This document shows, one piece after another, positions 1 to 62,576 of a DNA stretch of 62,576 bases. The DNA comes from Nitrososphaerota archaeon (GTDB lineage: Archaea; Thermoproteota; EX4484-205; JAAOZP01), in the NCBI GenBank assembly GCA_011605725.1, contig JAAOZP010000020.1:1-62576 (forward strand), in the 5' to 3' direction. Below the pieces are notes generated by a model. The model was not told the DNA's origin. It did not search any database and saw only the letters and a program-made list of their open reading frames with translations. How positions within the stretch are numbered: position 1 is the first letter of the stretch; the number at the start of each line of letters is the position of its first letter. Both the position numbers and the translations under genes were made by a program.

Positions 1-109
1 ATTCTTCGAGGGGGAGCAGAAACGCGGGGAGAGAGAAGAGAAAGCATTCCATACCGTATGAATCTTCGGAGAGCATGAGGTTCGCGAATCCAAGGGAGGC
101 GGGTATGAG

Positions 110-877
110 TTGCTCAAGAGCGGAGAGGTCGTCGGAATCTTTCCCGAGGCCAAGATTGAGGAGGGCAAGGTCATCTTCAAGCTGAGTCATGGAGTGAACC
201 TTGAAGTATCTGAGAAGAGAGCTAGAGAGACATTCAGCCCTGAAAGAGCGGAGCTATGCGGCTTAATAGCCTCGGATGGCACCATTTGTAAATATGTGAG
301 AACACATGAGGTTTCCTTTAAAAACGTGGACTGTGAGCTTATCGATGGTTTTTGTAGGCTTGCCGATGAAGTCTATGATATAAAGCCACACCTATACTCT
401 ACAAGTCACGTAACAAAGGAAGGAGAGAAAAGGGAATACTACAGAGCAGTAATATACAGCAAGAAAGTAGCCTATGATCTGTGGATGTTCGGTGTTAAGG
501 GACCTGGCTATTATGAGTTCCATCCACCTATAGAGCACTTGGATGAAGAGGGAATCAAAGCATACCTGAGAGGGTTCTTTTCAGGTGACGGAAACGTCTC
601 TTTATGTAAAGATGGGCAGCACGAGTTTCGTGTATATTCATCCTTTAGAGAGGGTTTAGAAGAGATAAGGGAAATGTTTGAGATGCTAGGGTTTCACCCT
701 CATGAAGTTCGCGAAGAAGATAAGGAAATAACACCCGAGGGGATTAGAAAGCGATTTTACTTTACTATTCCTGAAGAAGACCATCTGAAATTTATAGAAG
801 AAATAGGGACGAGAAAAGCGGAGTTTAAAAGGAAGTTTGAGCTGATAAAATCGATAAACGGAAGGAGGGAGGATTAA
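110..877 (+). CDS. Two-motif LAGLIDADG (DOD-type) endonuclease domain protein, probably the C-terminal part of a longer reading frame
   Basis: Motifs LCGLIASDG and YLRGFFSGDG; the frame is open upstream to an in-frame TGA at 59-61 and again beyond it to the window edge; no Hint/intein termini. Confidence 0.8.
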   Translation: MLKSGEVVGIFPEAKIEEGKVIFKLSHGVNLEVSEKRARETFSPERAELCGLIASDGTICKYVRTHEVSFKNVDCELIDGFCRLADEVYDIKPHLYSTSHVTKEGEKREYYRAVIYSKKVAYDLWMFGVKGPGYYEFHPPIEHLDEEGIKAYLRGFFSGDGNVSLCKDGQHEFRVYSSFREGLEEIREMFEMLGFHPHEVREEDKEITPEGIRKRFYFTIPEEDHLKFIEEIGTRKAEFKRKFELIKSINGRRED

Positions 878-882
878 AGAAA

Positions 883-1575
883 ATGTATGCAGCCACTGTT
901 TGGGGATGGGGGGAAAGGTTCGAGGATGTTGGTAGAAACTGTAAGAAACATGTTGACAAAAGGTGGAAGGAAAACATAAAGGAGTGTAAGATAGAGATCA
1001 TGGCTAGGGAGAGAAATGATGGCGTTTGTTACTGGCTTACTGTATACTTAAGCAGTCCCAGAGATGTGGAAAAGATAGCAGAGGATCTTTTTTACACAGC
1101 ACTCTTTAAGGGAGATACTAAGGTGGATTTCGTAAACACCTACTTATTCGACTCGATGGTTTCAAATAAGGTAGTATGTCGGAAATCAATAGATGAAGTT
1201 AGAAATGAGTTCGATATGTTTATTAAAGAAGTTGCCAAGAGGTTCAGAAGCGACTCCAAGATAGAGCCTATAGCGAAGGTAAAGAAGGTGGAATTCAACG
1301 TGGATGTTTGCCTGATATGCGAATTGGAATCCACAGTTGCTAATAAGGTAGTCATAGATGCAATTCATTGGGATTTCGAGCTTCTGAGCAATTTCGTTAA
1401 ATCGCTGATTGATGATTTGATAGAGAAAGAGTTGGCGAGTCGCGTTTTAGGTTACGGTCTGCGTACCGGTAGCACCGACAGCCTCGAGATTGTGGACATT
1501 GGCCAGCGTAAAGAGATGGTTTTCGTGCGGCTTGAGCGGAGAAACAAGCTTTTCGATAAAAACGTGGATTCGTGA
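883..1575 (+). CDS. Hypothetical protein tightly coupled to the LAGLIDADG gene
   Basis: 230-aa ORF with ATG 5 bp after the upstream stop and a GGAGG-type RBS; no motif recognised. Confidence 0.7.
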   Translation: MYAATVWGWGERFEDVGRNCKKHVDKRWKENIKECKIEIMARERNDGVCYWLTVYLSSPRDVEKIAEDLFYTALFKGDTKVDFVNTYLFDSMVSNKVVCRKSIDEVRNEFDMFIKEVAKRFRSDSKIEPIAKVKKVEFNVDVCLICELESTVANKVVIDAIHWDFELLSNFVKSLIDDLIEKELASRVLGYGLRTGSTDSLEIVDIGQRKEMVFVRLERRNKLFDKNVDS

Positions 1576-1740
1576 GCTTAGACAACCAGAAGTAAGCCCA
1601 TAATTCAGGAGACGCGTCTATCCTGAGGCGTGTACCATCCCATAATTATCATACGATTACTTCTTCTTAAATTCGCAAAATCGCTTCAAAACATGGGTTC
1701 TTTATCATTGTCTAAGACATGGAATAAGAATGCTCATACT

Positions 1741-1800
1741 CACTTATCTTACAAAGAAGGATTAGAAGAAATGTTTGAAGACTTGGGATTCCATCTGAGT
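1741..1800 (+). pseudogene. Degenerate remnant of a LAGLIDADG paralog
   Basis: SYKEGLEEMFEDLGFH aligns with SFREGLEEIREMFEMLGFH of ORF 110..877; DNA similarity is also visible. Confidence 0.6.
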
Positions 1801-1854
1801 TTGAATACATAGACATTTGGGGAGACGAAGTTCTGGTGTGGCTTATCTGAAAAG

Positions 1855-1956
1855 TGCGGGGGGTGGGATTTGAACCCACGAACCCCTACGGGACTGGAGC
1901 CTCAGTCCAGCGCCTTTAACCTGGCTTAGCCGCTTCTTGGCTTTGGCGACCCCCGC
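1855..1956 (-). tRNA. tRNA-Leu(GAG) with a ~17-nt intron in the D-arm (approx. 1928-1944)
   Basis: Acceptor stem GCGGGGG/CCCCCGC, anticodon arm CTGGA-CTGAGGC-TCCAG, long variable arm, GGTTCAAATCC T-arm; 102 nt minus the 17-nt insert gives 85 nt. Confidence 0.92.
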
Positions 1957-2166
1957 TATCCTGCTTTCATTTTTCTTCATGTGATGGTGGATTAAAAGTT
2001 TTTTGATTCGTCTGGTTGTGGCGAGGGTTTCTTTTGAGAATAATGTGGGGTTTCGCCCTCTTATGGCTGTCTTTTTATGCTCTGGGTGATGACTTTCCCG
2101 TTCTATGGTGGGAGGAGGGTGAATAAAGTTTATTTAACGTGGCTTGAGAGTTTTTAAAGAGGTTAG

Positions 2167-3378
2167 TTGGCGATAAACGTGAATCAACTTCGAACATATC
2201 CTGTTCCAAAGCAGAGGATAGAGATTGTGGAGAGGAAGGGGCTTGGGCATCCGGACACTATTTCAGACATGATTATGAATGAGCTTTCGGTTGAGCTTTG
2301 CCGGCTTTACCTTAAGGAGTTCAACAGGGTTCTTCACTATAATCTGGATAAGAGTCTGCTGGTTGCCGGGGAGTCTGAGACTAGGTTTGGAGGAGGGGTT
2401 GTTAAGAAGCCGATGAAGCTTATTTTCGGAGACAGGGCGACCTACAGTTTCAACGGCAGGGAGCTGCCTATAGAGAAGCTTGCTGTGGATTCTGCTAAAA
2501 ACTGGTTTAAGAGGAACCTGAGGTTTGTCGATCCGGATAAGCATGTTTCCTACGAGGTTCAGATAGGGAGAAGCGCTGCGAACCTGGCGGATATTTTTAA
2601 GCGGGGTGGAGAGTTTCTGGGTGCTAACGATACTTCTGCGGCTGTCGGATATGCTCCACTATCCCAATTGGAGAAACTTGTTCTTGACGTTGAGCAGCAT
2701 TTGAACAGTAGGGATTTTAAGAAGGAGTTTGAAGAAACAGGTGAGGATGTAAAGGTTATGGGTTGCAGGATAGACAGCATGGTTGACTTGACAATAGCAA
2801 TGTCCTATGTGGACCGCTTCATAGATAGCGAGGAAACCTATTTCAGGTCTAAGAAGGAAGTTGTTGAACATTTGAAGACTTATATTGAGGATAATTATGA
2901 TTTTAAGAAAGTAAGCATTACATTAAACAGTCTGGATACACGGGGGAGAGGTGAAGACGGAATATATTTGACTGTTACCGGTACTTCTGCCGAAGCAGGT
3001 GACAGCGGGCAGGTTGGGAGGGGTAATCGAGTAAACGGGGTTATAGCTCTGTTGAGACCTGCAGGTTCCGAGGCTGCTGCCGGCAAGAACCCAGTCAGCC
3101 ATGTTGGAAAAATATACAATCTTCTATCGTTCAAAATTGCTAACGATATTATTGAAAAGGTTGATGGCGTTGAAGAGGTTTACGTCTGGCTTCTCAGCCA
3201 AATAGGAGTTCCTGTTAATAAGCCTAAACTGGTTTCAGTACAGGCGATTCTGGAAGAAGGATTAAACATGGAGGTTCTGGAGAAACCTATAGTGGAAGTT
3301 GTCGAGGAAAGCCTGAGTGATGATTCGCTAAGGAGTTTCATAAACGACCTGATAGAGGGAAAACTGAGAGTATGCTGA
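2167..3378 (+). CDS. mat: Archaeal-type S-adenosylmethionine synthetase
   Basis: ERKGLGHPD, ANDTS, GEDVKVMG, GRGNRVNG and GKNPVSHVGKIYN motifs. Confidence 0.97.
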   Translation: MAINVNQLRTYPVPKQRIEIVERKGLGHPDTISDMIMNELSVELCRLYLKEFNRVLHYNLDKSLLVAGESETRFGGGVVKKPMKLIFGDRATYSFNGRELPIEKLAVDSAKNWFKRNLRFVDPDKHVSYEVQIGRSAANLADIFKRGGEFLGANDTSAAVGYAPLSQLEKLVLDVEQHLNSRDFKKEFEETGEDVKVMGCRIDSMVDLTIAMSYVDRFIDSEETYFRSKKEVVEHLKTYIEDNYDFKKVSITLNSLDTRGRGEDGIYLTVTGTSAEAGDSGQVGRGNRVNGVIALLRPAGSEAAAGKNPVSHVGKIYNLLSFKIANDIIEKVDGVEEVYVWLLSQIGVPVNKPKLVSVQAILEEGLNMEVLEKPIVEVVEESLSDDSLRSFINDLIEGKLRVC

Positions 3379-4814
3379 GTCAAGAGGAAACAAGTAAGCT
3401 TAAGATAGGGCTCGAAATCCATGTGCAGCTAACAAATCTGAAAACCAAGCTTTTCTGCCCTTGCCCCTCAGACTATCGTGGTAAGAAGCCGAATGAAAAT
3501 GTTTGCCCAATCTGCCTAGGGCTACCCGGCACACTGCCACAGGTTAACAGTAAGGCTATTGAAAGCGCTATAGCTGTTTGCCTTGCTTTCAAAGCGAAAG
3601 TACAGCCCTACGTTGCTTTCAGTCGGAAGAACTATTTCTACCCGGATATGAATAAAAACTATCAGATAACGCAGTATGATAAGGCAGGGGGAGCGACAAT
3701 AGGCATAGGAGGACACGTCACGATAAGCATGGATGGAGAAAGGAGAGAAATACCTTTCAGAAGGATACAGCTTGAGGAAGACCCTGGTAGACTAGTCCAT
3801 GTTGAAAAAGGAAGCGTAAGAAAAACCTATATAGACTATAATAGGGCGGGGATAGCTCTTGTAGAGGTCGTTACGGAGCCGGTTATGCATCAACCTAAAG
3901 AGGCACGCTTAGTGTTGGAGAAAATACAGACAACCCTAGAGCATCTTGGTGTTCTCGACCCCTCTTTCGAGGGATCCATGAGGTGTGATGCAAACGTTTC
4001 CTACGCTGGAGGAGCAAGAATAGAGATTAAAAACATTAATTCTTTCAGAGAAGTGGAGCAGGCGTTACGCTTCGAAGAACTGAGGTTAGCTTATCTCCCT
4101 AAGCTGGAAAGCAATGTTACTAAAAGATGGGGAGAGAAAGAGGGGGTTACGGCAACATCCAGAGAAAAGGAGACTGAGGAGGATTATCGCTACTTTCCCG
4201 AGCCAGATATTCCGCCAATACTGGTTGACGAGAAGCTTGTTGAAAGAATTAGAAGACACTTGCCCGAGCTGCCTGACGAGAGGCTAGAAAGATTTATCAG
4301 AGCCTACAAGTTGCCTGAAAAATTGGCTTCAATCCTGGTGATGGAGAAGCCTGTTGCAGACTTCTTTGAAGAAGCGTTACAGTTTTCAAACGATCCTAAG
4401 GAGGTTGCGTATTGGCTTACTAACGAGGTTGTGAGAAGATGGCGGGAGTGCGATGTGGACTGTAGAAAAAGCAAGTTTAAACCGAGGAATCTAGCGAAGC
4501 TTGTCAACATGGTTAAGGAGGGAGCTTTGACCCCGCGTATGGCGAAAAGTGTTCTCTGGGACGTGGTTTTAACGGGAGAAGACGTTGAGGAGTATATTGA
4601 GCGGAAGGGCATAAGTATAATAAGGGATCCGAACATGTTTAAGCAAGTAATCCTGAAGGTTTTAGAGGAAAAGCCGAATCTTAGGGAAAACGCTTCTAAG
4701 AATGAAAGAATAATCGACTTTATATGCGGAGAGGTTCAAAAAAAGCTTGACGGAAGAGCAGACCCGATTATTCTCAGGAATGAAGTTAAGAAGCTGGTTG
4801 AGGAGGAGGATTAA
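3372..4814 (+). CDS. gatB: Asp-tRNA(Asn)/Glu-tRNA(Gln) amidotransferase subunit B
   Basis: IGLEIHVQL, CLGLPGTLP, RKNYFYPD, RCDANVS, YRYFPEPD. Confidence 0.97.
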   Translation: MLSQEETSKLKIGLEIHVQLTNLKTKLFCPCPSDYRGKKPNENVCPICLGLPGTLPQVNSKAIESAIAVCLAFKAKVQPYVAFSRKNYFYPDMNKNYQITQYDKAGGATIGIGGHVTISMDGERREIPFRRIQLEEDPGRLVHVEKGSVRKTYIDYNRAGIALVEVVTEPVMHQPKEARLVLEKIQTTLEHLGVLDPSFEGSMRCDANVSYAGGARIEIKNINSFREVEQALRFEELRLAYLPKLESNVTKRWGEKEGVTATSREKETEEDYRYFPEPDIPPILVDEKLVERIRRHLPELPDERLERFIRAYKLPEKLASILVMEKPVADFFEEALQFSNDPKEVAYWLTNEVVRRWRECDVDCRKSKFKPRNLAKLVNMVKEGALTPRMAKSVLWDVVLTGEDVEEYIERKGISIIRDPNMFKQVILKVLEEKPNLRENASKNERIIDFICGEVQKKLDGRADPIILRNEVKKLVEEED

Positions 4815-4816
4815 AA

Positions 4817-6133
4817 ATGCTTGAAAGCCTTTCGGAGAGGCTTCAAAATGCACTCAGGTTTATCACTAGGCAGGCTTACGTGAGTGAAAAGGAGATTGCA
4901 GAGTATTTACGTGAGATTCAACGAGCACTGCTAATGGGGGATGTTGACGTTAAGCTTGTAAGCCAACTCACTGAAGATATTAGGAAAGAGCTTAGAGAGA
5001 CGAGGGAGGAGTATGGAGTATCCTTAAAAGACAGGGTTGTCTATGCGACTTACCAAGGCCTTATCCGGATACTTGGAGGCGAGAAGAAGGAACTTCGCAT
5101 TCTGCCTAATCAGCTTAACATTTTCATTTTTATGGGGATACAGGGTTCAGGGAAGACTACAAGCGTCGGCAAGGTTGCCTATTTTCTTAAAAAGAAGAAG
5201 AGGCGGGTGGGGGTTATAGCTGGCGATGTTTTCAGACCGGGAGCCGCAGACCAGTTAAGACAACTATTAGAAGGCACCGGCATTCCGCTTTATGCAGAGC
5301 CCTCAGGAAAATCCTCTGTAGAAGTCATTAAAAACGGTGTAAAATGGGCTAAGGAGCTAGGTCTTGAAGTCGTACTCGTGGATACTGCTGGGAGACACAA
5401 GTCAGAAGAATCTTTAATGAATGAAATGAAGCAGATAATAGATGAGATTAACCCTACCGCAGCGATACTTGTCATAGACGCTATGATAGGCCAGCAGGCA
5501 AGAGCTCAGGCAGAAGCCTTTAACAAGGTTGCGAAAGTAGGATACGTAATAGTTACTAAGCTTGATGGTTCGGCTAAGGGCGGCGGGGCGCTTTCAGCAG
5601 TAGCTTCTGTTGGCGCACCAATAGTATTTGTTGGAGTTGGTGAAAGCCTTGAAGAGTTTGAAGAGTTTGACCCAGTTAAATTTGTTTCCCGGCTGCTTGG
5701 AAGGCCGGATTTAGAGGCTATTGTGACCAGGATTCAACAAATGTCTAAGGAGGAGCGGCTTAGAATGCAGAAAATGGCTCAAGGTAAGTTCACCATCGAA
5801 GAATTCGTACAGCAGCTTGAAACTGTAAGAAAAATTGGTGACCTTCAAGCATTATTATCTAATCTTCCCGGAGGAAGGAGGTTGGATAAGAAAGAGTTGG
5901 AAGAGTTTATAGGGAGGTTAAAAAGGTGGAAGGCGATTGTAAACTCAATGAACATGGAGGAAAGAAATGATGTTACGATAATAGACTCTTCACGGGTTAA
6001 ACGTATTGCAAGGGGGTCGGGAACTTCTGAGAAAGATGTTAGAGAGCTAATAAAACAATATACTGTCGCGAAGAAAGCTGTTAGAAAAATGTCTAAAGGA
6101 GCTTTAAGAAAACTTTCCTATTTGAGGTTTTAA
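4817..6133 (+). CDS. srp54: Signal recognition particle protein SRP54
   Basis: GIQGSGKTT, DTAGR, TKLDGSAKGGGALS and the M-domain motif RIARGSG. Confidence 0.97.
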   Translation: MLESLSERLQNALRFITRQAYVSEKEIAEYLREIQRALLMGDVDVKLVSQLTEDIRKELRETREEYGVSLKDRVVYATYQGLIRILGGEKKELRILPNQLNIFIFMGIQGSGKTTSVGKVAYFLKKKKRRVGVIAGDVFRPGAADQLRQLLEGTGIPLYAEPSGKSSVEVIKNGVKWAKELGLEVVLVDTAGRHKSEESLMNEMKQIIDEINPTAAILVIDAMIGQQARAQAEAFNKVAKVGYVIVTKLDGSAKGGGALSAVASVGAPIVFVGVGESLEEFEEFDPVKFVSRLLGRPDLEAIVTRIQQMSKEERLRMQKMAQGKFTIEEFVQQLETVRKIGDLQALLSNLPGGRRLDKKELEEFIGRLKRWKAIVNSMNMEERNDVTIIDSSRVKRIARGSGTSEKDVRELIKQYTVAKKAVRKMSKGALRKLSYLRF

Positions 6134-6135
6134 AA

Positions 6136-7425
6136 ATGGATTTATTGAAGCATTTGAAAAAGATTGTAATATCCATCCCACTTTGTGACAGATGTTTGGG
6201 CAGACAGTTTTCAAACCTTATGCCAACCTCCGATAATGAGACTAAAGGCAGAGTTTTGAAGGATTTTCTTTTCATGAATGAAATGCGAGCGAGGGAAGAA
6301 AACCCTAGAAAGTCTTTGAAAATAGTCAAAGCCCTAGCTGAATCTGGACACGAGCCTTCACTGAGCTTTATGAAGAAAAATCTGGGTTTAGATGTAGTTT
6401 CAAAGCCTTGCTATGTTTGTGAAAACGGAATTAGCTCTTTAATAGAGAGCGCTACCGCCAGCATTATTGAGAAATCGTCAGAAGTAGAATTCAAAACTTT
6501 TTACGTAGGGCTTACACTACCGGTTTCCATAGAGGAGAAAGATGAGAAGGTAAAGTCTTTCTTTAAGCTAAAGTTTGGAGAGGCTTTGAAAAACGAGCTT
6601 AATAGAGAGATAATTAGGAAAGTGGGGAAAACGCTGCAGAGAAAGCCGGAGATGAAGAGGCCAGACGTTCTCTTCATATATGATGCTGTGAGAAAACAGG
6701 TTTCGATACAGATAAACTCGATTTTTCTCAAGTCAAGCTATAAAAAGCTTGTCAAAGGAATCGCTCAGACCAAGTGGCGGGGACTCGACAGTGAGAATAC
6801 GACCCCCTCCATAGAAAAAATGTTAGAAGAGGTTCTTTTACCGGCTTACAATGGCAGTGGTTTAAAATTTCACGGTGCAGGAAGAGAGGATGTCGATGTA
6901 AAGATGCTTGGAGAAGGAAGACCCTTCATAGTTGAAATACTTGAGCCTAGGATTAGAAATGTGGATCTAAAGAAACTTCATTTAGAGTTTAACAGAAGAT
7001 TTGGAGACATGGTTGAGATAGCTGAATTCCAAAATGCAGCCTATTCCGAGGTTCCAAGGCTTAAGCTTGAAGCGGAAATCCATAAGAAGAGTTACAGAGT
7101 TGTGTTCGAAACTGAGAGAAAGATTTCGGAGGAAGAGTTAAGAGAGCTGTCGGAAAGGTTTACTGGAACCGTGGTTAACCAGAGAACCCCTTTAAGAGTG
7201 TTGAAAAGAAGGAAGGACAAGGTTAGGAGAAAAGTAGTCTATAAGGCTGTTTTTAAAAGGCTCGAAAATAATCTTTACGAAGCATCTATAACGTGTAGCG
7301 GAGGGCTTTATGTCAAAGAGCTTTTCCATGGGGATGAGGGAAGAACAGTTCCCTCCGTAGCGGGACTTCTTAACACTAAGATTAAAATAGTGGAGATGGA
7401 GGTAACGGGTATTGAAGGTGGTTAA
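6136..7425 (+). CDS. pus10: tRNA pseudouridine(54/55) synthase Pus10
   Basis: LCDRCLGRQF, FHGAGREDVDVKMLG, GGLYVKEL; conserved srp54-pus10-L21e synteny. Confidence 0.96.
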   Translation: MDLLKHLKKIVISIPLCDRCLGRQFSNLMPTSDNETKGRVLKDFLFMNEMRAREENPRKSLKIVKALAESGHEPSLSFMKKNLGLDVVSKPCYVCENGISSLIESATASIIEKSSEVEFKTFYVGLTLPVSIEEKDEKVKSFFKLKFGEALKNELNREIIRKVGKTLQRKPEMKRPDVLFIYDAVRKQVSIQINSIFLKSSYKKLVKGIAQTKWRGLDSENTTPSIEKMLEEVLLPAYNGSGLKFHGAGREDVDVKMLGEGRPFIVEILEPRIRNVDLKKLHLEFNRRFGDMVEIAEFQNAAYSEVPRLKLEAEIHKKSYRVVFETERKISEEELRELSERFTGTVVNQRTPLRVLKRRKDKVRRKVVYKAVFKRLENNLYEASITCSGGLYVKELFHGDEGRTVPSVAGLLNTKIKIVEMEVTGIEGG

Positions 7426-7431
7426 GCAAAA

Positions 7432-7719
7432 ATGCCTCAAACCTCCGGGAGAAGGATAAAAACGAGAAGCCTGCTTAAGAAAAGAGTTAGAGAGAAGGGA
7501 ATAAAACCTCCCTCGTACCTTTTGCAAGACTATAGACCGGGAGATAAAGTGGTCTTAAAATACGACCCCTCGGTTCATAAGGGGATGCCTCACAGGAGGT
7601 TCTACGGTAAAATAGGGACAGTGGTCGGCAAAAGGGGGAGAGCATATGTTATTCAGGTAGTAGATGGAGATAAAACAAAAACTTTAATTGCAAGACCAGA
7701 ACATTTGAAGAGGCTGTAG
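7432..7719 (+). CDS. rpl21e: 50S ribosomal protein L21e
   Basis: DPSVHKGMPHRRFYGK, RPEHL. Confidence 0.97.
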   Translation: MPQTSGRRIKTRSLLKKRVREKGIKPPSYLLQDYRPGDKVVLKYDPSVHKGMPHRRFYGKIGTVVGKRGRAYVIQVVDGDKTKTLIARPEHLKRL

Positions 7720-7722
7720 GCA

Positions 7723-8052
7723 ATGGGAATTCAAAAGATATCTGAAACAGATATAACGATACCCGAGGCGCTTGAGATCCTCTCCGCACAGGAGGATCTG
7801 AAACAGTATCAGCGCTTAGTCTTGGACTACCTAAAAGAGGCTTCTAAACTCCCTGCAGATAAGGCTAAAAAACTATTGGAGGAGCTTATGAAGGAGGCGG
7901 GTCTTACTAGGAAAGAAGCCGTGATGCTTGTTAACATACTTCCGAAGAGTAAACATGAGATAATGGCGATTTTATCCGGCGGAAGAGATAAAGAATTTTT
8001 AACACTTGAAAAAGTTGAAAAGATTAAAAGCATCATCGATAAGTATGCTTGA
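7723..8052 (+). CDS. rpo4: RNA polymerase subunit Rpo4 (RpoF)
   Basis: Size, LVNILP motif and conserved position after L21e. Confidence 0.9.
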   Translation: MGIQKISETDITIPEALEILSAQEDLKQYQRLVLDYLKEASKLPADKAKKLLEELMKEAGLTRKEAVMLVNILPKSKHEIMAILSGGRDKEFLTLEKVEKIKSIIDKYA

Positions 8053-8078
8053 ATCTTTTAAATTTTTCTTGTAAAAAA

Positions 8079-8471
8079 TTACTTGACCCGCATTATTTTC
8101 TGTCTTCCACCGACTCTCCAGTACTCCACAGTCACTCCCTGAGCAATACTGCTTTTAAGATCCTGGTCTTGAGGCAGCGGGATTTCGAAAACCTCGTAGG
8201 TTTCGAGATCCATTATTTGCGCATTATCGCCTACTAATGCAAGCACCTGCGCGTTTCTCTTCTCTATCATTGGGACTTCCACCTTAGCGTCAACAGGGCT
8301 TAGCAGAGTGTGTTTAGACCCGTCGAACAATCCTATGCCTACGACACGGGCCTTAGCACTACCATGTTTGCCTGGCTTAGAGTGTGAAACCTCTACTATT
8401 TGACATGGCTCGTTGTCAATCATGATCCAAGACCCCTCTTTCAACTCCCCTAGCTCGACTACTTTACCCAT
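8079..8471 (-). CDS. eif5a: Translation factor aIF-5A
   Basis: Hypusine motif [10 protein letters not shown]. Confidence 0.98.
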
Positions 8472-8519
8472 TTTGGAGAAAACTAATAAGCGGCATATTT
8501 AAAAAACTTATGCAGCAAG

Positions 8520-9326
8520 ATGGCGGAGGCTAAGAAGATAGCAGTAGTCTATAAAACCAAGGAGCCTGAAGTTCTGAGGGTCATTGAGACGGTTAATAGG
8601 GTTATGAAGCCAGAGTCTATTGAAGAACACTCGTTGTTAAGCCTCGTAGGAAAAAAGCTGGGAGGTTTTGACCTGATTGTCTGCCTAGGGGGAGACGGAA
8701 CGCTGGTGAGAACCTGCCGGGTGGTTGAAAACGGGGGTATAATTCTTCCTGTTAACATGGGTAAGAAAGGCTATTTAATGGAGGTAGATCCTGAGAAACT
8801 GCCTTCTTATCTGGAAAAGTATCGAAAAAACGAGTTTTTAGTTGAGAAATGCTTCAAGCTTAAAATAAGCTACGGTGGCAGGATGCTTAATGCAATAAAC
8901 GAAGTTGTGATTAGGAACATAATAGGTTTAAAACAAGTAACACTGTCCGTGGAGCTTGAGGAAGGAAGCTTCATAGTAGAGGGGGATGGGGTTTTAGTTT
9001 CAACCCCAATCGGATCCTCTGCTTACTCTCTCAATGCAGGAGGACCGTTTGTTTTATCCAATGTAAACATCCTAGTATGCACTCCATTGTGCGCAAGAAG
9101 ACCATTAAGACCACTGATAGTTAATAGGGACGCGGTAATAAAAGTGAAATATTTAAGTGGAGAAGAAATACAAATGATAATAGACGGGGAGGAGGCGTTA
9201 AAGGTGGATCCTAAGGAAACCATAGAGATTACGGGGTCGACAGAAACAGTTAATATTATACGTTTCTCCAGTTCTTTCAACATTAAGCGTATGGGCAGGT
9301 TGACAGGAGGGATTGAAAACGGTTAA
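8520..9326 (+). CDS. nadK: NAD(+) kinase
   Basis: GGDGT, NE, GDGVLVSTPIGSSAYSLNAGG. Confidence 0.93.
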   Translation: MAEAKKIAVVYKTKEPEVLRVIETVNRVMKPESIEEHSLLSLVGKKLGGFDLIVCLGGDGTLVRTCRVVENGGIILPVNMGKKGYLMEVDPEKLPSYLEKYRKNEFLVEKCFKLKISYGGRMLNAINEVVIRNIIGLKQVTLSVELEEGSFIVEGDGVLVSTPIGSSAYSLNAGGPFVLSNVNILVCTPLCARRPLRPLIVNRDAVIKVKYLSGEEIQMIIDGEEALKVDPKETIEITGSTETVNIIRFSSSFNIKRMGRLTGGIENG

Positions 9327-9846
9327 GCAGGGATATGTTCTAGACTCTACAGCGATAATACAAGGAGTGGACCCAAACTCTCTTAAGAGAGAGTCTTTCA
9401 CAATAAGAGAGCTTCTGGACGAGATTGGGGAAATAGGCAGGAGATGGATGAGAATAAAGACCGCAATGATGCTTGGAAAACTGGTAATCCGGGAGCCTTC
9501 TGTCGGAGGCATGGAGAAAGTAGAGCGTGTCGTCAAGGAATACGGGTTGTACGAAAAGCTTTCAAAACCAGACATTAAGATCCTGGCTCTGGGCTACGAG
9601 TTACACAGCGAGGAGGATTATGATATAGAGATAATAACCGATGATTACGATATTCAGAACACGGCAGCCCTTCTAAATCTGAAGTATATTTCCATAGGAA
9701 TTAAGGAAATAAGGAAAACATACATATATGTCAAGTACTGCCCCGCCTGCAAAAGGAGATATTCCGGGTATACCGGAACTGTTTGTCCAGTGTGCGGATA
9801 CAGGTTGATAGGCGTAAAGAAGGTTATTAGAGACAATACTTATTAG
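9313..9846 (+). CDS. nob1: Nob1-type PIN endoribonuclease with C-terminal zinc ribbon
   Basis: VLDSTA, LSKPD, TDDYDIQN, CPAC..CPVCG. Confidence 0.9.
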   Translation: MKTVKQGYVLDSTAIIQGVDPNSLKRESFTIRELLDEIGEIGRRWMRIKTAMMLGKLVIREPSVGGMEKVERVVKEYGLYEKLSKPDIKILALGYELHSEEDYDIEIITDDYDIQNTAALLNLKYISIGIKEIRKTYIYVKYCPACKRRYSGYTGTVCPVCGYRLIGVKKVIRDNTY

Positions 9847-12800
9847 AAGTAGTGTTTAAGTTTCTTCTGCGTGAGAAACGCATTATCTTCTTTCGTAAGA
9901 AAGAATGAAAGCTCCTTCTCCAGAAGCGCGAGGCTGCTTGAAAAATACGGGTCCAGACGATAAGATGCTAAAACCTTTTTCCCAAGAGTCAAGTACTTTT
10001 TAACACCACTTATATAAACTGTCGGAAGAAGCTCGCCCCCGCAAGAAGTGCATTTGGAAATAAGCGGGAGCCTCCTGAATTTTTTACCACACTTCTTGCA
10101 CCGGAATTTCTGAATATGAAACGTCTTAATGTTCCCTGAAATGTCTTTTAACAAATGAGAATTTAAAAGGTTTTCCGCAAAACCCTTTTCATCTATCCCG
10201 GTTAGGAGAGAAGTAACCTCCAGCTGTAGTTTTAGTTTTCTCTCCATAGAGCCTAAAGTACTATACACGTTTCTTTTAACACCTTTTACAATACTACTCG
10301 TATTATGAGACCAAGCTATGTTGAAGTCATCTTTACTAACTAAACGCATTATATCTAAAAGCTCCTTCGGCTTCACGCCTTGTTCCACAAGCAAGTAAAA
10401 ATCTTTATCATACTTTGTCATGTTCTCCATGTTATAGATCTGATCGTCTATTTCATCAGGTTTTAAAATAGGCATTATTATAAGTGGAGTATCCATCAAT
10501 CCTCCTGCAGCATCAGGAACATAATGCTTCGAGAAATTTAAGAAGGCGTCTAAGAGAAGAATTATAGAGTCCCCGTCTCCATCACAGTCTCTTCTTTTAG
10601 CCTGATGCCAGAAGGGGTGTGCAAAGACAACCTGTGAATCGGTGAAACCAATTATTCTACCCACGATGGCTCCAAGCGTATGAGGAGAAATCCCTAGGAT
10701 AAGATGACCAATAAGATCCTCTCTCGTCTTAATGTTGTAGTATGGCTCCACATGATAGAAAAGCCTGAGCTCCTCGTCAATAAAACTTGCAACTCTAACC
10801 AAAGAATCACCTATTTCTTTAGGAAGAATTACATCCTGGGGATAAAGGTATAGAAGCTGCTTACTTTCAGCAAGAGGATTGCCGTCAACATCCTTATCAT
10901 AGCCTAGTTTCTTCAACAATTCTACAGAAACCCCTATTTCCTCAGGCTTGAAAGCTGTTAAAGGAGCATTAGTAGCGTCGAATCGTATCGTTCCATCCTT
11001 GTATATCGTCAAACCGTGCTTAGCTCTAAGAATGCCTTTTTCAATCGGCTCAGGAACTTTATTCTTGTTCATTAACCCTTTTACCCCCTTTACTTCAGGA
11101 ATTGCGGTAATCCCAAGCGTCTTTTCAGCATCTTCTAAAATGCTTTGAAGTGGAACGTTTGTCGCATGAAAAGAGTTGCATTTACCTCTACATTTTTCGC
11201 ATTCTTCCGACTTAGAGTACGAATTACATTTTGCGCAATAGTATATGGGTATGGTACTAGACTTACACTGAGGACAATGCAAGTAGAAGGTAAGTTGGTT
11301 ACATTTTTCACAATACCTATTACAAATGTTTACGACTACGTGTCCATGGGATGCTGCAGCAACAATGTTTCTTTTTGGACCGCCTTCTAAACCTACTGGG
11401 AACAATACGTGAGAAGGAGGATCCATTTCCCTAAGTTTTGCTGCCTCAGGCCTTCCAAGTCTAGCAGATATAAAGGCTCCTTTTTTAGGCTTGATCTTAA
11501 ACTGGAGAACAGTGTTAAGATAATCGATAGAGTTTTTTTCGGAACCTGCCGGAGGCAAGGAGAATCTTGAAAGATATATTAGGAATTCAGCGTGCATTTT
11601 AGATAATCTAATATACCCGTTTTCAACCTGGAAAGGAAGACACATTTTCTCTAACTCGTCTAGCAAAGCACTATCCTCTATTGGAACAACAATATGATCT
11701 TCCTCAACCTTAGCCTTCTTGAAGCATTCAATCACGTGAAGAAGCTGGGAAGCGTCCAGATTATCTATGAAAAAGTAAAAGGCAGGGTGAAGAGGGATAT
11801 CTAGGGCCAAGCTTATCTGCAGGGCTGTTCCAAAATCAATATTGATAAATGGATTCTTAACGATATCCCAGAGGAAACTAGCCTCCAAAGGAAGGCTCTT
11901 AATCTTAGCCTCCTTATCCTTAAGGACGGCTTCAAGCTCCGCAGCCCATTGTTCTTCAGTGTATCCCACCTTGTCAAGTGGAGTGTTCCCCTCAATATAG
12001 TCACCTACAGATATTAGGATATCGCCAAGAAAAAGCACTTTAGAGATATTATGTTGAATCCTTTTAAGCTTATCCTCATTTTCAACAAGATACACAGAGC
12101 CGTCATGCGTCTTAACTATGGGAGGCATAATCGAATCCACAGGCATCACTATAGCTGATTTCCCAGGTCGATCTATCCTAAGCTGGGAGCCTATGGACAG
12201 GAATCCCCTGAGGAGCTCCATCGCCACAGGATGGATTCCCATTGCCATCAACCCGGTGTTTCTAGCTCTTCCATACCTTATTCTGAACCCTCCGAAAGCT
12301 TCAGAAGATGAGAAGAAAGGCCTCCCGATTAAAACCTCTTTGAGGTATTCTGACTTTGTGCTTTCAACCTCAATTCTAGATATCCAGGACCATCCGGATA
12401 TGTTAAGCTTATTGATTATACTTTCAAACTTCTTAACCCTACCAATTATGCCATCGTTTATAATTCTTAAAGCACCACCCCTAAGCCTGTTCGTCTCAAC
12501 TCTCGGAAGATCCCTATAAATGACCACCTCGGTTTCTTCAGAGGGTGGACCAGTAATCTCCACAGGAAGATTCTCTATAACTTCAGCAATTTGATCCTTA
12601 GCAACTTTATATTGAAACCTGTTTTTACCTCTCTCGTATAACCTTAATTCCTCCACGTAACGCGAAACCTCTTCCTTAGTAGGCTTGTATCTATCAAGTT
12701 TCAACACTCTTCTTATAAAGTCTGCGAGAATTATGGAGAGGGCTTGCTCCGTGCCTCCGGCAGACCTCATCGGTCCCGAGAAATAAACAGCCAAGTACCT

Positions 12801-13190
12801 AGTATTGTCAGCGTTCTTCTTTATCAGAACTTTCTCTATGCCCTCTATGGGGGCCGCTGTAGTTCCCGGGGGAGTCAATGAAGCAAGCGCAGCCTTCAAC
12901 GCTAGTTCCGCTGCTTTTTCTTCAGAAAATGACCCGAATCTTCCCAGTACGATGTCTTCAGCTATTTTGAATGGTATTTCAATCGGAGGCAGAGTTTTTT
13001 TAAGCTCCTCAAACCTTTCCCTAAACCCATTTAAGCCAAGTATCTTTTCGATTGTTTCAGCCTGGGAGAATGAGATTATAGATTCTGGTTTTTTCTCAGG
13101 ATCATAGCCATTTTCCTTAGCTCGGACGGCGTATCTGTATGCTTCCCAGAATCTCTCCCGTATAAAGTGGTTATATGCTTCGATATTCAT
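9843..13190 (-). CDS. polC: DNA polymerase D large subunit DP2 (no intein)
   Basis: GPMRSAGGT, GGFRIRYGR, KDGTIRFD, KRRDCDGDGD, GGLMDTPL, zinc clusters, 1115 aa. Confidence 0.97.
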   Translation of the reverse strand: MNIEAYNHFIRERFWEAYRYAVRAKENGYDPEKKPESIISFSQAETIEKILGLNGFRERFEELKKTLPPIEIPFKIAEDIVLGRFGSFSEEKAAELALKAALASLTPPGTTAAPIEGIEKVLIKKNADNTRYLAVYFSGPMRSAGGTEQALSIILADFIRRVLKLDRYKPTKEEVSRYVEELRLYERGKNRFQYKVAKDQIAEVIENLPVEITGPPSEETEVVIYRDLPRVETNRLRGGALRIINDGIIGRVKKFESIINKLNISGWSWISRIEVESTKSEYLKEVLIGRPFFSSSEAFGGFRIRYGRARNTGLMAMGIHPVAMELLRGFLSIGSQLRIDRPGKSAIVMPVDSIMPPIVKTHDGSVYLVENEDKLKRIQHNISKVLFLGDILISVGDYIEGNTPLDKVGYTEEQWAAELEAVLKDKEAKIKSLPLEASFLWDIVKNPFINIDFGTALQISLALDIPLHPAFYFFIDNLDASQLLHVIECFKKAKVEEDHIVVPIEDSALLDELEKMCLPFQVENGYIRLSKMHAEFLIYLSRFSLPPAGSEKNSIDYLNTVLQFKIKPKKGAFISARLGRPEAAKLREMDPPSHVLFPVGLEGGPKRNIVAAASHGHVVVNICNRYCEKCNQLTFYLHCPQCKSSTIPIYYCAKCNSYSKSEECEKCRGKCNSFHATNVPLQSILEDAEKTLGITAIPEVKGVKGLMNKNKVPEPIEKGILRAKHGLTIYKDGTIRFDATNAPLTAFKPEEIGVSVELLKKLGYDKDVDGNPLAESKQLLYLYPQDVILPKEIGDSLVRVASFIDEELRLFYHVEPYYNIKTREDLIGHLILGISPHTLGAIVGRIIGFTDSQVVFAHPFWHQAKRRDCDGDGDSIILLLDAFLNFSKHYVPDAAGGLMDTPLIIMPILKPDEIDDQIYNMENMTKYDKDFYLLVEQGVKPKELLDIMRLVSKDDFNIAWSHNTSSIVKGVKRNVYSTLGSMERKLKLQLEVTSLLTGIDEKGFAENLLNSHLLKDISGNIKTFHIQKFRCKKCGKKFRRLPLISKCTSCGGELLPTVYISGVKKYLTLGKKVLASYRLDPYFSSSLALLEKELSFFLTKEDNAFLTQKKLKHYF

Positions 13191-13959
13191 CTTTAGCGCT
13201 GCCTTTCTTCAATGCGCCTTTCCGCCCACCCTCCATTATCTCAGAAAGCTTCTCATCGAGAATGCTGGTTTCCTCCAAAACATCGCCTGTAACTATAACG
13301 TCAGCACCGGCAGAAACGACATTCTCCGCAGCTAAGCCATCTCTTATGCCTCCACCTACAATAAGCGGAATGCTAATACATTTTTTAACCATGGTTATCA
13401 ACTTTTCAGGAACATGCGACGTAGCACCAGAGCCTGCTTCAAGATAGATAAACCTGAAGCCAAGAGCTTCAGCAGCCATAGCGTAACCTACTGTTAACTC
13501 AGGTATTTCAAAAGGAAGAGGCCTGGCATCACCTATGTACCCAGCTGCACCGCCAGTACCGAGTATCAAGTAAGCCATCGGAATGGCTTCCAATCCTAAC
13601 TCCCTTATGGCCTTGATTCCAAGGACTTGTGCACCAATAATATAGTATGGATTTGACGAGTTTAGAAGAGACATGAACCAGATCGCATCAGCACCTCGAG
13701 CTATGCTTGCAACATTACTGGGGAAAATAATCACAGGTAGTTTTGAATTAGATTTAATCTTAACAATAGCCTCCTCATAGTCAGAAGTTCTGTGCGAAGT
13801 ACTTCCACCGACCATGAATGCAGATGTGCCAGAGGCCTCAGCCGCCCTAACTACTTCCTCAATCCTGCTCATTTTCTCAGGATCGATTAAGGTGATATGT
13901 ATGAAACCGTTCTCCTCGATCTTCTCGTACAAGTATTTTTCTGTCTTCCCTATTCGCAA
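13171..13959 (-). CDS. Geranylgeranylglyceryl phosphate synthase
   Basis: TLIDPEK, MVGGS, YLEAGSGA, VGGGIR. Confidence 0.95.
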   Translation of the reverse strand: MRIGKTEKYLYEKIEENGFIHITLIDPEKMSRIEEVVRAAEASGTSAFMVGGSTSHRTSDYEEAIVKIKSNSKLPVIIFPSNVASIARGADAIWFMSLLNSSNPYYIIGAQVLGIKAIRELGLEAIPMAYLILGTGGAAGYIGDARPLPFEIPELTVGYAMAAEALGFRFIYLEAGSGATSHVPEKLITMVKKCISIPLIVGGGIRDGLAAENVVSAGADVIVTGDVLEETSILDEKLSEIMEGGRKGALKKGSAKDEYRSI

Positions 13960-14004
13960 CCTGTTTAAAGCAAGTTAGAGAATATATAAATCTAAAAGCG
14001 TGCG

Positions 14005-14244
14005 CTAGGAAATCTCACCACTATGATATTTATCTACAAACCTATTGAAGTAATCAACATTCTCCATGTTCTTAACATATTCTAGAGTCGTTGCCAAGCT
14101 GCAATTACCACATACGACTCTCACACTTCCCGAAGCCTTGTCTTCAATAACAGAAACTGCTTGTATACCACATTTTGGGCAGGGAAAAATCTTTGGAATA
14201 ACCTTACGAATAACCTTAGCTTCTCTCCTTCTTCTTCTAGCCAT
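14005..14244 (-). CDS. elf1: Transcription elongation factor Elf1
   Basis: Basic N-terminus, FPCPKCG..CGNC zinc ribbon, VDYFNRFVD tail. Confidence 0.85.
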   Translation of the reverse strand: MARRRRREAKVIRKVIPKIFPCPKCGIQAVSVIEDKASGSVRVVCGNCSLATTLEYVKNMENVDYFNRFVDKYHSGEIS

Positions 14245-14375
14245 GTTTCAACATTCTCCACGCACCTATTTTTCCCTTTCTTCGCAGCCTGGTTGAAGAG
14301 AAGGAGTGCTCACGAAAATCCTATAGGGTATACAAAAAAGTATAACTACAGGTCGCCGTTAACAAAAATAGAAAT

Positions 14376-14765
14376 ATGGCAGAAAAGAACAGGAAAACCG
14401 ATATTATTATTGGAAAACTTTTAGAGGACTCGAACCTTACTCCGAAACAGCTTGAAGCCCTGTTACTATATTCCAGTAGCATAGAGCAGAGAATAGTCAA
14501 GAACGGATACGTAGATATTGATGGTAAAAAAGTCTCTAAAGGCGCCTTCTTCAGGATATTAAGCCAAGCCAAGAAAAACGTTAGAAAATCAATAGTTACA
14601 TTGATATTAATGTCATATACAGGCTTAATGGATGTAGATCAATTTAGTGCAATCATGCAAATTGCGAACATAATGATGCAATCCAAAGGTCAAGATGAGG
14701 ATTTGATTAGGACGCTCTTAGAAAAACTCAAAGTTATCGTTGACATTAGGAAAAGAGCAAAGTAA
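14376..14765 (+). CDS. Hypothetical HTH-like protein near oriC
   Basis: LTPKQLEAL..VSKGAFFRILSQA resembles a sigma-4/Tfx-type HTH. Confidence 0.6.
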   Translation: MAEKNRKTDIIIGKLLEDSNLTPKQLEALLLYSSSIEQRIVKNGYVDIDGKKVSKGAFFRILSQAKKNVRKSIVTLILMSYTGLMDVDQFSAIMQIANIMMQSKGQDEDLIRTLLEKLKVIVDIRKRAK

Positions 14766-14798
14766 AAATACCTTAGTCCAGCACAGGGTAAGCAAGCA

Positions 14799-15395
14799 AT
14801 GGATCTACTTAATCTTCTAAAGCGGCCAGGAGAAGAGATACGGAAAGAGAGAAAAAGAAAAGGGTTAACTCAGAGTTTACTAGCTAAAAAAGCAAAAGTA
14901 AGTCAAGCCTTAATAGCAAGGATTGAAAAACAACAGGTAGATCCGCGGCTTTCAACACTACGAAAGATCGTTGAAGCATTAATAGAGGAAGAAAACCAAA
15001 AGGGGACAAGAGCCATAGATATAGCAGTACGTGACGTCATAGTTGTGAATCATGATGATACTATTGAAAAAGCCGTTAAGCTCATGCGTAGATATGGCAT
15101 ATCGCAGCTACCTGTATTGAGGAATGGGACCCCGATAGGAGCAGTTGAGGAATTGGAACTTTTAAAGGCCTTTTCCAAGGAGAAAGATCTAGACAAATTT
15201 TATCAGAAAAAAGTGGTAGAAGCCATTTCATCAGTATACCCCATGGTAGAACCGGATACGAGCGTAACGGATGTTGTAGATTACCTTTTGAAGGGGCATA
15301 ATGCCGTTTTAGTAACCAGAAACGGGCGATTAGAGGGCATAATAACTAAGATTGACGTCTTGATGAAAAGTAAAAATATAATAGCATCAGTTTAG
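14799..15395 (+). CDS. XRE-type HTH plus CBS-pair transcriptional regulator
   Basis: LTQSLLAKKAKVSQALIARIE..DPRLST, followed by two CBS domains (ISQLPV, GIITKID). Confidence 0.93.
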   Translation: MDLLNLLKRPGEEIRKERKRKGLTQSLLAKKAKVSQALIARIEKQQVDPRLSTLRKIVEALIEEENQKGTRAIDIAVRDVIVVNHDDTIEKAVKLMRRYGISQLPVLRNGTPIGAVEELELLKAFSKEKDLDKFYQKKVVEAISSVYPMVEPDTSVTDVVDYLLKGHNAVLVTRNGRLEGIITKIDVLMKSKNIIASV

Positions 15396-15407
15396 CATCA
15401 AAAACAG

Positions 15408-15866
15408 ATGGTATCATTATTCGGAAAGGGGAAGAAAGAAGTCGAGGAAAGACTTTTAGAGTTGAAAGAGAAGAATGACGCCTTAGAAAAAAGACTTGAC
15501 GAAACGCTAGAGAAACTAGAGAAACTAGAAAGGGGAGCGAGACTATTAACAGAAGCGGTTTATAAGATAATCACTTACCTGAAAGATCTCGAGTCGTCGA
15601 AAGAAGAAGTAAGGCAAGAATTAGAAGAGAAACCCTTCGAAACAATTAGAAAGAAAGAATCTTCAAGGGAAGAGTATCTTACTGAAACAGAGGAGAAACT
15701 CATAGATGAAATCAGGAGTAAAGGAATGTTGACTGTAGGCGAATGTTACATGCGTGTGGGAAGATCAAAGGAACATGTAAGCAGAATGTTAAAAAGACTC
15801 GTTGAAAAAGGCATTTTAAAAAGAGAAAGAAGGGGCAAAACTTTTTACTATAAGCTCGCCGAGTAA
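15408..15866 (+). CDS. Coiled-coil plus winged-helix protein
   Basis: Heptad-rich N-terminal half; SKEHVSRMLKRLVEKGILKRERRGKTFYY wHTH. Confidence 0.75.
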   Translation: MVSLFGKGKKEVEERLLELKEKNDALEKRLDETLEKLEKLERGARLLTEAVYKIITYLKDLESSKEEVRQELEEKPFETIRKKESSREEYLTETEEKLIDEIRSKGMLTVGECYMRVGRSKEHVSRMLKRLVEKGILKRERRGKTFYYKLAE

Positions 15867-15875
15867 TGAATGATG

Positions 15876-16343
15876 CTATTCATTTTTTAGAAGAATGGTT
15901 GCAACTTGGTAAATGTATTCTCTTCCTCTTTTTCTTCTCACTAGGAACCCCTTATCATGCAGCCTCATCAGATAGGTGGCGACTGTACTCAGTTGGATAG
16001 GTTTACCGATTCTCTCTTCATATCTATTCTTAACGTCTTTTGAAGAGAAATCCATATTTCTAAATTCTCTTATAACTTTCAAAATATTGCTTAATGTTTC
16101 TCCCTGTTTGCGTAATACTTCAAAGACGTATCCGTCATTAGTTTTCTTCATTATTTTTTCCTGAGACGAAATGGAAAGCACATCTTGGTTAAGAGTTTCC
16201 CGTAGAAGCATTAATGGAAGAAGATTGGGAAGTATTGATGCATATTTATCGAGACCCTCTCCTTCCAACCTAAGTGAGATAAGTACGTCTGAACCATCGG
16301 AAAAACGGATCTCAAGTTTTTTCCCGCTATCTCTGTTAATCAC
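15876..16343 (-). CDS. Winged-helix DNA-binding protein flanking oriC
   Basis: LSTVATYLMRLHDKGFLVRRKRGREYIY (BlaI/ArsR-like wHTH). Confidence 0.75.
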   Translation of the reverse strand: MINRDSGKKLEIRFSDGSDVLISLRLEGEGLDKYASILPNLLPLMLLRETLNQDVLSISSQEKIMKKTNDGYVFEVLRKQGETLSNILKVIREFRNMDFSSKDVKNRYEERIGKPIQLSTVATYLMRLHDKGFLVRRKRGREYIYQVATILLKNE

Positions 16344-16399
16344 AGCGTTCAGCTGATTTTTGGATATAACTTAGGTAAATAAGTGTTAACAAGCAGTTT

Positions 16400-16860
16400 T
16401 TCCAGTGGAAATAAAAAAGCTTAAAACGCAGTTGTTTTTAAAAAAACGATGCGATTCACAGGGTTTCTTCTACAAAAAGCAGAAAAAAGTGAAGCTTTCC
16501 AAGTTCCAGTAGAAATGCAGGGGTGAGGGTTAAATACAGAAGAAGAGAGAGAAAAAAGAAGTAAGTTAAGGAAAAACGAAAAACGAGGGGAAGAAAAGAA
16601 GGAAGGAGGGAAAAGGACAGGAAGAAAACACATCTTCAGAAGAGAACAGAAAAAGATCCCCTACACCCCTTCATTTCTTTTGAAAAAGAATCTGGGAAAA
16701 AGAATCTCTGGAAAATAAAATTTATCTTAAACTAAAAGATACTTAATGAAAGCTTTTTATTCTCTGCACCATTGAAAGAAGCAGTGTGGAGAATAATTAT
16801 CTCTAAATTTTTAAATGAATCTCTCCTAAAAGCGTGTGGAGAAGAAATAGAGGGGTGCGA
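16400..16860. other. Replication origin (oriC) with ORB elements and an AT-rich unwinding region
   Basis: TTCCAGTGGAAAT (16400), GTTCCAGTAGAAATGCAGGGGT (16503-16524), inverted TTCAAAAGAAATGAAGGGGT (16665-16684), AGAAGAAATAGAGGGGT (~16840-16856); AT-rich 16710-16830; directly upstream of cdc6. Confidence 0.9.
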
Positions 16861-16945
16861 GCGACTTGTTACTATTTTTTTGTACCTTTTTCTCTAAACA
16901 ATTCTCCAATTCATTTTTCTTTAGAAAGAAGTCTCCAGCTTTCTA

Positions 16946-18163
16946 ATGGAGGCTGCGAAGGAAAGCACTGAAATACTGAATAAGGTATTCAACAACATGT
17001 TTTTGAAGAGCAACATTTTCCGCAATAGAGATGCTTTAAGACACGATTATATTCCTGATCATCTTCCCCATCGCGAAAACGAGATTAAGTATATTGGTGA
17101 GGTCGTAGCTCCTCTTCTTCTTCATAATAAGGCCTCTAATCTGTTTGTTTACGGTAAACCCGGGACAGGGAAAACAGCTGTTGTAAGATTTGTGTTTAAT
17201 GCTCTTTCTAAAAAAGCTACCGAGTTGAGAGCAAATATAAAATGTGTCATGGTTAATTCAAGGATAGAGGGTTCAGAATACAGGATCCTTGCGTCAATAT
17301 CGCGGCAAATAGGGCTTTCTATACCTTTCACAGGGTTGGCTACTGCTGAGGTTTTCAGAAGGATTATTAACTATATAAAAGCCAACAACCTTTATCTTCT
17401 TATTGCCTTGGATGAGGTTGACGTAATCGTTAAAAAAGAAGGAGAAAACTTGCTCTACGAACTTTCGAGGATTAATGAATACTTTTCTTCTCACCGGGTT
17501 TCTTTCATAGGAATTTCAAATGAAATAATGTTCAAGCAGATTCTCGATCCGAGAATATTGAGTGCTTTAAGCGAAGAGGAGCTTGTTTTCAAACCGTATA
17601 CTTCAGACGAGCTTTTCGATATTCTTTCTGAGAGGGCTAAGGAAGCATTTTTTGATGCTGTTTGTGACCCATTGGTAATAAAATATATTGCAGCGCTTTC
17701 TGCTTCTGAGCATGGGGATGCAAGAAGAGCGCTTGACCTACTTCGAGTGGCGGCTGAGACAGCGGAGAGAGCGGGTAAATCAGCTATAACGACAGAGTGT
17801 GTGCAGGAAGCCATTAGGAAGATAGAGAGGGATCAGGTTAACGAAGTTATAAAAACACTTCCGATTCAGAGCAAGATTCTCTTAGTTTCTATTTTAAGAA
17901 ATCTCAGAGATCAGGGTGCTCAGCATACCAGTGGAGAAATATATGCTGAGTACAGGAACCTTGTTGCAAATATTGGTTTAGAACCGTTGACTGACAGGAG
18001 GCTTTCTTCTTTGCTTAACGAGCTGGAATCAGCGGGAATAATCTCCTCAAAACTCGTTAACATGGGTAGGTATGGAAGAACTAAAAAGTATAGCCTTTCA
18101 GTCCCTCAAAGCCATGTTTTAGAAGCATTGAGGGAAGACACCCTTCTAAACGGTCTTTTATAG
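16946..18163 (+). CDS. cdc6: Orc1/Cdc6 replication initiator
   Basis: YIPDHLPHRE, GKPGTGKT, LDEVD, HGDARRALDLLR, wHTH GRYGRT. Confidence 0.98.
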   Translation: MEAAKESTEILNKVFNNMFLKSNIFRNRDALRHDYIPDHLPHRENEIKYIGEVVAPLLLHNKASNLFVYGKPGTGKTAVVRFVFNALSKKATELRANIKCVMVNSRIEGSEYRILASISRQIGLSIPFTGLATAEVFRRIINYIKANNLYLLIALDEVDVIVKKEGENLLYELSRINEYFSSHRVSFIGISNEIMFKQILDPRILSALSEEELVFKPYTSDELFDILSERAKEAFFDAVCDPLVIKYIAALSASEHGDARRALDLLRVAAETAERAGKSAITTECVQEAIRKIERDQVNEVIKTLPIQSKILLVSILRNLRDQGAQHTSGEIYAEYRNLVANIGLEPLTDRRLSSLLNELESAGIISSKLVNMGRYGRTKKYSLSVPQSHVLEALREDTLLNGLL

Positions 18164-18263
18164 GGAAGAAAAGCCTATGCTTCCAGGGTTTCGTTTCGAT
18201 TCTGCGGAAAACATAAAAAGCAAGAGGGCACACACAGGGTTCAAGTCCCTTCCCAGCGCTCCA

Positions 18264-18273
18264 AGCGCGCGCT
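18264..18273. repeat. Palindrome AGCGCGCGCT, copy A
   Basis: Exact 10-bp palindrome immediately before the radA fragment. Confidence 0.9.
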
Positions 18274-18274
18274 C

Positions 18275-18430
18275 GGAACTGGGAAGACCCAGCTCCGCCA
18301 CACTTTATGCGTGACAGTCCAGCTTCCTAAGGACAGGGGCGGGTTGGAGGCGGGTGCTCTCTTCATAGATACTGAGGGAACGTTCAGGCCTGAGAGGATT
18401 GTGCAGATAGCCAAGAGCACCCTAGGACTT
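18275..18430 (+). pseudogene. radA: Internal fragment of radA (Walker A to RPERI)
   Basis: Translates to [48 protein letters not shown]; no start codon; both ends missing. Confidence 0.9.
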
Positions 18431-18432
18431 GG

Positions 18433-18881
18433 ATCTGCATGGAATGCCTCGAGATCGCCAGGAGGTACACTATTAGGCTCAGCGAGATAATCGAGGAGAA
18501 CTACAGTAACATTGTGATTGTCTTCAGCGGAGCTGGGGCTTCCATATTCATGTGCTCGACTTCGAGGTTAGGGGCTGGACTTATTATAATGAGCATGACC
18601 CTGTTAAGAGCCACGAGGTCGCAAGGTTCTGCTACACGCTCCACCTCTCTAGACAACTTGACACACGTTTCGACGAGCCACACTTCACCCTCTCAATGAG
18701 AGTGATCTCTATTCCATATTCTCTCAACGGCTCAACCATGCTTGTCTGCAAACCCATAGGGAGCAGGTTGGACCTCGAGAGGAAGAGCGTAACCCGTATT
18801 CTGGACGAGGCAAACCCCTCCCTAGAGATATGGCCCGTTAAAGTTACCCCTGAGCATGAATGCGATGAACATGAGCGCTAA
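18433..18881 (+). pseudogene. Frameshifted, 5'-truncated AEP (PriS-like) primase-polymerase fragment
   Basis: CMEC, VIVFSG then (after frameshift) GFHIHV, and RVISIPYSLNG, matching AEP motifs II/III. Confidence 0.7.
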
Positions 18882-19073
18882 AAACAGGGCTGCCGGAGGA
18901 AGGGGTAACCCTGTGAAGGCGGTCCTAACTCTTAGCAAATGCTAATTTTAATCCTCCATGCCTCATGGAAAAAAAATAATTGGTTTTTTCTTTCCCCTAC
19001 ACATAACTTTGCGCTTCATATAAGTGTGAATAAATCTATTTCTTATTCAACAGTTAAAAAGTGCACATGAGGA

Positions 19074-20608
19074 CTACAGTGCCAATAGAAGCTTGACTCC
19101 TTCAAGCCTCAGCAAATCTTCATCAACATCTCCTTTTTTCTTAATGGATTCTCTAAATTGCTTCATAATCCATGCCCCTACCTTATCATCCGCATTCTCT
19201 AGTTTTTCGGCAAGTTCGTCTAACTCTTTTAAGAGCTCATCAAAGCTTTTTTCGTTCCTTAAGTATTTTGCAATTGCTTCTACAGCAAGCGCAATGAATC
19301 GGCTGGTTACTCTCATCTTTTCAAGTCTTTCATAAGCATTTTGAATTAGTTCATGTACTTCATCAGATAATTTTCCTTTCTTAAAATCACTTAATCCAAA
19401 AGTCATCTTAATGTATGCTAAAGTTAACTCGTAGCATGCTTTCAAGTATTCATCAGGTCCTTTCTTAACAATTTCTATCGAATCTTCAACAAACTTTATG
19501 GCATCGTCATCACGTTTCAAAGCTAGACAACAAATAGCCATGCAATGTTTAGCAGAGGCCACACCATATTTATCTCCTATTTCTTCAGAAATTTTGATGC
19601 AATCCTCAAGACTAATTCCTTCTACTTCTTCATAAACTTTCTTAAAATCGTCTTTGTTTTTGGCAAGCATCATTTGAATTTTAGCTAAATGAGCTCTACC
19701 TGCAGCCGCATTTAGTCTATTCTCCGCCTTTAGAGCATATATAATACAATTCTTTACATATTCTCGGGCTCTTTTTAAGTCGTCCTCAGATTCTGCTATA
19801 TCAAGCGTTAGTACCCCAAGTCTATCCATAATTACAGATTTATCATTATAGTATCCTTTCTCACCCCATCTATTTATTATTTTATCCTTATGGTATTCTA
19901 ACAGCCTTTCTACTTCTTCTAGAACTCTTAACGCCTCTTTTAAATCTCTCTTACGACGAAGTAAATCTGACTTAACCGTCAGTATGGCAGAGTATGCACT
20001 ATACCACTTCAGCTCATCTTTAATCTTTCTTGAATCCTTACTTCCAACTTCTTTAAGAGCTTTCTCTAGAGACGAATCAGCTTCTTTAGTATTGTTTAAT
20101 GAATGTAGAGCATAGAAAGCCCATGCTATCATTGCAAATGCATAGTGATACCTTGCCGAGTCTTCATCTAACTTAAGCGCCTTTGGAAATGCTTCATTCA
20201 CTTTGTTATACAAAGTTCTAGCTTCCTCCTCTGGAATTAACAGTTCGTAAGCATATCTTAACGCATGTTCAGCCATAAACAGTGCTTCAATCCACGCTTC
20301 TAATTTTTCAGAATAGTATAGTGCCTTCTCCCCATATTCATATGCCATCAAAGGAATATGTTTATAATATCCATAATTTGCTAGCACATACGAGCTTGCA
20401 AATGCAACTTTCATTAACTTTTTGCTCTCTCCTTTAAGCGTTATGATTTCTTCCGCTTGGTAAAAAATTTCTTCATTCACAAAAGCTTTTTCCCCGTCTA
20501 CTACGAGATTTTTGTCTATTTCTCTTAGAATTTCTAGGATTTTTTTCTCGAGCTTTCTTGAAGTTTTCTACTTGCGAATAAGCAACTTCTTTCACCATAT
20601 CGTGACTA
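19074..20608 (-). pseudogene. TPR-like helical repeat region, 3' part of a probable STAND/AAA ATPase-TPR gene (open ORF 19074..20480)
   Basis: Ala/Leu-rich helical repeats; upstream, across a frameshift, SHDMVKEVAYSQ resembles the STAND wHTH motif HxLxRExAY; sequence is cut at palindrome B; AT-rich. Confidence 0.65.
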
Positions 20609-20618
20609 AGCGCGCGCT
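20609..20618. repeat. Palindrome AGCGCGCGCT, copy B
   Basis: Exact copy separating two truncated, divergent gene fragments. Confidence 0.9.
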
Positions 20619-20882
20619 ATCAAAATACTAAAGAGAATGAGTGAATACTTCATAGAAAACAAAAAACCTGTCCATATAGTATGTAGCCTCTATGATGAAT
20701 TACCGTCATTTAGAATGACATTTATTGGAGACCAGAAATTACTCATAACGTCTTATGAGAAAGGAAAGCGAACAGGCCATGAAACCGTATTCTATGAAAT
20801 ATCTCCTCAAATGCAAACATTATTCGATGGCTTTACTTAGGAATATCAAAAGATCGAGGCTCGCTCAAGGCGTGTGTTGTAG
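20619..20882 (+). pseudogene. C-terminal fragment of an unknown (possibly DUF5919/PLD-like) protein
   Basis: Frame IKILKRMSEY..LYDELPSFRMTFIGD..FDGFT*EYQKIEARSRRVL* begins at palindrome B; its final TAG overlaps palindrome C. Confidence 0.5.
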
Positions 20883-20891
20883 CGCGCGCTA
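20880..20891. repeat. Palindrome TAGCGCGCGCTA, copy C
   Basis: 12-bp palindrome; AGCGCGCGCTAT is shared with copy B. Confidence 0.9.
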
Positions 20892-21068
20892 TTGGAGATA
20901 AACCGATCTTCTTAGCAACAATATCTCTAGCTTTACCTTGCTCGTTGTGGCCATTTGACCCCAACGATACCCTTAGGTTCATTTGAACTTAAGGGGGTCT
21001 TGCCATGCGTTCTCCCCAGTTCTATCTGTCTCTGCCTTGCAAGCTCCCTCTCAATCCTCTAGAAGAGG
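20891..21068 (-). pseudogene. Fragment of a ParB/Spo0J-like HTH protein of mobile-element type
   Basis: Frameshifted IERELARQRQIELG..QGKARDIVAKKIGLSP, truncated at palindrome C. Confidence 0.55.
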
Positions 21069-21094
21069 ACAGGTTAGTCGAGGACAGGTTAGTC
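21065..21094 (+). repeat. Perfect 15-bp tandem duplication GAGGACAGGTTAGTC x2
   Basis: Read directly from the sequence. Confidence 0.95.
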
Positions 21095-21103
21095 CATTTT
21101 TGC

Positions 21104-21220
21104 ACCACTTCACTATGCTGCAAAAATGGTTCATACACATATCGTCGAGCTATTGATCAAAATGGGAGCTGACCCTAACATTAGGAATAAAGATGGAAAG
21201 ACACCGGCCGATGTCGCCCC
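21104..21220 (+). pseudogene. Ankyrin-repeat fragment
   Basis: PLHYAAKNG / (frameshift) HTHIVELLIKMGADPNIRNKDGKTPADVA. Confidence 0.75.
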
Positions 21221-21224
21221 GAAG

Positions 21225-21929
21225 GTGAGCCTGAATTTCCTCGAGAAATTAAGGGATTACCTGAATGAGAGGCTGAAGGACGAGGTGCTCTACTTTGGGT
21301 TTAAGCCGTTTAGAATAGTGAAATATCAAACAGGAGACCTAGAGGTACATACGGAAAGCATAACAGCAGTTAGGTCTGTAGAGTTTCGTGCCGATGGAAC
21401 GATAGCCGTGGAATCAGAACTGGTGGACAAGGGCGGGGACTACATAGGTGAACGCTTAGTTAAGAATTATCGTCGGAGGTTTAAGGAGGCTGAAGCCAAG
21501 GGTAAGGAGGAAGAGGATAAGGTTTGGAAAGCCCTTGATAAGAAGAAGAAAGAGATATATAGGGACTACATCAACAGGAAGAACTTAGAGAAGCATCTTA
21601 AGAAGAACTACAGGGAAGCCTTCATAAGACTATTATGGTTCGACGAGGTAGCTAAGAGAGTTTCGAAGGAATATGGGATTGATGTCAAAGTGGAAATTGA
21701 TGAGATCGATTATGATTCCGGATTAATATCGGAGTTCGATGGAAGCAATATGAGCGAGGAGGAGAAGCTCGAGGAGATTAAGAAGAGGGTTGAGGCCATT
21801 ACAGCTGCGTATAAGCTCGCGTACAGCGCTTATGGGACATATGGATGGATATCGGAGGAAAATCATAAGAAATACCTTGAGTTCAGAAAAGCCCTACTCG
21901 AGAAATTGAAGAGCGTGAAAAAGATTTAA
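21225..21929 (+). CDS. Hypothetical charged protein (likely GTG start at 21225, fused in frame to the ankyrin remnant)
   Basis: Lys/Glu-rich ORF; GTG codon in frame just after the ankyrin piece. Confidence 0.55.
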   Translation: MSLNFLEKLRDYLNERLKDEVLYFGFKPFRIVKYQTGDLEVHTESITAVRSVEFRADGTIAVESELVDKGGDYIGERLVKNYRRRFKEAEAKGKEEEDKVWKALDKKKKEIYRDYINRKNLEKHLKKNYREAFIRLLWFDEVAKRVSKEYGIDVKVEIDEIDYDSGLISEFDGSNMSEEEKLEEIKKRVEAITAAYKLAYSAYGTYGWISEENHKKYLEFRKALLEKLKSVKKI

Positions 21930-22094
21930 AGAGTAGATGCCGCAAGGCCGGAAAGATGTTTCCAGGCAAGGGGATATGGCGCATTTGGCGAAGACGGGTT
22001 TCGAGAGCGCGTTACTCCTCAACGCAAGGCCCGTTACCATTAATGTAAGCCCAAAAGCATGACTGTAGATCTGAAAATAACTCGGCTGGAAAAA

Positions 22095-22213
22095 TGGCGA
22101 GGGCCGGATTTGAACCGACGACACCCCGGTATCGACATATTTCTATATTTATATTCTTCAGCCGGGCGCTCTTGGGAATGTTTTTATTCTCTCCCAGGCT
22201 GAGCTACCTCGCC
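22095..22213 (-). tRNA. tRNA-Phe(GAA) with two introns (22/23: 22171-22190; ~37/38: 22131-22155)
   Basis: Acceptor stem GGCGAGG/CCTCGCC, anticodon arm CCCGG-CTGAAGA-CCGGG, GGTTCAAATCC; the D-arm intron has a perfect TGGG/CCCA BHB helix. Confidence 0.92.
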
Positions 22214-22615
22214 TTCTTCTATTCACGTCCAAGATCCTATATTTTAATTTTGCTCTCCCGAGAGGTTAGAGATATTTTTATTTGTTCTTCTGGTTTTTAA
22301 GGCTTGTTCAACCGGTTTTTCAAATTTTAGAGCCTCCGTGTTTTTGCTCCTGAAAAAAAGGGTTAGGCTTCGATTTTTAATACTGTTCGTATTGCTGATG
22401 ATCCTGACTTCTGGAAAACGTTTAAAAATACTGGTACACTTGATGTTGGGGCTAAAATTTCCTGTTGTTTCGGGTGTTCTGTCTATTCAGCTCCGTGTTC
22501 TTAACAAGCCTCTATTCGTATTCAAGATAAATAGGTGCTCGTGCTGTTTTTAGTTAGGCGATTCCGGTAGGAAGACATAAATTGTGCCTGTATTCCCTTT
22601 TTGGAGGTTTAAGCA

Positions 22616-25357
22616 ATGAAGCATGATTTCAGCGAGGACGAGTATCGTCTGGAGTTCCTGATTAGAGGAGGGTTCACCAGAAGAAGATGCGTTAAATGCG
22701 GCAGGTTCTTCTGGACTCTCGACCCGTCTAGGGAAGACTGCGGAGAGTCTCCCTGCTCACCCTATACTTTCATTGGCAAGAGGGTGGGCAGGAGTATGGA
22801 TGATCTGAGCCAAGTTAGGGATGCTTTCCTGGGCTTTTTCAGGAAGAGAGGGCACGAGGTTGTTTCACCCTATCCTGTTGTATGTAGGTGGAGAGATGAT
22901 CTTTACCTTACTGACGCGAGCATAGTTGATTTCCAGCCTTATGTTACGGACGGCATTATTCCTCCCCCGGCTAATCCCTTGGTAATTTCCCAGCCATGTA
23001 TACGTCTGGTTGACATCGACCTGGTTGGAAAGACTCTCGGAAGGCATCTTACAATTTTCGAGATGGGTGGTCACCATGCTTTCAACAGTGGGGAAAAAGA
23101 GGTCTATTGGAAGGAGGATACTGTGAGATACGGCTTTGAATTCTTCACGGGGGAGATGGGGGTTAAGGGTGAGGATCTTTCTTTTGTCGAAAGCTCTTGG
23201 AGTGGAGGTGGGAATGCTGGGCCCTGCTTCGAAGTTATTTCACACGGCCTGGAGGTTGCGACCCTAGTCTTCATGAGGTATAAGGTTTATCCCGATGGTT
23301 CTCTGAGGGAGCTGCCTATTCGAACGGTTGACACAGGATACGGGATGGAGAGGATAAACTGGCTTTTAACCGGTGCTCCCACAGGCTTCCATGCTTTCTA
23401 CGGCAGGCTTCTTCAAGAGGCTTCTAAGCTGGTAGACATTGAGGTCCCCTCTGAGCTTCTAAGGGAGTATGGAGTCAGGGTTTCCCTCTCTGAGAGCAAG
23501 TTCCTCAGCCCGGTGGAAAGGATTAGGCTTGTCAGGGATCTCGAGCTCCCCGACTCTTTTTCAACTAAGCTTGAGACTATGGAGAATGTTTTCAAGGCTC
23601 TGGATCATGTTAAGAGCCTAGTGTTCATTCTTTCAGAAGGCGTTGTGCCTTCTAACACTGGAGTGGGCTATCTGGCTAGGCTGCTCGTCAGAAAGACGGC
23701 TAGGGTCTTGGATAGGCTTAATGTTAACTCTCTCCTGCTCGACATGGTTTCATGGGAGGTTGACTACTGGAGCAGGGATTTTCCGGTTCTTAAAGAGCTT
23801 AAAGACAGTATCCTGAGGCTCGTCGAAATAGAGCTTAAGAAATATAGGAGGAGTGTTGAAGAGGGTGTTAAGCATGTCGAATCTCTCGTTAAAGAATCAG
23901 GGTCAATAAGTGTTGAGAAGCTTATTGAGCTCTATGATTCTCACGGTGTTACGCCTGAGCAGGTCGCAGATGTTTTCTCAAAGAAAGGCGTTGAAATAAG
24001 GATTCCGGAGGATTTTTACAGCATGATAGCATCTAGGCATAAACAGCCTAAGAGCCTTGGGGAAAGGGAAGGGGTCACGCTAGACCTCGACGAAAAGACT
24101 TTCCCTGAAACCTTGAAATTCTATTACAAGAATCCTGATTTACTGGAACTCGAGGCCCGGGTTCTTGGGGTTTTCGAAGACAAGGTTATTCTCGACCAAA
24201 CGGTCTTCTATCCTGAGGGCGGTGGCCAGCCTGCTGACAACGGTAGGCTCATATTTAGCGGGAAAGAGGCTCTGGTGAAAGATGTTAAGAACTTGAATAA
24301 CCGTATAATACATTTCATCGAAGGCCCTGCTCCTGATGCAGGCAGTATTGTTAAAATGGTTGTTGACGCTGAAAGGCGTCTCCAGCTTAGAAGAGCCCAC
24401 ACTGCGACGCACATCGTAAACGCTGCTGCCAGAATGGTGCTGGGTAACCATGTTTGGCAAGCAGGCGCCCAGAAAGATACTGTTGAATCCAGACTTGACA
24501 TAACTCACCCTCTCCCACTTACAAGTGAAGAGGTTGAGAAGATAGAGCGTAAGGCCAATGAAATAGTCTTGTCAAACATTGATGTTAAAATACAGGTTCT
24601 GCCTAGAACTATCGCAGAGAAGGAGTATGGTTTCAGAATATACCAGGGTGGTGCTGTCCCTGGTAAAGAACTCAGGATCGTCAAGATAGATGGTTTTGAT
24701 GCTGAAGCATGCGGTGGGCTTCACGTTAATAAGACGGGTGACATTGGGCTGGTGAAGATAGTTAGAGTCGAGAGGATTCAGGACGGCGTTGAAAGAATAG
24801 TTTTTCGAGTAGGTTTCTCCTCCCTAGATTACGTTAGGTCGCTTGAAAACAAAATATCTAGCTTAGAGAATATTCTGGGCGTTCCAAAGGACAAGATAGT
24901 TCAGGAGGCTGAAAGAGTCAGGAGTGAGTTGAAAAACCTAAGTAAGAAGCTTGAAAGAGTGTTGGAGAACCAGTTTGACATGCTGGCAGACAGGCTGCTT
25001 CACAGGGCTATTGAAGAATCCGGTGTTAAAATCGTGCTCTACAGCTCTGAAGAGCTCGAGATAAACCATCTTATAAGCCTCGGCGAGAGAATCTCTGAGA
25101 AGGAACCGAGCTCCCTGACAGTCGTGATGTCCCTCGTTCCAACTGCCCAGTTCGCCGTGTTCGCCGGTGAAAAAGCCCTTGAGAAGGGTGTCGACTGCTC
25201 CATTTTGGCGCGCCGTATTCTCAGCGAAATCGGAGTTGGCGGAGGGGCTGGAGGCAGGAGGAACTTTGCGAAAGGAGGCCTAGCTACTAAGGTTGACACT
25301 AAAGTCTTCGAGTCAAAGGCTTTAAAAGCGATAATCAATGTCCTTCAAAGAGGTTAA
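22616..25357 (+). CDS. alaS: Alanine--tRNA ligase
   Basis: SQPCIR, FEMGGHHAFN, DTGYGMER, HTATH and ACGGLH editing motifs. Confidence 0.98.
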   Translation: MKHDFSEDEYRLEFLIRGGFTRRRCVKCGRFFWTLDPSREDCGESPCSPYTFIGKRVGRSMDDLSQVRDAFLGFFRKRGHEVVSPYPVVCRWRDDLYLTDASIVDFQPYVTDGIIPPPANPLVISQPCIRLVDIDLVGKTLGRHLTIFEMGGHHAFNSGEKEVYWKEDTVRYGFEFFTGEMGVKGEDLSFVESSWSGGGNAGPCFEVISHGLEVATLVFMRYKVYPDGSLRELPIRTVDTGYGMERINWLLTGAPTGFHAFYGRLLQEASKLVDIEVPSELLREYGVRVSLSESKFLSPVERIRLVRDLELPDSFSTKLETMENVFKALDHVKSLVFILSEGVVPSNTGVGYLARLLVRKTARVLDRLNVNSLLLDMVSWEVDYWSRDFPVLKELKDSILRLVEIELKKYRRSVEEGVKHVESLVKESGSISVEKLIELYDSHGVTPEQVADVFSKKGVEIRIPEDFYSMIASRHKQPKSLGEREGVTLDLDEKTFPETLKFYYKNPDLLELEARVLGVFEDKVILDQTVFYPEGGGQPADNGRLIFSGKEALVKDVKNLNNRIIHFIEGPAPDAGSIVKMVVDAERRLQLRRAHTATHIVNAAARMVLGNHVWQAGAQKDTVESRLDITHPLPLTSEEVEKIERKANEIVLSNIDVKIQVLPRTIAEKEYGFRIYQGGAVPGKELRIVKIDGFDAEACGGLHVNKTGDIGLVKIVRVERIQDGVERIVFRVGFSSLDYVRSLENKISSLENILGVPKDKIVQEAERVRSELKNLSKKLERVLENQFDMLADRLLHRAIEESGVKIVLYSSEELEINHLISLGERISEKEPSSLTVVMSLVPTAQFAVFAGEKALEKGVDCSILARRILSEIGVGGGAGGRRNFAKGGLATKVDTKVFESKALKAIINVLQRG

Positions 25358-25378
25358 AAGGTTTAACGTTAAACCTTT
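25357..25378. promoter_or_regulatory. Perfect 22-bp palindrome between alaS and leuS
   Basis: AAAGGTTTAACGTTAAACCTTT. Confidence 0.55.
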
Positions 25379-25410
25379 AAGTATCTTCCAGAGGCTTGTG
25401 AAGTAAAACA

Positions 25411-28302
25411 TTGGAGGAGTCTGAGTACTCTTTCTCAGAGATCGAGAAAAAGTGGCAGAAAGTATATGATAAGGAGAAGGTTTTCGAAGCTGAGCCAGAC
25501 CCCTCTAGGCCAAAGTTCTTCGTAACCTTCCCGTTTCCCTACATGTCGGGGCCTGTTCATTTAGGGACAGCCTATACTTTAACCCGCTTAGATATTGTTG
25601 CAAGATATAAGCGTAAGAGAGGGTTCAACGTCCTTTTCCCGTTCGCGTTCCACTGGACTGGGACAACCATAACCGGTATCTCTGACAGGATAAGGCGTGG
25701 GGATGAGAAAACCATTGAAATACTTGAGAAGATGGATGGTGTTCCAAGAGAGGAGATAGAGCGTTTCAAAGATCCTGTCTACCTAGCCAAATACTATACT
25801 GAGAAGAATCGCGCAGCTCTCAAGGATTACGGTCTTGCTGTAGACTGGCGTAGAGAGTTTCACACTTCCAGTCTAAACCCTGGCTTCAGCACGTTTGTTC
25901 AATGGCAGTATTTGAAGCTGAAAGAGAAGGGTTACGTTACTAAGGGGGTGCACCCCGTCGTGTGGTGTCCTAGAGACAAGAGTTCCACTGGAGATCATGA
26001 TAGGCTTAGCGGAGAAGGAGTTTTCCCAGAGAAATTCTATCTAGTTAAATTCAGGCTTGAAGGTTCTCATCTCGTTGCCGCTACCTTCCGGCCTGAGACG
26101 ATCTTCGGAGTCACGAATGTCTGGGTTAACCCGAATGCTGTTTACGCGGAGGCAGAGATTAATGGTGAGAAATGGATTGTTAGCGTTGAGACGCTTGATA
26201 AGCTTGCTGACCAGATGAGGATAGTTCACAAGATACGTGAATTCAAAGGTAAGGAGCTTATCGGGAAGATGGTTGAGGCTGTTTTCACGGGTCATCGGGT
26301 TCCAGTCTTACCAGCTTCATTCGTAGATCCTTCTCTTGGAACAGGCGTGGTATATAGTGTTCCGGCACACGCTCCGTATGATTACATGGCTCTTGAAGAC
26401 TTGAAGAGAAACGAGGCTGTTCTCAAGGAGTATGGTCTCGACCCGGATGAAATCCGTTCGATAAAACCAATATCCATGATAACGACTGAGAAGTATGGTT
26501 CAAACCCCTCTGAGAAACTTGTTGCGGAACTCGGGATTAAAAACCAGTCTGACCCTAAGCTGGAAGAGGCTACGAGCCTAGTCTATAAGGAAGAGTTTCA
26601 CAAGGGTGTGACGCTTAGCAACTGCGGCAGGTTTTCAGGTCTCCCGGTCCAGAAGGCTAAAGAGCTTGTAATAGGAGAGATGAGGAAAACCGGTGCAGGA
26701 GACCAGTTTCTAGAATTGCCGTCGCCAGTAGTTTGCAGATGTGGAACGAGGTGTCACGTTAAAATCTTGGAGGACCAGTATCTCCTGAGATACTCCTGGC
26801 CCGAATGGAAGGCTAAAGCCCTGAGAGCGCTAGAAAGAATGAGCATATACCCTAAGGAGGTTAGAGAGAATTTTGTTTATTTCATAAACTGGTATGATGA
26901 TTGGGCTTTCACAAGAACTTCAGGACTGGGGACACCTGTTCCATGGCTTCCTGGTCATATTGTTGAAACACTGAGCGACTCCACCGTGTACATGGCGTAT
27001 TACATTGTTTCGAAATATGTTAACAATGGAATGTTGAAGCCTGAAAACCTTACTGAAGAATTCTACGACTACGTGTTGCTCGGCATAGGCGTGCCAGAAG
27101 AGGTTGGGAATAAAACAGGTGTGCCAGCAGATTTTCTGAAAAGGCTTAGGTACGAGTTTGACTACTGGTATCCGGTTGACCTTAGGAATTCAGGCAAAGA
27201 TCTTGTCGCAAACCATTTAACGTTCTACATCTTTCATCATGTTGCCATCTTCCCGGAGGAGAAGTGGCCTAGGCAAATATCGGTAAACGGTTTCCTAAGG
27301 ATAGAGGGGCAGCCAATGCATAAGTCTAAAGGAATCTTCATCTCCCTCAAGGATGCTGTCGAAAAATATGGTTCGGATGCGACGAGAATAACCCTGCTTC
27401 TTTCTGCAGAGGGCCTGGAGGACCCCAACTGGGAGAGCGAGAAGGCTAGTAAAAACATCGAGTTGTTGAGAAGCATCTACGGGTTCATTCTCTCACTCAT
27501 AGGGGAGAAAGGTCCAGTCCGAAACAGTCACATGGAAGACTGGTTGAGAAACTCGGTCAGGACTCGTGTTAAAAATGTTACGGATGCGCTTGAAAACATG
27601 CAGATAAGAGAAGCAACAAGCGAAGCCCTCTATGGTTTAAGGAACGACTTAAGATGGTACTTGAGAAGGGTTAAGGAGCCTGATTCCGAGGCTTTAAGAG
27701 AAGCGGTTGAAGCATGGCTCAACCTGCTATACCCATTCATACCGCATCTCGCAGAAGAGTTATGGAGCAAACTGGGTAAGAAGAATCTGCTAGCCAACCA
27801 CCCGTGGCCCATTGTTGCTGAAGTAGACGAGAAACCATTGCTTGTAGAGAAATACTTGGAGCAGCTTGTAGAGGATACGTATCAAATCCTAAAGGCTTTG
27901 AAGAAGGCTTCGCTGAACAGGTTGAGGCTCATAACCGCTGCACAGTGGAAGAATAACGCTTTCAAGGAAATAATTGAAACGGCAGAGATAAATCCTGAGA
28001 AAACAAGAGGAATCCTGGCTCAACACGCAGCCGGCGTCGGCAAAGAGGAACTCGGAAGATTCATGGGGCAAGTGATGAAGAGTCTTCAAACGATGACGGA
28101 GGAACACAGAAAGATTCTGAAATACGTGTTGGAGAAAGGCGAGAAGAACATACTGAAGGAGGCGCAACCATTCTTCGAGAAAGAGTTTAAATGCAGTGTT
28201 GAAACACTCAGTGAGGACGAGGTTCCAAGAGAGAAACTAGGGGAACTGGTTGGGAAAAAGCCTCCAGCGCAGCCAGGCAGACCAATACTACTAATAGAAT
28301 AA
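25411..28302 (+). CDS. leuS: Leucine--tRNA ligase (archaeal type)
   Basis: IEKKWQ, FPYMSG, ATFRPET, GTGVVYSVPAHAPYD, EFDYWYP, SGKDL; variant HLGT and PMHKS motifs. Confidence 0.95.
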   Translation: MEESEYSFSEIEKKWQKVYDKEKVFEAEPDPSRPKFFVTFPFPYMSGPVHLGTAYTLTRLDIVARYKRKRGFNVLFPFAFHWTGTTITGISDRIRRGDEKTIEILEKMDGVPREEIERFKDPVYLAKYYTEKNRAALKDYGLAVDWRREFHTSSLNPGFSTFVQWQYLKLKEKGYVTKGVHPVVWCPRDKSSTGDHDRLSGEGVFPEKFYLVKFRLEGSHLVAATFRPETIFGVTNVWVNPNAVYAEAEINGEKWIVSVETLDKLADQMRIVHKIREFKGKELIGKMVEAVFTGHRVPVLPASFVDPSLGTGVVYSVPAHAPYDYMALEDLKRNEAVLKEYGLDPDEIRSIKPISMITTEKYGSNPSEKLVAELGIKNQSDPKLEEATSLVYKEEFHKGVTLSNCGRFSGLPVQKAKELVIGEMRKTGAGDQFLELPSPVVCRCGTRCHVKILEDQYLLRYSWPEWKAKALRALERMSIYPKEVRENFVYFINWYDDWAFTRTSGLGTPVPWLPGHIVETLSDSTVYMAYYIVSKYVNNGMLKPENLTEEFYDYVLLGIGVPEEVGNKTGVPADFLKRLRYEFDYWYPVDLRNSGKDLVANHLTFYIFHHVAIFPEEKWPRQISVNGFLRIEGQPMHKSKGIFISLKDAVEKYGSDATRITLLLSAEGLEDPNWESEKASKNIELLRSIYGFILSLIGEKGPVRNSHMEDWLRNSVRTRVKNVTDALENMQIREATSEALYGLRNDLRWYLRRVKEPDSEALREAVEAWLNLLYPFIPHLAEELWSKLGKKNLLANHPWPIVAEVDEKPLLVEKYLEQLVEDTYQILKALKKASLNRLRLITAAQWKNNAFKEIIETAEINPEKTRGILAQHAAGVGKEELGRFMGQVMKSLQTMTEEHRKILKYVLEKGEKNILKEAQPFFEKEFKCSVETLSEDEVPREKLGELVGKKPPAQPGRPILLIE

Positions 28303-28417
28303 GATGGTGCCTAATGAATCAGCATTCAGCAAATAGTAAAACAATTTACTCTTAGGCAAGCTCATTAAAGCAACGGTGGCTGAAAAAATTTAATAACCTT
28401 CGCAAAAAAGAATCCTT

Positions 28418-28535
28418 GGGCCCGTCGCCTAACCTGGATATGGCGGCAGTTCAGAAAGAAAAAGCCGAACCCTCTATCATAGGTGGAAAATGAAGGAAAG
28501 CTGTAATGATCTGGGTTCAAATCCCAGCGGGCCCG
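28418..28535 (+). tRNA. tRNA-Arg(TCT) with two introns (30/31: 28450-28469; 37/38: 28477-28498) and C at position 33
   Basis: Outer exons identical to tRNA-Arg(CCT) at 61194-61299; perfect CGGC/GCCG BHB for intron 1; mature length 76 nt. Confidence 0.85.
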
Positions 28536-29052
28536 TATTCAATGCCCTACATACTGTTTTTTGAGCATGAGACTCTTATCTTCAAGCCGACTAAGAGCTT
28601 CTGGCATTGGTGAGCTAGACTTTTAATTCTGGGAAGAATGTTACGTCTGAACCCGCTGACAGAAGACTTCTTTGGGGTCGCTATGATTCTGCCCTTCACA
28701 GCCTCAGCAACCGGGTACAGCGTTTTCGCATTATTAACGGGTTGGACGCGGGTCTTCCGGTATGCAGCTGACTATTTGCTGAAGACCTCGTTATACGTCC
28801 TTCTTGGCCTGCCTATGGTGTGTAAGCATTCAGGATCCCAGTGTTTCAAGCCTGCTATAGGCGGGTTCATAGTGAGCGTGCCGAGAATTTATCAGCACCT
28901 TGCTTAACCGTTTTTAACTAGGCTTAAAAGCAGATTAGGAGCCTAGATTCAGCGTTCTGCCGGTTTTTTATTTTTTATGGTGTTTTCAAGGATGATAGTT
29001 AAGTTTTTTACATGAAAATGCTAAATACCGAGGCTTAGGACATACCTCGGCC

Positions 29053-29808
29053 ATGAGCAGGTCGCGGATGGAGCAGGTCAAGAAGAAGATTAACGTGGTT
29101 CACCTGCTTAAAGTGGTTAAAAGCAGGTATACTTATAACGAGCTGTCCCAGCTCACTGGGCTGCCTATCACTGTTCTAGCCAGGTATGCTAATGGGAGTG
29201 TTCTACCATCTGACGAAAGGGCTGACGAGCTCTACAGGATTCTCACGGAGAAAATTCCGCTTGAAGAACTTATTTCCAGTAGGCTTACCCTGGATGAGTC
29301 TGGCTACTTCGATTCTTCACGCGTAATATGGGACGTGAATCTTCTAAGGCTCATCAGCCATAAGGCTGTGATTCCTTTCATGGGTAGGAAGATAGACAAG
29401 GTTATGACGGCTGCAGTAGACGGTATTCCTCTCGCGTCGTTTGTTGCCGAGGAGCTCGACGCCGAGCTTGTAATAGCTAAGAGATATAAGGAGGTCGGAG
29501 TGAAAGATTTTCTTGAAGCCACATACATCATAGGCAGCTCTGCTGTTGTAAGCTCCCTATATATTCCGAAGAATGCCTTGAAGAAGGACGATAATGTCCT
29601 GATAGTTGACGACGCCATTAGGACTGGGGAGACGGACATCGCGTTAATAAGACTAGTTGAGAAAGCTAAGGCTAATATAGTGGGTATTTTCATCCTTATT
29701 GCAACCGGTAAAGATTGGAGGGAAAAGCTTCAGAAGACGACAAACGCGCCTATCTACGTTTTTACGGAGGTAAACCCGAAGCTTTTGGAAGTGGAGCAGA
29801 GGAAGTAG
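29053..29808 (+). CDS. HTH plus phosphoribosyltransferase (PurR/APRT-like regulator)
   Basis: N-terminal HTH (YTYNELSQLTGLPITVLARY); PRPP-binding loop VLIVDDAIRTGET. Confidence 0.88.
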   Translation: MSRSRMEQVKKKINVVHLLKVVKSRYTYNELSQLTGLPITVLARYANGSVLPSDERADELYRILTEKIPLEELISSRLTLDESGYFDSSRVIWDVNLLRLISHKAVIPFMGRKIDKVMTAAVDGIPLASFVAEELDAELVIAKRYKEVGVKDFLEATYIIGSSAVVSSLYIPKNALKKDDNVLIVDDAIRTGETDIALIRLVEKAKANIVGIFILIATGKDWREKLQKTTNAPIYVFTEVNPKLLEVEQRK

Positions 29809-29812
29809 GAGG

Positions 29813-30898
29813 TTGACCCAGTCCACGAACCAGGGGACAGCTCTCGAGGCTAAGCTTCTAACCCTTAAGAACAGGAGTGTTGAGGAGGCTTTATCCGTTT
29901 TCGAAGCGCTTTCCAGTAGGCCGAAACCGCCAGAATGCCCTCTTGTCATTCTGCATAGTAACAAGAGTAAGGTTGTCAGCCTAGGATGTTTCCAACTTGC
30001 TGGCGAGGATTTTCTAACAGGCTTTCTGCATAAAAAGGGCTTGAAATACTTCTTCAGGCTTCACGGTGGAGACTTGATGCTTCACGATGAAAACCAGGTG
30101 GGAATCGCGTTGATAACGCCCGTAGACGAGAAGTATCGAGAAACATATATTTCTTTAATAACCCTGCTAATGAAAAGAAACGGTGTGTTAAACATTAATG
30201 TTACAGACGACTGTATACTGTGTTTCAACAAGGTTCTAGGAGAAGTAATCCATGCAGAGAGGAACGGGGTTTCAAGCTGGTTTGCATTCATCTATCTGAA
30301 GAGGAATTATGAGGAGATGGCTGGCTTAAAATTCTCTAAAGAACAGCTGATTAAAGAAAGGGTTAGTAAGCTTAAGGAGAACTATATAGGGTTAGATCAG
30401 ATTCTGGAAAAACAGGTTTCCGCAGACGCGTTTTTAGAATCGGTTAAGACGGTTTTAACGGATGATCTTGGCTTTAAACTAAAGGGTTTCAAACTAGGGC
30501 TTGGGGAAAAGAAGCTTTTCTGGAAGAATCGAAACATGCTTAAAAACAACCGTATTTCTGAGGCTGTTCAACTGAAGCATTCTGCATTGTTAAAGGAGGG
30601 GGATTCTATCCTTGTTTCAAAAAGATTGATGAACGGCTTCCTGAGAATGCGGCTTAAAATTAAGGATAAGACTCTGGAGAAGATCAGCATATCCGGGAGT
30701 TTTATTTTCGAGCCTTCCGAGAAGCTTAGTGACTTTGAGAAAATGCTGGAGGGTAAAGAGATAGATGAAACCGTTTTAACCGAGAAGGTTACAGAATTCT
30801 TTATTAACGAGAAGGTTAAGGCTTCATTCACAGCATTCGAAATAGTTGAATTACTTTGCGGAGCAGCTGGTGGTCTTAATGAACGTGGAAACAAGTAG
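29813..30898 (+). CDS. Divergent lipoate-protein ligase A-like protein
   Basis: VSLGCFQ, RLHGG, C-terminal ISGSFIFEP..EKMLEG domain. Confidence 0.6.
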   Translation: MTQSTNQGTALEAKLLTLKNRSVEEALSVFEALSSRPKPPECPLVILHSNKSKVVSLGCFQLAGEDFLTGFLHKKGLKYFFRLHGGDLMLHDENQVGIALITPVDEKYRETYISLITLLMKRNGVLNINVTDDCILCFNKVLGEVIHAERNGVSSWFAFIYLKRNYEEMAGLKFSKEQLIKERVSKLKENYIGLDQILEKQVSADAFLESVKTVLTDDLGFKLKGFKLGLGEKKLFWKNRNMLKNNRISEAVQLKHSALLKEGDSILVSKRLMNGFLRMRLKIKDKTLEKISISGSFIFEPSEKLSDFEKMLEGKEIDETVLTEKVTEFFINEKVKASFTAFEIVELLCGAAGGLNERGNK

Positions 30899-31448
30899 AG
30901 AGCCCAGGTTCCCAATCGTGGCTGAAAAAATCCGAGACGAAGTGCATGTTACAGACAGAGATGCTGCAGAATGGCTTGATTCCAAAGGCTACGGTTTCAG
31001 GTTTAGGGAAGACTTTTTAGTGCTCCGCCCCTTCGAAGCCCTATACCTTATGAGTCAGAATAAGCTCGTGCTATACTACAAGTCTAAGCAGTTAATGTTC
31101 AACCAGTACCTTAAGATTCTTGAAAAGACTGATAGTAAGATATGGCTGAGATACTTAATATACAAGGACCTGAGGGACAAGGGGTATGTCGTTAAAGACG
31201 GGTATGGTTTCGACATAGATTTTAAGGTTTATGAGGCTGGCGACTATGGTTTGAAGCCTGCGAAATACCTTGTATACGGTGTTGCTGAAGGAACACCCAT
31301 GCCTGTCACGAAGCTCTATAACATCTTGAAACACTCCTACTCCCTTAGAAAGACGCTGATAGTTGCTACGGTCGACAGGAGGAGTGAAATAGTTTATTAC
31401 ATGCTGTCTTCACTGCTACTGGGTAAAGAGACTAGAGGAGAACAATGA
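30879..31448 (+). CDS. endA: tRNA splicing endonuclease subunit, probably structural (beta) type
   Basis: FEALYL, YKDLRDKGY, DFKVY, RK; the catalytic His position reads Pro (KPAKYLV). Confidence 0.85.
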   Translation: MNVETSREPRFPIVAEKIRDEVHVTDRDAAEWLDSKGYGFRFREDFLVLRPFEALYLMSQNKLVLYYKSKQLMFNQYLKILEKTDSKIWLRYLIYKDLRDKGYVVKDGYGFDIDFKVYEAGDYGLKPAKYLVYGVAEGTPMPVTKLYNILKHSYSLRKTLIVATVDRRSEIVYYMLSSLLLGKETRGEQ

Positions 31449-32752
31449 GAGGAGAAAATCTTACTCTGAGAGGAATGCGGAACCTGCTTCCGGATGAAAA
31501 GGCGAAACTGAACAGGATTGAGAGCGAGATAAGGAGGCTTTTCAAAATATACGGGTTTCAGGAAGTTGAAACACCTACAGTAGAGCCGCTTGAACTCTTT
31601 GAGCTTAAATCCGGGGAGGAGATTCGGCATAGAATGTACAGGTTCACGGATCTCGGCGGTAGGGAAGTCGTTTTAAGGCCTGAGGTAACAGCATCCATAG
31701 TGAAGCTTGTAGTGCAGGAGTTGCGAAGTGCCCCGCTTCCGATAAAAATAGGATATGTGTTAAACGTTTTCAGATATGATGAGCCTCAATACGGGAGATA
31801 CAGGGAGTTTAAACAGGGTGGTTTCGAAATATTTGGGACTAAGAGTCCACTGGCGGATGCGGAGATTCTTGAAATATCTTCAAGGCTGATGGAAGGCCTT
31901 GGGATAAAGAACTACTACATAAAAATAGGGCATGAAGGCATTTTAAGAGCAGCATTAACCAATTTCAGCATTGATGAGAATGTCCAGGATAGAGTTCTAG
32001 GCCTAATAGATAAGGAAAGGCTTGGAGAGGCCTTCGAAATACTCAGTTCTTTCCGAAAAGGTGAGGAAGCAATCAGCATAATCAGGAGTCTGAGGGAGAT
32101 TAAAAGTAAAGATCCGGATGAAGCCTTTAGAAAAGCAGGCGGGGTTTTGAAAGAAATACCTGAAGCGATTGAACAGTTGGAGAACTTAAAGGAGATAATA
32201 GAGCTTGCCAAAGCTAGTAAAGTGGGCGAGTTTCTCGTTGACATGGGCTTTGCAAGGGGTCTCGACTATTACACTGGAATGATCTTCGAAGTTTATGTGG
32301 AAAACCTTAAAATTGCCGTTAACGGTGGCGGGAGATACGATAAGCTGGCAGGTCTCTTAGGATGGGATGTCCCGGCTGTTGGCTGCGCACCAGGAATAGA
32401 CCGTTTAAGCCTTGCAATGGATGAGAAGACTGTTATCCGGGACGACTTGGTGTGCATGATTGTAAGCATGGTTAAGGAGGGCGATATTATCGCAGCGAAG
32501 CTTGCAAGCATGCTGAGGGCGAAGGGAGTTCCAACGTTTGTTGACTACACTAGAAGAGATGTTAGCAAGGCTCTCTCATATGCTTCAAAGAGAAACGTTA
32601 AGTATGTCGCGTTAATCGGAGGCAGGGAAACTGAGGCTGGCACTGTCACCTTGAAAAACATGGAGACGAAAAGCCAGGAGGAACTTAGAGTCGAGCAGGC
32701 TGTTGAAAAACTATCGCCCTATAGTCTTCAGAGGCTCGACACCCATATTTAG
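31445..32752 (+). CDS. hisS: Histidine--tRNA ligase
   Basis: LRPEVTAS, RYDEPQYGRYREF, ARGLDYYTG, GGGRYD. Confidence 0.98.
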   Translation: MRGENLTLRGMRNLLPDEKAKLNRIESEIRRLFKIYGFQEVETPTVEPLELFELKSGEEIRHRMYRFTDLGGREVVLRPEVTASIVKLVVQELRSAPLPIKIGYVLNVFRYDEPQYGRYREFKQGGFEIFGTKSPLADAEILEISSRLMEGLGIKNYYIKIGHEGILRAALTNFSIDENVQDRVLGLIDKERLGEAFEILSSFRKGEEAISIIRSLREIKSKDPDEAFRKAGGVLKEIPEAIEQLENLKEIIELAKASKVGEFLVDMGFARGLDYYTGMIFEVYVENLKIAVNGGGRYDKLAGLLGWDVPAVGCAPGIDRLSLAMDEKTVIRDDLVCMIVSMVKEGDIIAAKLASMLRAKGVPTFVDYTRRDVSKALSYASKRNVKYVALIGGRETEAGTVTLKNMETKSQEELRVEQAVEKLSPYSLQRLDTHI

Positions 32753-32837
32753 CATGAGGTTCACGGCTTTTTGACCTGAGCCTTATCCCATCGGGTTATA
32801 GATTGCGATAAACCAGCTCCTACCGCACACATGTTGG

Positions 32838-33955
32838 CTATCCCTCGGAAAGGAGGTGGAGATTTCCTATTCTAACTTTCTCTAAATGTTTTTTAGCTGC
32901 CTCATAGCATTTGCGAGCCTGTCTCCAGCTGGTTGTGGGAAGATCATCCATGACGTATTGCGGGTAGAAAGCTAAAAGCGTGTATGGTATTTCAGGATTA
33001 ATTTCAGCTATGAATCTGGCAATATTCTCAACCTCAACATTGTCAACATATCCTGGGATAAGTAGCGTGCTGGCAGTTAAAACAGGCACTTCAGGCCGTT
33101 TCTTGAAAACCTCTCACCTATTTCCCTGAAATTATCCAACGAAACCCTGTTCGAAACCCCGCACAGTACTCTGCTAAGGTTTTCATCCCATGTTTTAAGG
33201 TCAAACTTGACAACGCCGCCACTCTTTAGAGAGAGCTCCGCCGCCTTTAAAGCCAAGTTCCTAGACATGTTTCCATTGGTTTCCCAGCATATTCTAAGTA
33301 TACGTTTTTCTTCCTCAGCTTTCTGGAGGGCAATCCGGCTGGTTTCGAGAGCATGCATCATTTGCGTAGACGGGTCTCCACCGAAAAAGCAGATGCATGA
33401 AACACTCCGGTTAACCTTGGAAGCGAGCTCCTCAGAGCCTAAGAGAGGCTTCAGATTTTGAGACATATTTCTGAAATGCCAGTTCTGGCAGAAAAGACAG
33501 TCAAAACTGCAGCTCCCGTAGAACACGGCGAGATTCACATATCCTTCTTCAACACTAGGCTTGTAGGCATACTTAGGGTAGCCTGATCCCGTGCAGCCTG
33601 GGCAGAACCACCATGCGACGCAATTAGTTGGCAGGGGATCATAATACCATTCTAAAAGCCCTTTCTCAGGCGTCCCGCCGAGCCTGGTTAACAGGCCGTT
33701 AGAATTCAAGACTAGGCCGCAGAACCCTTTCTCCCCGGGGCCGATCCTGCAATAGTTAGCACAGGTGCCGCAGGGTAAGCCATCAGGATTCCTGGGAGGA
33801 GCCGGTGGAAGTCCGAAGACCATTCTCGTATCAGCGTGAACACGCTTAGCTATTTCAACAGCCTCATCCGGTCTCCTCCTAACGCATTTTAAACAGACGC
33901 CCAACCGGTCAGCTGTCAGAGGAGACTCGTCTCCACAAATCAAACATCTTCCCAA
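32838..33955 (-). pseudogene. PflA/AmmeMemo-type radical SAM enzyme split by a single frameshift at ~33106-33109
   Basis: CSFDCLFCQN, GGDP, ETNG; one extra T in the T4 run would join both ORFs (GERFFKKRPEVPVLTAS). Confidence 0.8.
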
Positions 33956-34089
33956 CAGTCTCTCCCCAAGTGTTCTCTGAGAGAGAATTTATTTTAAACT
34001 TAAACCTTTGCGTCTAGAAGACTAGAGGTCTTTTTTCAATGTAGAAACATTCTACCATATTCAAACAGGTTGAATATGAAAAATGGAGT

Positions 34090-34320
34090 TTAAGGATTAA
34101 TCTTGAAGTAACGTTTTTCAAAATCAAATATCCTGCCCTTCTCAACTTTAACCCCATCCTTAGTTAGTATCCTGGCTTTTCCCCTCATTCTCTTCATGCC
34201 TCCGTAACCGCCCAGTCTTCCATCGCTGTAGACAACTCTGTGGCATGGTAAGGTATGCGAGGGTTTAACCTTTAGGCAAACCGCTAGCGCACTATGAGGA
34301 AGGAAAATGACTGCAGGCAC
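34090..34320 (-). pseudogene. ogt: Truncated methylated-DNA--protein-cysteine methyltransferase (MGMT)
   Basis: PCHRVV active site and GRLGGY; N-terminal HTH missing. Confidence 0.7.
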
Positions 34321-34478
34321 CGGTTTAATCGTGCTACTTATGCTGAATCAAAAACCATTCGTTTACCGACCTGCTAGTCGCTAGGACTAGCCGAGAATAA
34401 ATTGAAACAGGCTTCGCGGCGCTCAGCTATATACTGGAAAACAAGCCTTATAACCTGTTATGCTTGTAGAAAGCTCCT

Positions 34479-34754
34479 ATGGAGAAGCTTGAGGAGGCAG
34501 TTTTAAAAGCTGTAGACGAATATAACAAGTATAGGAGTCCTGAGGCTAGGGCTAGGCTCATCAGTATTCAGGAGGATAGGCTTACTATTGATTTCGAAGG
34601 AATTTTCTGTCAGACTTGTGGAGTATACGATTATCTTGAAGACTTAATCTATGAGCTTCAGAGCTTCATCGACATGAACATTGAGATTTTAAACTTTAAA
34701 GAGTATGCGCCGGGGAAGATTAGAGTTGAATACGGGTTGAAAAAGACGGGTTAG
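34479..34754 (+). CDS. Small hypothetical protein (CxxC, NifU-C-like fold possible)
   Basis: YNKYRSPEA..FEGIFCQTCGVYDYLED. Confidence 0.7.
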   Translation: MEKLEEAVLKAVDEYNKYRSPEARARLISIQEDRLTIDFEGIFCQTCGVYDYLEDLIYELQSFIDMNIEILNFKEYAPGKIRVEYGLKKTG

Positions 34755-34828
34755 CATAAAATGTTTGAAAGACGGTTGCTCTCGAATTATTCGAAAACTT
34801 TAACTGTTTTTCCCTAGGTTATCCATAC

Positions 34829-36139
34829 ATGTTAACGGTTAGCAGGAAGATGGATCTCCTGAGGTTCGAGTTTATTCAGGCAGCTGAAGAAGGGAAGGAT
34901 GTGGAAAAATACAGGGAGAAGCTGGCTTTGCTCGACGAGTCGAAAACTGGACACAGGGAGCTGGATGAACTTTACGGAGAGATATTGTCCTCGCCCACTG
35001 TAGCTGGTTGGCCGTATGTTGAACCAGACAGCCTAGAGGAAATAAGGAGGTGTGCGAACCCGCCGAAGGATGAGGAGGCTTGGATAAGCAGGCATGAGCT
35101 TCGGGACAGAATGCTGGGAGCCTGGTTTGGAAGAATAGTGGGAAACATGCTTGGGAAACCTGTGGAAGGCTGGCCTAAGAATAGGATAGAAGAGTATCTT
35201 AAGAAGGCTGGATGCTACCCGCTTGACTACTATATTCCGGAGCTTATTCCCCATGTTGAGAAGAGCCTTCAAGAGTACTATAGGGTAGGCGGGCTCCGCG
35301 GAAGCTTGAGCAAGGCTCTGAGGGATGACGATTTGGATTATACTGTATTGGGTCTGCTCCTTTTGGAGAGAAAGGGCTTCAGCTTTACTACGGATGATGT
35401 TGCCGAAGAATGGTTAAACCGGTTGCCCTTCCACCTCACCTACACTGCTGAGAGAGAGGCTTACAGGAACCTTACGCTCGGCCTGAAGCCTCCTGAAACA
35501 GCAACCTTCTGGAATCCTTTCAGAGAGTGGATAGGAGCCCAGATAAGGGCCGACCCATGGGGATACGCGAACCCTATGAGGCCTTGGAGCGCGGCGGAGA
35601 TGGCTTACAGGGATGCTAGGCTTTCTCACGTTAAGAATGGAATCTACGGAGAGATGCTGATGGCAGCCATGGTCGCGTCAGCCTTCTCCGAGCCGGAGCC
35701 GCTGAAGATCGTGGAGAAAGGACTCTCATGCATACCTTTGGAAAGCAGGCTGGCTGAAGCAGTCAGACGCTGCGTCGACCTTTGGAGGAAGCATAAGGAT
35801 TTTGATGCAGCCTACGGGGAAGCAATGTTAAAACATGGGCGTTACCACCCGGTTCACGTGATAAACAATGCTGCAATAGTTGTTCTCGCTCTGCTTTACG
35901 GTGAGGGTGATTTCGGGAAATCCGTGTGCCTAAGCGTGTCCAGCGGGCTTGACACGGATTGCAACGGTGCGACAGTAGGATCCATAGTTGGCGCTATGAT
36001 TGGCTTCAAACGCATACCGGAAAAATGGTACTCGCCCTTGAACAATACGCTGGATTCAGCGTTATCAGGGTTGGGGGAGCTTAAAATATCTGAATTGGCT
36101 GAGAGAATGGTGAAAGTTGTAGCTGAGAACTGGAGTTAA
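34829..36139 (+). CDS. ADP-ribosylglycohydrolase family protein
   Basis: LGKPVEGW, DDDLDY, NPFREWIGAQIR, GLDTDCNGAT. Confidence 0.92.
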   Translation: MLTVSRKMDLLRFEFIQAAEEGKDVEKYREKLALLDESKTGHRELDELYGEILSSPTVAGWPYVEPDSLEEIRRCANPPKDEEAWISRHELRDRMLGAWFGRIVGNMLGKPVEGWPKNRIEEYLKKAGCYPLDYYIPELIPHVEKSLQEYYRVGGLRGSLSKALRDDDLDYTVLGLLLLERKGFSFTTDDVAEEWLNRLPFHLTYTAEREAYRNLTLGLKPPETATFWNPFREWIGAQIRADPWGYANPMRPWSAAEMAYRDARLSHVKNGIYGEMLMAAMVASAFSEPEPLKIVEKGLSCIPLESRLAEAVRRCVDLWRKHKDFDAAYGEAMLKHGRYHPVHVINNAAIVVLALLYGEGDFGKSVCLSVSSGLDTDCNGATVGSIVGAMIGFKRIPEKWYSPLNNTLDSALSGLGELKISELAERMVKVVAENWS

Positions 36140-36181
36140 TCCTATAGTGGGGGACTTTTTCTTCATCTAAATAATGCTGTT

Positions 36182-39181
36182 TCATCCATGCTTTCTATTG
36201 TTCGAGGGAACAGTTGCCTTTGCCGCTTTACCCGCATCCTTTTCAACCTGCTTCTTCCATTCTACGTATCGCAACAGGTCCTCCCTAAGCGTCGTCAGCA
36301 TTTGCCTAGCGCAGAACTTATGGTCGATCTCCCAGCGGCCTGTGGCAGAGTAAGCTAGTGCTCTCAAAGTTTTTCCAGGGTTCTCAGGTATGACTAAGCG
36401 TACCCTGTAAGCCGCCACCCTCTCCCCCCTGTAGCTTAAAAGGATTTCAACACCGTTAATCCTGCCCTTCTCCATTAACGGTGTTGCCTCAGTATATATC
36501 GGCCCCAAAAGCATTGGCGGCGGCCTCTTGGTTAGCGAGGAAACGTAATCGACAAAATAGTTCACGTCATCAACTATTCTTAAGGGTATTACTGATTCAG
36601 CATGATCCTTGAACAGCTTAGCTTCCTCAATCTTCTTGAACATGAACCGGCTGGGCACAACTTTCAGAATGACTTTCCTAGCCGGTATGAGGCCTCCCGC
36701 TAAGGAGGATAATAATGCCACAAGGAAGCTGGCTAGCATTGAGCTGAACACATAGGGTTTCACCAGGCTCACAGGAGTTGAGATGTATGCTTGAAGGAAC
36801 TGGCTTAACACGTATCCTAGGGCTCCTCCTAAGAGACCGTAACTCAAGCCCTCAACGAGCATCAGGAGAGACACGTGGCCAGGGCTAGCGCCAAGGGCAC
36901 TCATGGTTGAGTATTCTCCATGACGCTCGTAGAGCGAACCTAAGAGCGTCATTATGATCATTAGGGAGGAGAGCCCCATTAGGACAAGAAGCTCAGGAAC
37001 ACTGGCGAACTGTTGGAACTCGCCAACTATAAGAAGGCATTCCGTCTCACTACCCGTGCCTAAACATGTTCTGAAAGACTTAAAGATCTGCGTTGTTATC
37101 TGGGCTCCCATTATGGTTGTGAAGTTCGAATCCTTCTCATAACTTGTTTCTAAAAGCCTCTTTGAAAAATCGCTTGAAAAATTACCTTCCAGCAAAAGCC
37201 TGTAGACTGTTAAAGCCTCCGGAAAAGACTCCAAGCTAGTCACTACTATGGGTCCTTCAAACTCGTCCAGCGGAACCCCATCCACCAGCTTTACAGGCTC
37301 TTCCAGCACCGTGCTTACCGTGCTTTCAAAGACGTTTCTGCCCGTGATGATTATGGAGTCGCCTTCTTCTATGCCCAGTGTTCCCGCTAAATCGGCTGAA
37401 ACCGCTGTCCCCTTTAGCGCTGAGGCGTTGGTAGCTATCAGGAAGGCCCTGGTTCTCTTACCGCCTTTAGATACGAGGACTTGCGACGCTGCAACAATAT
37501 ACTTTTTCTTAACTCCCTCCATGCTTGAAAGCCACTTTACCTGCCAATCCGGTATGGGTTCGAAGAACTCTTTTACCAGAACCTCGTTCTTCTGATCCAT
37601 CCCTCTGAAAATAGTGGTGACCGTGGTCACGTGGAAACTGATGCTTAATCCACGGAATTCTGAAGGATAGGCTGCTTCCCTGATGGTTGTCACCGTGCCG
37701 ATAGCCAGAAGGCTTCCTGAGGCTGCGGAAACCACTGCTATGGTGATTATGGTCAGAGTTGCCCGTAACATTCTTTTACGCATACTCTTGACGGCGAACC
37801 AGAAGAGGTCGCTTAGAAGCGTTCCCTTGGCTTCAAGCACCAGCATGCCCACTACTACAAGCGTAAGGGTGGCTGTGAGCAGTGACAAGACTGCGAATGT
37901 TGTTGATAAGCTAGAAATAACTTGTGGGTTAAACATTGCGATAGCCATCTTGGCCTGAGGGATGAGAAGTATTTCCAACAGAATGAGAACCGCGAACAGC
38001 CCTGTGATCACAAGCCTCCTCTTTTTCTCGACTATCGCACCTGCAATAGACGATATGAAGAAGGTAAATGTGATTAGGAAGAGGAACATGGCGATGCAGT
38101 CACTTTTAGCTTGGCTTAAGGCATCTAGAGCATTCTCAGCCTTAGTAATAGTCTTCTCGAATAATCCGGAGCCTGTTTCCAAGTCGCCCTTCTCAAAAGC
38201 AGTCTCGCCCTCCCTGAGCAACATAATGGCATATTCAACTTCTTTTAAATATTTATCTGCGTCAAAACCGACTTTAGACAGAAAGCCTCGTTCCTCGGAG
38301 ACGAAGGATTCTAGAAACTCTTTCAGGCGTCCAACCTCTAAAAGCGCTACACTAGTATTGCTCATTTCGCAGGAAATGGTGATTGGTATCGCTGCGCCTT
38401 GAGGGGTGCGCTCACGCGTAGTGCCATACTTGCTCAGCAGTCCGGCTAGCCTACTGTTCGGGTTCAAGAAGAATATTGTCGTCAAGCCTTCTTGAGGTAC
38501 CGGTACATAATAATTTTTATCATCCTCCCAAATGCCCATTCTCCAGATATTCCCCAGCTCAAAGTAGGCTTCTTCCTCCTTTGGGGCCTCCTTACTTATG
38601 ACTATGAGACATCCGTTTCGCGGCTTCTCTGCTGCCTCAGGCAGAAACGCGCTTCCCTCAGCAGAGATCGTCACACGATTCCCCGATAAGGTTAGCACAC
38701 CGCTAGCGTTAACAGGGATGAGAATGTCCCCTCTACCGTAGCCACGGGGTACTGATATTGTTGTTGAACCAGGATAACCGTTTCCGTAGCCGAAGTTTAC
38801 ATGAATAGTGTTAGCATCACTAACAGCGCAGACTGCCGCCAAACCCATTACGTAGCTTCCTCCGAGGCTTATCGCTGTCGAATATAGGTTTCCCGAGCTC
38901 ACCATAACATAGTTTAACGAATCGTTGAACTGTTTAATTATTTCTTCCGCAGGAGAAGCTGAAACCTGAAACAATGCGTTGCCGAGAGTCACCGTGCCTG
39001 AGGTTATTAGAATCGAGCCTTCTGTTATGCTTCCGGATTTAAGTTCTCCTTCAAAACGAATCTTTATAGGAACAACGACCAAACCGGAGACAGTAATTAA
39101 ACCGTTAAAGAGACTTTCAGAGTTCAGGAGAAGCATCGCTACGAGTAAGCTTAACGCAATTCGAGAGAGGCTTGTTTTCAT
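36182..39181 (-). CDS. Large FtsX/MacB-like ABC permease with extracellular N-terminal domain
   Basis: Signal peptide, multiple TM helices, ERHGEYSTMSALGASP FtsX motif. Confidence 0.8.
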   Translation of the reverse strand: MKTSLSRIALSLLVAMLLLNSESLFNGLITVSGLVVVPIKIRFEGELKSGSITEGSILITSGTVTLGNALFQVSASPAEEIIKQFNDSLNYVMVSSGNLYSTAISLGGSYVMGLAAVCAVSDANTIHVNFGYGNGYPGSTTISVPRGYGRGDILIPVNASGVLTLSGNRVTISAEGSAFLPEAAEKPRNGCLIVISKEAPKEEEAYFELGNIWRMGIWEDDKNYYVPVPQEGLTTIFFLNPNSRLAGLLSKYGTTRERTPQGAAIPITISCEMSNTSVALLEVGRLKEFLESFVSEERGFLSKVGFDADKYLKEVEYAIMLLREGETAFEKGDLETGSGLFEKTITKAENALDALSQAKSDCIAMFLFLITFTFFISSIAGAIVEKKRRLVITGLFAVLILLEILLIPQAKMAIAMFNPQVISSLSTTFAVLSLLTATLTLVVVGMLVLEAKGTLLSDLFWFAVKSMRKRMLRATLTIITIAVVSAASGSLLAIGTVTTIREAAYPSEFRGLSISFHVTTVTTIFRGMDQKNEVLVKEFFEPIPDWQVKWLSSMEGVKKKYIVAASQVLVSKGGKRTRAFLIATNASALKGTAVSADLAGTLGIEEGDSIIITGRNVFESTVSTVLEEPVKLVDGVPLDEFEGPIVVTSLESFPEALTVYRLLLEGNFSSDFSKRLLETSYEKDSNFTTIMGAQITTQIFKSFRTCLGTGSETECLLIVGEFQQFASVPELLVLMGLSSLMIIMTLLGSLYERHGEYSTMSALGASPGHVSLLMLVEGLSYGLLGGALGYVLSQFLQAYISTPVSLVKPYVFSSMLASFLVALLSSLAGGLIPARKVILKVVPSRFMFKKIEEAKLFKDHAESVIPLRIVDDVNYFVDYVSSLTKRPPPMLLGPIYTEATPLMEKGRINGVEILLSYRGERVAAYRVRLVIPENPGKTLRALAYSATGRWEIDHKFCARQMLTTLREDLLRYVEWKKQVEKDAGKAAKATVPSNNRKHG

Positions 39182-39481
39182 CCTTAGCTCTTACCCGGAG
39201 CCTCATGTTATAAGTTTTTTGCTACTAAAGCTCCTAGTAGCAGTTGATGCTTGCGAGTCAACTTATTCTCAGCAATACGGAGAAGAATGCTTTACCCATA
39301 CGAGTATCATTGTGCTTTCAATCCTAGGTTGATCAGGAGTCTGTTTAACAGTACCGGTGGGCTCTGTCTGCCGTTAGAAAAATCGCGTTTTTAACATTAT
39401 CGTGTTAATTCAAAGGGGGATGCAGCCTTTCTTTTTGTAAAAACTTAAATGCTAGTTTTCCCATCGGTGTTCGAACCTAAA

Positions 39482-40765
39482 ATGAGCCAATCCAAGTTTG
39501 GCGGGATGACGGTTCTTCTCATAGCAATCTCCCTCATCATAGGACTGGCTGCAGGATACTTCATAGGCGGGGCTGGCAAAGTTTCTGAGTCACAATACAA
39601 CCAGCTTCAAACGTCTTACAACCAGCTTCAAACACTGTATAACCAGCTTCAGCAGAACGTCAGTTCGCTTACCAGGAAGCTTAAGGCTGGATTCATCTAT
39701 GTCGGTCCCGTAGAAGACTTCGGCTGGACTGCTGCACACGACCAAGCTAGGAGGTATGTTGAGAAAATCTTTCCATGGCTTAAAACTGTTTACGTAGAGT
39801 CTGTTCCTGAGGCTGAGGCTGCAAGGTATATTGAGAGGCTTGTTACTGAGGAAAATGTCGACGTGGTTTTCACAACAAGCTTCGGATTCATGGATCCAAC
39901 GATAGAGGTTGCTAAAAAATATCCTAACAAGATATTCTTCCACTGCAGTGGTTTTAAAAGACTTCCTAACTCTGGAACATATTTTGCAGACTTCTATCAA
40001 GTTTATTATCTGAACGGTTTGATGGCTGGTGCCTTAACCAAAAGTAATAAGGTCGGCTACGTAGCGGCCTACCCGATACCGGAGGTCCTCAGACACATCA
40101 ACGCGTTCGCACTGGGTGTTAAGGAGGCTAATCCTGAGGCAAAGGTCTATGTGAAATGGCTCTTCGCATGGTATGATCCGACTCACGCTAGAGAGGCTGC
40201 TCAGGCGCTTGTGAGCATTGGCGTCGATACAATCGCTTTCACGGAGGACTCCACGGCCATTGTCGAGTTCGCTCAGGAACAATACCGGCAGGGGAAGACG
40301 CTCTACGTTTTCTCCCACTACAGTCCGATGCAGGATGTTGGTCCCGACGTTGTTGTAAGCGGTCAGATAGTCCACTGGGAAGTTATTTACGCCGACATAC
40401 TTATGAAGATCAGGTTAGGCATATACAATAATACTAACCTGGCTAATGTCGACTACCTTTGGCTGCTCAAGGAAGGCGCGGTGGAACTCGGTGGCAAGCC
40501 CGGAGTACCGATAAACCCGAAGTTCGTAAATGAGTTGAAAAGTAAGTATCTGCCAGGACAATCAATAAGTGTGTACGATGCTGTTATAACTAGGCTTGCG
40601 TTGATGAAGGACGCTAACGTGCCTTTCGACCCGTTCACCGGACCGATTAGAGACCAGGCTGGAAACGTTAAGATTCCGGCAGGCCAGAGGGCGACTATAG
40701 CTCAGCTCTTCACAGAGGAAATGAACTGGTTCCTGGAAAACATAGTAGGATCGCCGTCAGGATGA
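39482..40765 (+). CDS. BMP-family ABC substrate-binding protein (nucleoside/purine)
   Basis: N-terminal TM anchor, GFIYVGPVEDFGW, FTTSFGFMD, PEVLRHINAF. Confidence 0.92.
   Translation: MSQSKFGGMTVLLIAISLIIGLAAGYFIGGAGKVSESQYNQLQTSYNQLQTLYNQLQQNVSSLTRKLKAGFIYVGPVEDFGWTAAHDQARRYVEKIFPWLKTVYVESVPEAEAARYIERLVTEENVDVVFTTSFGFMDPTIEVAKKYPNKIFFHCSGFKRLPNSGTYFADFYQVYYLNGLMAGALTKSNKVGYVAAYPIPEVLRHINAFALGVKEANPEAKVYVKWLFAWYDPTHAREAAQALVSIGVDTIAFTEDSTAIVEFAQEQYRQGKTLYVFSHYSPMQDVGPDVVVSGQIVHWEVIYADILMKIRLGIYNNTNLANVDYLWLLKEGAVELGGKPGVPINPKFVNELKSKYLPGQSISVYDAVITRLALMKDANVPFDPFTGPIRDQAGNVKIPAGQRATIAQLFTEEMNWFLENIVGSPSG
39596..39652 (+). repeat. 21-bp coding tandem repeat (YNQLQTS/L, ~2.7 copies), coiled-coil stalk
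   Basis: TACAACCAGCTTCAAAC units. Confidence 0.85.
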
Positions 40766-40817
40766 TCCTAGAAACTTCACCCCAACCTGTTTTTTCTCCA
40801 AAGGATGTCGACAAGGC

Positions 40818-42332
40818 TTGACGAATAATTCTAATTATCTTGTTGAAATGCGGGGGATTGTTAAACGGTTCCCAACGGTTGTCGCGCTGAATAATGTTGA
40901 CTTCAGGGTTAGACAGGGTGAAATACATGCTCTTCTAGGCGAAAACGGTGCTGGCAAAACAACCCTTATGAGAATACTCTACGGCATGTATAAGCCTGAC
41001 GCTGGGGAGATAATTGTGGAGGGCCGTAGGGTAATCATAGGTTCGCCAAGGGATGCGTTGAAAATGGGGATAGGAATGGTACACCAGCATTTCATGCTTG
41101 TGGATAAGCTTACTGTTTTAGAGAACATTGCCCTATTTGTGGAGGAAGGCTTCAGGATAGGCTTCGACCGGATCAGGAGTAGGGTGGAGGAGCTTTCTAA
41201 GACGTATGGTTTAAAGATTGATCTTGATGCGAAAATCTGGCAGCTTTCAGCAGGGGAGCAGCAGAAGGTTGAAATAGTGAAAACGCTTTACAGGAATGTT
41301 AAACTTCTGATCTTGGACGAGCCTACTTCAGTCTTGACACCCGTCGAGTCGGAGGAGCTTTTCAAATCTTTAAGGAAAATGGTTGAGACGGGCAAGTCAA
41401 TAATTCTGATAACGCATAGGCTTAACGAGGCGCTTATGGCCAGTGATTCCATAACTGTCCTAAGGAAGGGGAGAGTTGTGGCGGCTGAAGTTAAGCCGCG
41501 TGAGGCAAGCAGGCTAGACTTGGTTAACATGATCGTCGGCAGGCCTTTGGAGTTCAGGCCTAGTGTTGACAGTTTCAAGAAAAACGGTAAGCCGGTTTTA
41601 GAAGTCGAGAACCTAAGAGTTTTGGATGACAGGGGGCTCGTGGCAGTCAAGGATGTTTCCTTCATCCTAAGGGAGGGGGAGATTCTGGGTGTAGCCGGGG
41701 TTGCGGGGAATGGGCAAAGGGAGCTTGTTGAAGCACTCACAGGTCTGAGGAAAGTTGAAAAAGGAATTGTGAAAATAATGGGAGTGAATGTTACGAACGC
41801 TTCTCCTAAGAATATTATCCGGCTTGGTGTTGCCCATATTCCCGAGGACAGGTTCAGGTATGGTGTTGCACCAGATCTTAGTGTTGCAGAAAACATGGTT
41901 ATGAAGCTCTATGGGGAAAAGTTTTCAAGGAAAATATTTATCGATAGTGAGGCAATTAGAAAAGAGACTGAGAAACTTGTCCAGGAGTTTGAGATAGTTA
42001 CGCCAAGCGTGAATGCTCCAGTAAGCCTTCTCTCAGGCGGGAATATTCAGAAGCTGATAGTGGCGAGAGAACTCTCGATAAATCCTAAGATACTTATCGC
42101 AAGCAACCCTACTTCAGGGCTGGATGTTGCTTCAACAAACTATGTGCACTGGGTTTTCCACAGGCTTAGAGAAGCCGGTGGCAGTGTTCTCCTTGTTTCC
42201 GAAGACTTGGATGAGGTTTTAGCTTTAAGCAACAGGATACTTGTGATGAAGGAGGGTAAAATAGTCAGAGAATTTGGAGAGGGAGCTTCAATAAGCGAAG
42301 TCGGGCTTGCGATGACCGTGGGAGCGGCGTAG
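40818..42332 (+). CDS. CUT2-type ABC transporter ATP-binding protein
   Basis: GENGAGKTT, LDEPT, LSGGNIQK; duplicated NBD. Confidence 0.95.
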   Translation: MTNNSNYLVEMRGIVKRFPTVVALNNVDFRVRQGEIHALLGENGAGKTTLMRILYGMYKPDAGEIIVEGRRVIIGSPRDALKMGIGMVHQHFMLVDKLTVLENIALFVEEGFRIGFDRIRSRVEELSKTYGLKIDLDAKIWQLSAGEQQKVEIVKTLYRNVKLLILDEPTSVLTPVESEELFKSLRKMVETGKSIILITHRLNEALMASDSITVLRKGRVVAAEVKPREASRLDLVNMIVGRPLEFRPSVDSFKKNGKPVLEVENLRVLDDRGLVAVKDVSFILREGEILGVAGVAGNGQRELVEALTGLRKVEKGIVKIMGVNVTNASPKNIIRLGVAHIPEDRFRYGVAPDLSVAENMVMKLYGEKFSRKIFIDSEAIRKETEKLVQEFEIVTPSVNAPVSLLSGGNIQKLIVARELSINPKILIASNPTSGLDVASTNYVHWVFHRLREAGGSVLLVSEDLDEVLALSNRILVMKEGKIVREFGEGASISEVGLAMTVGAA

Positions 42333-42384
42333 TCATGAAAAAGAGAAGCATCAGGATACGCGTGTTGAAACGGCGGTGTGAAGA

Positions 42385-43461
42385 TTGGAGATAAGGCTGG
42401 AGAGAAGGCCAACCGTATCTAGAAGGATAAACATATCTGTCAGAATACTCGCCATTCTGTTTTCACTCCCGTTTATAGGTCTCTTATTCGCCGCCTACGG
42501 TGTGAACCCGGTTGACGCCTATCTGAGAATTTTTACCGGGGGATTTGGAAGCCCGTATGGCTTCTCCGAGACAATCGTGAAGACACTGCCAATAGGGTTA
42601 TGCGCTGTCGGGCTCACCTTCGCCTATAAGGCTAGAGTGTTAAACATAGGTGCTGAGGGGCAGCTAATAATGGGCTCCATTGCTGCAACCTGGGTTGCAC
42701 TGTATTCTGGTCTTCCGCAAAGCGTAATAACAATCATTATGCTGCTTGCAGGTTTTACTATTGGAGCCTTATGGGCATTGTTGCCTGCTGTGTTGAAATC
42801 GGAACTAAATATTAATGAAGTCATAGTGACTCTTATGATGAACTACATATCGTTGAAGCTGCTGGACTATGCGGTGACCGGCCCATGGAGAGGGTTAACG
42901 CAATGGGGGTTTCCCCAGACTGATCCCTTCCCCAGCTATGCCAGATTCCCCGTCATAGGGGGAACCAGAATACACTACTATACTCTTGCACTACTCCTGG
43001 TTTCGACACTCATTCTATACGTGTTGATGAAGAGAACTAAAATCGGCTACGAGATCAGAATTGTGGGAAGTAATCCTGAGGCAGCTAAATATGCTGGCAT
43101 AAGCGTTAACAGGAATATTCTGCTGGTCATGCTGGTCAGCGGTGGGCTTGCGGGGATTGCCGGGGTCGGGGAGGCCGCCGGCATACATGGGCGCCTCATA
43201 AGGGGAATATCCCCCGGATACGGTTATACCGCTATAATCCCTGCCTGGCTCGGGGGGCTTGACCCTCTCGGAACCATTGTAGCATCGTTCTTCATAAGCG
43301 GCTTGATGGTTGGGAGCGACGCGATACAGGTTTCCCTCAGATTGCCATCCAGCCTTGTATACGTGTTCAACGGCGTGATTCTACTCTTCATTGTAAGCAG
43401 CGAGGTTCTCGCTAGGTACAGAATACTGTTTAAAATAGGTGGTAGAAAAATATGGATATAG
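42385..43461 (+). CDS. ABC transporter permease
   Basis: NIGAEGQ, INEVIVTLMMNY, multi-TM. Confidence 0.93.
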   Translation: MEIRLERRPTVSRRINISVRILAILFSLPFIGLLFAAYGVNPVDAYLRIFTGGFGSPYGFSETIVKTLPIGLCAVGLTFAYKARVLNIGAEGQLIMGSIAATWVALYSGLPQSVITIIMLLAGFTIGALWALLPAVLKSELNINEVIVTLMMNYISLKLLDYAVTGPWRGLTQWGFPQTDPFPSYARFPVIGGTRIHYYTLALLLVSTLILYVLMKRTKIGYEIRIVGSNPEAAKYAGISVNRNILLVMLVSGGLAGIAGVGEAAGIHGRLIRGISPGYGYTAIIPAWLGGLDPLGTIVASFFISGLMVGSDAIQVSLRLPSSLVYVFNGVILLFIVSSEVLARYRILFKIGGRKIWI

Positions 43462-44366
43462 CTGCTTCAATACTGGCTGAAGCCGTTAGAGCAGGAACAC
43501 CACTAATGCTCGCGACCCTGGGAGAAATATACTGTGAAAGATCCGGAGTTTTAAACCTTGGGCTTGACGGTGTGATGACGATGGGGGCACTAGCAGGCTT
43601 TGCCGTAACATGGCTCACAGGGTCTGTCTGGATCGGCTTGGCTGCAGCAATTCTTGTCGGAGGCCTGTTCTCCCTAATACATGCATTCACAAGCATAAGC
43701 CTTGGAGTCAACCAGACTGTTTCAGGGCTGGCTCTCGCAATGCTGGGGACAGGAGTCAGCAGCCTGCTGGGAGCAAAATACGTAGGACAACCTCTTAGAG
43801 ACCGTCTCCCCATACTTCAAATACCGGTTTTGTCGGAAATCCCTTTGGCAGGTGGCTTCTTCTGCCACGACCCAGTCGTATATTTGGGAATGATTCTTTC
43901 AATATTAATGTGGTTCATACTGTTTAAAACAAGGCTTGGAATAATAGTTAGAGCCGTGGGTGAGAAGCCTGAAGCTGCAGACGCTGCAGGGGTCAACGTA
44001 TACTTTGTAAGATACTTTTGTGTTTTTCTAGGCGGAGTGCTCGGGGGGCTCGGCGGTGCTTACGTGACCCTCTCCTATACTCCGGGCTGGAGGGAGGGTG
44101 TAATGATGGGTAGAGGATGGATAGCCCTAGCGCTTACAATATTCTCCTTATGGAATCCTCTTGGAAGCTTGATCGGAGCATATCTTTTCGGAGGGGTCGA
44201 AGTCCTTCAGTTTCACCTTCAGGAATACGGGGTTCCGGCAAGCCTACTTGGCGCACTTCCCTATGTTTCTACAATCATAGTGTTGGTCGCCAGCTCACTA
44301 GGCTTATTGAGGAAAAAGCTTGGCGCACCCGCGGCTCTAGGCGTGCCTTATAGAAGAGAAGGCTAA
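43452..44366 (+). CDS. ABC transporter permease
   Basis: ERSGVLNLGLDG, GRGWIALA. Confidence 0.93.
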   Translation: MDIAASILAEAVRAGTPLMLATLGEIYCERSGVLNLGLDGVMTMGALAGFAVTWLTGSVWIGLAAAILVGGLFSLIHAFTSISLGVNQTVSGLALAMLGTGVSSLLGAKYVGQPLRDRLPILQIPVLSEIPLAGGFFCHDPVVYLGMILSILMWFILFKTRLGIIVRAVGEKPEAADAAGVNVYFVRYFCVFLGGVLGGLGGAYVTLSYTPGWREGVMMGRGWIALALTIFSLWNPLGSLIGAYLFGGVEVLQFHLQEYGVPASLLGALPYVSTIIVLVASSLGLLRKKLGAPAALGVPYRREG

Positions 44367-44447
44367 AAACCAGTGTCTTGATTTAACAATGTGAAAACTT
44401 TTTCACACTCAAAAACTTTATTATGTTTCCAACGGTGTTTTTCCCTC

Positions 44448-45464
44448 ATGAGAAGGATTAGGATGGGAATCGTCGGTGTCGGGATTCAGGGTGAACAACA
44501 GTTGAAATCATTTAAAACAATAGAGCGCGCCGAAGTCCTAGCAGTAGCGGATTCGAACGTGAAAAGGGCTAGAGAGATTGGAGAAAAATACAATGTTCCA
44601 AGAATATACCCTGATTTCCAAGGTCTCGCTAAAGATCCTGATGTTGAAGCAGTTTCCATCTGTACACCGGACCACTTACACACGGAGCCTGCGCTCGCGG
44701 CTCTCGAGAACAATAAGCATCTGCTCGTGGAGAAGCCTCTTGCGACAAACGTGTCTGACGCTGAGAAGATAGTTGAGGAGGCGAGTAAACGCGGCCTCAA
44801 GCTAATGGTTAACTTCAGCAACAGATGGAGCCCTCCCTTCCAGTTGGCTAAGGACACGATAGAGAAAGGCGAGATTGGTAGGGTTGTCAACGCGTATGCG
44901 CGTTTAAGCGATACAATATATGTTCCAACTGAAATGATAAAATGGTCGGATAAGACGAGTGTTCTCTGGTTTCTCGGAAGCCATGTCTTCGACCTGCTTA
45001 GATGGTTGTTCAAAGACGAGGCTAAAAGAGTTTTCGGAGTTTCAAGATCGGTTGTGTTAAACTCAATGGGAATCCGGACCCCGGACTTCTATCAGGCTAT
45101 AATCGAGTTTCAAAATGGAGTCACAGCCGTGATGGAGAACAGTTGGATCCTCCCCAGGGGTGAACCATTCATAGTGGATTTTAAAATGGAGGTTTTCGGA
45201 GAGAAAGGGGCAATCAGAATAGATAGGACTCATCACGGCAGCGTAAGAATCGTGAATGATCATAAGATGAGTTTTCCCGACGTGTATGTTTTGCCCAGTG
45301 AAAAAGTCAGCATGTTCCTCAAGGCTGGGTTAGAATGCTTTGTAGAGTGCTTGATTCATGACTCTAAGCCTCCTGTAACTGGGGAAGATGGCCTCATAGT
45401 GACGAGAGTCATAAGCGCTATTATTAGGTCAAGCGAAACAGGCGTGCCTCTTGAAATCGGCTGA
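44448..45464 (+). CDS. Gfo/Idh/MocA family oxidoreductase
   Basis: GIVGVG, TPDHLH, VEKPLA. Confidence 0.92.
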   Translation: MRRIRMGIVGVGIQGEQQLKSFKTIERAEVLAVADSNVKRAREIGEKYNVPRIYPDFQGLAKDPDVEAVSICTPDHLHTEPALAALENNKHLLVEKPLATNVSDAEKIVEEASKRGLKLMVNFSNRWSPPFQLAKDTIEKGEIGRVVNAYARLSDTIYVPTEMIKWSDKTSVLWFLGSHVFDLLRWLFKDEAKRVFGVSRSVVLNSMGIRTPDFYQAIIEFQNGVTAVMENSWILPRGEPFIVDFKMEVFGEKGAIRIDRTHHGSVRIVNDHKMSFPDVYVLPSEKVSMFLKAGLECFVECLIHDSKPPVTGEDGLIVTRVISAIIRSSETGVPLEIG

Positions 45465-45593
45465 ACAAGCTTAAACACCCGTATTGCTTTCAAATATGGA
45501 AGCCTCGGATTTCCGTATTGCCCGGATTTAAAGGCATTGCTCCATTTTAATCCTGCTGTAAAGATTAAATTCCAGTATGCTTTAGAAATCAGG

Positions 45594-46679
45594 ATGAATC
45601 CAAGGGAAAGATGTATTAAATCCATCGAGTTCGAGGAAATAGACCGGGTGCCCACCGTCTTTAGGGCGAGGCCTGAAGTAATTTCACTGCTTGAAGAACA
45701 CCTAAACGTGAAGGGGTTTGACAATATTTGCTCTAAACTCGACGTTGATGTCAGGTTTGCCCCAGCCATCAGCTTAACCGGCGGCTATATTCCAAAAGGA
45801 GTCGAAGTTAAGGAGGGACCGTATGAGGCTGCTTACACGATTGGGTGGAGCGGTGAATATGAGCTTAGGAAAGACAGGTGGGGAATAATAAGCAAGTGGT
45901 CGAGTAAAACATATACTTACCAGTATGTCGATCACCCTCTTAAGACAATAGATGTTGAAGACTATGTCTGGCCCGAAGTTAATGAAGAAAGCTTCGAGCT
46001 TGTGAAAAAATACAGGGCGGAAAACGAAGATTTCTGCGTCTACGGTGGCGTGATACATCTTTTCGAGATCGCGTGGCAGCTGACGGGCTTTAACGAGCTC
46101 ATGGTGATGATGAGGAGGAACGATCCTAGGATTGGAAAAATTCTCGACACGCTTAACGATATACGCTTGAAACAGGCTAAAATGCTGCTGGAGGCTGGTG
46201 TCGACATTGTTTACGATGGTGATGACGTGGGTGCGCAGAACACCATGATAATATCTCCAGTTCTTTGGCGAAGGTTTCTCAAGCCTAGGTACAAGCTCCT
46301 GTCAGACTTGATTCATTCTAAGGGTAAGTATTTCTTCTTTCACAGTGACGGTTGGATTGAGCCCATTATTCATGACTTGATTGAAATAGGTGTTGACGTA
46401 CTCAACCCAGTTCAACCGGAAACCATGGATCCTGTTAGGGTGAGAGAGCTGTGCGGAAGCAAGATGGCTTTTGAAGGCACGCTTTCTATTCAAAAAACGC
46501 TTCCTTTCGGTAGCGTTGAGGACGTTAGAAAAGAGGTTAGGAAAAGAATTAGGGAACTCGGATCAACCGGGCTAATCCTTGGCCCTTCACACTCTCTGCA
46601 GCCGGACACTCCGTTGGAAAACATTCTTGCAATCTATGACACTGTTAAACGAGAATCCCTGAAACATCTCAGCTGTTAA
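45594..46679 (+). CDS. Uroporphyrinogen decarboxylase / MtaA-like family protein
   Basis: DRVP, GDDVG, HSDG, LNPVQP, PSHSLQPDTP. Confidence 0.88.
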   Translation: MNPRERCIKSIEFEEIDRVPTVFRARPEVISLLEEHLNVKGFDNICSKLDVDVRFAPAISLTGGYIPKGVEVKEGPYEAAYTIGWSGEYELRKDRWGIISKWSSKTYTYQYVDHPLKTIDVEDYVWPEVNEESFELVKKYRAENEDFCVYGGVIHLFEIAWQLTGFNELMVMMRRNDPRIGKILDTLNDIRLKQAKMLLEAGVDIVYDGDDVGAQNTMIISPVLWRRFLKPRYKLLSDLIHSKGKYFFFHSDGWIEPIIHDLIEIGVDVLNPVQPETMDPVRVRELCGSKMAFEGTLSIQKTLPFGSVEDVRKEVRKRIRELGSTGLILGPSHSLQPDTPLENILAIYDTVKRESLKHLSC

Positions 46680-46781
46680 AGACTATTGCTAAACATGCCC
46701 GTCCACTCCCTTGTTTGAAGCAGCATGGTGTTTCAATCAGTTAATGGTAAGCTTTAAATTAGCTGTTGAAAAAACATTTGC

Positions 46782-47987
46782 ATGCTGGCGATAAAAGGGG
46801 GAAAACCGGTTCGAACCAAGCCTTGGCCAGCATGGCCCGTCTACGATGAAAGAGAAACGAAGGCTCTTGAAGAAACCTTGAAAAGCAGGTTTTGGGGAGG
46901 AGGCGTTGGGGAAAGCGGTCCTAAGGAAAAAGAGTTTGAAGAAAAATTCTCCATGTTCCACGGCTGCAGCCACGGGGTTTGCGTTTCAAGCGGTACGGAA
47001 GCCTTACACCTGGCTCTTCTTTCAATCGGAATAGGCGCGGGGGATGAGGTTATTGTGCCCGCGCTCACGTTCTGGGCGACTGGCAGTGCCGTCTTAATGG
47101 CTGGAGGAAACCCAGTCATAGTGGATGTTGACAAAGAGTCGTATTGCATGAGCTTTGAAGAAGTTGAGAAAAGCATTACGAGTAGAACCAAAGCCATAAT
47201 TTCAGTCTACAATTACGGTAACTCTCCAGACATGGATAAGCTGTTTGAAATCGCGGAGAAGCATGGTCTCGCGTTAATAGAGGATTGCGCGAGAGCCCAC
47301 GGCTTCATGTGGAGGAACAAGCCGGCGGGATCGATTGGAGACATTGGGTGCTTCAGCTTTCAACAGGGGAAATTCATGACTGCTGGAGAAGGGGGAATAA
47401 TAATAACTAACAATAGGCTTTACGCTGAAAGATGCAGAGCATTAAGAACATGCGGAAGAATAAGGGGAGACGACGTGTACAGCGTGGGGGTTGAATACTG
47501 GTGGAACTGGTGGAATTTCAGGATGACGCAGTTTCAAGCAGCAATACTGCTGGTCCAGTTGGAAAGGCTTGAGGAACAGACGAAAACCAGGCAGGCTAAC
47601 AGTGAATACTTGAGCATGAGGCTGAGTGAAATCGAGGGAATAACCACGCTTAAGATCGATGAAAGGCTGACTAGGCATCAGCCTTGGCCATACTTGTTTA
47701 AATACGATTCGAAATGTTTCGAAAACATTCCGGTTGAAAGATTCGTGGAGGCTCTTAAGGCTGAAGGTATCCCCTGCAGCACAATAGACCATCCGCCTCT
47801 CAGCATGACGCTGACAGCCCGCGGCTCCAGGTCGCGAATAATAAGAAAGCCGAAATATCCTGTGGCGGAGAGCGCCATCCGAGAAGCCGTTACACTGCCT
47901 CAATCAATATTCCTAGGGACTAAGGAGGACATGGATGATGTGGTGGAGGCTATAGTTAAGATTAAAACTCATTTAGGCGAACTATAG
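46782..47987 (+). CDS. DegT/DnrJ/EryC1/StrS PLP-dependent aminotransferase
   Basis: SSGTEAL, IEDCA, FSFQQGKFMTAGEGG, NFRM. Confidence 0.93.
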   Translation: MLAIKGGKPVRTKPWPAWPVYDERETKALEETLKSRFWGGGVGESGPKEKEFEEKFSMFHGCSHGVCVSSGTEALHLALLSIGIGAGDEVIVPALTFWATGSAVLMAGGNPVIVDVDKESYCMSFEEVEKSITSRTKAIISVYNYGNSPDMDKLFEIAEKHGLALIEDCARAHGFMWRNKPAGSIGDIGCFSFQQGKFMTAGEGGIIITNNRLYAERCRALRTCGRIRGDDVYSVGVEYWWNWWNFRMTQFQAAILLVQLERLEEQTKTRQANSEYLSMRLSEIEGITTLKIDERLTRHQPWPYLFKYDSKCFENIPVERFVEALKAEGIPCSTIDHPPLSMTLTARGSRSRIIRKPKYPVAESAIREAVTLPQSIFLGTKEDMDDVVEAIVKIKTHLGEL

Positions 47988-48007
47988 TTTCTTAATCAAC
48001 TTAACGG

Positions 48008-48577
48008 TTAAAGGTTTCCGCGATAATACTCAGTAGCTGGACATCCTACGCATTCTTCATATTTGTACCTGTTACAGTAGTTGCAATTAACGCCGCAAGG
48101 AGCTTCTTTCAAACCTCTATGCGTTAAGCGTATTCTTACAGGCATAAGCGGAGAGTAACCGACGTCTTTTATCTGGTAGAACTCTGACCTACGTATTCCC
48201 CTTCCGCTTCTCAAAGAGCATTTCCCCATGGAGATGCTTTCCAGAGTCTTCTGGTTTTCAGCCGCTATTAGAGCCATAATGTTATACCCGCCAATCAGCG
48301 TGAAAATATAGATTATCCGGGGACATTCCTCGAAGCGTTTAAGAAGCCTCTCAATAGTCTCAGCCCCATCTGTTTCAATTAGGACCATTGCTGGACGCAT
48401 GTTAAAATATTTCAGGTTCAATTGAGCCGATACTCTGATCGCCTCGTCTTCAAGGAGTTTTTCAAGCCGCTTCTTAACCCCCATACTCGTATAACCAGTC
48501 ATCTTTCCCAGTTTCTCTAGAGTTGTGCGACCGTCGACCTGTAATTGAGATATTAATTTCCTATCCACCTCGTCCAT
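48008..48577 (-). CDS. Lrp/AsnC-family regulator with C-terminal Cys4 cluster motif
   Basis: MDEVDRKLISQLQVDGR HTH; tail PCGVNCNYC..CVGCP. Confidence 0.88.
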   Translation of the reverse strand: MDEVDRKLISQLQVDGRTTLEKLGKMTGYTSMGVKKRLEKLLEDEAIRVSAQLNLKYFNMRPAMVLIETDGAETIERLLKRFEECPRIIYIFTLIGGYNIMALIAAENQKTLESISMGKCSLRSGRGIRRSEFYQIKDVGYSPLMPVRIRLTHRGLKEAPCGVNCNYCNRYKYEECVGCPATEYYRGNL

Positions 48578-48580
48578 CGC

Positions 48581-48626
48581 GTTTAAGTCATAAACGGAAG
48601 GTATAAATATTGTTTATGATTTAAAC
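48581..48626. promoter_or_regulatory. Paired GTTTA-N5-TAAAC operators flanking a TATA box in the divergent promoter
   Basis: GTTTAAGTCATAAAC (48581-95) and GTTTATGATTTAAAC (48612-26) are a 14/15 inverted repeat; TATAAATA lies between them. Confidence 0.75.
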
Positions 48627-48635
48627 TGTCCATTC

Positions 48636-49583
48636 ATGGGCGGAAAATCACAGGCACAACACGCTGGGCTAAGAAGAGAAGAGTTAGAGGAGCAGGAGAA
48701 AAAGCTTAGAGAGAAAATGAGCAGGGTTAAGCATAAGGTCGCGGTAATCAGCGGCAAGGGTGGAGTAGGTAAAACAGTGGTGACAGTAAACCTAGCAATA
48801 GCCTTTGCTAAGAAGTGTAATCCAGGTAAAGTAGGTATTCTCGATGCGGATATTCACGGTCCATGCGTGCCCAGGATGCTTGGCATGAAGGGAGGTATTC
48901 TAAGAGTGAGCCCGCTTGGAGCATTCCCAGCAACGGGTCCATTAGGGATCAAAGTTGTTTCAATAGACTTCCTTCTACCCAATCAGGAGACGCCAGTTAT
49001 ATGGCGCGGCCCCCTTAAGATGTCAGCGATAAGGCAATTCCTATCCGATATTACTTGGGGCGAGCTTGACCTCCTTCTCATCGACCTTCCCCCGGGTACT
49101 GGCGATGAAGCACTCAGCGTCATGCAGCTACTACCGGAGATGGATGGTGTGATTATCGTCACAATACCTTCAGAGGTTTCTAAAGACGTGGTTAGGAAGG
49201 CAGTAACGTTTGCTAGAGAGCTTAACGTACCTATTATAGGGCTAGTTGAAAACATGAGTGGATTAGTATGTCCAAAGTGCGGGACGAGAATAGATGTTTT
49301 CAAATCAGGAGGGGGAGAGGAAATGGCAAGGGAAATGAACATCAGTTTCCTAGGGCGAATACCTTTAGATCCACGCGTATGTGAGGCATCAGACGAGGGC
49401 ATGCCCTTCATAATGAGTCAAGAGGACTTACCCGCAGCTAGATCCTTCGCTGAAATAGCTGAGAAAGTATGGGGTTTCCTCGCCGAAAAAAGCGGTGTCG
49501 AGATGAAGACTTGTTCCGAGCATGTTCGGGATACGGATAAAAACGTGTTAAGACAGGAGGATGATAAGGAGGTGGATTGTTAA
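48636..49583 (+). CDS. apbC: Mrp/ApbC/NBP35 Fe-S carrier ATPase
   Basis: SGKGGVGKT, DADIHGP, WRGP, DLPPGTGD, ENMS..CPKC. Confidence 0.95.
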   Translation: MGGKSQAQHAGLRREELEEQEKKLREKMSRVKHKVAVISGKGGVGKTVVTVNLAIAFAKKCNPGKVGILDADIHGPCVPRMLGMKGGILRVSPLGAFPATGPLGIKVVSIDFLLPNQETPVIWRGPLKMSAIRQFLSDITWGELDLLLIDLPPGTGDEALSVMQLLPEMDGVIIVTIPSEVSKDVVRKAVTFARELNVPIIGLVENMSGLVCPKCGTRIDVFKSGGGEEMAREMNISFLGRIPLDPRVCEASDEGMPFIMSQEDLPAARSFAEIAEKVWGFLAEKSGVEMKTCSEHVRDTDKNVLRQEDDKEVDC

Positions 49584-49990
49584 TGCCCAATGAGAAGGAA
49601 GGTGTTCAACCCAGGATTCTACACCCGTGCCACCAGGTTGCAGAACAGGAGAATATGGTTTGGGTCTGCGACGGAGCTGCAAACGTTGGGCAGATAGGGC
49701 ACGAGATAGGGGTTTTGCTTACAAACCTAGGTAAAGCCAGAATGTGCTGCACGACCGCGGTCGCAGCAGGCTCAAAACCGCATCTGGATATAGCTGGAAG
49801 AGCTAAGAGAAACATAGTTATAAACGGGTGTGGCAACAGGTGTGCCTCTAAAGTTTTAGAGAACGCTGGGAAAAAGATTGACTACGAGATCGACATATCT
49901 AAGTACCTGCGAAAAATACCGACTCTAGACATATACGAGGCGGATGTTCAGAGAATAGCACAGATAATCATCGATGAAGCGAAGCTTTAA
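49583..49990 (+). CDS. DGC-domain putative zinc-binding protein
   Basis: CDGAANVGQ, MCC, INGCGNRCA. Confidence 0.85.
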   Translation: MPNEKEGVQPRILHPCHQVAEQENMVWVCDGAANVGQIGHEIGVLLTNLGKARMCCTTAVAAGSKPHLDIAGRAKRNIVINGCGNRCASKVLENAGKKIDYEIDISKYLRKIPTLDIYEADVQRIAQIIIDEAKL

Positions 49991-50080
49991 ACCTTAAATA
50001 CATGGATTAAGAAAAATTTTAAACATCCCGCGTGCTAGTGTTTTTTATACTTATTTTAAAAGTATGGCCTGTTATCGTTA

Positions 50081-50095
50081 GTTTAGAAAATAAAC
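50081..50095. promoter_or_regulatory. Third GTTTA-N5-TAAAC operator
   Basis: GTTTAGAAAATAAAC upstream of the ORF at 50144. Confidence 0.65.
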
Positions 50096-50143
50096 CCTCG
50101 GGGAAAGATTTAAAAACCTCACTGGAAAGCTGCGGCTCTCAGG

Positions 50144-50527
50144 ATGAAGAGCGCTAAAAACCGTCCCAGATTCATAATGTGCTTCTGTACTGGAGAATGC
50201 CCAGGATTCGCGAAGCTAGAGCTTTGGAAGCTAGTTAACTTCGTCAGAAACGAGCTTGATGTTGAGTACGCTGTTATCCACCCGCAGCTCTGCGTCACGG
50301 ATGGAGACAACTTCCTGAGAGACCTCTTGAAAGACGGGGATAAGGATAGGATCTACGTGATCGGAGGATGCGACCCGAGAATGCAGAGAAAAATGTTTAA
50401 GGATGTTTTCACCGAGAAAGGACTAGACTTCGATAAGCAAGTGGTCCCGCTCGACCTAAGGAACATGGAGACTCCGGAAGCCATGAAGAAGGTTGCTGAA
50501 ACAATTGAAAAACTAACGACCAGTTGA
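50144..50527 (+). CDS. Stand-alone HdrA N-terminal-like Fe-S domain protein
   Basis: CFCTGEC, HPQLC and GGCDPRMQ resemble the Cys pattern of the HdrA N-domain. Confidence 0.6.
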   Translation: MKSAKNRPRFIMCFCTGECPGFAKLELWKLVNFVRNELDVEYAVIHPQLCVTDGDNFLRDLLKDGDKDRIYVIGGCDPRMQRKMFKDVFTEKGLDFDKQVVPLDLRNMETPEAMKKVAETIEKLTTS

Positions 50528-50548
50528 AAAAAATGGAGGTTTACGAGG

Positions 50549-50833
50549 ATGAGTAAGGCAAACCTATGGCCTCCGAGGGAAGAGATAGACTGGTATCCCC
50601 GGATAAACCAAGATCTCTGCATCAAATGCGGGTCCTGCGTCGAGTTCTGTATGCACGGGGTATATTCAAGGCAAGGAGACAAGATTGTAGTTTCCAAGCC
50701 ATACGAATGTGTCGTGGGCTGCGAAGCATGCAAACACAGGTGTCCAGTCGGAGCTATAAGCTTCCCCTCCAGGGAAGAATTAAGACAGATGTTGAAGGCT
50801 CTGAGAGAGAAATACAATAATATTCGACAGTAA
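50549..50833 (+). CDS. 2[4Fe-4S] ferredoxin
   Basis: CIKCGSCVEFC, CVVGCEACKHRCP. Confidence 0.92.
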   Translation: MSKANLWPPREEIDWYPRINQDLCIKCGSCVEFCMHGVYSRQGDKIVVSKPYECVVGCEACKHRCPVGAISFPSREELRQMLKALREKYNNIRQ

Positions 50834-51279
50834 AGAACGAATATTTGGCGAAGAATTAGCTAGGTTTCCCCAAAAGCTTAAAAACATCCTTTAATTCCCT
50901 CTGCCTTACCTGCAGCACTCATATGTTGAAAAGCTCTTACCGCATAAACTATTGCCGTTATCGATGAATGCACCAGCATCGCATACATTAGCATAGAAGG
51001 ACTGTCCAACCATGAGAATATTATATACAGGACATACATGTTTCTCCTTCCATCTATTCTAGCAAAGATCCTGTCAAACTTCATGCATGCTGTTAAAGCC
51101 TTCCCTACCATTTCCTTAAATTGCATATAGCAATGCCTTATGAAGCCGTTTGCCGAAAGCAACGCATCCCATGTATTCTCGAAAAGCCTTACGAACATAT
51201 ACTTTAAAAAGAAAGTTTTTGGGACAACATCTCTATAGACTAATATATGTTCTAGGTGAAAACATAATATGAGAAAAAG

Positions 51280-51606
51280 TTGTTCGGCTATCGTTGGGGC
51301 TGGCGGAGAAAGGGCCCAGGAAGACCCATTAAGCCTAGGGTGATTAATGGTTTGCCGAAGGCTAACAGGTTCATCCCAGCGTCTCTCGAGGAATCCAGCG
51401 TTCCAGGCGAAGAACAGGTTAAAATGACTATTGACGAGTATGAAGCGTTACGGCTAGTCGATTACGAGGGCCTGCTGCAGGAGGAGGCTGCTCAAAGAAT
51501 GGGTGTTTCACGAGGCACTGTGTGGCGGTGTTTAAATAGTGCGCGGAAAAAGGTGGCTACTATGCTTGTTGAAGGGCGGGAATTAGTTATCATGCTTGAC
51601 GCGTAG
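51280..51606 (+). CDS. DUF134-family DNA-binding protein
   Basis: GRP, EYEALRLVDYEGLLQEEAAQRMGVSRGT. Confidence 0.9.
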   Translation: MFGYRWGWRRKGPGRPIKPRVINGLPKANRFIPASLEESSVPGEEQVKMTIDEYEALRLVDYEGLLQEEAAQRMGVSRGTVWRCLNSARKKVATMLVEGRELVIMLDA

Positions 51607-51692
51607 CTTTGATCTAAACGGTTTTTTAAAGAATTTTGTGCAAGGGCAAGATTTATATATGTGCGATTGCACAAAAATAGCGGTGATAGAAG

Positions 51693-51908
51693 ATGGGATG
51701 GAGAGGAGGATGGTATGCACGAGGTTTCGGAGGATGGAGCAGCCCATGGCCTGGAAGAGGACCGTTCAGCTTCCTACCGCCATGGCAGAGGCCTGGCTGG
51801 TGGTTTGGCAGGGGCGCATGCTGGTGGCTGTTCAACCCATATATCGCGATCGCACCGTACTATTACCCACCGTATAGCCTGTACTATTACCCTTATGCTT
51901 GGAGGTGA
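51693..51908 (+). CDS. Gly/Trp/Pro/Tyr-rich small protein
   Basis: PWPGRGPFSFLPPWQRPGWWFGRGACWW; followed by GGAGGTGA RBS of the next gene. Confidence 0.7.
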   Translation: MGWRGGWYARGFGGWSSPWPGRGPFSFLPPWQRPGWWFGRGACWWLFNPYIAIAPYYYPPYSLYYYPYAWR

Positions 51909-51914
51909 TTAAGA

Positions 51915-52391
51915 ATGGGGTATAGACGGAGGAGAATGTACTATTTGACGGGGCTGCCCGGATGGATGAGATTCGGCTATTCGCCAGGATGGGTAGGCAG
52001 GTCTCCTACAGGTCTTTCACCGACGGCGGAATGGATTATTTCAAGCGGTCTAATGCCGCAATACAGGCAGTATCTTACTAACAAGGGTGCATCACAAATC
52101 CCGTTGTACATGCTCTGGGCTCCTGTAAGCAAAGAGGACGAGATCCGAATGCTGGAGGAGCAGGCCAAATCCATTGAAACACAGCTTGAGGCAACGAGAA
52201 GGAGACTAGAGAATTTGAAGAAAGGCTCTTCAGGGGAATTTAATTACCCCTTTCCTTTTATGGGTCCATCTCCACAGGAGGAGCTAGCTCTGCTTGAGGA
52301 CTACAGAAAGCACTTAGATGAGGAGGTTAAAGGCGTGGAGGCGAGGATCGAAGAGTTGAGGAAGCTCCTGGAGAAGAAGGAGTCTAAGTAG
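51915..52391 (+). CDS. DUF5320-like protein with two coiled-coil modules
   Basis: YYLTGLPGWMRFGY; KEDEIRMLEEQA..RLENL and QEELALLE..RIEEL. Confidence 0.75.
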   Translation: MGYRRRRMYYLTGLPGWMRFGYSPGWVGRSPTGLSPTAEWIISSGLMPQYRQYLTNKGASQIPLYMLWAPVSKEDEIRMLEEQAKSIETQLEATRRRLENLKKGSSGEFNYPFPFMGPSPQEELALLEDYRKHLDEEVKGVEARIEELRKLLEKKESK

Positions 52392-52394
52392 GAG

Positions 52395-52646
52395 GTGAGC
52401 ACGTTGCCATACGGTATGGGACCGTGGGGATGGTTCGCATACCCGTATTGGGCTTGGTGGTTGAGATGCAGATGGTTCCCCTGGCTTCCAAGACGGTGGT
52501 GGACAGGAATATATGGTCCAATAACACCTTGGATGCTTCCGATGTCGAGGGAAGATGAAATAGCGATACTACAAGAGGAAGCGAGAATGCTTGAGCAGGA
52601 GCTCGATGCGATTAGAAAGAGGCTTGAAGAGCTTAAGAAACAGTGA
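52395..52646 (+). CDS. DUF5320-like Trp-rich protein
   Basis: RCRWFPWLPRRWW followed by REDEIAILQEEA..RLEEL. Confidence 0.75.
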   Translation: MSTLPYGMGPWGWFAYPYWAWWLRCRWFPWLPRRWWTGIYGPITPWMLPMSREDEIAILQEEARMLEQELDAIRKRLEELKKQ

Positions 52647-52652
52647 CGCGAG

Positions 52653-53201
52653 ATGAAGGTAGCAGTATCCGCAGCTGGAAGAAGCCTAGATTCCCCGGTT
52701 GACCCTAGGTTTGGCCGGTGCCAATACTTCATTATTATTGATACTGAAACAATGTCGTTTGAATCCATTCCAAATATGAGCGTGAATTCGATGGGTGGTG
52801 CAGGGATTCAAGCAGCGCAGGAGATAGCGAGCAGAGGTGTCGAGGCAGTGATAACTGGAAACGTTGGTCCAAATGCATATCAAGTGCTTTCCTCCGCAGG
52901 AATCAGAGTCTTGATAGGAGCATCCGGCACAGTGAGGGAGGCTATTGAGATGTTTAAAAGAGGGGAGCTCCAAGATGCCACCACCCTGGGTTCTCCCGGG
53001 TTCGGGGCGGGCCCAGGCAGGGGTAGAGGGTTTGGAACCGGGATGGGTAGGGGCATGGGGCGTTTCTTTCCTCAGCCTTCTCAAGCACCCGTAGGCCGAC
53101 CGATGCAAGCCACATTCTCATCTAGAGAGGAAGAGATACTGATGTTAGAGAGACAAATGGACTCTGCAACAGCAACTGAACAAGATAAAGAAGAGGCTTA
53201 A
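52653..53201 (+). CDS. NifB/NifX (Orange protein-like) domain with Gly/Arg linker and coiled-coil tail (tail frameshifted near 53160)
   Basis: DPRFGRCQYF, GGAGIQAAQ, TGNVGPNA; tail continues in another frame as TLQQQLNKIKKRLKEL. Confidence 0.88.
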   Translation: MKVAVSAAGRSLDSPVDPRFGRCQYFIIIDTETMSFESIPNMSVNSMGGAGIQAAQEIASRGVEAVITGNVGPNAYQVLSSAGIRVLIGASGTVREAIEMFKRGELQDATTLGSPGFGAGPGRGRGFGTGMGRGMGRFFPQPSQAPVGRPMQATFSSREEEILMLERQMDSATATEQDKEEA

Positions 53202-53255
53202 AGAGCTTAAGGACGCGAATCAGGAATCTTCCCAGTCCGAGTGAAGGTGATAGGA

Positions 53256-53600
53256 ATGGGGAAGCTTAGGATTGCGATCTCGACGAAAGGGGAGAAGGGT
53301 TTAGACGACGAGGTGGCAGAAGTATTTGGTAGAACGAATACTATTACAATTGTAGACATTATAAACGGAGAAGTAAAGAACGTGCAGGTGCTTAAGAACC
53401 CAGCCGCGTCCTTCAGGTTCGGCGCCGGCCCTATTTTGGTCAAGACCCTAATAGACATGAATGTTAATGTTGTAGTATCGGGTGAACTTGGTCCAAGCGC
53501 TTCAGAACTAATTGAAGACCATAAGATGTCTAAAGTCATTGTAAAGCCGGGCACGCCAGTGAAAGAAGCCATTAAAACTGTTGAGCTGCAACTCAGCTGA
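53256..53600 (+). CDS. NifB/NifX-family protein
   Basis: EVFGRT, GAGP, SGELGP. Confidence 0.85.
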   Translation: MGKLRIAISTKGEKGLDDEVAEVFGRTNTITIVDIINGEVKNVQVLKNPAASFRFGAGPILVKTLIDMNVNVVVSGELGPSASELIEDHKMSKVIVKPGTPVKEAIKTVELQLS

Positions 53601-53660
53601 TATGCATCAAGCAACCAAGACTCGTATGTCAAGGCAGAAAGACTCTCCTCCAAACCCGGG

Positions 53661-54604
53661 ATGCTAGCTTTCGGTCCCGTTCCATCAAGACGCTTAGGCA
53701 GGAGTCTAGGAGTGAATAACATTCCAGCAAAAACTTGCACGTATTCCTGCGTCTACTGCCAATCGGGAAAAACTACGAATATGACCGTCGAAAGAATGAT
53801 TTTCATGAAACAGAGGAATTTTCCAAGATGTTAAAAAGAAAGTCATGAAGTGATGCTAAGGAATGAAAAATCGATTATTTGTCTTTTGTTCTAGACGGGG
53901 AGCCAACGCTGGAGCTTAAATTAGGCAAACGGATCTCAGCCCTTAAGACATTTGGCATTCCAATAGCCGTCTTAACCAATGCTTAATTAATATGGAAGGA
54001 ACCTATCAGGAAAAACCTAATGGAAGCGGACTTGGTTTCCCTAAAATTGGATGCGATCAGGGAAGACTTGTGGAGAATGATAAACAGGCCCCATAAGGAC
54101 CTGAGGCTGAAAGCTGTCTTAGAGGGGATAGAGAGGTTTTCGGAGGAGTTTAAAGGCGCGATCATAAGCGAGACGATGTTGATAGATGGCATCGACTACG
54201 GAGACGAGTTTAAAGAGATAGTAGAATTCCTGGGAAATCTGAAGAGGCTGGATAAGGCCTACATTGCTATTCCAACTAGACTGCCGGCGGAGGAATGGGT
54301 TAGGCCGGCCAAGGAGGAAACCATAAACCCGGCCTTCCAAGCCTTTTCCGAAAAACTTGGCGCCGGCAGAGTCGAATAGCTTAGCAGATCCTCTTCAAGT
54401 TTTCCTGTAAAGGCGAAGGCATTTCCCTCATAGCCTATTAAAATAACAGCGGTGCATCCCATGCGGAAAGAAGCGGTTGAAGAGCTTCTAAAGAAGGCGA
54501 ATGCAGATTGGCAAATTATAGAGAAACTCTTACGAAGAGGCAAGCTTAGAGAGCTTGAATATGAAGGGAACACGTACTACATGCGAAGACTACCACCGGA
54601 ATAA
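53661..54604 (+). pseudogene. Radical SAM pseudogene with multiple frameshifts and stops
   Basis: [31 protein letters not shown], in-frame stops, AVHPMR tail. Confidence 0.85.
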
Positions 54605-54742
54605 AAAGCTAAGATGAAGGGCGTTGAAGCGCGCATAAAAAGTGCTTAATTTTTTTAGGATTTATGGGTATAACATGTTACCAAACCACTCTAATGTGAT
54701 AGCCCTATCTCTCTATGTATTTCACAATCAATCTCATTAATC

Positions 54743-55171
54743 TTATAGATAACGTGCTATTCTTGATTCCAACAGTCGTCTCGGCATTGCGCCGATAATC
54801 CTGTCTACAAGTTTTCCGTTTTTAAACACTAATAGTGTTGGGATGCTCATTATTCCATACCGTGTGCTAACTTCTGGATTCTCATCCACGTTAAGCTTTC
54901 CAAACAGGATTTTTCCAGAATAATCTCGTGCCAGCTCCTCTATGATAGGTGCAACCATATGGCATGGGCCGCACCAAGGCGCCCAGCAATCAATAACCAC
55001 CAGCGAATGATTCTGAATTGTTTCTTTGAAGGTTGCATCAGTTATCTCAATAGGTTTTCCCAAGGATGCTTCCCGTTTTTCGAAAGAGGGTGCGCTAGCC
55101 GTTCTCTTCATCATTTCTCGCAATTTTGCTTGTTTAATTCTCTCAAGCTCCCTGTCCTCATTTTCCTCCAT
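54743..55171 (-). CDS. trxA: Thioredoxin
   Basis: WAPWCGPC, SIPT. Confidence 0.95.
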   Translation of the reverse strand: MEENEDRELERIKQAKLREMMKRTASAPSFEKREASLGKPIEITDATFKETIQNHSLVVIDCWAPWCGPCHMVAPIIEELARDYSGKILFGKLNVDENPEVSTRYGIMSIPTLLVFKNGKLVDRIIGAMPRRLLESRIARYL

Positions 55172-55324
55172 TTAGATGCATCGCAGTTCATGCATAAAAT
55201 ATTGTATAAAAACTTTAAGGAAAAATAAATAATACCCTTTTCAATACGGGCCGTATTGCCTATTTGCCCAATTACTATATGGTTGCACCTTACGCGGCTA
55301 CCCGTCATTTGGTCAAAAACTCAT

Positions 55325-55954
55325 CTATCTCTTAACGGCCTTTACGCATAGAAAACTTCCTTGATGCGGATCGCTTCTCGGGTCTTCTACAACAGGGATG
55401 GATGAAGGCGGATAGGTTAGAGTTGATTTATAGTCTAGGATTTTAAAACCGTGTTTTCCAAGCAATTCTTCAAGTTCCGATAAACTATAAAAATGTGCAT
55501 AACGGTAGAAGCGATGACCTTTTTCAGCCTTCTCAACATAAAGCTGACCCCAAGGCGAATCCCTGACGATGATGCACGTTGCTAGAACACCATTAGGTTT
55601 CAAAACCCTATAAATCTCTTTCAAGACTGTTTCCGGATCATCGAGAAAACATAAAGTAACTGTCATCAAAACATAGTCGAATATTTTGTCTGGAAACGGT
55701 AGAAACTCCGCTAGGGCTCTGATAACTTGTATGCCTCGTTTCACAGCGATTCTTAGCATTCGATTGGAAGCATCTATCCCGATTTGCACTTTCGCTTCCT
55801 TAGCGAAAATACCGGTGCCGACACCCACATCAAGCCCTAACCCATTAAGATCGAGGGCCTTGATTGCCCGTATTTCCGACTCAAGAACTTCAGGGTGCTG
55901 AGAATACCAAGAATCGTAGTATTCTGAAAATTGTTCAAACACTCTATACGACAT
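55325..55954 (-). CDS. Class I SAM-dependent methyltransferase
   Basis: LDVGVGTG, LPFPDKIFD, RVLKPNG. Confidence 0.92.
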   Translation of the reverse strand: MSYRVFEQFSEYYDSWYSQHPEVLESEIRAIKALDLNGLGLDVGVGTGIFAKEAKVQIGIDASNRMLRIAVKRGIQVIRALAEFLPFPDKIFDYVLMTVTLCFLDDPETVLKEIYRVLKPNGVLATCIIVRDSPWGQLYVEKAEKGHRFYRYAHFYSLSELEELLGKHGFKILDYKSTLTYPPSSIPVVEDPRSDPHQGSFLCVKAVKR

Positions 55955-56197
55955 TTAGCGCTCTCTAAAAACAAAGCTTCCATATAAAGGTTTTAAGCTT
56001 CTCTAGCTTTCAACTACGCCAGAAAACCATTGCAAATCCCTCCTTTAATCATACGAGGAAAGACTTTCTAACGTTGTTTCCAAAACGCTTAAGCTCTTCA
56101 TGTAGAATCCCTGTGAGCTTAAGGCGAAAAATAAAAATTTTGGACACGCCCCCCAACAAGTAAAGCTTAAAATATTACAAAAGCTTGGTCCGAGGTT

Positions 56198-57546
56198 ATG
56201 AAAAACGAGAATAAGTATGACATAGTGATTGTCGGTGGTGTGCAAGTGGGTTTACAGCAGCATATACAGCTAAAATGCTTTATAAAGACAAATCCATTCT
56301 TCTTATAAAGAGTGAAGGTAAAACACTCATACCGTGCGCGATACCATACTTAGCGGCTACACTAGAAAGTTGCGATAAGGATTTAATGCCGTATGCACTT
56401 CTAACCAATCAAGGAGTAAAAGTTGTGATTGATGATGTTATTGATGTTGACAGAAATAGTAGAAAAGTAATTACTTTTTCCGGGAATTCTTATGAATATG
56501 AAAAATTGATTTTAGCCACCGGCTCTTTGCCTTTTGTCCCATCTTCAATAGAAGGTGTAAACTTAAAGAATGTATTTAGAGTCTCCAAGAGGTATGAAGA
56601 AGTTGAAGCTTTGCAGAAAGCATTACGAAACGCAAATAAGATTGTCATAATTGGTGGTGGTTTTATAGGGGTGGAGCTCGCGGACGATTTGTCAAACATT
56701 AAAAAAGATGTAACAATAGTAGAGATGCTTCCACACTGCCTACTTTTAAATTTTGACGAAGAATTTGCGGTTAAAGCAGAAGAGAAGCTGAAGCAAAAGG
56801 GAATAAAAATAATAACGAGTAGAACTGTTAAAAAGATCTATGGTGAAAAAAAAGCGGAAGGAGTAGAGCTTGAAAATGGAGAGAAGATACCTGCAGACGT
56901 AGTTGTTGTTTCAATCGGTTATCGTCCAAACATAGAGTTAGCTAAAAAAATTAGTTTAAGAATTGGGGACTACGGCGTTCTTGTCGACGAGTTTATGAGA
57001 ACAAACGATCCTAATATATTTGCAGTTGGAGACATGACCGAAAAAAGGCACTTCCTCTTTGGAAAGCCCACGCCAATCATGCTAGCTTCAATTGCCTGTC
57101 AAGAAGCAAGAGTTGCTGTTATGAGCTTATATGGTGCAAAAGTGAGTAAAAGGATGAGCGGTCAGGTTGGAGTTTTTTCGACAAAGATTGGGGACTTAGC
57201 ATTAGCATGTGTCGGTGTTACTGAAAGCTTAGCTAAGAAAGAGAACGTTGAATACGTTGTTGGAAGGTCAAAGGTTGTTAACAGGCATCCTGCTCACTTA
57301 CCCGGCGCAAGCGAAACAGAATTAAAACTAATATTTCTAAAAGATGGAACCCTTATTGGAGCACAAGCATCTTGCACATGTGATGAAGTTGCAGAGCTTG
57401 TCAACACCATTGCAATAGCAGTCCAGAATAAGATGAAAATTGACGAAATCACTACAATGCAATATGGAGGCCACCCGAGGCTGTCGGCATCTCCTGTAGT
57501 AAATCCAGTTATAATGGCAGCTCTAGATGCATATAGACAGCTTTAG
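56198..57546 (+). pseudogene. FAD-dependent CoA-disulfide reductase / NADH oxidase-like gene, frameshifted in the N-terminal GxGxxG (~56240)
   Basis: MKNENKYDIVIVGG is out of frame with ASGFTAA..PCAIPY, ATGS, GGGFIG, FAVGD. Confidence 0.8.
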
Positions 57547-57731
57547 CTTTAGTTTACTACTAATTATCTTCTTTTTATCAAAATGCTTTTGATCAACATT
57601 ATCAATCTATTTAAGTATATTTCTTTCTAGAGGTGATAAAACTGAAAGTAGCAGCGGTCAATCATGAGACCTAGAGACACTTAAAACCGTAAGATTTTTG
57701 CTATGGCTTAAAATTAGAATGCTCTTCATAT

Positions 57732-58463
57732 TCAGATGCTGAAAGAGTAGCGTGCTCCCACTCCTGCTTCCATGTAATCCTCTCCCAATTTTTCCCTGAA
57801 AAGCCTCCTAGCCAAGTCTCCACTACAATGGCAAGGGGCCACTTTCTTTACCCCTAATCTCTTAAGCTCCCCTATAATTGACAGGATCGTCTTTTCAGAT
57901 TCCCCACCTAAGTGAAAGCCTCCTATTGCAAGATAAATGTCTCTACCTGTTAACTCCTTTGCTTTCTTCAAGACGTTTACGATCCCCGGATGGGCGCAAC
58001 CAGTAACCACGATAAGGCCATTTGACGAGGAGACAATCAAAGATTGCTCCTTAATCCCATTGAGTTCTCCCACTGTTGCCAACCCGTTGCAAATCTTCAT
58101 CGCATTCTTTATCTCGAACAGCTCGCAACCGTATTTTCTGACTCTCCCCTTGAATTCAATAGGGAAGCTGGCTGGCAAATAAACCTTGACTTTGCTATTC
58201 AACTCTAAAACTTTGAAAAGCCCCCCGGTGTGATCCTCATGCATGTGGGAAATGACGACCATGTCTATTTCTTCCAAAGGCAGATTTAACTTAGCCATGT
58301 TACTAAGTAGGATCCGAACATCTCCACCGGTGTCGAAAAGAACAGTTACGTTATCAATCTGAATATAACAACCGAATCCCCAAGCAGTTTCTAGTTTTCC
58401 ATCACATGCATTATTGTCATAGACTATGGTGAGCTTAACATCTTCAGCCATTCCTATTTTCAT
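57732..58463 (-). CDS. MBL-fold metallo-hydrolase
   Basis: LFDTG, SHMHEDHTGG, GCAHPG, GGFH, PCHC. Confidence 0.92.
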   Translation of the reverse strand: MKIGMAEDVKLTIVYDNNACDGKLETAWGFGCYIQIDNVTVLFDTGGDVRILLSNMAKLNLPLEEIDMVVISHMHEDHTGGLFKVLELNSKVKVYLPASFPIEFKGRVRKYGCELFEIKNAMKICNGLATVGELNGIKEQSLIVSSSNGLIVVTGCAHPGIVNVLKKAKELTGRDIYLAIGGFHLGGESEKTILSIIGELKRLGVKKVAPCHCSGDLARRLFREKLGEDYMEAGVGARYSFSI

Positions 58464-58790
58464 CCTACTTGAGCTAGTAATAGCGTTTAAAAAAAAGTTT
58501 TATCGCGGCGCTCAGCTGGAGGAAATAAAAAGGTATGATATAAATTATAGCAAAGAGAATCACCAAAGTCTTAATCACGAATCCTTCGCGGAAATAGATT
58601 GCGAGAATCTTCGCAGAAAGGCGATGCTAAGAGATAATCACCTTCACGGTGAACCAGAATACTTTCTGTATATTTATTCAAAAGGTGCATCATATTCCTA
58701 CTCATCCTACGGAGACTACTACCTGAATAAAGCTATGGCAAGAGACACGTAGAAAGGGAAGCTTCCTTCTATTAGAGTTGAGGAAGGGAG

Positions 58791-59387
58791 CTAGGATGAG
58801 TGAACTTTTTTTACTATTTTCAAAATACGCTCTCCCAGCATTCGCGCTTCTTTTAATGCCTCCTTGTCTTTTAAAATATCACCTTTTCGGAATGCGTAAC
58901 CTGAGCATCCCGGAACCTTTATTACTCTCAGTCTGTCCAGATACTCGTTCATCTCGTTTATAGCGCCTCCAATCCTTCTTCTTCCGACAACAATCCAAGT
59001 CCCAATCTTATTTTCAAGCTGCCCTTTTCGCAAACACCATGTTCTTTCCATGAAAGCTCTCATACGTGATGTTACGCCCCCCATATATGATGGACTAGCC
59101 AAAATGATGACGCTGGCTTCCATAATCTTTGGATACAGCTTTTGCATATCATCTTCAATTATGCATTTGTGACTCTCTTCGCAGAAACAGCATCCTTCGC
59201 ATGGCCTGATCTCATAGTTTTTAAGAAAAATCATTTCGGTTTTTAATTCCTTTCTTAAAACACTCAAAATTTCCTCCAATAAATAAGCCGTATTTCCATC
59301 TTCACGTGGAGAACCAAGAACCCCGATTGCTTTCATTTCCTTATTGCTGACATCTATATTGTTTTTGCAAGATGCGCTCTTGCTCAT
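58791..59387 (-). CDS. Iron-sulfur flavoprotein / flavodoxin family protein
   Basis: GSPREDGNT, CEGCCFC..C, ASPSY. Confidence 0.9.
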   Translation of the reverse strand: MSKSASCKNNIDVSNKEMKAIGVLGSPREDGNTAYLLEEILSVLRKELKTEMIFLKNYEIRPCEGCCFCEESHKCIIEDDMQKLYPKIMEASVIILASPSYMGGVTSRMRAFMERTWCLRKGQLENKIGTWIVVGRRRIGGAINEMNEYLDRLRVIKVPGCSGYAFRKGDILKDKEALKEARMLGERILKIVKKVHSS

Positions 59388-60244
59388 CCTATAACTTCCT
59401 CTATTGTATTCCAGATCTGCTTTATTGCTTTGCCAATATTGCTATTCGGAGCATACTCGATCACTGGCAATCCATTGACTAGAGCGTCTACAGCAATCCT
59501 GTCAAACGGTATTAGCCCAGCAACCTCAACAGCATTCTGCTCGCAGTAATTCAGGATTTCCTTAGCATTCTTCTCATTAACATCATACATGTTCACTATA
59601 ACAATCGGTTTGATTCTAAAATGTGTAATAACTTGTATTAACCTATTCAAATCATAAATCCCAGACATGGTTGGCTCAGCCACCGCAATCGCCATATCTA
59701 TGCCTGTCAGTGTTGCAAATAACGGGCAGCCTAATCCAGGAGGACCATCAATTAGAATTAAGTCAGCATTTTCTTCTTCAGCGATTCGTTCCGCTTCATT
59801 CCTAACCATTGTCACGAGCTTGCCTGAATTCGTTTCAGCGGCATTCAGTCTTGCGTGAACCATCGGGCCGTAATTAGTCTTTGAAGTAAACATATAACCC
59901 GATGTTTTTTCACGCATTTTTATCGCGTTTACTGGGCAGACATAATAACACACGGCACACCCTTCGCATAAGAACGGATCGATTTGAAAATTCCTAACAG
60001 CATTAAACCTGCAGTAGGACTCGCATAGACCACACTTTTTACATTTGCCTTCATCGATCTCAAAGAGCTTCAAGCCATGAAACTCTCTACTTGATATGAC
60101 TTCCGGTTTCAACAATAGATGTAACATGGCTGAGTCAACGTCGCAATCCACGATTACTTTATTCTTAGCCAGGCATGAAAAGCTTGCGGCTATGGTGGTT
60201 TTACCAGTTCCGCCTTTTCCACTGACAATCGCAACCTGCTTCAT
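59384..60244 (-). CDS. MinD/ParA-type P-loop ATPase with inserted 4Fe-4S ferredoxin domain
   Basis: SGKGGTGKT, DCDVD, two CxxCxxC, DGPPGLGC. Confidence 0.93.
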   Translation of the reverse strand: MKQVAIVSGKGGTGKTTIAASFSCLAKNKVIVDCDVDSAMLHLLLKPEVISSREFHGLKLFEIDEGKCKKCGLCESYCRFNAVRNFQIDPFLCEGCAVCYYVCPVNAIKMREKTSGYMFTSKTNYGPMVHARLNAAETNSGKLVTMVRNEAERIAEEENADLILIDGPPGLGCPLFATLTGIDMAIAVAEPTMSGIYDLNRLIQVITHFRIKPIVIVNMYDVNEKNAKEILNYCEQNAVEVAGLIPFDRIAVDALVNGLPVIEYAPNSNIGKAIKQIWNTIEEVIG

Positions 60245-61080
60245 TTTCCAACCATCACCTTAATATTCTGAAACAGTTCTTGAAACTTGGGTTTCCATTC
60301 CTTCATTTCTACTGCGAACGGTATTCCCCTAGAGTATAGCTCTGCAATCCTCCTATCATAGGGTATCTCGAGAAGTATAGGAATATCCTCGTTTCTACAA
60401 TATTCGTAGACGCGTGTATCTCCTATCCCCGTCCTGTTCACTAAGACCCCGAAAGGTATTTTGATCTCCCTCAGCATATCAACCATCAGTTTAAGACTGT
60501 GTAAACCGAATGGCGTGGGCTCCGTTACAAGGATGCAAAAATCACTACCGTAGACGGATTCTATAACCGGGCATGAGGTTCCAGGGGGACAGTCGATTAT
60601 CACGTCCTTTCCCTCTTTAATCTCATCCTTGACTGCACGGATTAAGCGTCCCGCCACTGGTTCTTCCAGATTCAATACTCCGTAAACGAGCCTAATATTA
60701 TTCTGTTCAGCCATTCGTATAACTCCTATCTCCCTGCTTTCTTCGATGATTGCTTTTCTCGGGCAGACTATGCTGCACAGGCCGCAGCTGTGGCAAAGCT
60801 GGTCGAATATCATGATCTTGTTAGGCAGCACTGCAATCGCGTTAAATTGGCAAACCTCTGCGCATTTACCGCATCTGTCACAGAGCTCCGTATTTACTCT
60901 AGGTGTAGGAGAATATATCCTCTTTTCCTCATAACTATTCATCTTGAAAAACAGGTGGTCGTTTGGCTCTTGAACATCGCAATCTAACAATTGGATTCCG
61001 CCCTCTAAAGAGAGAGCCATGTTTACTGCCACTGTGGTTTTTCCTGTTCCTCCTTTACCGCTTGCAACAGAGATTATCAT
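60241..61080 (-). CDS. MinD/ParA-type P-loop ATPase with inserted 4Fe-4S ferredoxin domain
   Basis: SGKGGTGKT, DCDVQEPN, CDRCGKC, DCPPGTSCP, EPTPFG; GGAGGTG RBS before ATG at 61080. Confidence 0.93.
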   Translation of the reverse strand: MIISVASGKGGTGKTTVAVNMALSLEGGIQLLDCDVQEPNDHLFFKMNSYEEKRIYSPTPRVNTELCDRCGKCAEVCQFNAIAVLPNKIMIFDQLCHSCGLCSIVCPRKAIIEESREIGVIRMAEQNNIRLVYGVLNLEEPVAGRLIRAVKDEIKEGKDVIIDCPPGTSCPVIESVYGSDFCILVTEPTPFGLHSLKLMVDMLREIKIPFGVLVNRTGIGDTRVYEYCRNEDIPILLEIPYDRRIAELYSRGIPFAVEMKEWKPKFQELFQNIKVMVGK

Positions 61081-61193
61081 ATCACCTCCCACTCCTGCAT
61101 TAAACTTAGTGATAAAAGTTTCACCTCCTATTAAGGATTAGTTCAACATCTATTTCTAGACAGACATGTGCTGACAATAATTCGGAGGAAGAA

Positions 61194-61299
61194 CGGGCCC
61201 GCTGGGATTTGAACCCAGATCATTACAGCTTTCTTCACGTATCTACATATTTGTATAGTTTAGGAGGCTGCCGCCATATCCAGGTTAGGCGACGGGCCC
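61194..61299 (-). tRNA. tRNA-Arg(CCT) with a 30-nt 37/38 intron (61231-61260)
   Basis: Acceptor stem GGGCCCG/CGGGCCC; GCAGC-CTCCTAA-GCTGT after splicing; GGTTCAAATCC. Confidence 0.93.
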
Positions 61300-61404
61300 A
61301 AGAAAAACCTTCCCTACAGGCCTTTTTATATTTTCTGTTCAGTATCTACTTAAGGGCGCTTCTTGTAAAGAGGGGATATTGCGAGAAACAGGGGAAAATA
61401 AGGC

Positions 61405-61752
61405 TTGCACGAAACGCGTGCTTTCAAGGAGGAGAAAAGGATTAAACGGCATCTCTGCTTTAAAATACTGGACAGCATAGAGATTCTACAGGAAAGGGAG
61501 AAGATTACTATCCTAATTCGTAAACCTCTCCTAAGACACTGCATCGACATCGTGATGCTTCAGTCAGTAAAACAGGGCGCTAAAAGCGTTAAGGAGATTC
61601 GTAAATTAATAGATTTCCCAGAATACATGATTAGAAACCGGATAACAAGGTTGGTGGGCGAAGGGAAGGTTTCAAAAACGGTAGAAGGAAAACGTTTTAT
61701 TCTAAGCCTTACAGCTAAGGGAGGGGCGAACTATCCGATTAAGGAAGGATGA
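61405..61752 (+). CDS. Winged-helix protein
   Basis: IRNRITRLVGEGKVSK..LSLTAKG MarR-like wing; start uncertain. Confidence 0.5.
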   Translation: MHETRAFKEEKRIKRHLCFKILDSIEILQEREKITILIRKPLLRHCIDIVMLQSVKQGAKSVKEIRKLIDFPEYMIRNRITRLVGEGKVSKTVEGKRFILSLTAKGGANYPIKEG

Positions 61753-61784
61753 GGAGAAGATTGGTGAGTACAGTTTCAACCTTA

Positions 61785-61796
61785 AGCGCGCGCGCA
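61785..61796. repeat. (GC)5 tract AGCGCGCGCGCA, a longer variant of the junction palindrome
   Basis: Read directly; intergenic. Confidence 0.7.
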
Positions 61797-61845
61797 AAAT
61801 GGCTGACCCACGAGAGATGAAGGCCTATTAAAATTAAGTAAAATC

Positions 61846-62576
61846 TTAAGCAGTGCGCAGTGTTTTCATAGCTTCAACAAAGCTATGAAAGCACGACCTG
61901 TCGAATGAACCATCGACTGTGCCGTCGGGCTCCATAGTCAGCAGCCCTTCATACCCCCAGTTATTCCTTATTCTTTTCAAAGCTCCATAGAAATCGAAGC
62001 CAGGATGATCTAAAACCCATTTGCCCTGCCAAAGCTTTCCCCGCAAATGGACATTTACTATTTTATCAACAATCAACTCGAAAGAGTCCAGCTCGTTATA
62101 GAGAATAGCCCACCGCAGATCAAGCGTTACATAATCGAAAAGTTTCACTAAAGCGAAAGGCGTGTAACCCTCCAAATGAGTCGGAATATTTTCTACAGAC
62201 GCCTTTACACCGGGAAATTGGCGCACAACTTCATTGAAAGTTTTTTGTATACGACCTAGGTCGAAGCCCTTTGCCCAAGTATCCCAAAGGTGGAATACAC
62301 AGACACCTGCTCTCAGCTCGCTGGCGATAAGTAAAGCATCATATGCAACCCGTTTCCCTTTCTCCCAATCGCGCTCCCGGCTTGAACAAAGATAACAGCC
62401 AATGTCTCTGCTCGCATGTACGGATAATATAGGCAGTGCCTCCTTTTTCAAAACATCCAGTATTTCCCTAGCCGTATACTTAGGGGTCTTGGTCCAATCT
62501 GCAAGATCCCCGTCAGTCAAAGGAGGATTCTCACTATCCCATTCCGGCTCAAGCTGCAGCTCAAAACCATCCACAA
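61846..62576 (-). CDS. Sugar-phosphate isomerase / AP-endonuclease-2 TIM-barrel protein (5' end outside window)
   Basis: DGFEL, SVHA, VFH, VENIP, TLD, NVHL, TME. Confidence 0.75.
   Translation of the reverse strand, partial: VDGFELQLEPEWDSENPPLTDGDLADWTKTPKYTAREILDVLKKEALPILSVHASRDIGCYLCSSRERDWEKGKRVAYDALLIASELRAGVCVFHLWDTWAKGFDLGRIQKTFNEVVRQFPGVKASVENIPTHLEGYTPFALVKLFDYVTLDLRWAILYNELDSFELIVDKIVNVHLRGKLWQGKWVLDHPGFDFYGALKRIRNNWGYEGLLTMEPDGTVDGSFDRSCFHSFVEAMKTLRTA

Follow-up and report, generated by a model that had tools for sequence, protein, structure and literature searches.

Telomerase consists of TERT and the telomerase RNA, and de novo addition of telomeres at breaks occurs. In bacterial NHEJ, the polymerase domain of LigD, a member of the AEP superfamily, acts together with Ku and is not known to leave a sequence-defined scar at the joint. 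Short palindromes that are hugely over-represented in one lineage are known from HIP1 and from REP/REPIN. To our knowledge, the Ku-independent joining of broken DNA in archaea is largely an open field; terminal transfer and microhomology end joining have been described for PriS-family enzymes in archaea, where the PriSL of Saccharolobus islandicus joins ends through microhomology by terminal transfer, annealing and extension (PMC12019639). A prokaryotic polymerase paired with a structured RNA is found in DRT10, a bacterial reverse transcriptase which is reported to make tandem-repeat DNA in a protein-primed reaction and to act in phage defence (bioRxiv 10.1101/2025.10.16.682844).

The system proposed here would share with telomerase the RNA-templated addition of short repeats to DNA 3' ends, with a short single-stranded template next to a pseudoknot and a variable repeat number that implies slippage or re-alignment; it would differ in that the protein is a PriS-like AEP (PF01896, primase small subunit) and not a reverse transcriptase (TERT), in that the product is self-complementary and lies inside the chromosome at joints instead of capping an end, and in that there is no sign of linear chromosomes. 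With DRT10 it would have in common a structured non-coding RNA that dictates repeat synthesis, but the polymerase would be an archaeal AEP and its product would mark genomic joints. With PriSL it would share the involvement of a PriS-family enzyme in archaeal double-strand-break repair; the S. islandicus enzyme, however, is the replicative primase, works with PriL and PriX, and has neither an RNA partner nor a fixed filler (PMC12019639), whereas the present genome has a separate canonical PriS. The proposed dedication of an AEP-fold polymerase to the joining of broken ends recalls LigD, but no Ku or ligase fusion is present at the two loci inspected. The palindromes of HIP1 and REP/REPIN, finally, lie within collinear sequence or in longer conserved units, whereas those described here lie at breaks in homology and are absent from the parent sequences. 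A literature search returned no publication describing telomerase-like gluing of DNA by an AEP and an RNA.

The patch between cdc6 and alaS

The window, by which we mean the whole stretch of 62,576 nucleotides that was analysed, contains three GC palindromes, all within the variable patch that separates cdc6 from alaS. The orc1/cdc6 gene closes a block that is conserved in relatives up to position 18224 (window positions 12000-18224 are 81-84% identical in the genomes G002, G006, G008 and G016); from this gene onward, the features are:

16946-18163, plus strand: orc1/cdc6 gene (Pfam Cdc6_C, Cdc6_lid, AAA)
18225-18263, plus strand: tRNA-Ser-like 3'-end fragment, 39 nt
18264-18273, no strand: tract A, A(GC)4T, linking the tRNA-like piece to the radA piece
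18274-18411, plus strand: radA fragment, mid-Walker A onward, about 46 codons, nucleotide match to the host radA
18405-18411, plus strand: microhomology of 7 nt (AGATAGC) where about 0.8 kb has been lost internally
18412-18881, plus strand: 3' part of a PriS-like AEP gene, a pseudogene remnant with a frameshift near 18531-18537
18843-18926, plus strand: structured RNA, single copy in the assembly
18843-18850: RNA element H1a
18850-18868: RNA CUGA...GAUGA boxes
18873-18880: RNA candidate template GAGCGCUA
18881-18885: RNA linker AAAAC
18886-18894: RNA P2, 5' arm
18902-18909: RNA element H1b, pairing with H1a to form a pseudoknot
18918-18926: RNA P2, 3' arm
18927-19073, plus strand: RNA 3' tail, containing two hairpins, one of them small (UUAGCA/UGCUAA), and a T-run (about 18984-18989)
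19074-20608, minus strand: TPR half (C-terminal) of a STAND-type gene that lacks at least its first 459 codons
20609-20618, no strand: tract B, A(GC)4T
20619-20880, plus strand: DUF5919-family piece, 262 nt, residues 465 to about 548 of 553 (P0001)
20881-20890, no strand: tract C, A(GC)4T, in full the 12-nt form TA(GC)4TA
20891-21058, minus strand: coding remnant with a frameshift (...GKARDIVAKKIGLSP), truncated at tract C

The relatives have a complete tRNA-Ser(CGA) in place of the 39-nt fragment, and no filler lies at the joint 18224/18225. Nor is there GC filler at the deletion joint of 18405-18411, which took the rest of radA and the N-terminus of the AEP, including its DxD motif. After the T-run, the RNA tail is joined to the 3' end of the TPR gene, similarity to G002:C5 stopping near 19038; the STAND/TPR remnant is itself frameshifted within 20480-20543. 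Intron-bearing tRNAs in the window are missed by ARAGORN at default settings.

GC tracts and breaks in homology

The palindrome AGCGCGCGCT, which the initial annotation had placed at 18264, 20609 and 20881, is in fact present there in three exact copies (18264-18273, 20609-20618 and 20881-20890), where dinucleotide shuffles yield a mean of 0.04 copies and reach three in 0 of 100 cases. It occurs 88 times across this 2.2-Mb hot-spring Brockarchaeota MAG (G000), 16-118 times in each of six genomes of the same genus, and not at all in seven others; the tracts of the genome vary in length from 6 to 16 nt. Beyond TA...TA the flanks of the 88 copies are unique, with no extended consensus, longer conserved unit or terminal inverted repeats, and in this the tracts differ from repeats of the REP/RAYT or MITE type; from HIP1-like iterated palindromes they differ in that they shun intact genes and coincide with breaks in homology. 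An order-2 model of palindrome expectation replaced the maximal-order Markov model, under which the signal is masked because the sub-words are themselves enriched; a phylum-wide count of GCGCGCGC was set aside as uninformative, because its control, CGCGCGCG, likewise consists of alternating GC and genomes rich in GC dominate the outcome.

Intact parents were traced for four of the six flanks of the tracts in the window. They are radA, a STAND/TPR gene with a length of at least 969 aa, and a DUF5919 gene coding for 553 aa; in each of the four flanks, homology to the parent ends within about 10 nt of the tract; the tract is absent at the breakpoint in both parents read as DNA (the host radA and the STAND/TPR gene of G024), the DUF5919 parent being known as a protein only. 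To the right of tract A, positions 18273-18411 are a 90.6% nucleotide copy of the host radA (G000:C7:378384-378522), and the fragment is also 89.9% identical to the locus L158; as had been proposed, radA begins here inside the Walker A codons (G-T-G-K-T), at a point where the parent has no tract. The final T of tract A may belong to the radA parent. The 39-nt piece to the left resembles the 3' end of a tRNA-Ser (T-arm and acceptor strand); no parent for it turned up in this genome or, with up to 3 mismatches allowed, in five relatives.

The TPR gene to the left of tract B aligns on the minus strand to the intact homolog of G024 with 69% identity, and the cut perceived earlier is borne out: homology starts at residue 460 of the G024 protein (SHGMIKEAAYS), which is window position 20607, the base adjacent to the tract. 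The headless fragment on the other side likewise opens at the first codon after the tract, positions 20619-20837 corresponding to residues 465-537 of the DUF5919 protein P0001 at 81% identity; no relative of this piece turned up in 300 genomes of the phylum. Two readings at tract C had to be given up. The tract was held to join the stop codon of the DUF5919 fragment, but 20838-20840 is a premature in-frame TAG, past which the homology (EYQKIEARS against EYQRIEACS) runs on to about 20870; tract C therefore truncates the gene by its last 4-5 codons. The coding remnant to its right (20891-21058) had been labelled ParB-like, but Pfam, searched up to E 10, has no match to it, tblastn found no paralog elsewhere in the genome, and a search of 5.8 billion proteins gave 0 matches; the label was dropped. 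An exact-protein look-up returned no second, independent assembly of the locus on record.

Genome-wide, paralog alignments end within 4 nt of a tract at 27 of 306 tracts and cross a tract once, against 8 alignment ends and 75 crossing alignments at 609 control positions shifted by 130 nt; ORFs of at least 600 nt span 10% of the tracts but 77% of random sites. The earlier reading of the motif as a linker or scar lying outside the donor genes agrees with this breakpoint test and with every flank whose parent was found. We regard it as very probable that the tracts are junction fillers made de novo, and are highly confident in reading the three palindromes of the window as junction scars, in which a self-complementary A(GC)nT filler would join unrelated DNA ends.

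A PriS-like AEP and a pseudoknotted RNA

The initial annotation had suggested looking for a primase family that accompanies the tracts, and a small PriS-like AEP in fact co-occurs with them. Its intact copy in this genome, 280 aa long, lies immediately behind radA on contig C7; it scores 31.7 bits against PF01896 (cut-off 26.8), and its profile matches archaeal PriS structures (9f28, 9f26, 1g71, 1v33) at E of about 1e-10. Motif I (DxD) and motif II (SGxxGxH) are present, with D112, D114, S162, G163, G166, F167 and H168 invariant in alignment A1, as is an HEH...CxxC zinc knuckle. It is not the replicative PriS of the genome; a separate canonical PriS of 377 aa is encoded on contig C11. The remnant in the window lacks DxD and is frameshifted, its closest intact parent being L158, at about 86-88% nucleotide identity. 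What had been called a radA fragment is, as read from these alignments, the remnant of a cassette of radA, PriS-like AEP and RNA; the adjacency of radA and AEP is limited to Brockarchaeota loci and was rejected as a general functional link.

The AEP is found in G000, G002, G006, G007, G012 and G016, and as fragments in G008. Apart from G009, these are all the genomes in which the 10-mer occurs at least 6 times; the AEP was found in none of the seven same-genus genomes without copies. G008 has 33 copies of the palindrome, yet AEP fragments only, and gave no match to the RNA, whereas G009 and G010 match the RNA but not the AEP; these MAGs are 89-93% complete. Only tract-rich genomes give nucleotide-level radA matches to G000, and the phyletic link between AEP and tracts is partly confounded by descent, because the tract-rich genomes are the closer kin of G000.

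The RNA lies between two of the three palindromes. Model R1 matches it at 18861-18933 with 90.8 bits, which is the sole match in G000, and a genome-wide scan with a regex and for the pseudoknot likewise returned the window site only; further matches occur in G002, G006, G007, G009, G010 and G016, and none in any zero-copy genome. It corresponds to no Rfam family (positions 16000-24000, searched at E up to 1, matched tRNA only), and its conservation exceeds that of the pseudogene next to it (94.5% against 84% in G002, 88% against 76% in G006). The CUGA and GAUGA boxes, which may form a kink-turn of the C'-D' type that L7Ae would bind, are recognisable by eye in all lineages, and the P2 hairpin is maintained by at least 12 different arm sequences. 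H1a and H1b occur in three variants (GGUUACCC/GGGUAACC, NCUCACCC/GGGUGAGG, UGUCACCC/GGGUGGCU) with two compensatory positions, and in 22 of the 23 sequences they pair at no fewer than 7 of the 8 positions, the resulting pseudoknot enclosing GCGC[U/A]A; this pairing was tallied per sequence by script and not by column-based pair counts, because the MAFFT alignment shifted H1b by one column between the RNA classes. RNAs of this kind lie behind homologous AEP genes in Brockarchaeota and, where the AEP homologs have 37-50% identity, on some 25 metagenome contigs and in one MAG of the Bathyarchaeia. Judged by sequence comparison, this is a genuine RNA family with a link to the AEP. The copy in the window is located behind a dead gene, and a promoter of its own is not obvious.

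Just 5' of the main hairpin, the RNA reads GCGC-U-A or GCGC-A-A/U, depending on the lineage, and the base that flanks the tracts varies with it: lineages with GCGC-U have flanks of CT in 53 cases and CA in 8, those with GCGC-A have CT in 24 and CA in 70 (Fisher p 2e-14), all five of the five lineage groups lying in the predicted direction. In G000 the flanks are CT 542 times and CA 103 times. Within the genus, the template predictions appear to hold only in part. For the second flank base, the stand-alone RNAs of G007 and G009 read CGCUU, predicting CTT, but CTA exceeds CTT in all genomes of the genus; the RNA has GGGCUA in G006 and GUGCUAAC in G010, and both genomes nonetheless have A(GC)nT tracts. 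L171 has the motif GCGCC, yet its flanks are mainly CT; other motifs are GCGCGUA in L196 and L167 and GCUAGCUA in L166. The naive prediction for G031 (Bathyarchaeia), an enrichment of ATGCGCAT, failed with 17 matches against 14 for the control; the actual signal of this genome is (GC)4-7 with CA flanks. A copy of GCGCGCGC that in G006 lies some 45 nt downstream of the hairpin was rejected as a template because the sister copies in L044 and G010 diverge exactly there, and is probably a scar itself.

Proposed mechanism and rival explanations

The AEP on C7 is the most likely writer of the tracts, and would work with the RNA of the window. A free DNA 3' end would align on the single-stranded RNA segment GAGCGCUA, between the box motif and the main hairpin; the AEP would copy the RNA, appending (T)A-GCGC, with slippage varying the GC length; two tailed ends would anneal through their self-complementary GC tails in any orientation; and gap filling and sealing would leave end1-TA(GC)nTA-end2. 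Slippage must be assumed because the template offers 4 GC bases, whereas the tracts measure 6-16 nt. From sequence we infer the polymerase activity on an RNA template, the end tailing, the annealing and the ligation; the mechanism as a whole, in which AEP and pseudoknotted RNA write the GC filler at joints, is one that we lean towards. Two joints of the same patch, at 18224/18225 and 18405-18411, are without filler and count against it. Of the three origins that the initial annotation had considered, synthesis by an AEP primase during break repair is preferred because a PriS-like AEP co-occurs with the tracts, and it remains the best fit; its non-templated character is not retained, synthesis being probably RNA-templated, as the flank base covaries with the RNA motif. 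The footprint of a hairpin opening and the core of a site-specific recombinase found no support, there being no extended consensus, a tract length of 6-16 nt and no recombinase gene nearby.

Alternating GC tails could also be made by the AEP or another polymerase with no RNA as template, if terminal transfer began a self-complementary tail that then primed its own slippage as it grew; the RNA would in that case be a regulatory 3' UTR element or serve in some other role. The terminal transferase activity of PriSL (PMC12019639), the spread of tract lengths and the failure of several within-genus template predictions all speak for such tails, but they leave unexplained both the switch of the T/A flank with the RNA motif in five lineage groups and the conservation of a single-stranded GCGC[U/A]A at a fixed place in the pseudoknot next to AEPs that are only 40% identical; we consider them unlikely. 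That the tracts pre-exist and the breaks occur at them, the palindrome being a minimal mobile or recombination element (REP/RAYT-like, or the core site of a recombinase), we hold to be improbable: it would suit a dispersed palindrome clustered in variable regions and at module edges, but nothing is conserved outside TA...TA, at the breakpoints the intact parents show no such site, a single paralog alignment crosses a tract, the patch holds no recombinase or transposase, and a recombinase core is not expected to vary between 6 and 16 nt. The absence of integrase and transposase genes, noted before, holds for the ORFs of 14-25 kb.

Selection on a HIP1-like palindrome built by point mutation, as a site of methylation, restriction or protein binding, would account for its strong over-representation and its restriction to a lineage, but has very little to recommend it for tracts that avoid intact genes, coincide with homology breaks, are missing from the parents and vary in length. 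All sequences are MAGs or metagenome contigs, so that joints formed during assembly or library preparation, as chimeric contigs through an adapter-like GC sequence, have to be weighed; we judge this extremely improbable, since the tracts recur in MAGs that differ in study, site and assembler (NODE_, k141_ and JGI contigs), while other MAGs of the same genus have none, the flank consensus is lineage-specific, and presence of the tracts tracks a gene.

Taken at its broadest, the templated mechanism would describe a telomerase-like RNP of AEP and RNA in Brockarchaeota, Bathyarchaeia and other uncultured archaea, furnishing any broken end with a self-complementary tail for annealing and joining; the scars would be the record of this activity, which would also drive the capture of foreign gene fragments; in the present genome, the genes for enzyme (C7) and RNA (window) would have become separated. 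We give this reading an even chance. The system is small, one protein of 280 aa and one RNA of about 90-150 nt, and directly testable. If the reading is true, a primase-family enzyme uses a dedicated RNA template, and the RNA-templated AEP is a second, independent invention of the telomerase principle, on a primase fold. The scars account for the gene-fragment patchworks in these MAGs, and a scar defined in sequence would allow events of end joining and DNA capture to be read from the genome.

Tracts at the joints of the window

The exact palindrome AGCGCGCGCT, an A(GC)4T sequence, occurs at 18264, 20609 and 20881 (tracts A, B and C), as reported in the initial annotation, which read it as a linker or scar at joined gene fragments; dinucleotide shuffles of the window hold 0.04 copies on average, and none reaches three. 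The tracts lie in a patch (18225-22546) whose two neighbouring blocks are conserved at 81-86% identity in relatives, where an intact tRNA-Ser(CGA) directly follows cdc6. The identifiable pieces adjoining them are:

immediately before tract A (18264-18273): 39 nt similar to the 3' end of a tRNA
immediately after tract A: radA piece, 139 nt, beginning in Walker A, 90.6% identical to host radA
left of tract B (20609-20618), minus strand: TPR gene, homologous to an intact protein of at least 969 aa in genome G024
right of tract B, from the first codon after it: DUF5919-family gene piece, 262 nt, identified by protein match

Host radA has no tract at the point matching tract A, in keeping with the idea that the motif is foreign to the donor gene; no parent of the tRNA-like piece was found in the host genome (G000) or five relatives. 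Homology of the TPR gene begins at residue 460 of the G024 protein, a position equivalent to the base adjoining tract B, and the match of the DUF5919 piece, between tracts B and C (20881-20890), to a 553-aa protein spans residues 465 to about 548. Tract C does not abut this gene's stop codon, as had been proposed: the stop is a premature TAG, and homology runs almost to the tract. For the coding remnant right of tract C, Pfam, in-genome and large protein searches gave no identity. The joint at 18224/18225 has no filler, and that at 18405-18411 is a plain deletion over 7 nt of microhomology, also without filler.

At 18274-18881 a second copy of a radA-AEP cassette survives in decayed form: the radA piece, the microhomology deletion and the 3' part of the AEP gene with a frameshift. 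The intact parent nearest to it is L158, a contig from a related Brockarchaeon (about 86-88% nucleotide identity). The host radA, on contig C7, overlaps the next gene, which encodes this AEP, a PriS-like protein of 280 aa that matches PF01896 above cut-off, retains DxD, SGxxGFH and the zinc knuckle, and has archaeal PriS structures as its nearest solved relatives; the canonical PriS (377 aa) is encoded elsewhere in G000.

The spacer after cdc6 (18164-18224; loci L036, L037 and L038) is a rearrangement hot spot, followed by an intron-bearing tRNA-Ser(CGA) in G006 and G002, by ttgca-CGCGC-tgag and a different, inverted tRNA in G016, and by a patchwork in G000. A tract-rich zone of G000 (C20:38678-40994) holds an ARAGORN-called tRNA-Ser(CGA) with a 2.2-kb 'intron', which may be the relatives' post-cdc6 tRNA, split here by insertion. 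Within the patch, a perfect 15-nt tandem duplication (gaggacaggttagtc x2, 21068-21097) lies just upstream of an ORF (21126-21929) whose first part is an ankyrin-repeat remnant and which has numerous paralogs at nucleotide level in G016, G002, G006 and G008; an intron-containing tRNA gene (22095-22213, minus strand; Rfam 45.6 bits) is missed by default ARAGORN and mis-typed by its intron-aware mode. Further tracts are AAGCGCGCAT at 54627-54636 and AA(GC)5AA at 61786-61795, close to the contig end.

Tracts as breakpoints in the genome and its relatives

The host assembly (2.23 Mb in 20 contigs, the window being one entire contig, C12) contains 88 copies of AGCGCGCGCT and 229 of (GC)4, against order-2 Markov expectations of 0.9 and 7.4, and several hundred alternating GC tracts of 6-16 nt. 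Their consensus is TA(GC)nTA, outside of which the sequence is unique at each site, and ORFs of 600 nt or more span 10% of tract sites vs 77% of random sites. When the 300 nt surrounding each of the 306 tracts 7 nt or longer were aligned against the rest of the genome, 27 tracts had a paralog alignment ending within 4 nt (35 alignments in total). Control positions, offset by 130 nt, gave such an end at 8 of 609. Alignments crossed controls in 75 cases and a tract only once. Because paralog alignments stop at tracts and almost never cross them, the tracts are breakpoints, not components of repeated units. At the joints they are de novo fillers.

Six same-genus genomes contain 118, 70, 33, 32, 18 and 16 copies of AGCGCGCGCT (reversed control, 0-3 in the genus), and seven others, three of them 91-93% complete, contain none. 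A library or assembly artefact is very unlikely on this sequence evidence, since the carriers, Candidatus Brockarchaeota MAGs, differ in study, site and assembler, and JGI metagenome contigs contain the same tracts. In a scan of the phylum, GCGCGCGC was well over CGCGCGCG in G145 (95/34), G108 (39/7) and G088 (39/9), where the AEP of the tract genomes was not detected at E <= 1e-20; this excess could be unrelated or come from a different writer.

A structured RNA linked to the AEP

At the AEP stop codon and beyond it, on the plus strand, lies a structured element (18843-18926) conserved behind AEP copies in G002, G006 and G016. Its parts, from 5' to 3', are:

H1a
UGAGCC, a small hairpin and a GAUGA box
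single-stranded GCGC[U/A]A, then AAAC
P2 5' arm
H1b and a second GAUGA box
P2 3' arm

P2 is maintained across at least a dozen differing arm sequences, and H1a:H1b, which exists in three covarying versions, forms a pseudoknot enclosing the GCGC[U/A]A stretch. A covariance model finds a single match in G000 (18861-18933), inside the interval of the initial annotation, and matches six further tract-bearing genomes of the genus and none of its zero-copy genomes; a whole-assembly regex and pseudoknot scan of G000 gave no other copy. About 25 metagenome contigs and a Bathyarchaeia MAG (G031) show this architecture too, behind AEP homologs that are 37-50% identical. The RNA family is thus real and AEP-linked, and Rfam holds no family corresponding to it. 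In G000 and G002, the radA-adjacent AEP has lost the element, and the remaining copies, only behind AEP pseudogenes, are better conserved than their surroundings; RNA and intact AEP gene lie apart in G000 (window vs C7).

Paired CUGA and GAUGA boxes of K-turn or C'-D'-like form (18850-18868 and 18910-18916), present in every lineage, border the small hairpin and follow H1b, which hints at putative L7Ae binding. Stand-alone RNA copies behind a TTTAAAAA box (L151 on G002:C43, L154 on G016:C58, L148 on G009:C56, L149 on G007:C10) have a perfect 5' hairpin, AGCGUGCA...UGCACGCU; two carry, about 15 nt 3' of P2, UAGCGCGCU, a possible alternative template site, and then a segment complementary to the 3' region of P2. 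Stray AEP 3'-end pieces occur at G000:C4:117050-117128 (minus strand), entering the first RNA-hairpin arm and stopping at GTGCGCAC, at G000:C20:62031-, beginning exactly at a AGCGCGCGCT, and three or more times each in G016 and G002, which suggests unusually frequent capture of the AEP-RNA locus, or retro-copying.

Tract flanks and the RNA motif

If the RNA stretch serves as the template for sequence added to DNA ends, the base beside the tract should track the base beside GCGC in the RNA. In the GCGC-U carriers (one Brockarchaeon contig and three GCGCUAAGAAC contigs) the flanks are CT 53 and CA 8, and in the GCGC-A carriers (two metagenome classes and 317 kb of the Bathyarchaeia MAG) CT 24 and CA 70; in G000 they are CT 542 and CA 103. 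Flank and motif thus covary, in the predicted direction in 5/5 groups, although the lineages are few; the contigs are extremely tract-rich (e.g. 35 tracts per 31 kb). The RNA motif is not itself a scar, because distant lineages have it at one fixed position within a covarying pseudoknot. Within the genus, predictions for the second base and variant motifs failed in G007, G009, G006, G010 and L171; these tracts could be old scars from an ancestral RNA, or the model could be wrong.

AEP genes or fragments occur in every same-genus genome with at least 6 copies of AGCGCGCGCT except G009, and none was found in the zero-copy genomes; the exceptions to the association (G008, G009 and G010) are all incomplete MAGs. 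Descent confounds this link, as genomes rich in tracts are also more closely related to G000; the Bathyarchaeia and metagenome carriers, being independent, lessen the concern.

Full-text literature searches found neither these tracts nor an AEP-RNA pair described. The proposed working mode resembles that of telomerase and of DRT10 (bioRxiv 10.1101/2025.10.16.682844), but the enzyme here is an AEP, not a reverse transcriptase, which places it in neither group. PriSL end joining (PMC12019639) has the enzyme family and repair context in common with the AEP system, but proceeds without an RNA and without a fixed scar. We propose that the AEP would copy the RNA motif onto DNA 3' ends, slippage would extend the GC run, and the tails would anneal in either orientation before gap filling and ligation close the joint; the mixed orientations of the joined fragments, first pointed out in the initial annotation, would follow from the self-complementarity of these tails.
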